Made by a program: the position numbers and the translations under genes. A stretch of 62,624 bases of DNA, counting the filler, from Dimorphilus gyrociliatus (lineage: Eukaryota; Animalia; Annelida), in the NCBI GenBank assembly GCA_904063045.1. It is 4 parts of 4 records of this genome, joined end to end, with 100 filler letters (N's around TTAATTAATTAA, not from the genome) between each part and the next. Parts side by side here need not be neighbours in the genome. Positions count along the whole stretch, not along the records: positions 45,410 to 60,833 come from CAJFCJ010000229.1; 3 more parts are not named here. One strand, written 5' to 3'. Under the pieces are notes generated by a model. It had not been told where the DNA came from. It did not search any database and saw only the letters and a program-made list of their open reading frames with translations. The first letter of the stretch is position 1, and every line of letters begins with the position of its first letter. Positions 1-62,624 of the stretch are shown here, piece by piece.

Positions 1-1627
1 GTTAGTAGAAATAATACTAGATGATACAAAAAATAATTTTAAGTAAATAAATAGCTTGTGTAATATATTATATAAAATGATAATTATTATCAAGATTGTA
101 ATTTTTTAGATAAAAAAATCTAACCAAAATATTACCGTTGCCCGATATAGACTCACAAAACTAAAATAATAACCATTTACAAAACAAAGAACAAATTTCC
201 AATATAGATACATTGTATGGGGGATTCCTTGAATGATCCAAATTATTTTTTAGAAAAAGATGACATTTATTTTTATGTCAATACTTAAACGATATATAGC
301 CAAAGTTAACTTAAAATCAGTTGTTATTTAATAAATTATGAAATTCATGAGATACTAAAAAACTTAAATTATAAAATCGGTTATTTTGTCCTCTGTGGTA
401 TCAGAGTGATATATTCTCTATAAACCTATTGAAGACAATAAAGATTATAACAAAAAGTATAGATTACAATTCATACAGATGATTTTTAGTATCTACGATA
501 ATATTAAAACTGCTAATATTATGATAATTCGAAGAGAGAGACCAATTTTTCAAAAAGATATATTAAAGAATTAAATTATAGCATGTCTATTTAATGTTTA
601 GCCAATAAAGAAGAACTTAACAGATTGCTTTTTCAACCTAATATTAAACTTAAAAATGGAATACTTAAAAAAATATATATCTAAACCCGAAATATATATA
701 ATTATTTTATATGTTTTGAAACTTCAGGCTGTAAAGGTAACTTATACAGCGAAAAAAAACTTTAGAAGTTTAGTCGCCAATATAGAAAAGATCATAGAAA
801 TTACAGATGCAAATAGTTTCATAGATTGTACTGTAAATGTTGTCAATAATAATCAAAAACAAAGGTCAATTTCATAAAATTATCGCAAAATCTAGCAAAT
901 AAAGGCTTTTATGTCCGACAAGTATTAAACAATAGTTTTTATAATATTTATACCTCTGTAAAACTCAATAATAAATGACAAATAGAACCAGAGTACCCTT
1001 TCCTAAAACTAAACCTATACAATTAGTTTCACTCATCAGTTATGCCAAAAAAGTTTTTTACAAAAAAAAATAGGTTTTTATTTTAATTTTATTTCATTCT
1101 TTAAAAATATCTCAACGGTGGATTAAAATATCTACAAGAGAGATTCAATAGTTATTATGCGAGAATTGAAAATAATATCAACCAGAACAAAACTAAAACT
1201 TTCTGTTTATGCCTTTGAACTTCATAGGAAATTCTATTTAACTAACAATTTTCAAAAATATCAAACTAAATTTGCCATATAGATAATAAAATACTATTCC
1301 CACAATAAAAGTAGCAGAAATATATGAAGGCTGTGTTGATAAATTGAAATGTGAAATTATGGAGAACATAATAGTTTCAAAACAATATCAAAGCGAACTA
1401 TACGAGATCATAGTCATTAAGTTCTTGGTAACCAGTTCCAGAAATTTGCACTTTTCCAGATCTAGGGGGGGAATCAAGATATTATAAAAACAGTTTAACT
1501 CAGATGAACCAATACTTACAATGGTTAATAGTTATTTTGAATAAAAAAGATGATACAAAAGAACAATTCTAAGGGAGACTGAATATTCAGTAGAATATAT
1601 TAACAAAAAAACTTTAAAATATATTTA

Positions 1628-2916
1628 TAGGGATTTTCGTTCTATTTTCCAATAAAATTTTATAGACATTTTTTTGAGGATTTTTGCAATCTATTTTCCA
1701 AATATTCAGAAAGAAACCGAAAAACCGAAATCATAAATAAAAAAATGAACAATTAAAATATTTATTCAAGAATATTCTCACGTCTTTCTGATTTTATAAT
1801 ATATCTAAGCATTTTCTATAGAAATCATTGCAATCTTCTTCTGTAATCACCTTGAAGCCAGCTTCAATGAGTTTTTTGTAGCTCTACTTCAGTTTTAGCT
1901 CTTCCTTGTATCACAAATCTTTTCCATTTAGAAAAGCAATTTTCTATTGGATTAAGAAATGGAAAGTAGGGAGGAAGATATTCCAACACAAATCCTAAAT
2001 CAATTATCACATCCTCTAATCCAGAATAATGGTGTATTCTGGCGTTGTCCATAATAAAAACTGGATTACGAATCCCTATACTTTCACAAGTTGCTTTTAG
2101 TTCCGTCAATGAAGTTTTAAAATCCTCTCCACAGAGAGCCTTGTTATGAACTTTATTCTAAATCATATAATTCTTGTTCATGGCAGTAAGAACAGAAATA
2201 TTTCTTGTTCTAGCTGCAGGCACGTCTATATAAGCAGATGTATCCATAAGGGCTCTACCTTTTTTCGGCATGGAGGATACTGCAACCGCAACCTCATCCA
2301 AACAGAACAATCTTTCAGCACTATGAGATACTTCATAATCTCTAAACCTTTGAGTATATTGGAACCTTTTTTCAACAGTGGTAACATTGTTCCTAGGTGC
2401 AGGAACAATAGTTGCTTGTTTCAAGGTATAGTGGAACTGCCGTAGACAACAGTCAGCAGTGCTTTGAGACACTTGAACTGAAAATTGTTGCGAGACCTTT
2501 TGGATAACTCTTTAAGAGTTAACAGAAAATTCTGGTCTCCCCAAGCTTTAAGTTGATCTTTTTGGATTTGATTAAGCTTGAATCGCTTGTCTTCTCCCTT
2601 TTTCTTAGCAATAGTGGTATTATTGAGTTGATAGTTTTTGACAATCTTACAAACAGCCCAGTAGTTTAACTCTAAAGCATCAGAAATCGCTTCAGTACTC
2701 ATTCCTGCTTTAATTTTAGACTCTATTTTTTCTATATCTTCACTTGAAATCTTTGTATATTTTCTTGAAGACATTTGAAGGGGAAATTTTTTCTGAATAT
2801 TTGGAAAATAGATCGCAAAGATTGGAAGTTAGATTGCAAAATCCCCTTAAAAAATGTCTATAAAATTTTATTGGAAAATAGGTTGCAAAGATTGGAAAAT
2901 AGAACGAAAATCCCTC
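1628..2916 (-). mobile_element. Tc1/IS630-family DNA transposon (DD34E), transposase broken into three ORFs
   Basis: Inverted ends (left TAGGGATTTTCGTTCTATTTTCCAA, right TTGGAAAATAGAACGAAAATCCCTC) are flanked by TA at 1626-1627 and 2917-2918. ORF 2421-2774 is the HTH region, 2158-2472 has LFCLDE, and 1864-2109 has VFIMDNARIHH...YLPPYFPFLNPIE with 34 residues between D and E. Confidence 0.9.
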
Positions 2917-2918
2917 TA

Positions 2919-3104
2919 ATGTTTTACCCCCTACGCTTTTTTTGAGTTTGGTGGTATCATAATAACCTTGCTCAATTCTCTATATACCATACATAGTATC
3001 AAAACATCATTAAATTTTTTCCCTTTATGATTTTTGGTTTTACCAAACTCACTTTTATCTTTTTGGACTATTTTAACTTTTTCTCCTATTACAATAAATT
3101 AATT
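2919..3104 (-). pseudogene. Fragment of an older Merlin/ISXO2 transposase, interrupted by neighbouring elements
   Basis: Minus-strand translation IGEKVKIVQKDKSEFGKTKNHKGKKFNDVLILCMVYRE matches the Merlin IGG.G.IV.IDES.FGKRKY.RG motif from memory. A possible continuation (KTLNILKFFVN, KITINHCKY) lies left of the Tc1 element at about 1490-1627. Confidence 0.6.
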
Positions 3105-4388
3105 GGATCCCCCTTGAAATTTCCTCTCCGGGGGGAAATTTTTGCCTTGTGCCCATTTAAAAAATACAAAAAAAACTAAACAGTTAAAAAATAAATTGTT
3201 ACAATTGAAGAAAAATATTTATAATGAAAACAATAAAATCATACTATCTACAGAATAGTAAAATAAAAATTGTAATACTATTATAAATTTATAATATGTA
3301 AATCTAAAACATACACATTAATAATACAACAAAATAATATACAAAAACAATAAAAGAATGAAAAAATAATATAATATAATCAGAAAAATTTTAATAAATC
3401 AAATATTGCGTGCCCATTCTATGGCGATCATTGAATATATAGCAGAATTCATTTAGAAAATTGTTGACGTTTTTCTGTTCGTGCGCCCTTTCTAATCTTA
3501 ATTTCTTCTTAAGCAATTGTGAAAAGACTAAACTGTCTGAATATGTGTGTCGTTTCGGTTACAAAATTTTCTTTAGGCAACACTATAGCATACAAAGAAT
3601 AATACCCCTTACTTATAAAGCCACCTACTGTGCTCGATAAGCTAAAGAAGAAAAAAGTTCAAAAGAAATCATTCAATTGTTCTAATGAACCCACCTTGTT
3701 GTGGCATACAAAAAGTAGAGGGGGAAGTTTGGACTTGAATCTGATTTAAATTAACATGACGAAAATTTTGTTATAGAGTCCAAAGGGGTAGAAATTTTGG
3801 ACTTGGTTCTAAAGAACTAAGGTCGAAGAAAATCTTCGACGAGCAGTCAGGACACCTCAAGACATATCGCAGCAATACTCTAAAGATTGCTTTGATAGGC
3901 ATACTAAATCCTTCAAAGTAGCTTACCACTCGGATTGAAACATATTTCTTGTTGCCCAGACAAGAATTTTTGTAGCACCTCCATGCTTTCCCATCAGGTG
4001 ACCTTTTATATTTGGCCAGTTTCATGTGCGTTTTGCAAACCACACAGCTGACCTCGACTTTGAGGAATCTATTCATATACAAAAAATCTATAAAACGATC
4101 TTTAGTAGATTGAGTTATAAAAAGGTCGAAAGATTCAGAACTTATCATGTGACAGTGCAGTATGAAAAAAATATTTATAGTATTTCGATTAAATTGGATG
4201 GAAAACTAAAGCAGTAAAAAGTTGTTAAAACAATATCATATATAATTATAATATTTACATATCTAAAATTGGATATTTTTTGGAGGGAAAATGTTTTTGA
4301 GAAAAAAATTATTTTATTTTGAAAAAATAAAAAATTTTAAGGAGTTTTTAAAAAATCTAAATAGGAGGGAAAATTTCAAGGGGGATCC
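3105..4388 (-). mobile_element. Merlin (ISXO2/IS1595-like) DNA transposon, degraded transposase
   Basis: TIR GGATCCCCCTTGAAATTT at 3105, with its inverse ending at 4388. ORF 3771-4148 has the Cys-rich N-terminus (CVVC...AWRCYKNSC...VSIR). Frameshifted C-terminal motifs ENFV..THIQTV and FLNEFC lie at about 3420-3580. No exact 8-bp TSD. Confidence 0.85.
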
Positions 4389-4399
4389 AAAATTTTGAG

Positions 4400-6930
4400 G
4401 TGGTTCAATGCATTGTTTATATATTTTCTTGGTTTTATATTGTTTTCCTCCATAACTTTTTTATCTGGAACGTTCTCCACATTGAATTTCGTCTTTTGTG
4501 CATTCTATATAGTTTAGCGTATATCCCTTTTCTATTAAACGGCAGTCCTAGGTAATTTAGGGGTCGCCTTTCTATTACAGTTCGGTCCTGAGGTTTAATC
4601 CTTGTTTCTTTTGGACCGACAAGTTCCATTTTACTTGGGTATATATAATAATCTCTTAGAACAGAAGTTATTTATATTGTGCAACATTTCACCAATATAT
4701 TCTTTTCCGAATCCTATTATTACTATATCATCAGCGTATTAAAAGATCTTCTTTTTGTCTCTTTCATTTAACCTATCTATTAGTCCATCCAAATATATAT
4801 TAAAGAGAGTTGGTGATAATACAGATCCTTAAAAAAGTCCTCTCTTTATCTAAGTGCTCACGTGAATGTTTCCCGCTATAGTTTCCCAAGTGTTATTTTC
4901 AATGCTTAGTTTAACCAGCTTTACATCGCCTGAGATTATTTTTTTATTCTTTTATTATTTTGTGCAGCTCTCCTCTCGGTACGGAGTTCTATGCTTTCGT
5001 GATATCTATAGTCACCATTATAGCGTGAGGACATTATCTGTGCAGGATTTCTTCTATTGTAATTAGATGATCGATGGTTGAGTCATGATCTTTGAAGCTT
5101 ATCTGGTTTATTGATAGTTAAATTTGTTTGTCGAGTCTTAACTTTATGACCTTATCTAGGACTATTTTTAATGTATCTCTTATGGCGATCGGTCTAATTT
5201 TATTATTTCCCTTTGGAAGTAATATTAATTTATTTTTTCTCATCCATTTCGGTATTTTATATTTTGATATCATATTATTAAGTTTATTTCTAATTAACTT
5301 TTACATTTAATATGTAATATTTTAAACCTTTTGTTTATCTGTCCAAAGTGTCCTGCACTTGGGCCCGGTTTTAAAGACCATATCGCTATGTCGAGTTCTT
5401 TCTTAGTTATATATCTTATTACTCTAATCCTGGGATTTGTGGCTTCTTCTATTTAGCACAGTTTTGTTGGTTTCAAATTTCTTTTTTTGAGAAATGAAAG
5501 TATACTATCCAGATACAATTTATTTATATTTTCTGTGGTTGGAGGTAAGTTTTGGATATTGTTTTCCATCTCCACGATCCTTGATATTTGGTTGAAGGGG
5601 GGGTTTTTGTATATTTTCCCTATTTGTTTAATTTATTTTTTTATTGCTATATATCCCTCTAGATCTCCCTTCATTCTCAATTTGTTTCTCTTCTTTCTTA
5701 ATTCAAAAAATTCTTTGGTAAATCTTTTATATATTGTTTATTTGTGGCTTAATTCTACAGTATTGTTTAAATACGTATGAGTAATTGTATTCGAGGTGTT
5801 ATCATTTCTATCTAGCATTTTTCTATTTCCTTTTGTGCTTCTTTAATAGTTTTTAATTCTATCAGTTTTACTCTACATAATCTTGCTGTATCTTTTCTGT
5901 GCTTTATATTTTTTTTTACAGTAATTAATGCATGTTTCATTGATACTAGTCTGTGTAGCTTATGTTATATAATGGTGTTTGTAAATATTGTGTCTGGGTT
6001 GGCGCTGAATCTACTCTGCCAGAAGTTTTACCATCTTGGAGGTCAATTAGTCCATCATTAGCCATTATTTGTGATATGCTCACTGTATGGTTTCCTCTTA
6101 TACTATTGTTAAGATCTTCCATTAATATAATATCTTCTTTATATTTATTTATTGCTTTTTCTATTGTTTATCCAAGGTGGTAGTCTGGTGAAGTGTTAGG
6201 CAGTTTATATATGACTATTATCCTTGTTGAGTCTATTGTAAAGGCAATATTCTTACTTTGTATAATTATATCCTTAGTTTCTACTCTGTCTTCGCAAAAC
6301 TATAATTCCTTCCATTTTCCTTACAGTATGTATTTACATGATAGGGGGGGCAGGCCTATCAATTTATAGTCGTTCTGGACAGTATGTATAGTCTTATGTG
6401 TTTCTATAAAATCTATGATCTTTGGTTGCAGTTCTTTGATTATATAAGCTATTTCTTTTTCTTTCTTAACTGTTCCCCCTAAATTTACTGTTACTATTAG
6501 TGCGTCATCTTTTTTATGTATTTTTATTTCTTTTATAATTCTGTTCTGTAGGTTCTTCTTTAGTCTTGCTTTCTTTGCGATTGTTGTTTCCGTTGATAAT
6601 TTCTTTACTGATCCTAGGTTTCTTTTTGACTTCTTCCTTTTCTTGCATGGTAGTAGTTACCTCGTTACCATTTATTATTATTTTTTGTTCGGTGGCTCCT
6701 TTGAGATTCATATTTATGCTAGGTTTTGTATCCTTGGCATTGTTCATATCCTGATTCTCTACAGTAGTTGTTCTAATATCATTTATATTGGTTGTGGTCT
6801 CAACTATTTTTATCCTATCTATTTCCGCTCTTAGGTTGTTTGGTAAGAATCTATTTCTAAGATTTTGGTCCCATCTTTTCAGGAATTGAATGGTGAATTC
6901 ATTTTTGTTTGGATTAACGTTCAGCAACTT
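4400..6930 (-). mobile_element. Non-LTR retrotransposon (APE-like endonuclease + reverse transcriptase), pseudogenised
   Basis: Minus-strand motifs occur in the expected order: DIILMEDLN (GDLN-like, about 6120), IRPIAIRDTLK, MVTIDITKA*NSVP, RGLF*GSVLSPTLFNIYLD, YADDI (about 4730) and YLGLPF. Many stops and frameshifts. ORF 6514-6927 is a charged upstream region. Boundaries are approximate. Confidence 0.85.
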
Positions 6931-7199
6931 ATGTGACCATTTGTATTTTTAGGTTTAGATTTTTTTTGTGTTCCGGTTTTTGTGGTTTTTTTGCCAGTTA
7001 GGGATACAATCTTATTTATCTTGCCGCAAGGCTACCAGTGTTGTACTTTGGTATCTCACCGGTCCCTTTTCTATGAGTTCATTTCGTCTTGCTTCTTCCT
7101 CGCCAATAGTCATCAGGGGAGAATATATATTATTCACCTCTAATGTTTTCTCATATATTTAAGTCCCGTATATTTCTGTCTGTATATTTTTAATACTGT

Positions 7200-8248
7200 C
7201 CCATCTTGAGATCGTTACTTCCTCTGTGTTGATAAGTTTGTTTTCTCCGTCTTACGTTCAGAAATAATTTCTATTACTGTGCTGTTGTTTTGTTTACTAA
7301 TCATGTTTTTAATATTCTGTTTGATTTTTTTAAGTCTGTTTAAAGGGGCTTAGATGCTCAGGATGGAGTATAGTAGCTTGGTCGCGAATCTATTGTGTAA
7401 TCTGAATGGTATCTTAATCGATTTTTTCATACATACTTCATACTCTTTCTTTCTGTCTTGTGATTTTAGAAATAAGAAACCAAACTATCCGATTTTTTGG
7501 CTAAATAAAGGGGTTGTATAGTTTCATACTTTGTTGTATGTTTTCTCTTGGGGATTTTTGGTTTTCTTATAGTTGTTTCGTTATTTGGAGTGTTCCCCCA
7601 GATCGATGTCCTTCTTTTTGTACATTTGAACGTTTTTTGTGTCAACTCCCTTTCTGTTAAATGGTAGGGTACTAGTCGCCAAGATATCTTTGTTTTTTAC
7701 TTTAATTATCGTATTGGTTGGCCTTATCACTTCTGTTTTTGAGGGGATACCTAGAATTCTCTGCTATTGCAGAACATGTTTATTTTTTTATTACTTTATT
7801 CATACTTCTTCGTCCGTATGATATTAGAACTATATCATCTGTGTGCAACAATATTTATTTAGGTTCGATAGGATATATTCTTCTCGTATCATCGTCTATG
7901 TATATATCGAAGAACGTCGGAGATATCACAGATCCTTGTGGTATTACTCTTCACATCTTCGATTCTATTCTGTAGGTTGGTGTTTAGTGGTTAATATTGT
8001 ATTTTCTATTCTAAATTTAGTTAGTTTACTAGTTCTTTTCAATTCTAATTTTTTTCATAATCTTGTATAACTCATATAGTGAAACTGTGTTGTAGGCTTT
8101 TACTATATCTATTGTTACCATGAGAGCTTCAGCACAGTTATGTTGTAGTTTGTCCTCCACAGTGATAATGTGGTCAGTTGTTGCTGCAAACTTCTTGAAT
8201 CCTATTCGGTTATTGCTTATATTTAGTTTTGAGTTTATTCTTCTTTTT
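7200..8248 (-). mobile_element. Second, diverged non-LTR retrotransposon RT (3' part), cut by a gap
   Basis: Minus-strand IPQGSVISPTFFDIYIDD (about 7900), HTDDIV (about 7830) and ILGIPSK (about 7750). Homologous to, but clearly different from, the copy at 4400-6930. Confidence 0.8.
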
Positions 8249-8637
8249 NNNNNNNNNNNNNNNNNNNNNNNNNNNNNNNNNNNNNNNNNNNNNNNNNNNN
8301 NNNNNNNNNNNNNNNNNNNNNNNNNNNNNNNNNNNNNNNNNNNNNNNNNNNNNNNNNNNNNNNNNNNNNNNNNNNNNNNNNNNNNNNNNNNNNNNNNNNN
8401 NNNNNNNNNNNNNNNNNNNNNNNNNNNNNNNNNNNNNNNNNNNNNNNNNNNNNNNNNNNNNNNNNNNNNNNNNNNNNNNNNNNNNNNNNNNNNNNNNNNN
8501 NNNNNNNNNNNNNNNNNNNNNNNNNNNNNNNNNNNNNNNNNNNNNNNNNNNNNNNNNNNNNNNNNNNNNNNNNNNNNNNNNNNNNNNNNNNNNNNNNNNN
8601 NNNNNNNNNNNNNNNNNNNNNNNNNNNNNNNNNNNNN
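8249..8637. other. Scaffold gap (389 N)
   Basis: Run of N. Confidence 0.99.
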
Positions 8638-8800
8638 AAAAGTAACAAAATTAATTTTTTATTATCAGACTTTTTAATTAATTAAATTCTAATTTTTTAC
8701 TAATTAAATTCAAATTGTGTGTTTTTTTTAGAATCGATTAAAATCACGTAAGTTTCCAAAAAAGTTATTTTGCATTTAAAGAGAATATCTATCCCCCTAA

Positions 8801-10632
8801 ATGTTCGCACTAAATATAAAGAATTATAATTTTGTGTTATTAGTCAAAATATTACTTTTTATTAATGAAGCTATACTATCTCAAGAGATAGACTCGTAAA
8901 TCCGGGAGGAACCGCTTCTCTATCTTTAGGAAAGAACTCCGATGAAATTAATAAAAAGAAGATAACGCTATACAAAAGCACCAAAAATTACATAACAATG
9001 TCTGATAAAAAAGCATGTATACGAAGAATACTTGAGTTAGAATATTTAAAGTATTTGGATATTTCAAGGCCAAAGAATTTTAATATAAGTCCGACCCCTT
9101 TGCTCCTGTTCCTCCATTAGAGACTTTTATAATACATGGAATCAGTTATAAAAGAGACTTTGTGATTGAATATGCAGATTATATAAATAAATTATCAGGA
9201 TATCCGATGACAAACTACTCGTGCTTGATCAGAATTCATTAATATTTCTTGAAATTGAGAAATCTTAAGAGACTAGAAACACCGAATTATTCTCTGAACG
9301 TACAAGATTTAAACGCTATAAAAAATATTCCTAATTTGATAGAATTAAACTTAAGTAGTTGTCGGATAGGAGAACAATTAGATTTTTTGGGCGGTTTAAA
9401 ATCGCTAAGAAAAATCAAAAAATTGGATTTAAGCAAAAACACTTTTCATGAAAGTACTGGTATTTCTGAAATTATATCTAAAATGACTCAATTAGAAGAA
9501 CTAAATCTTACTAAAAGCAAGCTATACAAAAATATGATCGCTAAGCTATCTAAATTGACAGAATTAAAAAAATTAAAATTTGCTTACAACGACTCTCTGA
9601 GCGAAGACGACTTTTCTATAATATCCAAAATGAAACAATTGGAATTCTTAGATATTAGGTTGAACTTTTACCGTGGTTATAATCCCATAAGTAAATTAGG
9701 TGCTTTAAAGAATCTAAAAGAAATAAAACTAACTACAACAACCTACTTAATTGAAAGAGAATATGCTGCATTATCTAGAATGAAAAATTTAGAAAGAATT
9801 TCTATAGACTGCCTTAGAATCGTACATAGAAATCTTGTTAGTTTACTAAGTACATTACAAAAATTAAAATCAATAAGACTTACTTATCTGGTAGGAATAA
9901 AAACGGAAGATTTAGATAATATCTCTAAAATGACACAACTTGAAGAGTTAGATTTAACAGGCTGCGATCTAAAACCAGGTATGGTTGGAAGGTTGGCTTC
10001 ATTAAAAAATATGAAAAAATTAACATTAAGAGACAATAACTTAATAGAGTCTGATTTTGACGCAATTTCTGGAATGAAAAAATTGGTAAAATTATATCTT
10101 GATGGATGTCTATTCAATGAAGGCTTGATTAGCAAACTAAGCTCATTGAAAAAAATAAGAAAACTAAACATATTTGCCCCCGTTTTTTTATCACAAAAGA
10201 TTTAATCACAGTTTCTAAAATGAAAAATTTAGAATGCTTACAGTTATTATTTGTGAATAGTTCTGAGTATAGTTACTACCAGTTTAGTTTATTTCATAAT
10301 TTGAAGAAATTAAAAAATCTAAAATTTCAATTCTATGAGGATTCCGAAATAGATTTCCACATAGGAGAACTAATTTTATTGATAAAAAAAATCAGAATTC
10401 AGTATTTAGCGATCAGATGTTATAGCATAAAAAAGCAGACATCAATAGAATTAAATCTTTAAAAAGTATAATTAGCTGCTGTAGTTTACCAGTTCATGCC
10501 TGGTTTAGAGAATCTCCTACTGATCCAACTCCTATAGATCCAACTCCTATAGATGTAATTAATTTGGTATGGGACGTAGGTCCTATTATTATTTTAATTT
10601 TATTGATTGTGGTTATATTAGTTCGTTGTTGA
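8801..10632 (+). pseudogene. Leucine-rich-repeat protein with signal peptide and C-terminal transmembrane helix, frameshifted
   Basis: CCCCC at 8793-8797 precedes ATG 8801 (MFALNIKNYNFVLLVKILLFINEA). LxxLxxLDLSxN repeats run through ORFs 9249-10205 and 10220-10462. The final frame from 10499 reads AWFRESPTDPTPIDPTPIDVINLVWDVGPIIILILLIVVILVRC* (stop 10630-10632). At least 4 frame breaks and no introns. Confidence 0.75.
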
Positions 10633-10681
10633 GTTTATTTAATTAAAAAAATTATTATTTAATACAATTTTTAAAATTTAA

Positions 10682-12965
10682 TGTCACGCGCACAACGCGC
10701 GACACGGTCCAATCCCAAAGGGTTGATTTTTTTTAATTTTTTATTAAAAAGTTTTTTTTTGAAACTAAAAAAAGACCTATAGAAAGAATCAAGTGATATG
10801 TTGTCTTAAGTTCCTAAGGAATTTTATAGAACTCTTTTTATACTCAAAAACATTATAAAAAACTTTAATTGGTATTTCATAATTAAAGATCTTAAATAAA
10901 CAAATATTTCAATATCGTGTTAATATACCATTTTTCTCGATTTAATATATAATATAATTCTCACTTGTACTGCTAATATAGAACCTAAAAAAACAAATTT
11001 TTTTTATTTATAAAAAATTATGAATTATCAATTTTAGAAATAAAATAAAAGTTTTTAATTATGGGTTAGCTATCATTTAGTTATCTTCATTTAAGATAAT
11101 TTGACACTTGATTCAGTTTAATTCTTTCCATTTTCTTTTTCTTTTGTAGTATATAAACTTCTATTCACTCTTCTTCTACTGATTTGTATTCCATCGAGAT
11201 GCTTTCTAAGATTAACTTTAGGAATAAAAGTATATTTAATTTTATTTATTTATGACTATAATTTTTTATTAAATTTTGATTATTCATTTAAAAAACTTGA
11301 AAATATAAAAGAAAAAAGTTTCAATAAATTATTTTTTTATTTTTTTTACTTGATTTTTGTGGACAACTGAACATTCATTGGTTTTTGTATTTTTATTTTA
11401 ACTCGGTTGTTTGATTGAATTTCAGTTATAATGAAGTTGTTTTCCTCAAAGAACATGTCTAATTTTTTCTTTTTTGTTTTTACGTTATTATCAAAATCCT
11501 TCTTCAATATAAAAAGATCATTTTCAAATAGTTCATACTTTGAGTTATGAACACTTGAATTTCTATTTATATAATTTTTAAATTTGTTAGTTTTAGTGTA
11601 GTTACTTGACTCATTATTTTCATTAATTTCGATAATGTTATAAAAAAAATTTCTTTTATAAAACAGCTCAAATGGAGTTTTTTATGAGCTGAATGAATAG
11701 TTATATTATAATGAAATACACTTTCATTCAATATAGACACCCCATCCTTTTCTGCCTTATCTAACTTTTTACTTAAAGTTCTTGTAATTCTTGTGACATG
11801 GGATGCCTAGCACGCCCATGGATTTCTTTTATATTATAATCTTTATAAATTGATTGTAAAAGATTATTTTTGAATTCTTTTCCATTATCCGCCTGAATTG
11901 ATTCAGGTGGACCATAAAAGTGAATCAAGTTTAATATTTTTTCAGCAACACATTTGGTTGCTTTTTTTAATATAGGATAACATATAGCAAACTTTGGATA
12001 CACATCAATTATTGATAGTATCCAGGCGAGTTGCTTATTATTATTCTTGTATGTAGATAAATCAATAAGATCTATCTGTAATCTTTCCTATACCCTTTTT
12101 GCAGTGGCGTGTGACACAACATGCCTAACCTTGAGTGGTTGTGCTTTTGCGCATATTTCGCACTCGGCCACTACTTCCCTTATGATACTTCTTTTGACAG
12201 TAAAAAATTTCTTTGAGCAAAGAGCCTCCAGCTTATTACATCCTGGATGTGAGAAATCATTATGTAATTGCTTACATAATAACTTCATCTCTACCAGTGA
12301 ATCAAGTGGAATAACTCGATTTAGTACTACTTCGTCTACCATCACAAAGTTTTTAGCCTTTTTCCCTAGTCTATATTTAGCATCTTTGGATCCTTCAGCT
12401 TTAAATAAACTATTTTTTTTTATTTGAGCTATAGTATCGTATTCTTTTTTATATTTCACATATCCTTTATACATTTGTGGGTTTAAAATGAATTATGATA
12501 TAACATAAATTTAAAATCAATATTGATTTAATATTCCAAGTAGACTTGTATAGACACATAATAGTAATAACTCATTTTTAGAAGATAGGATTTTAATAGA
12601 TTGAGATTATTAAAAATTGCTTTATTTGTATATAAACACTAAGTTATTTCAAATATAAAAAAGTTTTTTAGGTACAAAATAATAATACAATATATTAACT
12701 TTGTTTGTTATACATATTATTTAAATCATCAATGTATATGACAACTTTGAAAAAACTAATTATGGATCGATTGTACAATATATACAATTTTATAACTTCA
12801 AAAATCACAAATTTCTAAAAGAGTATCCCAGTGATCCCTCCACTTTATTATATAAACTCGAAAAATTCTTACCCCTATATTATTTGCCTCTAATTTGAAA
12901 CATTAGCATTGTTTTAATTAGAAAAATGGATACTCAGTTATCCATCGCACGCTGTGCGCGCGACA
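10682..12965 (-). mobile_element. Ginger-type (integrase-encoding) DNA transposon with TIRs
   Basis: Left end TGTCACGCGCACAACGCGCGA; right end read on the minus strand TGTCGCGCGCACAGCGTGCGA. ORF 12088-12474 has the H2C2 zinc motif (HNDFSH...CEIC). ORF 11773-12003 has the rve core (GPPESIQADNGKEF...GRARHPMSQ). No gag, RT or LTR, and no TSD found. Confidence 0.8.
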
Positions 12966-13145
12966 AATATTATCTTATTTTTAAACATTTCGTAGTCAAA
13001 TAGAAGCTTTTTGCATATATCGAATCTCCTTTCTATATGTATTGGCTTTAAAGCGACAAATATTATCTTATTTTTAAACATTTCGTAGTCAAATAGAAGC
13101 TTTTTGCATATATCGAATCTCCTTTCTATATGTATTGGCTTTAAA
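12960..13145. repeat. 93-bp tandem duplication at the Ginger/Tc1 junction
   Basis: GCGACAAATATTATC...ATTGGCTTTAAA occurs twice in tandem, starting at 12960 and 13053. Confidence 0.95.
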
Positions 13146-13603
13146 AGAGGCTTCTTTATCGGAGAATGTGCATTAACCCTCTATCATTCAAAAAGCGTTT
13201 GATAGTATCCTTCGATAATTAATGTTATGAGTTTCCTTTATATTTGAACTCCATTTTCTTAAGCTTGTGAAAGGATCTTTTGTAATTTTTGAAATTATTT
13301 TTGTCGATATGTTACAAGTGACTATCTTACACCTGCCCCTCCTTTGGCTTAATGTTATCTTTTTTTTAACTATACGACTTATTGTTGATATTGAGCGCTT
13401 ATTTATGAGCGAGATCTGTGACATTGACTTTCCTGCTTCATATAATCCTAAAATTTTTCCTTTTTCGATGTCTGTAAGGTTTTTTATCATAAAAGGGGGT
13501 TAAATTATTTATAAACAGGTGTAAAGTCTTTTTTTATTTAAAAAAAATTATATATTTATGATTAATATCATATTTTAGATTAGTCTATTTTTTTTTGCCC
13601 CTA
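12966..13603 (-). mobile_element. 5' half of a Tc1-like transposon
   Basis: ORF 13188-13490 is a paired-HTH region (LTDIEKGKILGLYEAGKS...RGR). It continues as KPIHIERRFDICKKLL...KIIF and stops just before the expected SDE. One Tc1-like end (TAGGGGCAAAAAAAAATAGAC on the minus strand) near 13600. Confidence 0.75.
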
Positions 13604-14074
13604 TCAAAAAATCAATATTTATGTATTGATTAAGAAATTCACTGTAAAACTCCCCATCTTTGCATACATTTATTATTTATATGTATACAAATGTCTTCAT
13701 AGAACTCTATTATCTCCATTTTTGATATAAAGTTTACCTCATAAAAACACCAATGATACGTTAATCTACACAAACTTCCAAATTTGCAAAAAACAAGGTT
13801 AGCGATATGAAAAGTCGTTTTCATAAAATAAAAAATATATTTATGCATTTTTTATCATGAACCTCGTTATTTTTTCCTGGAGACTTTTTCCCTAAATATC
13901 GTTTCTGAGCATATTTATGTTTTTTCCAAGAATTTTGAGACACTTTTAATCACAAATTGATAAAAAAACGTTATTCTTGTAGATTAAAAATATAATAAAC
14001 AATGAATTTATTTATATTATAGTGATTGTTTCAAATAGTAAATTTCAGGGATTTTGGTATTAAAAAATTTTATA

Positions 14075-14468
14075 AATACTAAAAATACTAAAAATATATA
14101 AATAAATTTATTCTATATAAATATAATATAAATACTATAAATTCTATATATAAATACATTAATTCTATATAAAAAAATTAATTCTATATAAATACTAAAA
14201 TACTAAAAATATATAAATAAATTTATTCTATATAAATATAATATACTAAAGTATAGAATCTTCTTCATTCATAATATAATTCATTTCTTCACCTAAACTT
14301 ATTTTTTCTAATATTTTTAACTTAGAATGTAATATTATATTAATTCTATATAAATACTATATAAATATATAAATAATAAATACTAAAGTATAGAATCTTC
14401 TTCATTCATAATATAATTCATTTCTTCACCTAAACTTATTTTTTCTAATATTTTTAACTTAGAATGTA
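14075..14468. repeat. AT-rich tandem repeats plus an 89-bp duplication of the SMARCAL1 3' end
   Basis: ATACTAAAGTATAGAATC...CTTAGAATGTA occurs at 14243-14331 and 14380-14468. TATAAATACTAAAA-type units repeat upstream. Confidence 0.9.
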
Positions 14469-15292
14469 TTTTAGGCCAAACTATTTCATCAATTGTATCT
14501 TTTAAAGTTAAATAATCAATAAAAACTTTATTTTTCTGACCTATTCTATGAATTCTATCTTCAGCTTGTAATAAAACACCAGGACTCCAAAATAATTCAC
14601 TAAATATTAAATAATTACAAGAAACAATATTTAAACCAACAGAACAAGCAGTAATAGACAATAAAAGAAGAGCCTTCTTATTAATATCTATAGAATTATT
14701 ATTATTTATATTATTATTAATATCTATATTATTTTCTATATTATTTGTATTATTAATATCTATATCTAAAGAATTATTTGTATTATTTATATTTTCTATA
14801 TTATTTGTATTATTAATATCTATATCTAAAGAATTATTTATATTTTCTATATTATTAATATCTATATCTATAGAATTATCTATAGAATTATTTATATCTA
14901 AAGAATTATTTATATTTTCTATATTATTTGTATTATTAATATCTAAAGAATTTTCTATAGAATTATTTATACTACTACTCATATAATCTATATCTAAAGA
15001 ATCATTTATATCTATAGAATTATTTACATTTTCTATACTATTTGTATTTTCTATAGAATTAAATTCTTTTAATATTTTATCTCTTTGATTAATTCCTACT
15101 TCTCCATCTATTCTATAAACTTTAATATAATTTTTTAATTTATTTTCAATTTCATCTAACATTGATTTATGATGAGCAAAAACTATAAATTTATTTATTT
15201 TTTTAGTTTTATTAATTAAATAATCAATTACTTTATATTTTTTAATATCTACAGATTTATTAAACAAATCCAATACATTATTTTTTAATAGA
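14383..15292 (-). CDS. SMARCAL1: SNF2-family helicase C-terminal lobe, SMARCAL1/HARP-like, 5'-truncated by the contig end, with an Asn/Ile/Asp-rich insertion
   Basis: KFIVFAHHKSMLD, YRIDG, LLSITACSVGLN and ELFWSPGVLLQAEDRIHRIGQ are SMARCAL1-type motifs IV-VI. About 120 aa of NNIENINNSLDI-type repeats sit between motifs IVa and V. Confidence 0.8.
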
Positions 15293-15392
15293 NNNNNNNN
15301 NNNNNNNNNNNNNNNNNNNNNNNNNNNNNNNNNNNNTTAATTAATTAANNNNNNNNNNNNNNNNNNNNNNNNNNNNNNNNNNNNNNNNNNNN
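15293..15392. other. Synthetic contig linker
   Basis: 44 N + TTAATTAATTAA (stops in all six frames) + 44 N. Confidence 0.97.
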
Positions 15393-18260
15393 ACCAAATG
15401 CTTCTTTTGATAGGCTGCATATTTCATTTGATTATTGTTGAATTGTTTTGAAGCGTAGGCAATGGGTTTCATTGTTTTCTTCCCATTCTCATCTACATAA
15501 ACTTGTTCAAGAACTCCTCCTACAGCTACATTCGATGCATCTGTTGTTAAGTGAAAATCTTTAGCAAAATCAGGTAGTTGTAATACAGGAGGGTTAACTA
15601 CTGCATCTCTCAACTTGAAAAATGATTGCTTGGCTTCCTCAGTCCATTGCAATTTATCCTTTTTCCCATGTAGTTTCATTAACATATACAGAGGTTTAGC
15701 TACTCTTGCAAAATCTTGTATAAATTTTCTGTAATAGCCACAAAATGCAACAAAGCTTAGTAGTGAATTTGCAAACACTGGTGGCTGTAAATTATATAAT
15801 TTATCTGTCTTGGATTATCTGTTTCAATCCCCTTTTCTGATACAATGTGTCCCAAGAATTGAACTTTTTCTTTCAAAAACACACATTTACTTAGTTTAAT
15901 CTTAAAATTGTACTTTTGAATCTGTTGAAGAATGGTCTCCAATGCTTCCCAATGTTGGTCCAGCAACTTGGTAAATATTATTATGTCATCAAGGTAGTTT
16001 AGGCACAAATGCTTTACATCCTTTAGCACAAATGAATTCATTACATAACTAAAATGAGGAGGGGCATTTGTTAATCCAAAAGGCATCTTAATAAATTCAA
16101 ACAAGCCAAAAGGTGTAATAAATGCTGTTTTAGACCTATCTTCTTTCTTGATGTTAATGTGGTGGTATGCACTTGTCAAATCCATTGTAGAAAAGAATTT
16201 ATTTCCTCCTCCCAAATGGTCAAAAAGATCATCTTGATTTGGCAGTGGATACTTGTTTTTAACTGTCATTTTGTTTAGTTTTCTATAATCTACACACATT
16301 CGTAGACTACCTTCCTTCTTTCTTACGAAAACAATTGGTGAAGCCCAATTGCTCTTGCTTGGTTGAATAACTTTGCTTTTTACCAATTCAGCTATCTGTT
16401 GCTTACATTCTTCTTGTTTTTGAGGAGGCATTCTATATGGCCTTTGTCTAGATGGTGTTGAACCTGGTTCAAGAGTTATTTCCAAGGGTGGTACCTCTGG
16501 ATTGCCAATATCAAATCTGTCTTCTGCAATAGTTTCTTTATATTTTGCCAGAATTTGGGTAACTTTGTCCTTCATCTTGGGATTTTCTTGTTCAATTGTT
16601 GTCTGAAGGGTATGTATTTGACTCTCATTCTTTTTCATAATAAGAGGAACTGGGTAAAATCCTTTGAAAGATAAGTGTTGTGTTCCAACAGGGTAATTCT
16701 TTTCTGTACCTGGCTGGAGTATAATCTGTCTCTTGCCAAAGTCAAGGGTAGCTCCATTTTGTTGTAGAAAGTCACACCCAATAATACATTGTTGTGTAAT
16801 GATTTTGTTGATCAGAAAGTGTTGTTTAATAATCTTTCCATTAAAATAAAGTCTGAGAATGATGTCTCCACATATCTCGATGCTATTTCCTGAAGCATCT
16901 CTAGCATTTTTCACAGTTTGTTCTGGGAAGGATGCTTTTCCTTGAACTTGTCTTAATACCTTTTTTGAAATGAAAGATCTGTCACTACCAGAGTCTATCA
17001 AGGCATCAAACTTAAAACCAGTATTAGTTTCAAATTGTCCAATAAATGTTGAAGCATTTCGCTCAGATTGTTTGCTTTGTAACAGCTGACAAGTGGATTC
17101 GTCACTATCTGAAAAACAGAGAATATCTTGAACTTCATCGTTTTCTGACATGCTTTCATTGTCTAATGTTTCTAATTTTTGTAGCTTAGGTTCCTCTTTC
17201 AGTATCGTCTTTGCTGGTTGATTTTTCTTATAATACCTGTTTGTTGTAGTTGGTGCATACTTTTGTACTTTTTGGCTTGAAAACTTTTCTTTAGTAGCAT
17301 TTTTGTTGTCAGGTACATGCTTTCTATTCCAAAAATTTGGGGTTTCTGTAGAAGCATCTTTTCTGATTACCTGGGTCTTTTTGGTCTCTTTTCTTTGTTG
17401 AGTTTCCAATTTTGACACCATTGTGATCTGTTTTCTTTGAGTTAGTTTTAATGAAGTTTCTGCTTGCTTGGCAGCCTCATATAGTTCTCCCAATGTTTGA
17501 CATTTAGGATGTAAGGTGTACACTAAATGTAGAATGTCCTGTTGTAATCCTGTTTGTAAAACTTCCATCAGTTTTATTTCTTTCATAGTTGCAAGCAATT
17601 GTGGTTCCATTGGTCTAGGTGGAGAAAACCTCTTTATCAATTTCTTTGCTCTATTAACAAACTGAACCACACTTTCGCCATTCATTTGCTTTTAGTTAAG
17701 CAATTTCTCTTGATGCTCCAAAGGATCCAGATCAAATTTGTCATGGAGGGCTTTCCATATTTCCTCCACAGTAGGCTCTCCATCCAGAGCCAACACCAAA
17801 TCCTTTGCAGGACCAGTTAAATAATCTAAAAGATTTGCTTTCACAACATCTTCTCCTATCCAACCATAAGCATAACATGCCTGATTAAAGTCTTCCTTGA
17901 ATTTTGAACACTCCTTGCTTCCATCATACAACTTGAGAATAGTTCTTTGAGGGCGGTCCCAAGCAGCCCTTAATGCTTGAATTACTGTTGTGATATCAAC
18001 ATTTGGGTTCTGTGCTGGGTGATGTGTTCCATCTCCATGATCTGTTGGAATTGTGATTCGATTTCTTTTCATTTCACTCACCAATCTATCATAGTCTTCA
18101 ATTAGTCTTTGTTGCCTTTCTGACATTCCTGCTGGCTGAATTGTAATTGTTGGAGTTGATGGGGTTGAAGGGTTAGAGTCTGTAACTGCCCCAGTGGCAT
18201 TTCCATTTTCTCCTTCTGCCATATTTACTTTCTCAAAACTTTTGAATAAACCAAAAGAAT

Positions 18261-18278
18261 ATCCTGTCGACTGCACCA
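18261..18278 (-). promoter_or_regulatory. Primer-binding site, probably tRNA-Ser
   Basis: TGGTGCAGTCGACAGGAT lies 4 nt inside the LTR end. Its complement ATCCTGTCGACTGCACCA resembles animal tRNA-Ser 3' ends (assignment from memory, not searched). Confidence 0.7.
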
Positions 18279-18282
18279 AATT

Positions 18283-18917
18283 TGTACTGCTCTTGCTGGC
18301 AAAATCTATGCATTTGCAAGTTATAACAATACTGGTTCTACTCAAACCTTTAAACAAACGTTTAAATTAAAACGGTTTATTCGCAATAATAATACTTAAG
18401 CAAGTAACAATATGAGAGTTCAATAGCAGAGTAGATAGTTTGTAATAGCAGGTTGCCAAATTACCAAACTGTCTTCCAATGTTGAGGAGTAGATGGATGG
18501 TTCCAGTGGAGGTTGTTTCCAGATGATTTTCCCAGGTCCTTGGGTCCAGATGGAAGCTGCAGGCCAAATGAGAATAATGAGGATTTATATACTTTGAGGT
18601 TTGTCTCTGACATCCAATCATCACTTTACAGTTGCCAAAATGTGTAGTTCATATTTATCTTTAGTAACATCCTGTTACAAGGTTCAACATTTAGGAAGGT
18701 TAATTGAATTATAACTTGGCCACACCCTAGGCAAGTTAATTAAATTATAACTTGGCCAAACCTTTATTGATGATTAAAGATGAGCCTTCAAGCTGACTAA
18801 TCAGACTTATGTTTGGCCAATGTTATAGCATTTTCTTGCATAGGTTTCAAGATGTACATGTATATGATGCATAAAATAATAGAGTTCAAGCATGTAAAAT
18901 ATAACCAAAGTTGTACA
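18283..18917 (-). repeat. 5' LTR of the gypsy element (635 bp, TGTA...TACA)
   Basis: Ends defined by alignment to the solo copy at 55224-55862. Contains a 22-bp direct repeat, TTAATT(G/A)AATTATAACTTGGCC. Confidence 0.9.
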
Positions 18918-19483
18918 CGAAAATGATTAAATGAATTCATGTAGGGTTTGGTTAATTAATGCATTTTCCAATTTTTTTTGTTAGGGTTAAGGGCTACAAT
19001 TAGGGTTAGGAAAACTACAGCAAATATATTCTAAAGTAAAGAATGAACATGTATTCATAATAAATTCAATTTGGATACAAAGAATAAGAGAGGATCATAC
19101 AGTGACTTCATTAAAGCTAAATAAATGGTACAACGGATGATTCTAATGTTAGCAAAGTTATTTCAATATTGAAGCTTACAAATTATGCTATATTTTAAAA
19201 AACCTAATTCATTAAAATTCACAAAGAAATAAGGGAGAAGCTCCTTAAAGTCGAACAAATATTTTGTTAAATAATAAAAAATTTGTCTTTTTCAAGTGAA
19301 CTTTTCTGAGCTATTAGTTGAGCGATTTTGTTGAAATTTGAATCAAAATGAGTGTAAAACAATTTACTTATGTATTACAGACATGAAAAACTAAATAAAA
19401 TATTAGAAAATGTTTGGAAAAAGCTAACAAATGTTTTAAATATATACAACACCTAATAACAATACAAATTATATGGTAAATAT

Positions 19484-20890
19484 TTATAATTTATCAAACA
19501 AGTGCTCAAGTAAGAGCTTCTGATCTTCTTTATCTTCAAGTCCATTGAATCCACCTTTCGGTTTTATCATCTTCTGCTCAAGCTTCTTTGGTATGGAAAC
19601 AAAATTCATTTGATCATCTTTCAGCCTTTTTTCATAATGTGTAGTAAAATAGTGATTTAAAAAGATTATCTTTTCTAACTTGACTGGGTGTATTTTGAAT
19701 TTTGTAGAGGGCTTTATAGGCTGATCTTTGGTGAAGAAGAAGACTCTATCAAAGGAGAGAGTCCAATTTTCTAAAATTGAAACTATGTCCAGAAATGTTA
19801 AATCTTTGAATAACATCTTTCTCTTATTTCCTATAATTGGATACTTTAGTTTGAAAACTTGTTTTGGTGATATTCTTTAAAAGGTATCATCTGTAATAAT
19901 CAATAAATGATAAAGTTGAGTACTAAAGTAGGGCATCCTTTTTACACAATTAGCTTTTTTGATTTCTCCAATATTTTTAAAGGCATCTTCAATCACTCTG
20001 TTCTTCCTTCTGACATGGGTGAAACTAGGAAATTGTGTCACTTTCTCATTTGCTCTTCTCAAATAGTCATAATTAATGTGCCTTCTAACATCTTTCTCTT
20101 GAATTGGTACATCAGGTAGGTGTTCAGGAAGTGGAACTTGATTATTCTCAACACTGTTTTCCTGTTGATATTCTTCTGTGTCTCAAACTTGTGCTACTTC
20201 TTCTGGAATTGGTACTTGTACTACTTGTTCAGGAATTGGAACTTGTTTATTCTGCAGTTGATTTTCTTCTATGTTGCAAACTTGTTGTGGAATTGGTATT
20301 ATCTCCCTAGAATCTTGTCTTTGTCTCTTTTCTGCTGGTTGCACTGGTTCAATTCTTTGTCTTTTTCTTTTTTTGGATTGTTTTTCCATCAACTTTGGCT
20401 GATCTTTATGGATTCTTTGTCCTTTTTTCTTTCTGGCTTGTTTATTTTTCAACTTTGGCTCATATTCTTTATCAGAATCACTTATTTCAATAATATCTAC
20501 TCTATGTTCAACAGGTATATTTGAGTTTGGCAATCTTGGAATAGTTGTTTGGCAACCCACATCCTTATATGTCTTCGATATTTGAATTCCTACATCTACT
20601 GTTTGTGGCTTTTCTAGTTGAACAGCAACTTCTCTATTTACTTCTTCTTGTATATGGTCTATAATCTGTGTTTGCTGTGGTGTATCAACAAGTTTGTCAG
20701 GCTGTTTGTTTCCTTTTACTTTTTCATAAAAGTTAAAAACATCTTTGGAAAATTCCTCAAAGTAAGTTTCCTTGAAGTCTTTACAGTTTCTTTTTTTGTT
20801 TTTAATTTCACCATTTACAAATTTTAACTCCTTATACAGTTCTTCCCAATACTTTGATTCTGTGGGTAACAAACGTGTTAAAGACAAAAT
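19484..20890 (-). pseudogene. Unidentified gene, charged and Pro/Gln/Val-rich, with one stop and one frameshift
   Basis: ORFs 20183-20956, 19877-20062 and 19484-19816 are collinear. Read-through past the TGA at 20183 stays protein-like (DTEEYQQENSVENNQVPLPEH...). A probable splice acceptor TTACCCACAG|AATCAAAG lies near 20860. No family recognised. Confidence 0.5.
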
Positions 20891-21233
20891 ATTATGTAAG
20901 TTTATAATGTTAAAAGACAAAATAGATATTGAAAAGATCAAATTGAAGATAAACAAAGTTTCTTTTCAAAGAGATTTGAATAACTGCTGTGTCTATGTTA
21001 TGCTATTTGCCAAATGTAAGACTCTTTCCATTCCTTATAGTAGCATTCAAGACCTTAATTTAAAACATGAAAGGTATAAAATTCTCATTGATATTTCAAC
21101 CAAATAAATAAATCATAGTTCATAGTTATACTTTCTTTTCTGAAACACAATTATTTTTAAGTGTCAACTGATAACAATTTCACAATACATATGTTTTATC
21201 GGTTAAATCAAAAACACATAATGTTCGAATTAT

Positions 21234-23966
21234 GGAGAAAACGTCCACTGGAGAAAACGTCCACTGGAGAAAACGTCCACTGATTGGAGAAAACGTCCAC
21301 TGGTTGGAGAAAACGTCCACTGGAGAAAACGTCCACTATGTGAAGAATATATTAAAAAATACTTTTTCAAATTTAAACTTTTATTATTGATTTTGAGATA
21401 TATCCAATACATTCCCATAATGCAATCACTTTTGGTAGCCATTTTGAAATCCAGACAGGAAACAGTTCTGGGATCTTCTATGTTTTTCATGGAAAGTGAA
21501 TATTGTGCATATTTCATCTACAATTTTTCAGAATTTTTTGCAGTTTGAAATATATTTCACTATTGAAAACCATCAGACAAAACACAAACTTTAGAATTGA
21601 TATCAGTAAGTTATAGAATATTGTGTTGAAATGATTTATTTATAAATTAGCTTTATTTTTATAGCAGCCATTTTGTTTATCATTATTGTTAATTGTTTAA
21701 TTTTTAAATTTATACAGTTGGTTATTGATAGAGATTCCAAATTGAACATGGCACCAATTTGTTACATTTGTGAAGAGAGAATATATGGAAGACAAAATCA
21801 AGAGAAATGTCAGCTTTGCTGTCATTTATTTAAAATACATAAAAAATGTTTGGATTATAAAGGTTTGTTTAAGTTTTTTGTCACTATCCTTCCTTACAAA
21901 TATGTTTTTATATTTTTTCACAGATCAATCATTTTATTGTAACATTTGCTGTGACATATCAATGAAGAAATGCATTGTTGCACTTCAAAGGCTACCTTCT
22001 AGTGCATCTGCTAATGAAGAAATAAGACAAACACCAAATTTTGATACAGCAAATAATAGAAATGAGCAAACTATTGTTTGTGAAAATCATTGTGGAAATT
22101 CAAGTGGAAATGATACAAATGGCAGTATTATGGAATCACACAATGTTTTAGTTGAAGATCTTCCAGCTCAGCAAAATAATATGATGGAAGTTTCATTTAT
22201 AGTTTCTCCAAAATCAGATTGTGAGAAAGAAAGTTATTCATTTAAAATCTTAAAGGGAATGAGCCAGAAAGGAAAAGATTTGCTACTTTTCAACAATTTC
22301 TGCTACAATATTAAAGAAAAAAGAAACAAGACAACATTCTGGATATGCAGTGTTAGGAACAAAAGAAACAAATGTTCAGCAACAGTTAGTCAGCATGGGA
22401 ACAGTTTTTATCCTGGAAAGTTATCCCATTCTCATGAAAGAGTACCTGATTTGGAACAAAAAATAATGATTAGGAATGAACTAAAAAATGCTTGTAATAA
22501 AGATATCAGTAGTTCAGGAAAACATTTAGCTGAAGATGTTCTGGTGAAACATTGTAGTTCTGGTGAAGTTATTCCATCTCTAGATAATTGTACAAGACTG
22601 GCAAACTGGACAAGAAAGAAGTTTAGACCAGCTGAACCTCAAAGTATTCACTTCAACTTGGCTAAAACTTTTATTCCTGATGATTTTTTACAAATGGATA
22701 TACAAATGGAGAATGATAGAATACTAATATTTTCAACTACAAAGCAAATTGAATTATTATCTAAAGGCAAAATATGGTTTATGGATGGCACATTTAAATG
22801 TGTGAAAGACCCTTTTTATCAACTTTTTTCTATTCATGGATTTATAAAAAAAAATGGAGAAATAAAACAAATTCCAATGGCTTTTGCTTTTATGGGATCT
22901 AAGAGAAAGACAGCCTACAAGAAATTATTTAAGGTACAATAATTTGCATTTTAAATTGAATAATCTAATTTGTTAAATTAACAGGCAATACAAGATTTAA
23001 CAAATGGGCATAGCCCCAAAAAAGTTGTTGTAGACTTTGAAAAAGCTATTTGGAAAGCACTATCATTCACTTATCCTGAAGCAAACATTAAAGGGTGTGT
23101 TTTTCACTGGACACAGGCAATATACAGAAAGATTCAAGTAATACTTTAATTTAGTATTTGAGGTCTAGATAGAACTGACATATTTATTTCCAGGAATTAG
23201 GATTATGTAAGATGTACAAGGAGAAAAAAGCTGAATATAGAATCATGAAGAAATTAATGGCATTACCATTCCTGCCCTCTGATCTGATAGAACCAACATT
23301 TAAGACTATTAAAGAAATAAGTCCTATTGAAATGAAGTCTCCATTGGAGTACATTGAGACACAATGGATAAATGGATTTTATAAACCAGAGGTATGGTCT
23401 GTTTATGGTGAGGCTATAAGGACAAATAATGATCTTGAAGGATGGCATCACAGGCTTAACAAGAATCTTTGCTCTAACACTGCATTCTATTTGCTTTTAG
23501 ATGAACTGAAAAGAGAAGCTGATCTGATAAAGCTATATAAAAAATTACTGAGTGAAAAGAAAATTTGTAGACAGCAAAGAAAAGCATATCAGAATATTCA
23601 GAGCAAAATATTCAGCTTATGGGAACAATTTGAAATTGCCTCAATTACCTCCCTGGACTTACTTGATAAAGCTTCTGACATTTATTCACCAGTTTAAAAT
23701 ACCTTTATTCTTTAATGTTGTTACACTGTTGTCAATCATTCTTGTTATATTGCTTCTTTTTACTTAATCAATATATTAATATTTAAATATTTGTAATTCT
23801 TATTATTCATTTTTTCCTGTCAAATTGCTCTAAAAACTCCATCTATCAAATATCTTATATCTTACTTTGAAGTTTTATAATGGACGTTTTCTCCAGTGGA
23901 CGTTTTCTCCAAGCAGTGGACGTTTTCTCCAAACAGTGGACGTTTTCTCCAGTGGACGTTTTCTCC
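21234..23966 (+). mobile_element. Phantom-type Mutator (MULE) transposon with tandem-repeat (foldback-like) TIRs
   Basis: Six GGAGAAAACGTCCACT units at the left end and about five inverse units ending at 23966 enclose a FLYWCH-MULE transposase gene. No TSD found. Confidence 0.92.
21748..23697 (+). CDS. PHD finger-FLYWCH-MULE transposase, 4 exons, 593 aa, apparently intact
   Basis: Exons 21748-21862, 21924-22933, 22985-23137 and 23194-23697, with GT-AG introns of 61, 51 and 56 bp, splice to 1782 nt with no stop. Motifs: CYIC..CQLC..H..C..CNIC, FNNFCY..FWIC..C..HSH, WFMDGTF, VVDFE, GCVFHW, RTNNDLEGWH. Confidence 0.9.
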
Positions 23967-23987
23967 TGTACCCTTATTGAAACATAG

Positions 23988-24949
23988 TGTACACATTCAG
24001 GCAGTTATTGTAAACCATACACATATACTTACCTACAAGTATGCACAGTCTAGAGCATCTCCAAATTGTTACATTCCATTCACCTATGGAAAAGAAATAT
24101 CAAAATAGTATTTAACAATACTCTGCCTGCCTAGTGTACAACACACCCTATTTTTATACTATTTAAAGGTAGTTGTAGAATATACATACAACTAAACTTA
24201 AATTCTAGTTTTTATTAATTTGCACATCATATTTAATGATCATTAATTGTATCTTGCACTATTTCATATATATTTGAAGTGTGTAGTTCATTGTCACTTC
24301 AACAAGTATTGTAAGCACAATACTATTGTGGATGGTCAAGTGAAATTAACCTTACTCTGCCACTGACTTATACTCAAATATTTTACTTTTGACAAAAACA
24401 ATTATTATTAATAATTTGTGATATTTAAAAACAGCATTATGATGACCTCTGTCTATTTTTGTGTGTTGGAACCAATCCAACATTTACCAAAAATTGTTAC
24501 ATCTTATGCAATTTTCTGACCTACTGACAACAGTTTTCCTTAACAAAGCAAAATCAACAAATATGGAACCATATTTGAACTTTCCTTTTATCCATAATGA
24601 TACATTTGTTTTGTGTAGATATTTTTATCTGTGAACTTTGAACTTTTGGAAAAGTATATAAAGCCTATGAATTTATCAGTAGGCAGTTCAGTTTTCTAAC
24701 AGCTAACCTTGTGTTAAAACTTGCTTGTTTAGAACTAGAAAGTCATTTACTCAATAAATACTCTTTGAATGAAATACTGGTGTTTTGTTGGTAAATTTCT
24801 TGTAAAGTTTCATTTGTTGAGACAACTTGTGGACGAACTTGAAAGGTTCTATTTGGACCAGTACTTTGGTACATTGGTAAATGATTGGTGAGGATGAATT
24901 TGAATTTGATAAGCTCGAGATTCCTACAATTACAATACAACAAAGTACA
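23988..24949. mobile_element. Solo-LTR-like repeat, family A
   Basis: TGTAC...GTACA ends with flanks CATAG/CCTAG (5-bp TSD, one mismatch). Homologous to 53552-54480. Confidence 0.7.
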
Positions 24950-26429
24950 CCTAGGAATACAATAATTAAGAATATGACTTTTTGGAAAAACCATAGTCTC
25001 TACCTCTTGAATTGAAAATAACTAATTCTCCAGAAAATCGTGTTTAAGACATATACTGATTGATTGAAAGTATATTTTTATCACATTTTGGTGAATATTG
25101 AAGATTAAAATCTAATATAAATTAGAACTAAAGTAACTAAATTAAAAAAATTGACAGCAGAAAATGACCACCTCTAATTTTGATAGGCCTAATATTAAGA
25201 ATCTCTTTCATTGTGAGAGAAATGATATAATTGGAAATTTTAGCTTGTCAAAGTGTCATTATAATTCAAAGTTTTTAAATTACAGTTGCTAAGAAAAAAC
25301 ACTTGAAATATGAGTGAGAAAGGCTGCATCAAAGATTTATCCAAAAGAAAAAGGTTTTATGAATGTGTTTTTTTAATGCTCTTTAAAGATATAATATGGA
25401 GATGGGAGAGAGAGGACTTGAGAGGGCTAAAGGTGATGGGAAAAAGAGAGAAAAAGCAAGAAAGATAGATAGAGAAGGAGACAAATAGAGAGAATTTTTT
25501 TGTGAAAACACAAAACAACTCATCATTCTAATTGTTCTTTCAGTTTCTAACATTTTCTTATCACATCTAACCCCTATTTTGTCCCAAAGAAATCTTACAA
25601 TATTATGAAACTAATGTAATAGCTACAATTTTAGAATTATAAAGAGGGGCTATAGAAATTGAAAAGACAAGATGAATTATTCTATAATGTTTTATAGTTG
25701 CTCTATTGTACATTGTTGTCATTGATTAAAAGAAGCATTAAGAATTAAGCTGTTTGTCAGATTTATGAAAAGAAATAATTTAAAAAAAAGAATGTGTTGG
25801 AACATGATTGAAAAAACAAGGATTGGCTGTAAAAAAATTTTTATTGGCAATACAGTTTATAAATAGAAAAAGAATAAGAAAAAAGATACAAATAATTCAT
25901 AAAATCATTGATTAATAAAGCACACGAGCTGTAGTAAAACTTTTTTCTAAACCTAACCCTTACCTATTGATTTTTCCCACTAATCCCCTAACCCAAATGT
26001 TATCTCTTACTAACAGCACTTCTCATTACCTACCTATCCTGTCTTATCAAGTACTTGAAATGTCTGATGTACAAAGCCAACACTTTTAGAAAATTTTACA
26101 ACCTTGAAAAGTGCATTGATTTAATATGAATATCTTATGATGGTATACATATTGAATGTGAAGATAATGACTTTTCATTCATTTTAAGAAAGAAGGGTAA
26201 ATAATTAATTTATATCAAATTAATAACATTTTGTTACTTGGTGATCAGTGTAGCAAAAGGGACAATGATTTTTTATATGTTACAGTTTTCGATGATTAAT
26301 CTTTAAAGAGTGTTGATAATTCTCCATAAGAGAAAAAATTTACATCTTTATACCTACCAGTTTACATTATAAATAAAAAGATATGTTAAAATCTTTCATT
26401 CTCAAAATTTTTTCTTTTCATTCTGAAGG

Positions 26430-27445
26430 TCATTTTATATGATTACTTTTTGTTTCTAAAATGTGTTTTGTTCGTTTTGTTGTTGTTGGTTGTTAGATGT
26501 TTTCGTTATTATGCATTATATGAAAATTTGACACAATTGATATTACATAATACTTACTTGTTATCATCCTATAATAATCATAATCAAGTTCATCATTCAA
26601 AGTTGATTCTAAAGCAATATTATCTGTTTTAAAGTTGCATTCAAGTTCTGATTTTTCAGAAGAGAAGCCTCTTTAAAACAATAAAATAAATATATTACAA
26701 AAGATAAGAAAAAAAATTGTTATATTATTTATTTAAATACTTACTGACAGTTGCTCAAAACACTGCAATACTCTTTACACATATTTAAATCTCCTGAAAA
26801 TTCTTCCATATAATAATTTTTGTATTCCTTACCCTCAATCTTTTCAAATTGTTTTACTATATTCAAAAAAAAAATTTACTACTTTGAAAAAAAAAAGAAC
26901 AAATTTTTTCTTACCCTGTGGAGCATTTGCTAGAATGTTGTTATATAAAAAAAATTAAGTTTTTTTTAAATAATGTAAAACAATATATATAAAAGTATTT
27001 TATTACGGCATGATGTAGTTTTTTGAAAATACTGAATCCCATTCTCAGATATTAGAAACATTTCTTTTGAATATAATTTACATTTTAATTCTATCTGTTT
27101 ATAAGTATATGACCTAAAAAATTAAAATACACATTTAGAATTTTTAAGCAATAAGAATAAAATTATCAATCTTTTACTTGCACATAGGATGAAGATCACA
27201 AAATATTGTACACTCTGGTAGACTGACAGATCCAAATTCCATCATTCTGTCATCATCTGAAGGTTTTTTGTCCACATAGGTATTATAGTTGCAAGCTAGA
27301 AATTAAAAAAAAAAACAGTTTAAACAGATTTCTTTTAATTTCTAAATTTTTTTAAAAATTTTATTGTTTTTTTTTATGTTATACCACATTTTACATGCTT
27401 TGTTAGCATTAAAAGCACTATCAGAAATTGACAAAAGCCAGCCAT
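26430..27445 (-). CDS. Secreted protein with two PAN/Apple-like domains, 7 exons, about 183 aa (left-arm copy)
   Basis: Mirror of 31015-32070. In this copy the putative last exon reads KTKSNHIK* (stop 26430-26432). Confidence 0.75.
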
Positions 27446-28233
27446 GCATGAAAAAATTGTATCTATAATATAAAAAAAAGAGAATGTTCACACTAGCTTT
27501 ATAGATATTTTTTCTTTCATAATTTGAAACAAATATTTATGTATACTGTTCTTACTGACTTATACATATCTATATCTATTTATATATATATATATATATT
27601 ATTAAAGGTTTTAAAGATATTTGAATAAGTTACCTTTTTAATTGCATTTATTGTCAGTTAAAAAGGTAAAATGATAAATTATGCATTAAATCACTATTTG
27701 ATATTTATTTCTAAACAATGTGATCTCAGATTTCTGAAAGAATAAATAAATTCAAATATTAACTGATACTGAGAAAAATCTCTTCTATATTTTATTCAGG
27801 AAAGTTTGAATAAACAAGTACTAGTTTTATGCAATGTATGTGTTTTTTTTATACATTTTAAGTAAAGTGTAATATGAAAATTATTGTCTGTAGATCTTTG
27901 GTATTGATTATATCTGGTAAAGCCATATTTGGGATCACAACTTTCTTAGTACGTATTAAAAAATCAGATATTTGTCCTTCAATTTCATTAAATATGATTT
28001 TTTTTTTCATTTCTAAATATTTTCTAGCTACATGCTCTTACAGTATGAATCTATTCAATAAAATGACAGTGTAATTAGAGTACAACAGAAGCCCTCCAGA
28101 ATAGAAGGTGTAAAACATCTATAGCAGAAATTGCCCAGAAACAAGACATATGTCACCAAGGACTGTCAATGAAATCGCCCTCTATTGGTAATAAACAAAA
28201 TGTACAAAAAATTTTGTGTTCATATATAATTTA

Positions 28234-29162
28234 TGTACACATACATTCGTCAGCTATAATCTACAATAGAGAAGTAGTATTGAACCAGTATTGTACTATG
28301 CAGATAGCACTGATAAAGATAAGCAGTAGTGACCTAGTTTCGCATAGGGCAGTGCATACACATTATGCAGTAATAAAACCTATTAATTTATAAAGAATAT
28401 TTGCTATTTGCAACCTAGCATTAATATTACAATTTATTAATCCATAAATTTATGATTTGAACTAAAACTAGTTCAATTAATTATCAATTATGCTTAAATT
28501 CTAAGTTTAGATTATATTGACTATTCAACAGTATTGTATACACAATACTGTTCTTTTTAACATGCATTAATCAGATATACTTCCTCCTTATATGCTCATG
28601 CTAAATTTACTAACTCAATCAATTGAATATCATTATTAAGGTAGAATATAAAAACGGTCAAATATACAATCTACATGTTTTCTTCATTGTTCGACTTGTC
28701 CTACTAAAATTGTTACATCTTATGCAACTCTCCAACCTGAGAAATTCAACTATTATTTAGAAGAGGAAAACAATAAAAACATGACCATATTTACAACTTT
28801 TCTTTGTCTTCAAATGTTACTTTTGTTTTTGTGAACATTGAAATTTTGAACTATCAACCCTTAAAAGAGTATATAAACCCTACGAAATTAACAGTTGACA
28901 GTTCACTTTTCTAACTGTCAGCTAGTTGTTTAAACTAGCTTGTTTAGAACTAAAAGCTCATTTTACTCAATACATATTCTTTGGACAAATACTGGTGTTT
29001 TGTTGATTAATTTCTACCGAAATTGCCTTTGTTAGACTATTTGTGGACGAACTTTAAAGGTTCTATTTGGACCAGTACTTTGGCAAGTTGGTAAATGATT
29101 GGAAAGGACAATTACAGTTGTGACGAACCAGAAATTCCTACAATTACAATACAAAAAGTACA
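28234..29162. mobile_element. Solo-LTR-like repeat, family A (variant 5' half)
   Basis: TGTACAC...AAGTACA, 929 bp, the same length as 53552-54480. The 3' half is strongly similar to other copies. Flanks give no TSD. Confidence 0.6.
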
Positions 29163-29292
29163 CTTGCAAATCCCTTGGGTAAACATTATATTCCTGCCAT
29201 GCCTGTGGTGTAGGTAGATATGCATAATTAGCTCCAAATCGCACACACACTTTCCTTTATCTGTAATGTTCATACCCATTTTGTATTGCAAG

Positions 29293-30227
29293 TGTACTTT
29301 CTTGTATTGTAATTGTAGGAATTTCTGGTTCGTCACAACTGTAATTGTCCTTTCCAATCATTTACCAACTTGCCAAAGTACTGGTCCAAATAGAACCTTT
29401 AAAGTTCGTCCACAAATAGTCTAACAAAGGCAATTTCGGTAGAAATTAATCAACAAAACACCAGTATTTTGTCCAAAGAATATGTATTGAGTAAAATGAG
29501 CTTTTAGTTCTAAACAAGCTAGTTTAAACAACTAGCTGACAGTTAGAAAAGTGAACTGTCAACTGTTAATTTCGTAGGGTTTATATACTCTTTTAAGGGT
29601 TGATAGTTCATAAATTTCAATGTTCACAAAAACAAAAGTAACATTTGAAGACAAAGAAAAGTTGTAAATATGGTCATGTTTTTATTGTTTTCCTCTTCTA
29701 AATAATAGTTGAATTTCTCAGGTTGGAGAGTTGCATAAGATGTAACAATTTTAGTAGGACAAGTCGAACAATGAAGAAAACATGTAGATTGTATATTTGA
29801 CCGTTTTTATATTCTACCTTAATAATGATATTCAATTGATTGAGTTAGTAAATTTAGCATGAGCATATAAGGAGGAAGTATATCTGATTAATGCATGTTA
29901 AAAAGAACAGTATTGTGTATACAATACTGTTGAATAGTCAATATAATCTAAACTTAGAATTTAAGCATAATTGATAATTAATTGAACTAGTTTTAGTTCA
30001 AAATCATAAATTTATGGATTAATAAATTGTAATATTAATGCTAGGTTGCAAATAGCAAATATTCTTTATATAATTTAATAGGTTTTATTACTGCATAATG
30101 TGTATGCACTGCCCTATGCGAAACTAGGTCACTACTGCTTATCTTTATCAGTGCTATCTGCATAGTACAATACTGGTTCAATACTACTTCTCTATTGTAG
30201 ATTATAGCTGACGAATGTATGTGTACA
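29293..30227. mobile_element. Mirror copy of the family A repeat at 28234-29162
   Basis: Reverse complement within the palindrome. Confidence 0.6.
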
Positions 30228-31014
30228 TAAATTATATATGAACACAAAATTTTTTGTACATTTTGTTTATTACCAATAGAGGGCGATTTCATTGACAGTC
30301 CTTGGTGGACATATGTCTTGTTTCTGGGCAATTTCTGCTATAGATGTTTTACACCTTCTATTCTGGAGGGCTTCTGTTGTACTCTATTACACTGTCATTT
30401 TATTGAATAGATTCATACTGTAAGAGCATGTAGCTAGAAAATATTTAGAAATGAAAAAAAAAATCATATTTAATGAAATTGAAGGACAAATATCTGATTT
30501 TTTAATACGTACTAAGAAAGTTGTGATCCCAAATATGGCTTTACCAGATATAATCAATACCAAAGATCTACAGACATAATTTTCATATTACACTTTACTT
30601 AAAATGTATAAAAAAAAACACATACATTGCATAAAACTAGTACTTGTTTATTCAAACTTTCCTGAATAAAATATAGAAGAGATTTTTCTCAGTATCAGTT
30701 AATATTTGAATTTATTTATTCTTCAGAAATCTGAGATCACATTGTTTAGAAATAAATATCAAATAGTGATTTAATGCATAATTTATCATTTTACCTTTTT
30801 AACTGACAATAAATGCAATTAAAAAGGTAACTTATTCAAATATCTTTAAAACCTTTAATAATATATATATATATATATAAATAGATATAGATATGTATAA
30901 GTCAGTAAGAACAGTATACATAAATATTTGTTTCAAATTATGAAAGAAAAAATATCTATAAAGCTAGTGTGAACATTCTCTTTTTTTTATATTATAGATA
31001 CAATTTTTTCATGC

Positions 31015-32070
31015 ATGGCTGGCTTTTGTCAATTTCTGATAGTGCTTTTAATGCTAACAAAGCATGTAAAATGTGGTATAACATAAAAAAAAACAATAAA
31101 ATTTTTAAAAAAATTTAGAAATTAAAAGAAATCTGTTTAAACTGTTTTTTTTTTTTAATTTCTAGCTTGCAACTATAATACCTATGTGGACAAAAAACCT
31201 TCAGATGATGACAGAATGATGGAATTTGGATCTGTCAGTCTACCAGAGTGTACAATATTTTGTGATCTTCATCCTATGTGCAAGTAAAAGATTGATAATT
31301 TTATTCTTATTGCTTAAAAATTCTAAATGTGTATTTTAATTTTTTAGGTCATATACTTATAAACAGATAGAATTAAAATGTAAATTATATTCAAAAGAAA
31401 TGTTTCTAATATCTGAGAATGGGATTCAGTATTTTCAAAAAACTACATCATGCCGTAATAAAATACTTTTATATATATTGTTTTACATTATTTAAAAAAA
31501 ACTTAATTTTTTTTATATAACAACATTCTAGCAAATGCTCCACAGGGTAAGAAAAAATTTGGTTCTTTTTTTTTCAAAGTAGTAAATTTTTTTTTTGAAT
31601 ATAGTAAAACAATTTGAAAAGATTGAGGGTAAGGAATACAAAAATTATTATATGGAAGAATTTTCAGGAGATTTAAATATGTGTAAAGAGTATTGCAGTG
31701 TTTTGAGCAACTGTCAGTAAGTATTTAAATAAATAATATAACAATTTTTTTTCTTATCTTTTGTAATATATTTATTTTATTGTTTTAAAGAGGCTTCTCT
31801 TCTGAAAAATCAGAACTTGAATGCAACTTTAAAACAGATAATATTGCTTTAGAATCAACTTTGAATGATGAACTTGATTATGATTATTATAGGATGATAA
31901 CAAGTAAGTATTATGTAATATCAATTGTGTCAAATTTTCATATAATGCATAATAACGAAAACATCTAACAACCAACAACACAAACGAACAAACACATTTT
32001 AGAAACAAAAGTAATCATTAAAAATGACCTTCAGAATGAAAGAAAAAATTTTGAGAATGAAAGATTTTAA
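31015..32070 (+). CDS. Secreted two-PAN/Apple-domain protein (right-arm copy)
   Basis: Exons 31015-31075, 31166-31283, 31348-31454, 31532-31546, 31605-31716, 31791-31903 and about 32003 onward are all GT-AG with compatible phases. Product: MAGFCQFLIVLLMLTKHVKCACNYN...SLPECTIFCDLHPMCKSYTY...CKLYS...DLNMCKEYCSVLSNCQGFSS...ECNFK...YDYY. The last exon differs from the left copy by indels. Confidence 0.75.
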
Positions 32071-33498
32071 CATATCTTTTTATTTATAATGTAAACTGGT
32101 AGGTATAAAGATGTAAATTTTTTCTCTTATGGAGAATTATCAACACTCTTTAAAGATTAATCATCGAAAACTGTAACATATAAAAAATCATTGTCCCTTT
32201 TGCTACACTGATCACAAGTAACAAAAGTTATTAATTTGATATAAATTAATTATTTACCCTTCTTTCTTAAAATGAATGAAAAGTCATTATCTTCACATTC
32301 AATATGTATACCATCATAAGATATTCTATTAAATCAATGCACTTTTCAAGGTTGTAAAATTTTCTAAAAGTGTTGGCTTTGTACATCAGACATTTCAAGT
32401 ACTTGATAAGACAGGATAGGTAGGTAATGAGAAGTGCTGTTAGTAAGAGATAAATTTGGGTTAGGGGATTAGTGGGAAAAATCAATAGGTAAGGGTTAGG
32501 TTTAGAAAAAAGTTTTACTACAGCTCGTGTGCTTTATTAATCAATGATTTTATGAATTATTTGTATCTTTTTTCTTATTCTTTTTCTATTTATAAACTGT
32601 ATTGCAATAAAAATTTTTTTACAGCCAATCCTTGTTTTTTCAATCATGTTCCAACACATTCTTTTTTTTAAATTATTTCTTTTCATAAATCTGACAAACG
32701 CTTAATTCTTAATGCTTTTTTAATCAATGACAACAATGTACAATAGAGCAACTATAAAACATTATAGAATAATTCATCTTGTCTTTTCAATTTCTATAGC
32801 CCCTCTTTATAATTCTAAAATTGTAGCTATTACATTAGTTTCATAATATTGTAAGATTTCTTTGGGACAAAATAGGGGTTAGATGTGATAAGAAAATGTT
32901 AGAAACTGAAAGAACAATTAGAATGATGAGTTGTTTTGTGTTTTCACAAAAAAATTCTCTCTATTTGTCTCCTTCTCTATCTATCTTTCTTGCTTTTTCT
33001 CTCTTTTTCCCATCACCTTTAGCCCTCTCAAGTCCTCTCTCTCCATCTCCATATTATATCTTTAAAGAGCATTAAAAAAACACATTCATAAAACCTTTTT
33101 CTTTTGGATAAATCTTTGATGCAGCTTTCTCACTCATATTTCAAGTGTTTTTTCTTAGCAACTGTAATTTAAAACACTTTGAATTATAATGACACTTTGA
33201 CAAGCTAAAATTTCCAATTATATCATTTCTCTCACAATGAAAGAGATTCTTAATATTAGGCCTATCAAAATTAGAGGTGGTCATTTTCTGCTGTCAATTT
33301 TTTTAATTTAGTTACTTTAGTTCTAATTTATATTAGATTTTAATCTTCAATATTCACACAAATGTGATAAAATATACTTTCAATCAATCAGTATATGTCT
33401 TAAACACGATTTTCTGGAGAATTAGTTATTTTCAATTCAAGAGGTAGAGACTATGGTTTTTTCCAAAAAGTCATATTCTTAATTATTGTATTCCTAGG

Positions 33499-34446
33499 TT
33501 ACTTTGTTGTATTGTAATTGTAGGAATCTCGAGCTTATCAAATTCAAATTCATCCTCACCAATCATTTACCATGTACCAAAGTACTGGTCCAAATAGAAC
33601 CTTTCAAGTTCGTCCACAAGTTGTCTCACAAATGAAACTTTACAAGAAATTTACCAACAAACACCAGTATTTCATTCAAGAGTATTTATTGAGTAAATGA
33701 TTTCTAGTTCTAAACAAGCAAGTTTTAACACAAGTTAGCTGTTAGAAAACTGAACTGCCTACTGATAAATTCATAGGCTTTATATACTTTTCCAAAAGTT
33801 CAAAGTTCACAGATAAAAATATCTACACAAAACAAATGTATCATTATGGATAAAAGGAAAGTTCAAATATGGTTCCATATTTGTTGATTTTGCTTTGTTA
33901 AGGAAAACTGTTGTCAGTAGGTCAGAAAATTGCATAAGATGTAACAATTTTTGGTAAATGTTGGATTGGTTCCAACACACAAAAATAGACAGAGGTCATC
34001 ATAATGCTGTTTTTAAATACACAAATTATTAATAATAATTGTTTTGTCAAAGTAAAATATTTGAGTATAAGTCAGTGGCAGAGTAAGGTTAATTTCACTT
34101 GACCATCCAATAGTATTGTGCTTACAATACTTGTTGAAGTGACAATGAACTACACACTTCAAATATATATGAAATAGTGCAAGATACAATTAATGATCAT
34201 TAAATTGATGTGCAAATTAATAAAAACTAGAATTTAAGTTTAGTTGTATGTATATTCTACAACTACCTTTAAATAGTATAAAATAGGGTGTGTTGTACAC
34301 TAGGCAGGCAGAGTATTGTTAAATACTATTTTGATATTTCTTTTCCATAGGTGAATGGAATGTAACAATTTGGAGATGCTCTAGACTGTGCATACTTGTA
34401 GGTAAGTATATGTGTATGGTTTACAATAACTGCCTGAATGTGTACA
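33499..34446. mobile_element. Mirror copy of the family A repeat at 23988-24949
   Basis: Reverse complement within the palindrome, with scattered 1-bp deletions. Confidence 0.65.
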
Positions 34447-34466
34447 CTTGTTTCAATAAGGGTACA

Positions 34467-37230
34467 GGAGAAAAGTCCACTGGAGAAACGTCCACTGTTT
34501 GGAGAAAACGTCACTGTGAGAAAACGTCACTGGAGAAACTCCATTATAAACTTCAAAGTAAGATATAAGATATTTGATAGATGGAGTTTTTAGAGCAATT
34601 TGACAGGAAAAAATGAATAATAAGAATTACAAATATTTAAATATTAATATATTGATTAAGTAAAAAGAAGCAATATAACAAGAATGATTGACAACAGTGT
34701 AACAACATTAAAGAATAAAGGTATTTTAAACTGGTGAATAAATGTCAGAAGCTTTATCAAGTAAGTCCAGGGAGGTAATTGAGGCAATTTCAAATTGTTC
34801 CCATAAGCTGAATATTTTGCTCTGAATATTCTGATATGCTTTTCTTTGCTGTCTACAAATTTTCTTTTCACTCAGTAATTTTTTATATAGCTTTATCAGA
34901 TCAGCTTCTCTTTTCAGTTCATCTAAAAGCAAATAGAATGCAGTGTTAGAGCAAAGATTCTTGTTAAGCCTGTGATGCCATCCTTCAAGATCATTATTTG
35001 TCCTTATAGCCTCACCATAAACAGACCATACCTCTGGTTTATAAAATCCATTTATCCATTGTGTCTCAATGTACTCCAATAGAGACTTCATTTCAATAGG
35101 ACTTATTTCTTTAATAGTCTTAAATGTTGGTTCTATCAGATCAGAGGGCAGGAATGGTAATGCCATTAATTTCTTCATGATTCTATATTCAGCTTTTTTC
35201 TCCTTGTACATCTTACATAATCCTAATTCCTGGAAATAAATATGTCAGTTCTATCTAGACCTCAAATACTAAATTAAAGTATTACTTGAATCTTTCTGTA
35301 TATTGCTGTGTCCAGTGAAAACACACCCTTTAATGTTTGCTTCAGGATAAGTGAATGATAGTGCTTTCCAAATAGCTTTTTCAAAGTCTACAACAACTTT
35401 TTTGGGGCTATGCCATTTGTTAAATCTTGTATTGCCTGTTAATTTAACAAATTAGATTATTCAATTTAAAATGCAAATTATTGTACCTTAAATAATTTCT
35501 TGTAGGCTGTCTTTCTCTTAGATCCATAAAAGCAAAAGCCATTGGAATTTGTTTTATTTCTCCATTTTTTTTTATAAATCCATGAATAGAAAAAAGTTGA
35601 TAAAAAGGGTCTTTCACACATTTAAATGTGCCATCCATAAACCATATTTTGCCTTTAGATAATAATTCAATTTGCTTTGTAGTTGAAAATATTAGTATTC
35701 TATCATTCTCCATTTGTATATCCATTTGTAAAAAATCATCAGGAATAAAAGTTTTAGCCAAGTTGAAGTGAATACTTTGAGGTTCAGCTGGTCTAAACTT
35801 CTTTCTTGTCCAGTTTGCCAGTCTTGTACAATTATCTAGAGATGGAATAACTTCACCAGAACTACAATGTTTCACCAGAAATCTTCAGCTAAATGTTTTC
35901 CTGAACTACTGATATCTTTATTACAAGCATTTTTTAGTTCATTCCTAATCATTATTTTTTGTTCCAAATCAGGTACTCTTTCATGAGAATGGGATAACTT
36001 TCCAGGATAAAAACTGTTCCCATGCTGACTAACTGTTGCTGACATTTGTTTCTTTTGTTCCTAACACTGCATATCCNNNNNNNNNNGAACATTTGTTTCT
36101 TTTGTTCCTACACTGCATATCCAGAATGTTGTCTTGTTTCTTTTTTCTTTAATATTGTAGCAGAAATTGTTGAAAAGTAGCAAATCTTTTCCTTTCTGGC
36201 TCATTCCCTTTAGATTTTAAATGAATAACTTTCTTTCTCACAATCTGATTTTGGAGAAACTATAAATGAAACTTCCATCATATTATTTTGCTGAGCTGGA
36301 AGATCTTCAACTAAAACATTGGTGTGATTCCATAATACTGCCATTTGTATCATTTCCACTTGAATTTCCACAATGATTTTCACAAACAATAGTTTGCTCA
36401 TTTCTATTATTTGCTGTATCAAAATTTGGTGTTTGTCTTATTTCTTCATTAGCAGATGCACTAGAAGGTAGCCTTTGAAGTGCAAACAATGCATTTCTTC
36501 ATTGATATGTCACAGCAAATGTTACAATAAAATGATTGATCTGTGAAAAAATATAAAAACATATTTGTAAGGAAGGATAGTGACAAAAAACTTAAACAAA
36601 CCTTTATAATCCAAACATTTTTTATGTATTTTAAATAAATGACAGCAAAGCTGACATTTCTCTTGATTTTGTCTTCCATATATTCTCTCTTCACAAATGT
36701 AACAAATTGGTGCCATGTTCAATTTGGAATCTCTATCAATAACCAACTGTATAAATTTAAAAATTAAACAATTAACAATAATGATAAACAAAATGGCTGC
36801 TATAAAAATAAAGCTAATTTATAAATAAATCATTTCAACACAATATTCTATAACTTACTGATATCAATTCTAAAGTTTGTGTTTTGTCTGATGGTTTTCA
36901 ATAGTGAAATATATTTCAAACTGCAAAAAATTCTGAAAAATTGTAGATTAAATATGCACAATATTCACTTTCCATGAAAAACATAGAAGATCCCAGAACT
37001 GTTTCCTGTCTGGATTTCAAAATGGCTACCAAAAGTGATTGCATTATGGGAATGTATTGGATATATCTCAAAATCAATAATAAAAATTTAAATTTGAAAA
37101 AGTATTTTTTAATATATTCTTCACATAGTGGACATTTTCTCCAGTGGACGTTTTCTCCAACCAGTGGACGTTTTCTCCAATCAGTGGACGTTTTCTCCAG
37201 TGGACGTTTTCTCCAGTGGACATTTTCTCC
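34467..37230 (-). mobile_element. Second copy of the Phantom-type MULE; transposase 34726-36716 frameshifted
   Basis: Reverse complement of 21234-23966 with several 1-bp indels. A 10-N gap at 36077-36086 is flanked by a duplicated overlap of about 35 bp. Confidence 0.9.
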
Positions 37231-37251
37231 ATAAATCAGAAGCATTTTTTC

Positions 37252-37630
37252 TGTGCACTTAGATATAATGATATATCAATACTTAGACTTTAGATATAAA
37301 GGTACATTAGAAAGACTTCTATTTTATAAGAATTAGACTGGTGCAACTATAGAAATACTTATATTTCATAGGAATTATAGTGGTGGAACTTTAGAAAGAC
37401 TTTTATTTCATAGCTTTAGCTTTTAGTACTTTAGAAAGAACTCTATTTCATAAGAAATAGACTCTTGACTGTAACTGATGGTGGCTACTTGGGAATTAAC
37501 AAAGGAACAAAGAACATGGAAAAGATGCAGGTCAAACACCAGATGCTGATGAGGCAGGCCTGTTTACTGCGACACATGTTTGACATGTGGCCCTAATCTT
37601 AGGATTATATTTTATATGTGTGATATAACA
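37252..37630. repeat. About 380-bp interspersed repeat with TG...CA ends (family B)
   Basis: Inverse homolog at 51219-51598. Internal TTAGAAAGAC..TATTTCATA repeats. No convincing TSD. Confidence 0.7.
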
Positions 37631-37639
37631 GTTTTTCAT

Positions 37640-37840
37640 ATTATGTAAAAAATACTTTTACAACTTAGTTTAAATAGTGTATGTTGTAGTTTTAGGCGTG
37701 TAGAGTACTCTATAATACTCTTTCAATATTGCTTTCCATTGATGAATGAAATGAAACAATTTGGGTGTATTGTGTGAATTTGTGAGTCTGGTTATAAGCT
37801 TATGTGTTTAGTACCTACGAACTGCCTAAATGTGTACAAT
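37640..37840. repeat. Fragment of family A (5' part)
   Basis: Near-identical inverse of 53552-53735. Confidence 0.8.
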
Positions 37841-38297
37841 AGACTCAACTCAATATTTTTTAATGTGAATGTTTAACATTAAATTATCAAAAGCAATTGT
37901 GCTTAATGTATTCACATTATTGGTTTGGTTATAGATATATTTTATATTGCATATTTTAATTGGTTCCATTCATTATCAATTATCTTATAGTTCAAAAGTA
38001 ATGGCAGTGTTATTACTTTTTACATATAAGCCTACATATACTAACCCTGTACCAAATGTCAAGGGAATCGGAGCACTTTGAAATTTTTGATAGTTTTAAT
38101 GGCCAACTCACAAATGACAGACAGTAATATTCGAACTGTGGCTGCATCAAGCCTATCAACAATCAGTCTGGTAGCAATTGCACTGAAGCCTTAGCCAAAT
38201 CCTGTTTACAAGTGTGAATGTAATTGTGAGATTACCAGTCTCTACTAACTGTGCTAATCCCTAACCCCAAGAACTAACCCTAACCCTTAACCCTAAT

Positions 38298-38830
38298 CAA
38301 CTGTAATTGTCCTTTCCAATCATTTATCAATTTGCCGAAGAACTCAAACAAATAGAAACTTTAAAAATTATAAACAAACAGTCTAACAAATGTAATTTTG
38401 TTAGAAATGAATCAACAAAACAAAGAATAGTTATTGAGTAAAGTGAGTTTCTAGTTCTGAAAAAACTAGTTTAAACAACTAGTGACATTAGAAAACTGAA
38501 CTATTTAAAACCAAGAGTGACATTTAAAGACAAAGAAAAGTTGTAAATATGGTCATGTTTTTATTGTTTTCCTCTTCTAAATAATAGTTGAATTTCAAAG
38601 GTTGGAGAGTTGCATAAGATGTAACAATTTTAGTAGGACAAGTCCAACAATCAAGAAAACATGTGGAATGTATATTTGACTGTTTTTCTATTCTACTTTA
38701 ATTATGATATTCAGTTGATTGTATTAGTAAATTAAGCATCAGTATATGCAGAGGAAGTATATCTGATTAATGCATGTTAAGTAGAACAGTATTGTGTATG
38801 CAATACTGTTGGATAGTGATTATAATCTAA
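38298..38830. repeat. Diverged partial family A copy
   Basis: Collinear with about 29335-29950, and starts immediately after a CCCTAA cluster. Confidence 0.75.
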
Positions 38831-40211
38831 AATTAAATCTTATCACATAACAATTTATTGAATAAGAAAATAAGAAACTATAGGCTTACAAAAAATCAAC
38901 ATTATACACATTCTTAAATGCCATAAGAAATAGATGGATAAAGCAAGACAATATTGTAACCAGTGATGCCTATCTTCTCAATCAACCTGCTTGAACTAAA
39001 TGAATCATAAAAGTATTCAGTTGAAAAAAAATATTTAGTGACTGTTTTCATTCTTGAACATGCTATAGGGTTAAAAATTTCTTACATAGTGACCTTCAAA
39101 CTAACAGCATGTATTCATATTAAATATGAATTATTAATAGTTATTTATCTTATCAATTTGTCATCAACATTTTTATGGGAGTGACCTATTTTTGTATAAA
39201 GAAACTTTCAATTTAGTCATTTGCATTCCAGATAGAATTTCATTCTTCAATATTATTCTACTATCTGCTTTAATGGCAATTTCTGTTCTTAATATTCCAT
39301 GATTTATTGCTAGACAGGTTTGAATTGAAACAATTTAGAGTATAAAGCAGACACAGGTAATCCCCAATAAATAACCAAATCATACATAAGTTCGAAAAGT
39401 GTAACAGTTTAGTAAATGTGCTTATTACTCTATCATAATGATACTTACACTAAAAATACTTAGCAAGATATAAGCGTATATGTTCTTTAGTAATATTTTA
39501 CATAAAAGTTTGAGTAGTAATATTTTTGAATTTCAATGAAAAATTGTAAAATGACAAAGAAAGATACAATAATCTCAATATCATATACAAATTATTCTGA
39601 TATTTTTTTTAATATGAACATTATTGTTGAATTTTAAACAGTTTAGAGTACAGTTATTAGGCTTATTCTTAAAATTTCCTATGTAGGTCACTGTTTTGTA
39701 TATCTATTGAGGTTTGATAAAGAGGAGCTGACAGTTTCGTTGACAGTTTTGTGTCAATAGGTTGTTGAAGACTAAGTTGTAGATTGTTAAAAGAGTGATG
39801 TAAGTACAATTTTGTAAAACATTAATGGAATATTTATTCTTTTGTTTTAATTAAGGTAAATATGTAGTCAACTATAGCCAATATATGAGTGAATTAATAC
39901 TGATAAAAATAGAATACTCTTAGTTTCATTAATAATTCAAAGATATTTTTTTAACTATATCACTAGAGGTGAAATTTCACTTCTAATTTTAACTTCTATC
40001 TTAATGAATAACCTTGAAAATGTTAGAAAAGGTTTTACCTTATTGAGCGTCATGTATAATATTGAATAATATTGAAGGCTGTGTACCAAAAAGCAAGTCA
40101 TAACTGAGTAAAAAGCTTTGAACAGTCACAATAAATTTTCAATGAACTCTCTCTCTCATAAAATTATACTATTAGTTTTTGTAAAGAAGTATTAATGTTG
40201 ATTCTTTTAGC

Positions 40212-43200
40212 ATGCCTTTAACACATCCTATTGAAAATGCTGGATATATCTCATATTTTCTACAAGCGTAAGTTAATTACAAATTTAAATAAAAAAAACT
40301 AACCTATTAAAAAAAAAAAATTAGTTGGATTATTGGAATTGTGAGAAAGCAAGATTGGAAAAAAAACATTCGAAAATTTGCTACACCAACAGAATATGAT
40401 TCAAAGATATTACACCTGTCATTAAAAGAGTTAGTTAATGTTTATCAGTTATAAATTTATAATGCTATAAAAATTTTTGAAAAATTACAGGCTATTTGAC
40501 AAAGATCAAAAGAATGGAAAGAATATATCTATTTTGAAGCATCTGTTTACTTTATCGAAAACAGCCCTTTTGAAGGCATACTTGTGTAGAATTTTTTCTA
40601 TTACTTTTAAAATGACTATTCCCTTTCTACTTCAAATAATAGTCTTTGATTTGGAAAATAAAGTAACCTACACAACATATGTTGTAGCATTTGCATTAAG
40701 TAATTTTTTTATACTTTTTCATAGTGTATCATCTAATAATATTAATATTTTCAGGTTTCTTTTTATTAATTGATGGCATCCTCAGTAGATTATCAACAGT
40801 AATTTCAATATATCAAGCCATTGCTCTTCGTGCTGCTTTAAGCTCTTGCATATTTGAAAAAGTATTTTGTAGATTGAAGAAAAGACAAACTATAATTGTA
40901 CTTTAAATAATTTCAGATAATGAAAATAGATTATCAATTATATCATGCACTATCAACTGGATTTATTCTCTCTACAATTTCAACTGATATTGAAAAACTG
41001 TATGTCTTTGCAACATATGTCACTTCTATTGTTTCAGGCACCTTGCTAATAGTTGTAGTTACAGTTTTGATAGCTATCTTTTATAATCCTATTGCTGCAC
41101 TTGGTTATTTTTCTTTGAATCTTGCAATTGTTACTTTTCTGTGTTTTTTTGGACTTAAGCAAGGTTCATTTAGAGCAAAAATAGCAGAGAAAAGTGATAA
41201 AAGAATTTTATTCATGAATGAAATCTTGATTGGTATGCAAACAATAAAGATGCAAGTGTGGGAAAAATATTTCATAAAGACAATTAAAAAATTAAGGGAA
41301 AGTGAAATATTGGAAATATTTAATACTTACATCTTTCGAAACATCAATAAAGCAATATCTATTATTGGAGTTAGATTAAGCACATTGTTAGTCATTACAA
41401 TCTGCAAGTTATTAGGTGAAGATAACTTCACTTATCCAGTCTATATACGACTTTTATTGCTCATTGCATTCACCCAAGCTGATATGTTTCAATATCTTCC
41501 ATTGTGTTTTTACCTAATAAATGAAATAAAATCTTCAATGGGAAGAGTTAATGTAAGTTATCAAACAAATTTATTGTATAATGATAAATTATTAAATACA
41601 TCTTTATCAGAAACTACTAAATGCACAAGACAAAAATGATAATGAAAAGGAAATGTCATTGGAGGAAAAAGCCTATCTAAAAACAGATGATTCAGTTTTT
41701 GCAGCTTGTAAAATTAAAACAGCATGGAAGGTATAATATTTAATTTAACTGTTACTCAATTTGACTCTTACTTTTAAAAATAGAATTCATGCTCTGAAAA
41801 ATTAAAATACTGTTTAAGAGATGTGACAATCAAAACTTCCGAATCCAAACTAATTGGCATATATGGCTCAGTTGGTTCTGGAAAAGTATATATAATATAG
41901 TCTTTTTTTATGTAAATAATATTGTTTTCTATGCAGTCAACTCTCTTATTAACAATTTTGAAAGAAATACCACTTTTTTCTGGCTTCTTGAGCTGTCCCT
42001 CTAAAATATCATTTGCTCCTCAACTATCATGGTTGTTCAATGGTTCCCTAAAACAAAATATCCTTTTTCATGAATCATTTGATGAGAAGAAATATCAACA
42101 AGTTCTCCATGCTACTTCACTTGAAAAAGTAAGTTCAGCATCAACTCCAATATTTATAAAAAAAATCAACTTATATAATATCTAAGAATAGCACAACAAT
42201 ATTATTTTATTTCTTTCATTATTTTTCTAATTAGGATATAAGTGAGTGGGTAAATGGTGATCAAACACTGGTAGGTGAAAGAGGTCTCATGTTGAGTGGT
42301 GGACAGAAAGCAAGAATTGCTCTAGCAAGAGCTATCTACAGAGATGCTGATCTTTATTTATTGGATGATCCACTGAGTGCTTTAGATAAGAAAGTTGGAG
42401 GAGAAATTATGACTAGATGTATAAAAGGATATTTGAAAGATAAATTAATCATACTTGTTACACATCAAGTTTCATTTCTCAAGCAAGCTGATTTTTTGTT
42501 TGAATTAGAAAATGGAATTTGCAGAGAAGTAGCCGTATCCTCTTTTATAAAATTTAAGTGTGAACATTCAAAACAAAAGTCAGATGATACTTGCTATGAA
42601 GAACAATTTATAGAAGAGGAAGACAGCAGCACTGGATTTGCTGGATTAAAAACATATCATAACTATTTTAAAAATGGAAGCTATCTATTGATAGGATTTT
42701 TTCTTGTTCTATTTGCCCTGATTTTTATCTTGTTGACAACCTATGATTTGTCTCTAAGTTATTTCTCAAAGCAGACATTTAAAATTTCATCCATTTATGC
42801 AATTATCTTTTTATTATTTTTAATGGTTTTTCTAGAGACAGTTCGTCAATGGCTATTTACAATAAACATATCTTTCTGCTCTGTAAATCTACATAACAGA
42901 ATGTTTAAAAGGATAATGACAATACCAATGAGGTTCTTTAATAGAAATCCTAAAGGAAGAATATTAAATAGGTTTTCTCGAGATATTGGATTTGTTGATT
43001 CACTTGTGGTTGATCTACTTGATCAAATTGTGTTAAATTTTGGACTGACAATATTCATAATAATTCTTGCAATATTCAACATATATTATTTGATTCTTCC
43101 AGCAGCCATTCTTGTAGTGTTACTATCTTATTCATTTAGTAAGCTGTCACCTATTTCTAGTGAATTAAAGAGATTTGAAGCAATGGATAGAACACCTATG

Positions 43201-44447
43201 TTTCAACAGATAGATAATGTTTTAAGTGGTATTCTGACAATAAGATGTTTTGAAAAAGAACAAGTTTACATGAAGAAATTTTATGAAGCTTCAAATCAAC
43301 ACAGCAATACTGCTTTATTATTAGAAACTTTTGTCATGTTTAGTCAACAAGTTTATTCAATAATTGTGTTAGTTTTCATTATGGTTGTAGCAGTTATAAT
43401 AATTTTCTTTTTATCATCCTTTAATCCTCTAATATCAGCATTGGTAATCACTTATCTTTGCAGTATATTTGATGCTCTTCAATTTTCACTGAGAGTTATG
43501 TCAGATTTCGATATTGCTGTAGGTATTCATTTTTTTAATGTTAATAGAGTTCACAGTCATATTTCTTTTTGTTATTTCAGATGATATCAGTTCAAAGAAT
43601 TACACATTACTCTACACTTGGTCAAGAACAGGATACAATTGACAATTCTGTGGAAATATCACCATCTTGGCCTCAAAATGGACACATTAAATTTAAAAAT
43701 GTTTCTTTGAGATATGATGAAAAATTGCCATTAGTTCTCAAATCATTAAATTTTGAAATTAAAGCAGGAGAAAAAGTATATCAAATGTTTATAACAAACT
43801 AATATATCTAATTTCAATTTTACAAACAGATTGGAGTTGTTGGAAGAACTGGAGCAGGGAAGAGTTCTCTTCTTGCTGCCCTCTTTCAGTTGACTAAAAT
43901 AGAGGGACAAATTTTTTTAGATGATATTGATATTGTAAATAATGTAGATTTAAGCAAATCTAGATCAGTGATTTCAGTTATACCACAAGATCCTATTTTG
44001 TTCTCTGGATCATTCAGATCTAACCTAGATCCTTTTGATATATATACTGATGATGAGATATGGTCAAGTTTGGCAAAAGTTCAATTGTCACAACGAGTGT
44101 TTAATCAAAGAGAACAACTTGACTCCCAAATTATGGAAGGTGGAAAAAATCTGAGCATTGGAGAGAGACAGCTTTTTTGCTTAGCTAGAGCAATTTTAAA
44201 GAAAAGTCGTATTTTAGTGATTGATGAGGCAACAGCAAATGTCGATAATAAAACAGATGAAATCATTCAAGAGATATTGAAAAGTGAATTCAAAAAGTGT
44301 ACAATGATAACCATTGCTCATAGGTTAGAAACAATAAAGCATTATGATAGAATCATTGTTATGGATAATGGTCAAATTATTGAAAGTGGTAGTTATAATG
44401 ATCTAATGGAAAAGAAGGAACATTTATACATGCTTGCCCACAGTTAA
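40212..44447 (+). CDS. ABC transporter subfamily C, short (no TMD0), MRP4/ABCC4-like, 11 exons
   Basis: Starts MPLTHPIENAGYISYFLQAW, then TMD1. NBD1 has GSVGSGK|S, LSGGQKARIALARA and LLDDPLSALD. TMD2 has FFNRNPKGRILNRFSRD. NBD2 has GRTGAGKSS, LSIGERQLFCLARA and IDEATANVD. GT-AG introns of about 50-105 bp keep frame where checked. Confidence 0.95.
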
Positions 44448-44906
44448 GAAATAGACAACTTCTGTATGTTGTTAAAGGAAATAGCTTTAGTTAACAAAGG
44501 CTTGAAGAGAAGAATTAAACATCTATAAAGAATTCACACTATTTTTTTTAAATTGGAAACAGCTTGAAAATATAAATGCTACAATTAGTCAATAAATACT
44601 TTAAGCAATTTAGTCTACTCTTATATGAAATAATAAATAAATTTATGCTAACTGTGTGCTGGTTCAGTAAATTGTAATATTTAATTATTCAATAAATATA
44701 TATTTTAACAGAATATAATATCTATGCTTGCACACATACATTCATCAGCTATACTGTACAATAGAGAAGTAGTATCGAACTAGTATTGTGAGATGCAGAT
44801 AGCACTGCTAGAGATAAGAAGTATTGACCTAGTTTTGCATAGGGCAGTGTATACACATTGCTCAGTAATAAAACCTATTAAATTATATACAGAATAATTT
44901 TTCATT

Positions 44907-45309
44907 ATGGAAAAACTAGATATGGCCATAATACTTGATTACGACTTCTTACAAAATTCTGGAGTCATTATTAATTTTGCAACAAAACACGTTTCCCTTC
45001 CATTCTTTATCAGAAGAGGGGAACAAGTTAAGAAGTTTATGCAACAATCCCAAAGTCAACAAACAAAAAATGGAAAACAACCAAATATGGAGAAAATAAC
45101 TGTTGAAATGATGGGAAAACATTTTCAAAATTATCAAAACTAAACTGAAAATGTTGACAGTAAAACCTATTCAGATAATGATTTGGGAATTACTATAAAT
45201 TCATCTGAAGAGGATACCTAAACTACATCAGAGAATTAGATAAAAAAAATGGAAATGGAAACTCAATGAAAAGAGTTGGTGCATAAGAAAACTATCGAAG
45301 TTAAAAGAG
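44907..45309 (+). pseudogene. Retroelement pol fragment (end of aspartic protease-like region)
   Basis: AIILDYDFLQNSGVIINF resembles the ILG.DFL....ID motif of retropepsins, followed by stops. Confidence 0.4.
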
Positions 45310-45409
45310 NNNNNNNNNNNNNNNNNNNNNNNNNNNNNNNNNNNNNNNNNNNNTTAATTAATTAANNNNNNNNNNNNNNNNNNNNNNNNNNNNNNNNNNN
45401 NNNNNNNNN
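45310..45409. other. Synthetic contig linker
   Basis: 44 N + TTAATTAATTAA + 44 N. Confidence 0.97.
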
Positions 45410-45619
45410 CATTGCTCATTTAAATATGGATCATGGACTTATAGTGGATATGACATTGGACTCCAGTTTCCCTCTGGCATGGAACAGATAGATTTAAATG
45501 ACTACTATGGTAACTATAGAATTCTTAAAAATACTGGTACATTAAATGTTAAGTTTTATCCTTGTTGTCCTGAGTCATACCCAGATATTACATTCACATT
45601 AGTACTATCCAAAAAGTAA
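45410..45619 (+). CDS. C-terminal 69 aa of a nicotinic-receptor-type ligand-binding domain ending without TM helices (AChBP-like), 5'-truncated
   Basis: HCSFKYGSWTYSGYDIGLQ...KFYPCCPESYPDITFTLVLSKK*: second Cys-loop Cys, loop B Trp, and loop C Tyr-x-Cys-Cys-x3-Tyr. TAA at 45617 and AATAAA at 45678. Confidence 0.8.
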   Translation, partial: HCSFKYGSWTYSGYDIGLQFPSGMEQIDLNDYYGNYRILKNTGTLNVKFYPCCPESYPDITFTLVLSKK

Positions 45620-46440
45620 TCATTGAAACTAATGAAATAATTAAGATTTGGATGAAAAAATCATTTTATCTGCATTCAATAAAATTTGTTACTGTGATGT
45701 TACAGTGATTTTTATTAGTTAAGAAATTGGTAGTAATGTGGACAGGGTTAAAATAAAAAAAAGCAGAGGATTAAAATTGTTACATCTTATGTAATTCTTC
45801 AACCTGAGAAATTCAACTATTATTTAGAAGAGGAAAATATAATGTTTAAAGCATTGCCAGCCACTTGACCTAATGAAATTAAATAGCCTCTCTCCTTCAT
45901 TTGTTTCTAATTTTCTCATGTACCCAATATCATTTTCATACCCAGCTAGAGCAGCATCTTTCAATAAATGAAGTCAACCATTGTAGTAATTTCTCCTGCC
46001 CCCATTGGATAGAATATAAAATTGCAAAAAATGCTGCTGTCACAATTCATCTAACTTCATTATGTTCTTGTTTCTTCTTGCAATTAGAACTCTTTCCACT
46101 TGACAATCAGCATGTTTAGGGGATAACCACTCATCTGCAATCAAACTTATACCAAGCATTTGCAACTTCATCAATGATAATTATTCTAAATATACAGTAA
46201 ATACCTAGGATTGTATTCTTTGGCCCAAGTCTTTTCTTTCTCAAGGGAGACTTTAATATAGATGATTGATCCTATAGTACTATTTGTTGTCATAATAAAT
46301 GATCTGACACTTTCTGCATTAAAGGAAACCACTTCCTGTAAAGTTAATATCCTATTTCCAGTAATATTTTAACTCCTATAGCATGTTAAAGCCACCTTGG
46401 ACTTGGTACCACCTTCCCTCTGATTTCTGGTGTAGACATG

Positions 46441-46949
46441 TTTACAACTTTGGTTATATTTTACATGCTTGAACTCTATTATTTGATGCAACATATACAT
46501 GTACATCTTAAAACCTACGCAAGAAAATGCTATAACATTGGCCAAACATAAGTCTGATTAGTCAGCTTCAAGGCTCATCTTTAATTACCAATAAAGGTTT
46601 GGCCAAGTTATAATTTAATTAACTTGCCTAGGGTGTCGCCAAGTTATAATTCAATTAACCTTCCTAAATGTTCAACCTTGTAACATCCTGTTACTAAACA
46701 TAAATATGTATATGAAAATAATACACATTTCGGCAACTGTAAAGTGATGATTGGATGTCAGAGACAAACCTCAAAGTATATAAATCCTCATTATTCTCAT
46801 TTGGCATGCAGCTTCCATCTGGACCCAAGGACCTGGGAAAATCATCTGGAAACAACCTCCACTGGAACCATCCATCTACTCCTCAACATTGGAAGACAGT
46901 TTGGTAATTTGGCAACCTGCTTTTACAAACTATCTACTCTGCTATCAAA
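46441..46949 (+). repeat. Truncated copy of the gypsy LTR
   Basis: Inverse homolog of about 18415-18917, lacking about 130 bp of the 3' end. Confidence 0.9.
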
Positions 46950-47244
46950 TTGGCAATAAACCCAATGCACATTAGCATTCTGTTTTGTTCTGTTTTCTCA
47001 GTTTTTCCATTTTTGGAATCTAGCAGACTCATAATGTTAAGTCTTTGCATTTCATTCACTAAACAATTTGTTCACAGTATATAGAAGGGTCAAGGTATAG
47101 ACAGTGTTGTCCTGGATGGAAAACTAAGAGATTTTGCTGAATATGGAATTCTGATTTAAATCTGGGAATATCATAAAGAAAATCTATAATTTAAACATAT
47201 AACTTATTTTTCCCATTTGTGTTAATGTGTAATCTAATTGGTGA

Positions 47245-48525
47245 CAGGTGAAACAGTACCTGGGTGAAACTGTACTTGGGTGAAATCATATCCATTGAGG
47301 GTGAAACCCTACTCATTGAGGGTGAAATCGTACCCATAGGTGGTGAATCTCTTGCTGTGACCAAGTAAAACTGTTATTGTTGATTCATATAGAAATGAAA
47401 AAAATATGATTATTTATGTATTGAAGAGGTATTATACTATAAGTTAACTAAAGAAAAGAACAGATAATAAAAACTGTGGAGTATAAATATAAGAAGTCTG
47501 GATTAATAATTCATCAGCTAATATCCTTCCAAGCCTATAATCATCCCAGATTTCAAATATGTTCTTCTGTATATCATCATATTTTTTTCTCTGATATTTG
47601 ATAATCTTCTCAAAGAGAAGTTTTTCATAAATACAAACAAAATCAGCCTCTCTTTTCAATTCATCAATCAACAAATAGAATGATCCTTTTGATTGTACTT
47701 TATTATTCATTCTATTGTGCCATCCTTCCATACTATTATTAGTCCTTATTGATAATCCAAATATTGACCAATTCAATGGTTTCCAAGTAGAATTCAAAAT
47801 CCAAGTATTTTTATAATATGCCAGCAAGTCTGAAAATTTTCTCTTTTCTTCCAGCTGACTCTTCAAGCTAAAAAATGTAGGAGTAATAATATCTGCAGGC
47901 AGAAAAGGTAAAGCCATCAACTTCCTCAGGTCTCTCCAGTCCTCTCCTTTCTCCATATATCTTCCAGAGAAGCCAAGAGACTAAAAAGAGAATTTATTAA
48001 AAGTTGAAAAGTATCATATTTATTAATATCTTGTACCTGAATTTTTCTATAGATTGCCTCGGTGAAGTGGAAAACACAACCATAAATTTCTGATTCTGGA
48101 TAGATCTTAGAGACAGTTTTCCACAAACTCATCTCAAAATCTATTACATACCAAACAGAATTTTCTCTTCTGTCTTCCATAAACTGTAAGTTTGCAATTT
48201 TTGCACTTGATTGCCATATTTCAAAATGTGCAGATTTGAAATGTTTAATTTATTATTTGAAAAGCAGCAGAAAACTTTGAAACAAATATTTAAATACTAT
48301 TTCAAGATTCTCTTATCAAGTAATCAACAAACAAATTCAAAATGGCTGACCTGAAAAACACTGGTACTTGTATATCACATATTTGTTAAAACAAATAAAT
48401 TAATTATTTCATTTTTTGATTTTCTCATGTTGACAGTTAAAATTTCATCCAGGTACGATTTCACCCTCAATGGGTAGGGTTTCACCCTCAATGGATACAG
48501 TTTCACCCAGGTACGGTTTCACCCC
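47245..48525 (-). mobile_element. Internally deleted Phantom-type MULE of a second family
   Basis: Ends are built from GGGTGAAAC.GTAC/CCATTGA units. ORFs contain VIDFE, GCVFHFTEAIYRKIQ|intron and RTNNSMEGWHNR. The PHD, FLYWCH and first-Asp (DGTF) region is missing. Confidence 0.85.
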
Positions 48526-48798
48526 TATTCATCTAATCTTTATGATATATATATGCCCTTTACACTGCATGGAAACTCTAGTCATATTTGAACATCAAAT
48601 TTTATTGCTTTTAAAAATATATACCCTTCAAAGGTTCTATCAAAAAAAGCTATGTCATTGAAAAAGGATAATTTCGAAGCTAGAATTTTAAGTAAGACAA
48701 GGTTTAGGACAGATATTAAAACAATTTTACCAGTTTACATTATTCCTTAGGAATATTAAGGAATAGAAAATTAGAGCAAGAGATTTGTTATGGTACAT

Positions 48799-50316
48799 TC
48801 ACAAAATTGGATATGTACTTTTTTTTTCCATAGTTTTACTTAGATACTTTGATATTTTGAAGGGTTTTAAAATATAATCAACATTAATCAGCCAACATAC
48901 TTCTTTGTTTCTTTCCACTTTTTCCCCCTTTATTAACTTGTTGTCAATGTCAATTGAAATGAACTTTGATTCAATTTTACCATCTGACTGAACTTCTGGA
49001 TAAAATTTGTATCTCTTTTTCCCAATATCACCAATCAGTCCATTCATTTCTTGATAATCTTCAGTTGATAGTTTAAAGCTTACATCCAAATGAATTTCTG
49101 ATGTATAGATTTCTGAATTTGAATTGTTTTTCCATGATGTACTAAAGACATTACAAAGATTTGATTTGTGACAATCAAATATTGAAAATGTTTAGATTTA
49201 AATGTAATGTTTTGCATATTGGCAGTCCAGTTAATTAGTTGTCCATTGTCAAAAATAATATAATTTGTTGAAGTGGTTATTATACCAAAATCAAATGTTA
49301 TAAAAATCTTATGAATGTAGTAATCATCTCTAAGCTGTCCATAAATTTGAATACCACTTGAACTAAAACCACCAATATGTAAATAATCTCCAGGCAAGCC
49401 TATCATAACATATAGATTTTTTTAATAGACTTGAATAGTCCAAAACAACTTGTTTGAAATGGGGATCCCCTGATGCAGAAGGCCATGGATCACTATTAGG
49501 AGCAAAATAAATTGGAATATCAACACTGAATATAAGAGTGTTGTCCAATTTTTCACAACTTAATCCCATCAGTATTGACTTTGTGGAACCAACTTTTGTA
49601 GCTACAACAGTATCATCATCATAACCAGAGAAAGTGTATTCAGATTTATCTAAACTTGCTTTATCAGGATTGGGGATGGAATAACTAAAAAAACACAAAA
49701 TGCCTAAATTAACACTCTTGTTTCACTATATCATGGTATTATTTATGGAAAAAGTGATCATTTTCAAAATAAATAAAAGTCATGCTGACTTGCAATTGAG
49801 TTTATCTTAAGTTTTAACACTTAACATTCTTCATACCATTTTCTGTAAACACTATATATTTAATGTTGAAAGAAATTGAAGACATTTCATCAGCACATGT
49901 GAAACTCTGAGTAATCAATGTCTTTTCTGTTAATATTTCAAAATGCTTAGATGGGACACTGAGACTGTTAAAAGACTCAGCTGTGTTTATAGATCCTCTA
50001 TAAAGCTCAATCCCATCAGGTTTTGTTAGTTTAAATCTGAAAAAAAACATTTAATGAAATATCTGAAACCATTCTAAATTGAAAAATTTGATAATAAATT
50101 CACTAACTCACAAGTAGGGGAGCCTAAATCTTTAATTAGTTTGACATCAGATCCATATTTTTTGATATTTACAATATCAAACTCTACCAAAAATTGATAG
50201 GCACATAAATTAGCTGTAAAAAATGAGCAAAATGTTATTAAAATTATTATTTACAAGCAAGAAAAGAGGCTAAGAAATCCTAATGTAAAAGCAAAACAAT
50301 TTAGTTTGGTCTTCAT
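48799..50316 (-). pseudogene. Secreted protein with an inter-alpha-trypsin-inhibitor heavy-chain C-terminal-like domain, multi-exon, frameshifted
   Basis: Signal-like start MKTKLNCFAFTLGFLSLFSC, then short-intron exons, then SASGDPHFKQVV...SICYD / IGLPGDYLHI..SGIQIYGQL, matching the GDPHF...CF.I.G.PG pattern from memory. Frame breaks near 49410 and 49085. Confidence 0.55.
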
Positions 50317-50840
50317 TTTTTTAATTTTGGATTTTTTTTGTACTGAGACACCAGAATATATATATATATATATATTTGTAAATATAGACAACCTCTTGTT
50401 AAAAAAATACTTCTTTTCAACTAGGTTGGGTCTTTTTTTTAATAAAAGAAAAATCTTTTGAAAAAATTTTAATTAAAACTGTCAGAATGTCATTTGTCAT
50501 GATAATTCAAAACAATACCTCATACACTTTTGGATAGTTTTTTTTCTTGTTTTCTATAACTTAACCATTGGATCTCTTTGCTCCTTTCTTTTTATTCTTA
50601 CTGAGTAGTTTCATTTTCTAATATTTTTATATTAACTCAATATTTAGCATTTGTCAGTTACATGCTTTAATTGTTATATGAAAATTATGCAAGAGAACTC
50701 TCTTATCAATACCTTATTGTAAAAATCTTGAATTATAAATCAAACATTTTGTATTAATAAAACATAGACAGTGCTGACATTATACATGACTACAAAGAAG
50801 TCTTCATGTTGAAGTTTTAAATCAAATCTGATTGGCATAT

Positions 50841-51110
50841 GTACTTGTATTGTAATTGTAGGAATTTGTGCTTCTTCAGAACACTATTAATCCTCTCCAA
50901 TGATTTATCAACTTACCAAAGTACTCACATAAATAGAATCTTTCAAGTTTCTACACAAATAGTCTTAACAAATGTAATTTTGGTAGAGATAATTCAACAA
51001 AACACCAGTATTTCATCAAAAGAATATGTTTCGAGTAAATGAGTTTCTAGTTCTAAACAATTAAGTTTAAACAGTTAATGGTTAAAAAACTGAATTGACA
51101 AGCTGGGGAA
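50841..51110. repeat. Diverged 3' fragment of family A
   Basis: TGTACTTGTATTGTAATTGTAGGAATTT...AAAACTGAA matches the inverse of family A ends. Confidence 0.7.
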
Positions 51111-51218
51111 AAGCATTTCCTTTTATACATTTCCAAAGCTGGGTTCAAGTGGTCAAAGGATTACAAACTTGAAATCTGATGGTCTCCTAATTCTCATGTA
51201 ACAAAAATATGAAAGACT

Positions 51219-51598
51219 TGTTATATCACACATATAAAATATAATGCTAAGATTAGGGCCACATGCCAAACATGTGCCACAGTAAACAGGTCTGCCTCAT
51301 CACCATCTGGTGTTTGATCTGCATCTTTTCCATGTTCTTTGTTCCTTTGTTAATTCCCAAGTAGCCAACATCTGTTACAGTCAAAGAGTCTATTTCTTAA
51401 GAAATAGAGTTCTTTCTAAAGTACTAAAAGCTAACACTATGAAATAAAAGTCTTTCTAAAGTTCCATGACTATAGTTCCTATGAAATGAAAGTATTTCTA
51501 TAGTTGGACCATTGTAATTCCTATAAAATGGAAGTCTTTCTAATGTACCCTTATATCTAAAGTTTAATTATTGATATATCATTATAGCTAAGTGCACA
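51219..51598. repeat. Family B repeat, second copy
   Basis: Inverse homolog of 37252-37630. Confidence 0.7.
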
Positions 51599-52019
51599 AC
51601 TTATGCAATTTGTTCACATTTAATATATTAAAATAACAAACTGTACTAGTTTAAATAAACAAAAGAAGATATTTGATAGATATTTATAAACACTCTATCA
51701 GCCATTTCATAATTGATACCTCCCCTTCTCTTTCTTTGTGCCAATCTGTTAAGTCTCAATTAACTGTGGGTGTCTGTCAGAATAACTTCTTTTAATTGAT
51801 AAGAATAATTATTAATTCATAGAAACTAATGTCCTTTAAAAAAAATTATCAAAAAATTGTTATTCTTTTATAAAATTCAGTTTTAGTAATTAGACTTCAA
51901 AAAAAGGGGTTAGTTGAAAATGAGTCACCATTTATTTAATCCAGCATTAGGGGGCTAAGCTGCATAAATCAAATAGTAAATTATCTTATTATAATTATAT
52001 CTTTAGCTATTCAAACAAA

Positions 52020-53190
52020 ATGGTGGTCATTGATAGAGGAATTTGTCATTTGGTTGTTGCAAAACACCAAGAAGGGCTATCATTGAATAAATTTGCAAAA
52101 ATGTTTAAAAATTTTAGGTTCATTGCTCAAAATATCTGAAAAAAGTTTCAATTGTATCATGCTATTGAAGATTTATCCAGATGTGGCAGACCAGTGAAAT
52201 TAAGTGAGTCAGATGAGAGAATAATATTCCTTATATCAAGTAGATTCTGGGGAGAAAAAAAAATTTTGTCAGCTTCTAAACTAGCATCAGTTATATCACT
52301 ATCAATATGTGAGAATGTTTTAAGGAAACATAACTTGAGAGGCTATGTTCCAGGAAAAAAAACCCCTATTAAAAAAAAGACCCTTGTCAAATAGGAGAAA
52401 ATTTTGTAAAAGACTCCTCTCTTGGAGCACAGATCAAAATAATAGAATTGTGTTTTCAGATGAGACAAAGATAGATTAAAATCCAAAACACAGGCAGTTT
52501 GTCAGAAGGCATCCATCTGATATATATAATGCAAAATATGCAAAAAAACTTTTAAAGAGGCAAATGGTTCCCTAAATATATGGCATTTTATAAAAAGTGA
52601 TGGTAGCAGAGGTATACATTTATATAAAAGTAATTTAAATTTGGAGAAGTATCAAGAAATTCTTGATAAATCTTTTCTAGAGAATTATGATAGGGACCAT
52701 GTTGTCATGCAGGATGGTGCTCCATGCCATACATCTAGGAGTAGCTTAAGGTACCTAAATGAAAAGAACATAAGGCACTTGAAAGACTGGTCAGCCCAGA
52801 GTCCTGACCTAAATCCTATTGAAAATTTATGGTCATACCTAAAAGGAACAGTTGGCAAACATATGTGCAAAAATGTAGATAATCTATGGAGGACAAGACA
52901 GCAAGAATTCAACAATATTGCAATTGAATATGTTAAAAAATTGTTTAATAATTTTATAAAGAGGCTATAGCTGTGTGTTTTCAATAAGGGTGGCCATACC
53001 AAGTATTAAAAAGGTTTAAAAGTATTTTTACTTCATTTTCATAAAATATTATAATAATTCATGTATATCAATTCTAAAACAATGTCCTAAGGTAGATTTA
53101 ATGTAAAATATTTAATTAAATAGTTAATCTGTATAAGTTTACATCTAAACAAATTTTCACAAGGTGGCTGAGGACTTTTTGCCTATACTG
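52020..53190 (+). mobile_element. Tc1-like transposon (DD35E), pseudogenised, only the 3' TIR seen
   Basis: RCGRPVKLS, VFSDETK and MQDGAPCH...DWSAQSPDLNPIENLW (35 residues between D and E). The end reads TA|CAGTATAGGCAAAAAGTCC on the minus strand at 53190. Confidence 0.85.
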
Positions 53191-53551
53191 TATAATCTAT
53201 GGCCTGTCTTTTTCATTTTTAATATTTTCATATCATATTTAATATTCTTTTCCAATATTTTTAACTAAAGCTTTAAATTTGATTTTGTCAGGTAGAATAT
53301 TTTTATTAATTTTGTCTCTTTCTTATTAATTGGATTAATTATTTTTTCAATGGCACCATCTTGGGAATATACTTTTCAAGCTAGTAAAGTAATCAATTTA
53401 GGATCTTCAATGACTACATACCAAATAAATTTATCTTTCTGTAAACTTTTATGCTATGAAAGGCCATTCTGCAAGTAACTGAGCCAACTGCAAAACTGCA
53501 ATGCTATAAAATATCCAAAATTTTATATTTTCAGAGGAATTTCTAAGGCAA

Positions 53552-54480
53552 TGTACACATTTAGGCAGTTCGTAGGTACTAAACACATAAGCTTGTAACC
53601 AGGCTCACAAATTCACACAATACACCCAAATTGTTACATTTCATTCATCAATGGAAAGCAATATTGAAAGAGTATTATAGAGTACTCTACACGCCTAAAA
53701 CTACAACATACACTATTTAAACTAAGTTGTTAACCCTAATTATTATACACATCATATTTAATGAATATTAATTATATCTTCCACTATTCTATTTATATTT
53801 GGAGCTTTTAGATTATTGTCACTTTTGAACAGTATTGTATGCACAATACTATATTGGATGATTAAGTTTAATACTTTTATCCTACCAGTCCTTTACACAG
53901 AAACATATTATCTTACACAAACAATTATTATTAATAATTTGTTGTATATTAAAACGGCATCAAGTTGACCTTTTCCTATTTTTGTGTTTTGGAATCAATC
54001 CAACTTCTATTAATAATTGTTACATCTTAGGCAACTTTCTGACCTACTAAAATAGGGAGCAAAAGTTCTCCAAGATAAAGAAAAAGTAACAAACATGGAA
54101 GTATATTTGAACTTTCCCTTTATCCAAATTGTTACATTTGTTTGTGTGAATATTTTTATCTGTGAACTGTGAACTATTGGAAAAGTATATAAACCCTTTG
54201 AATTTAACAGTAGTCAGTTCAGTTTTCTAACCGTCAGCTAGTTGTTTAAACTAGCTTGTTTAGAACTAGAAGCTCATTTTACTCAATACATATTCTTTGG
54301 ACGAAATACTGGTGTTTTGTTAATCAATTTCTACCGAAATTGCCTTTGTTAGACTATTTGTGGACGAACTTTAAAGGTTCTATTTGTTTGAGTACTTTGG
54401 CAAGTTGGTAAATGATTGGAAAGGACGATTACAGTTGTGACGAACCAGAAATTCCTACAATTACAATACAACAAAGTACA
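53552..54480. mobile_element. Solo-LTR-like family A element with perfect 5-bp TSD
   Basis: GGCAA|TGTACAC...AAGTACA|GGCAA, 929 bp. Confidence 0.85.
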
Positions 54481-55223
54481 GGCAAGTTGCTATTATCAAA
54501 TACAGGCTCAAAATTTTCAATACTACATAATTTATGAAAAATTTGATTTAAAAACTAAAGATAATGAAAAGATTGATGTTTTAAAAATTGGAATTTTACA
54601 AAAACAATACTTATAAATAAAATTTTAGCAATTAAAGGTTAAAGTCGACTTAGTTCTTTTTCTAAAACAGTACTAATGTAACAATTAAACAAAAGTCCTA
54701 TTTAAGTTGTTTTTTCAAAATAAAATGCTTAAGCATATAATTTCATGAAAATTCAATAGTAAGGTAGATAGTTGCCAAGTTAATTAACTAGCATTCAATA
54801 GGGAAGGGAAAAAGTCTTCTTCCAACTTGGGTTCCTATATTTAACATCCAATCATCTCTTTGCATAACTATTAGGTTTCCATAGAAATCTGCTTAAGTTT
54901 TACCACAATCTTAAACTATTTAGACATGAATTTTTCATGCGCCTAAAATTGACCTTAAGTTAAACTTTAATTATAATATTAGTGTATCTTAATGGAATAC
55001 TAGACCTGTTCACTAAAAGGGTTCATTCAGGACTGAATGCCTGCTGCTACCTACGCCCTACTTTTATACAATTCCTTATCAGTTGTTCATGCCTTAGCTG
55101 TCAACAACAAGGGTCTAACCTCAGATAAGGATTGTTCACAACAAACAGGGTCAATGGTTATCATATTATGCAATAGTGATTTAAACAACAATGGCTTTGT
55201 CCATTGTTATATAATATTCATGT

Positions 55224-55862
55224 TGTACTGCTCTTGCTGGCAAAATTTATGCATTTGCAAGTTATAACAGTACTGGTTCTACTTGAACCTTTAAACAAAT
55301 TTTTAAATTAAACTTAAATTATTATTCGCAATAATAATACTTAAGCAAGTAACAATATAAGAGTTTGATAGCAGAGTAGATAGTTCGTAAAAGCAGGTTG
55401 CCAAATTACCAAACTGTCTTCTAATGTTGAGGAGTAGATGGCTGGTTCCAGTGGAGGTTGTTTCCAGATGATTTTTCCAGGGCCTTGGGTCCAGATGGAA
55501 GCTGCATGCCAAATGAGAATAGTGAGGATTTATATACTTTGAGGTTTGCCTCTGACATCCAATCATCACTTTACAGTTGCCGAAATGTGTAGTTCATATT
55601 TATGTTTAGTAAGAGGATGTTACAAGGTTGAACATTTAGGAAGGTTAATTGAATTATAACTTGGCCACACCCTAGGCAAGTTAATTAAATTATAACTTGG
55701 CCAAACCTTTATTGGTAATTAAAGATGAGCCTTCAAGCTGACTAATCAGACTTATGTTTGGCCAATGTTATAGCATTTTCTTGCATAGGTTTTAAGATGT
55801 ACATGTATATGTTGCATCAAATAATAGAGTTCAAGCATGTAAAATATAACCAAAGTTGTACA
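55224..55862 (-). mobile_element. Solo LTR of the gypsy family with 4-bp TSD
   Basis: ATGT|TGTACTG...TTGTACA|ATGT, highly similar to 18283-18917. Confidence 0.93.
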
Positions 55863-56197
55863 ATGTATATAAACACTTGTTGTTGTAAACATGTTTGGTT
55901 ATGCAACATCTTATTCTTTGCCTATAAAAGGGGTTGGCGCCAGTCTAGGCTTTTTCAATTTGGACAATAGAGTTGTAGATGTAGAAGGTGAGAATATAGA
56001 TCCTAACAGATGGTGTTTTATTACTTTTAAAACATATGTGACCTCAAATATCTAAAGAATTGTATGGTGTAAATGTAAAATATTTGTCTTATCTTTTCAA
56101 TGCAAAAAGTGTATTAGAGAAAGAAAAAATATAGTAGAAAGTTAACTTTTACCAAAATGTAAATCAAATATTCAAATTCAATTTCCTTGTTAATACT

Positions 56198-57003
56198 TTA
56201 GCAAGTATTTTGTGAGATAATTGTGGCAATCCAATCAAAGTAGTATAAGGCTTGCGAATAAAGTGATAATTTATTATTACAAGGCTCTAAAATTTTGGAA
56301 ACAACTCCTGGAACTATCCATCTATTACCAATTTTACAAGATAGTGGACTACCTCCATCACCCTGTCAGTTATTTTGTTAATTAAAAACCGGTAATAAAA
56401 AAAGAACAAGATTGATTTCTATTTTACTTACAAAACAAACTTGTTTCAAATTATCATTCCACAGACAAATCATTTGTGGATATGTTAGATTAATGTTTTG
56501 ATTCATTGTCTTTAAAGCTGCTGAACAAAATGTTTCATTTTTTAAATAAAGTTGAGCTTTTTGCAATGATTGACTTGCAAGTTTAGGAGCTGAAAATGAA
56601 AAATTAAAGATAATAGAAATCAAATATAACTCAAAATAATTTAAAAATATTAACAATTTGGATTATTTGAACCAAAACCAGTTGCAATGCAAGTGTAATT
56701 TTCATTTCCATTTAGTGGATGCCTCCTTAAACAGGCTATATTTATGTAATTTGAAAGTGTAACCTTTCTGTCCAATTTTACCAGCACAATACCAAATTTA
56801 TATTTATTATTGTTGCTTGAATGGACAAAAACCGATTTTGAAGTGTATTTATTACCTTGGAGAAGCCTGTTTGATCCTAAGTATACTGTGAATGGACTCT
56901 CCCTTAAAAAGAAGACAAATATTTAGAAAATATCAATTTTTTACAACTCAACTAGGCCTGCTATAAAAAGTAGACCCAAATCTTCAATTATATATATATC
57001 TTC

Positions 57004-57044
<41 letters not shown>

Positions 57045-60000
57045 CTTTGGATTAATACAATCAGCATTGGTTAGAACAAATCTTTCATGGATCAATGTTC
57101 CACCACAAAGCCAAACATGACCTTGTCTCTTGAATGCAACTGTTGCCTATTCAATTGTTTTTTTCAAATTTACATTTTATTTGGGATTAGCAAATGAAAA
57201 TATGAATATTTATTACCTGCCATGGAAAATCTTCAATATTTGTAGGTTGTCCACCAACAATAAATGGTGTACTAGAAGTTAAACCACATCTTGGTGGGTT
57301 TAATCCAATTCTATTTAGATCTAAAAGAATGCATTGTTTTCTATGTTGTATTTTAAAAAAGAAAATTTTTCCTAACCATTATCTGAGTAACAAGCACTAT
57401 TTTTCAAAAATATTGCACTAATTGATATTGCTGAGACCTGTTGATTTTTGGAGACTTGTGCAATAATTTGAAATTGTTCAACATTACTCTTTAAAGTTCT
57501 TAGATAAGTAGAGTTAATATTTTGACTGCAACTTCCTTTTTGTGAGAACATAAGTTCTTCTGAGAATCTGCAAAAAGAAGCCAAAACCAAAAATATGTTT
57601 GAATATTTTTTAATGTGAAAATGAATGTTTCTTTTTCTTACCTAAATGATTTCATACCCTTTTCCCTATAATATATAAATATTTTAGGTAAAACTCCATT
57701 TGTTTGACCAGGAACTACTAATTTTTTCACTCTAAAAGAGAGACATCTATCAGCAGATGAAGAAGTAAATATGGGAGAAGTAAATGTTGCAAATGAATCA
57801 TTCTTTACAGTGATACCACCAATTTGCAGACCGTAATCTATGGAGAAAATGATTTAAAAAATGACATGGAATAATTCAGTTTAAAGTTAGACAAAAAAAA
57901 CCAAAAAAGCAAACCTAAATTATCAGCTCCCAATGGTCTTCTTGTCCAATAAAATTGATCATTACGCAATAAATTCAATTGATAGCCACATAAATGTGTG
58001 TTAAAATTACAATTAACATTTTCACCTATGTTTTTGTAGAAAGTACAACATGTTTATGTTCAAAAGTTTTACAGTATAAAGCACATACTTTTCTTGGGCA
58101 CTGGATAAATAATTGGATTCAAGCCTGAACATTTTCCACTACTGATTTGGAAATAATCTAGAGCAATATGATTTTTTTGTGAGTATCCTTGAATTGCTTG
58201 AAAGAATAGCTATAAATAGAATTATATATATATATATATATATATTAATAAATGTCTCAGTAATGAAGAAAAAAATAAAACCTCGTAAAATGTCGAAGAT
58301 ATTTGAATTTCCTGTTTCTGCCAAGTACCATTTGTTGCTTTCAATGTACTGAGAGAAAATAATGGACCATTTTCTGTATCCCTTAATTGAATATTCAAAT
58401 TTGCTCCACCTAGTCCATTGAAACTTATAATATTATAATAGAATGAAAAACAACCAGTCCCAGTCAATTTTTGCAATCCTGTTGATAAGGTGGCAATATT
58501 GCTTGAATGGGAGTTTGAAGATGAGATTCTTAAACAATATTCTAAAAAATAAATACATTTTATAGTATAAACTGGTATTTTTGATAAAACAATTTAACTG
58601 ACTTCCATTGTAAGGTGAAATTGATTCAAAAGACAAACTACTTCTAATAAATTGCCAATTGGAATTTTGCCAAAATACTTTAAAATCACATAAATCATTC
58701 TGGAAGGTACATAGCATTTTTGTTTTTTTAATACTAGGACAATTTCCTTCTCTAATGATTAAGTCATCTAAAGCTATATCACCTTTTTCATCCCCACCAG
58801 ATGTTGCTTTAATAATAAGTTGGTCAACATTCTCACTAGATTTAAGAGGAATATAGAGTTTATTCCATTGATTTCCAATATTATGATTCTTTTTTAAAAT
58901 ATTTTTTTCCAACATGCCTCTATAGGCAGAAAAAATTTCAAATTCTCCAATCCTATCCTCAGACCCATACATATGATAAGAAGTTTCTAGGCAATAATTC
59001 CTATCTCCAAGGTCAAAGATAGGAGATTTCAATTCAGTTGAAGAGCCTTGTTTGCTATTATTAGCTTCGACATAAATATAATAGCCCATACCATTAGAAG
59101 AATCTATATTTGTTGGAGTAGGACCACAATGTCTTTTCCATTCATAGTCACTTTTTGGACAGTCAAAATGCTTAGAAACACTCCAAGAGCAGAAACTAGT
59201 TTCAAAATTACAGCTCAATTGTCCAGGATTCATTGGAAGAGGTGGAATATTTGAGCAAAGCCCAGGTGTCAAAGATATGTCATCAATTGCTATATCACCT
59301 CTATAATCGCCAGCTGATGTTGCTCTAATTGTAATCTAGAAAAAAAAACCATTAATTTACAATATTCACTGAATGAGTGAAAAAACAACAAACCTTATGA
59401 ATATTTTTCAAAGATGAATTCAAATTTATTGACAAATCATTCCACTTATCTCCAAGACTGTGTGAATGTTTAAATAGTCTGGTTCCAACTCCTCTATAAT
59501 AGCCAAAAATTTCAATTTTACCAGTCAAATTTAATTTACCCAAAATATGATAAAATAGTCTAAAACAGTAAATTTCATTTTTCAATTGGAAATATGGTGA
59601 TATTAATTCAGCAAAATGACCTTTACGAATGGCATTACCAAGGGTATGATCAACTCTAGGTCCAGTATAAGTTGATTGCATACTTCCACTATGCAATCTC
59701 CAAGTATAGTAGTTAAAATCAGAAATAGGATATTTGAAGCTTTTCCAAGAGCAGAAGTTTACTTCAAAATTACAATTTAAAGTTTCTATTGCAAGAAAAA
59801 AGAACTGATAAATTAGTTACAAATATAAAAGAAAAAGTTGTACAGTATTTACCAGGAGTATGGTAAACTGGTATATCAGTTGGTTCCAAATCATCATAAT
59901 TTCCTATAGAAGAAAAAAAGAACATTATCTAGATGTAATGTAAAATTATTTTTTTATTTACAAATCATTTACCTTTACAATCATTTATTTCAAAATTATC

Positions 60001-60709
60001 AACTGCAACTGCTGTGTCTGCCAACTTTGACCTTTGAACTTTTCTAACAAACTGTTATAAGGTAAGACAATATATAATACAATTTTTGGTGTTGTTTTCT
60101 TTTTTACATACACTATCATATGGAATTGTAGTATTTATAGTAGATTTTATCCATTGCCTTTGTGGATTATACTTTCCATTGAATACTGTCTCAAAAACTG
60201 GTAGACCATTATTCAATAAAATTATTGATAAATTGGCATTGATATTGCCAATCATCTGATGGAATTGTAAACAAGTTCTAATTGGCTTAATTTTCTCATA
60301 ATGAATACTATGAATGTTTGGAGATATTAGAAAAGTTTCCAAAAAATTTGAATCCTTGTTAGCGATTGCCATGACAATATCTATAAAATAGAATAGATTT
60401 TTTTAAAGAAACAAACTCATGCATATAAACATACGAACCATTTTGCCCATCATTGTTGGGGAAATTTTGAACTCCTCTTTTAAATTTAAACAATTAAGTT
60501 CCATTAGGAACATTTGATGTGAAATCACAATCATTCAAATGGAAATGGCATCTCCAATAGATTTCTTGGCCTATTTTTTTAAAAAAAAGTAAAAATAGTA
60601 CTCTATTTGAAAAATATGTAAAATATCAACAATTAAAAAAAATACCAAAATTTCTGTAGAATTGATGAAAGAGTATAAATATACTAAAAAAACAGATAAG
60701 CATGTTCAT
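56198..60709 (-). CDS. Secreted multi-MAM-domain protein with a C-terminal catalytically dead trypsin-like domain; at least one in-frame stop
   Basis: Signal MNMLICFFSIFILFHQFYRNFG, about five C.F....C.(W/F/Y)...IA.D MAM repeats, then RCGLTSSTPF-IVGGQPTNIEDFPWQ, LCGGTLIHERFVLTNADC, FGIVLVKL, GDGGSPLSC and YFDWI, with stop at 56198-56200. In-frame TAA at 60494-60496 and possible frame problems near 58490 and 57700. Confidence 0.85.
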
Positions 60710-60833
60710 GATATCTATATTTTGCAATGAAATTTCCTAAGTTACAACTTCTTATATATACATCTAGTGATGTTGGATAAATATAGACATACACTCAATG
60801 TCACCTGACCTACTTATAACTTATTGTTTACAG

Positions 60834-60933
60834 NNNNNNNNNNNNNNNNNNNNNNNNNNNNNNNNNNNNNNNNNNNNTTAATTAATTAANNNNNNNNNNN
60901 NNNNNNNNNNNNNNNNNNNNNNNNNNNNNNNNN
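60834..60933. other. Synthetic contig linker
   Basis: 44 N + TTAATTAATTAA + 44 N. Confidence 0.97.
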
Positions 60934-61721
60934 AAAATAGCTTCTAAGTTATATTTATGGTTAAAACCTAGATTGTAATGCAATACTTTTAAGTTTTCTA
61001 AACACTTAGAATTAGTTACTATATAATTTTCTGGAAAGTTACAGTTAGTCAAGTTTAGCTCGATTAGATTCGTAAGTTTTAATGGAAGATACAGCTCTTC
61101 TGCATTATTATTAGAATAGTTTTCAGAAAAGTCGAGCTTCTTTAGAGATTCAAGATTAGCTAAAAAGGAAATATAATCTAGTTTTAGATCACATTTTCTT
61201 AGATAAAGCTCTTCTAGTCCTTTCATTTTCGATAAAGCTACCATAAAATCTTTATTAATTTTATTTCCAGATAATGATAACTTTTTTAAACCTTTTAAAT
61301 CGCCTAACTTTAACAACTGTTCAATTTTGATATTACACCCGGATAGATTTAATTCTTCTAAATATGATAAACTTGGTAATATTTTAAAAAGTTCATTGGG
61401 TAATGCTGTAGTTTTAGATAAATCCAATTTTACAATGTCTTTTGCTTTTTTAAGCTCGCCCAATACAGGTATTAAAGGTCTATTGTTTTTTAATATAACA
61501 TTTTGTATACCTTCTATGCTCATAGTTCTACTAAAATCATGAGTTATATCATATATTTCATTTATTCTTAGTTCTTGTATATCAAACTCATCACTTTGTT
61601 TTGTATATATATCTTCCGTGTCAAAGTTGTCTCTTTCTTCTGCATCAACTATTTCATTACTAGCAGATTTTTCTTGACATATAAATAAACTGGGGATTTT
61701 ACTTAGAAGTAAACGAAACAT
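60934..61721 (-). CDS. Leucine-rich-repeat protein, 3'-truncated, intronless, same style as 8801-10632
   Basis: LEELNLSGCNI, LKKLSLSGNKI, MKGLEELYLRKCDLK and LKKLDFSEN. The true start is uncertain. Confidence 0.85.
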
Positions 61722-62624
61722 AGTATCCTGTTTTCGTAAAAATTTTATATATAAAATAAATGATTGGCCGTTTAAAGTTGTTTTCCATTTTTAGAATTTG
61801 CTCTTTTAAAGTATCAAAACTTATTTAAAATTTTAATATATAGTATATATTTTTACCGCTATAAAAGTGTTTTTTCATTTCCAAAAATAGAATATTGTTG
61901 TTACTTAATATGAAAAAAAAGATTTAAATTTTTATAATGATTTATGGTTGCTATTTTAGCATCAAAACTACAGTTTTAACTTCTCAGTTTTATAAAAATT
62001 ACTAAAATAAATTTTTTAAAAAATCAGTAGAATATTGACATAAAATGGGAAATTTGTCTATTTCCTTAGTGGTTTAGAATTAAATTGTATTTTTTAATGT
62101 ATTAGCACTTAACAAAATTTAGATCAAAATCTACATAATATCTGATATCTTTTCACTGAAAAAAAAGTTCATATACTTTTGATACTCTAAGTTTTTGACA
62201 GAGATTTTTTATTACTCATCTATTCTTAAATCTCCTTCATAATATATTTAAGCATATGAACATTAGAACATCACATTAAAAATTATTTATTAAGTCTTTA
62301 AAAGCAGAGCCAGATATAATCTACACATTTTTTTACATATAATATTTATCATATTATGCTTATGAACGACTTTCAAGATATTAGACGAATAAATTATACC
62401 TACTTTTTAATATAAACACGTCTTTAGTATATAGTTTAACAGATATAAAAAGGTTAAAAATCATAATTCAAGACATTTAAAACACTATAAACTACTCTTA
62501 AATACAGTCTGTTAAAAAAAAGTGAACAAGAAAATATTAAAAACCTTATGAAAAGAACACTTTTATATCTATATAATATTCTAGAAGAACGAACAATGAT
62601 CATGGTACTAACAAGTATGACTTT

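Follow-up and report, generated by a model that had tools for sequence, protein, structure and literature searches.

A reading frame that closes exactly where nicotinic acetylcholine receptors (nAChRs) enter their first transmembrane helix (TM1) can be read in two ways: as the end of a soluble protein consisting of a ligand-binding domain (LBD) only, or as a receptor exon followed into its intron. Such a frame lies at the edge of a contig from the miniature annelid Dimorphilus gyrociliatus, and here we ask which of the two it represents. Acetylcholine-binding proteins (AChBPs) are the main structural stand-ins for the ligand sites of nicotinic receptors, and they buffer acetylcholine at molluscan synapses. 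Principal-face aromatics together with a Cys pair form the typical pattern of cholinergic sites in nAChRs and AChBPs. AChBPs are known from gastropods and one annelid, Capitella teleta, and related proteins termed ACCBPs occur in bivalves and abalone (PMC3423370); a spider AChBP has been reported as well. In the 73.8-Mb genome of D. gyrociliatus, the median intron measures 66 bp and transposons are concentrated in islands devoid of genes (PMC7854359). We put a probability of about 80% on the fragment being a genuine last exon, belonging to an LBD-only, AChBP-like gene that would be the fifth family member in D. gyrociliatus.

A probable terminal LBD exon and its paralogues

The contig piece occupies positions 45410-60833 of the window (the whole stretch of 62,624 nucleotides that was analysed). 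It holds 15,424 bases without a single N at 29.5% G+C, and its left edge falls inside an exon. Translation of 45410-45619 in frame 1 yields 69 codons, HCSFKYGSWTYSG...KFYPCCPESYPDITFTLVLSKK, followed by a TAA (Table 1); the full 69-codon product reads HCSFKYGSWTYSGYDIGLQFPSGMEQIDLNDYYGNYRILKNTGTLNVKFYPCCPESYPDITFTLVLSKK. The exon contributes the C-terminal third of a Cys-loop-receptor LBD, from the Cys that closes the Cys-loop through the final beta-strand. It is matched by positions 139-214 of the 216 in the profile Neur_chan_LBD (Pfam PF02931), with E 3.6e-9 and a score of 36.8 bits, above the curated cut-off of 26. We aligned the fragment with four paralogues, one Capitella LBD-only protein and two receptors (alignment A1), in which the loop C residues Y50, C52, C53 and Y57 are invariant. 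In comparisons with the PDB, the best natural match is the Aplysia AChBP with 52 bits; the alignment takes in loops B and F and the YSCCPEPY of that protein, loop C of the fragment falling on its YxCCxEPY. Alpha2 and alpha7 receptors score 47-52 bits, and since binding-protein and receptor structures are thus matched about equally, the fragment alone cannot separate the two classes.

Table 1. Features of the contig piece (positions count along the window) and the annotated paralogues of the fragment.
Feature	Position	Strand	Length	Coding end	Basis or remark
Terminal-exon coding part, cut by contig edge	45410..45616	+	69 codons	TCC AAA AAG TAA	translation; Pfam; 61-63% identity to DgyrCDS14710 and DgyrCDS14871
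Loop B GSWTY with ligand-contacting Trp	45428..45442	+			S, W, T and Y invariant in alignment A1
Loop C YPCCPESY, vicinal Cys pair and two flanking Tyr (alpha-type principal face)	45557..45580	+			alignment A1
Stop TAA	45617..45619	+			codon position shared with the three paralogues compared at the DNA level
Probable short 3' UTR with AATAAA at 45678-45683	45620..45700	+			signal 58 nt after stop
Very high-copy repeat	46412-47079	+	~650 bp
Inverted copy of this repeat	~55220-55970
MULE-type transposase remnant	47444-48180	-			weak Pfam match; disrupted, in several separate frames
Three overlapping or adjacent open frames	48799-49698	-	96-111 codons		SGDPHF motif; no Pfam family
Tc1/mariner DDE_3 transposase remnant	52140-52967	+			E 5e-11; disrupted, in several separate frames
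Gene with at least two MAM domains	58433-59696, perhaps to 60372	-			E 8e-27 and 3e-7; oriented towards the LBD gene
DgyrCDS14710 (CAD51...)			218 aa	TCA AAA AGT TAA	63% identity to fragment
DgyrCDS14871			217 aa	TCA AAA CGT TAA	61% identity to fragment
DgyrCDS14572 (CAD5126443.1)			217 aa	TTG AAG GAT TAA	52% identity to fragment
DgyrCDS7794 (CAD5119156.1)			212 aa		40% identity to fragment

Upstream of the contig edge, and hence off the contig, lie the 5' two-thirds of the gene, among them most of the Cys-loop, the region of loops A and D and any signal peptide. Just the last two residues of the Cys-loop (HC) are on the contig, and the same pair ends the loop in three paralogues. Because the last exon of the paralogues has 81 codons, about 12 codons of the fragment's exon are missing along with all upstream exons. 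The end of the exon, the stop and about 200 nt downstream agree in run contigs from two separate studies (no other letters in runs X2 and X3, one in run X1), which shows that the stop is not an assembly error.

The annotation of D. gyrociliatus contains four unnamed proteins of 212-218 aa that have a signal-like N-terminus and lack a transmembrane (TM) part (Table 1). The best annotated library match of the fragment, a 217-aa protein, is one of them; a word search started from it brought in two others, and the remaining one was also among the library matches. Each opens with a Met followed by a hydrophobic stretch resembling a signal peptide (e.g., MRVLLLSIFISMLLLQVCY). Each also carries the loop A Tyr and loop D Trp (WSPDIFLYN, FNVWQRM), the Trp of loop B and, in loop C, the pattern Tyr-x-Cys-Cys-x-x-x-Tyr. 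Loop F and complementary-face residues vary from one paralogue to another. Their Cys-loops are at least three residues shorter than those of the two aligned receptors and contain no FPFD motif: 10 residues lie between the Cys in three paralogues (e.g., C-PLDKKRGEYH-C) as opposed to 13 with FPFD in the two receptors. Such a short, hydrophilic Cys-loop fits a protein that has no channel to couple to.

Over its 69 codons, the fragment aligns without gaps to the last 69 codons of DgyrCDS14710, DgyrCDS14871 and DgyrCDS14572, and the fragment and all four paralogues terminate at one column of alignment A1. With the four paralogues it shares the genome, the loop B and loop C motifs and the end column, but the stretch around the Cys pair reads FYPCCPE in the fragment, HYACCEE in DgyrCDS14710 and QYACCEE in DgyrCDS14871. 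Synonymous divergence (dS) exceeds 1 between the fragment and each of the three compared paralogues; across all copies sharing the stop codon it is roughly at least 0.8, except for the recent pair DgyrCDS14710/14871 (dS 0.17). Against these two proteins the fragment gives a dN/dS of about 0.26, a rough figure given 69 codons and a dS near saturation. Exact look-up of the 69-aa and 46-aa products among recorded proteins returned no entry, a word search with the fragment over proteins of 38-120 aa, a range too short for the complete paralogues, yielded no candidate, and a literature search found no paper describing the Dimorphilus LBD-only family. Judged by its sequence, the fragment is a distinct paralogue, the fifth member of a family that is public in the annotation but unnamed.

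The stop codon and the search for transmembrane exons

Counted from the first Cys of the pair, the stop follows residue 18, which in full-length relatives is the final position before TM1 (CC...RIRRK, then VAFYSF...). The TAA is at the same time part of the GTAA of a possible donor, AAA/GTAATC, whose GT lies at 45616-45617 in phase 2. Because of this overlap the stop is ambiguous on its own, as an internal receptor exon whose frame runs on into the intron might look no different, and the question was therefore settled through the downstream sequence and the relatives. At the DNA level, the position of the TAA codon was checked in three paralogues (DgyrCDS14710, 14871 and 14572). It is the same in all of them, and the donor is not kept beside their stops, two genes reading GTTAAA and one having no GT. 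The first four AG acceptors past the candidate donor lead to stops after 1-4 codons, and no acceptor within the piece was found to open a TM1-like frame.

The hexamer AATAAA occurs about 2.0 times per kb on the plus strand of this AT-rich piece, which makes the copy at 45678 weak evidence; by chance, one is expected in roughly one sixth of such 90-nt stretches. The paralogues likewise have an AATAAA about 60-120 nt or less past their stops. These results bear out much of the preliminary description, which had reported intact loops B (GSWTY) and C (YPCCPESY), a missing 5' part, a frame ending where receptors enter TM1, an AATAAA 58 nt past the stop and immediate stops from the nearest acceptors after AA/GTAATC. 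Both loops are confirmed by translation and by the invariant columns of alignment A1, the contig edge does cut the exon, the frame end is a genuine stop in a family-wide column, and the acceptors behave as described; the polyadenylation signal is present as well, although its frequency in the piece reduces its weight.

Past the fragment's exon, 15.2 kb of sequence are available. A tblastn search with 150 relatives (word size 2, E up to 10) gave no plausible plus-strand TM match in the piece. We additionally built a profile from the TM1-TM3 regions of 28 receptors and ran it unfiltered on every open segment of no fewer than 12 codons, 825 in total over the two strands of the 15.4-kb piece, where the best match reached E 0.72. 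On the three paralogue loci nothing better than E 0.37 was obtained, and the weak matches there sit upstream of or inside the genes, with none in the 6-10 kb downstream. A metagenome scan supplied four receptor-like loci from other organisms, used as positive controls only; the profile matched split TM exons in the receptor loci L003-L005 at E 9e-11 to 7e-24. Since the profile detects these controls, TM exons would have been seen in the piece. In the Owenia receptor P0013 and in loci L004 and L005, the end of the domain and TM1 share one exon, from which it follows that these relatives have no ancestral intron there. On these grounds we rejected the idea of an intron site conserved among receptor genes at the position of the stop. 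Weak minus-strand tblastn matches of LBD queries at 48997-49188 (E 0.004-0.5) were likewise set aside as chance, Pfam finding nothing there.

The same-codon stop in three paralogues, the lack of downstream TM exons and the short introns of this genome (about 50-70 bp in the paralogues themselves) together point to an LBD-only product rather than a receptor subunit, and the LBD-only, AChBP-like protein proposed in the preliminary description is supported by this combination. The four TM helices (PF02932) that follow the LBD in a full-length nAChR do not follow it in the fragment; as in AChBPs, the frame ends after the last LBD strand and carries an alpha-type principal face in GSWTY and YPCCPESY. 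The gene would accordingly be read as stopping at the TAA at 45617-45619 and as encoding no channel part. By analogy, we infer secretion, pentamer formation and ligand binding for the product: it would be secreted (a signal peptide is seen in the paralogues only), fold as a beta-sandwich like the extracellular domain of nicotinic receptors and assemble into a soluble pentameric ring, at whose subunit interfaces acetylcholine or a related amine may be bound by the loop B Trp and the Tyr-x-Cys-Cys-x-x-x-Tyr of loop C.

Three other explanations were weighed against this reading. If the fragment were an internal exon of an ordinary nAChR subunit, spliced at 45615/45616 to TM1-TM4 exons beyond the 15.2 kb, a TAA within a donor-like GTAA and a frame ending at the domain/TM1 boundary would both be accounted for; the library proteins P0023 and P0040, which stop equally far from the Cys pair with RIRRR and RIRRM, also resemble receptors cut at this boundary. 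We nevertheless consider such a splice highly improbable. Neither strand of the 15.4 kb contains a TM exon detectable with a profile that works on control loci, the median intron of D. gyrociliatus is just 66 bp, and a convergent MAM-domain gene fills at least 58.4-59.7 kb. Three paralogues moreover have the same-codon TAA with no conserved donor and no downstream TM exons, and the examined receptor relatives (P0013, L004 and L005) are without an intron at the boundary. A dead or partial pseudogene copy of the LBD-only family, unexpressed or broken upstream in a transposon-rich, gene-poor island, is also unlikely, if conceivable. The contig edge lies inside the exon, and with the 5' two-thirds off the contig the gene may be incomplete or broken; downstream follow a very high-copy repeat and MULE and Tc1/mariner remnants, a setting in which dead copies are common. 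A search for sequencing runs matching the stretch returned DNA contigs and no RNA run, and no annotated protein of the fragment's exact sequence is on record. Yet all 69 of 69 codons are open, every family-invariant residue is kept, and the dN/dS against the nearest paralogues is about 0.26 at a dS above 1. The stop occupies the position usual for the family, runs from two studies give an identical sequence, and three paralogue loci, also on small repeat-bearing contigs, are annotated as genes all the same.

The third alternative concerns function only and overlaps the LBD-only reading: the product could be a secreted LBD-only protein that does not buffer acetylcholine and might instead bind another small amine, or have an extracellular matrix, mineral or immune role, as in the ACCBP relatives of molluscs. 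Spiralian LBD-only proteins are indeed many and diverse (25 of the 150 best library matches in the first screen), bivalve and abalone ACCBPs have other roles (PMC3423370), and the variation of loop F and the complementary face among the paralogues is in line with such a change. Against it, the fragment retains the loop B Trp, both loop C Tyr and the Cys pair, and the paralogues additionally the loop A Tyr and loop D Trp. We regard a non-cholinergic role as possible but rather doubtful.

Relationship to known soluble ligand-binding proteins

To place the family, we used a tree of 30 LBD-only and 24 TM-bearing rows, from which the crystallised AChBPs were left out. The four annotated Dimorphilus proteins form one clade (SH-aLRT 99). 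A quick free tree leaves the short fragment unplaced; the tree constrained to the Dimorphilus clade is better by 45 log-likelihood units, with a p-AU of 0.99. This clade falls in a mostly LBD-only group with two Capitella proteins, a grouping that is weakly to moderately supported (SH-aLRT 85). The LBD-only state changes 4 times on the tree as compared with about 18 times when labels are shuffled, which suggests that LBD-only proteins make up a few old groups and not many recent truncations. Complete LBD-only proteins accounted for 25 of the 150 best library matches in the first screen, coming from Capitella, Mytilus, Nucella and unnamed transcripts, and 10 of these 25 end, like the fragment, at the 18th residue from the first Cys of the pair. 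Among them, P0047 and P0096, filed in EukProt under the apicomplexan Siedleckia nematoides, are complete LBD-only transcripts that probably derive from the polychaete host.

One claim of the preliminary description is to be revised here. It had assigned the protein to an additional small-intron animal lineage; this fails, as D. gyrociliatus is an annelid and an AChBP is known from the annelid Capitella teleta (PMC3423370). The independent origin that it had raised as a possibility is conceivable.

The C. teleta AChBP (PDB 4AFG; McCormack et al. 2010, cited in PMC3423370) is like the Dimorphilus proteins an annelid, soluble LBD homologue that has a vicinal Cys pair and ends shortly past loop C. 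It is nevertheless distant, scoring 36.5 bits to the fragment and 89.8 bits to DgyrCDS14710, below vertebrate alpha4 and alpha7. For DgyrCDS14710, the PDB scores of vertebrate alpha4, alpha2 and alpha7 (110-115 bits) exceed those of the natural Aplysia and Capitella AChBPs (about 90 bits). Beside the crystallised AChBP, Capitella has at least two more LBD-only proteins, ELU06282 (P0098) and ELU13770 (P0030); both are distinct from the crystallised protein and lie nearer to the Dimorphilus clade in the tree. The molluscan AChBPs of Aplysia californica, Lymnaea stagnalis, Bulinus and Biomphalaria resemble the family in consisting of a signal peptide and an LBD without a channel, but they belong to a different phylum. 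The Dimorphilus paralogues end at the 18th residue from the first Cys; the Aplysia and Lymnaea AChBPs extend several residues past this end point. Alpha-type nAChR subunits (vertebrate alpha7, alpha4 and alpha2; Owenia CAH1792626; Babylonia XP_076462252) belong to the same domain family and have the same alpha-type loop C, but possess TM1-TM4 and a 13-residue FPFD Cys-loop, neither of which is found in the Dimorphilus family.

Taken tentatively, the Dimorphilus clade, the extra Capitella proteins and many spiralian transcripts could represent an old soluble LBD branch separate from the crystallised molluscan and Capitella AChBPs, although we would not put the chances of this high. Such a branch would have arisen from an alpha-type subunit truncated exactly at the domain/TM1 boundary and, if real, could differ from known AChBPs in the ligands it prefers. 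With five members in a miniature worm whose genome spans 74 Mb, the Dimorphilus family indicates that soluble receptor-domain proteins persist despite genome compaction, and that annelids have more of them than one would expect from Capitella alone. The differences in loops C and F among its members could supply new binding-site variants for structural work. For annotation, the locus illustrates that a stop at the domain/TM1 boundary can overlap a donor-like GTAA, and that paralogues and downstream exons should be checked before a truncation is called.

Surroundings of the exon

Transposons gathered in gene-free islands, as reported for this genome (PMC7854359), fit the look of the piece. The ~650 bp repeat is present in very high copy number (summed word depth of ~230,000, compared with ~220 for single-copy sequence, in run X1), and its two inverted copies flank about 8 kb with transposon remnants (Table 1). 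Three D. gyrociliatus contigs have repeats in common with the piece at 87-98% identity. One of them is the DgyrCDS paralogue locus L001, which encodes a 217-aa protein and shares repeats of 650 bp and 507 bp with the piece at 96% identity.

At the other end of the piece, the open frames of the MAM-domain gene are separated by a gap of about 80 nt, which fits the short introns of D. gyrociliatus. A word search of proteins with the MAM open frame returned nothing at E 1e-10 or better, and an ESM Atlas search matched the generic MAM family only.

The left edge of the piece recurs in independent data: a contig of run X2 starts exactly at 45410, like the piece itself. Other run contigs switch at 45500 and at 45539, with overhangs that match the DgyrCDS14710 gene letter for letter. 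Together with the shared repeats, these overhangs place the piece in D. gyrociliatus or in something indistinguishable from it. Sequence common to the paralogues probably broke the assembly inside the fragment's exon. A 1017-nt contig of run X2 also spans the three open frames with the SGDPHF motif at 100% identity. Over 45410-50400, C>T (27) and G>A (11) differences are strongly over-represented in run X6, a pattern resembling that of a bisulfite-type library with the same species label.
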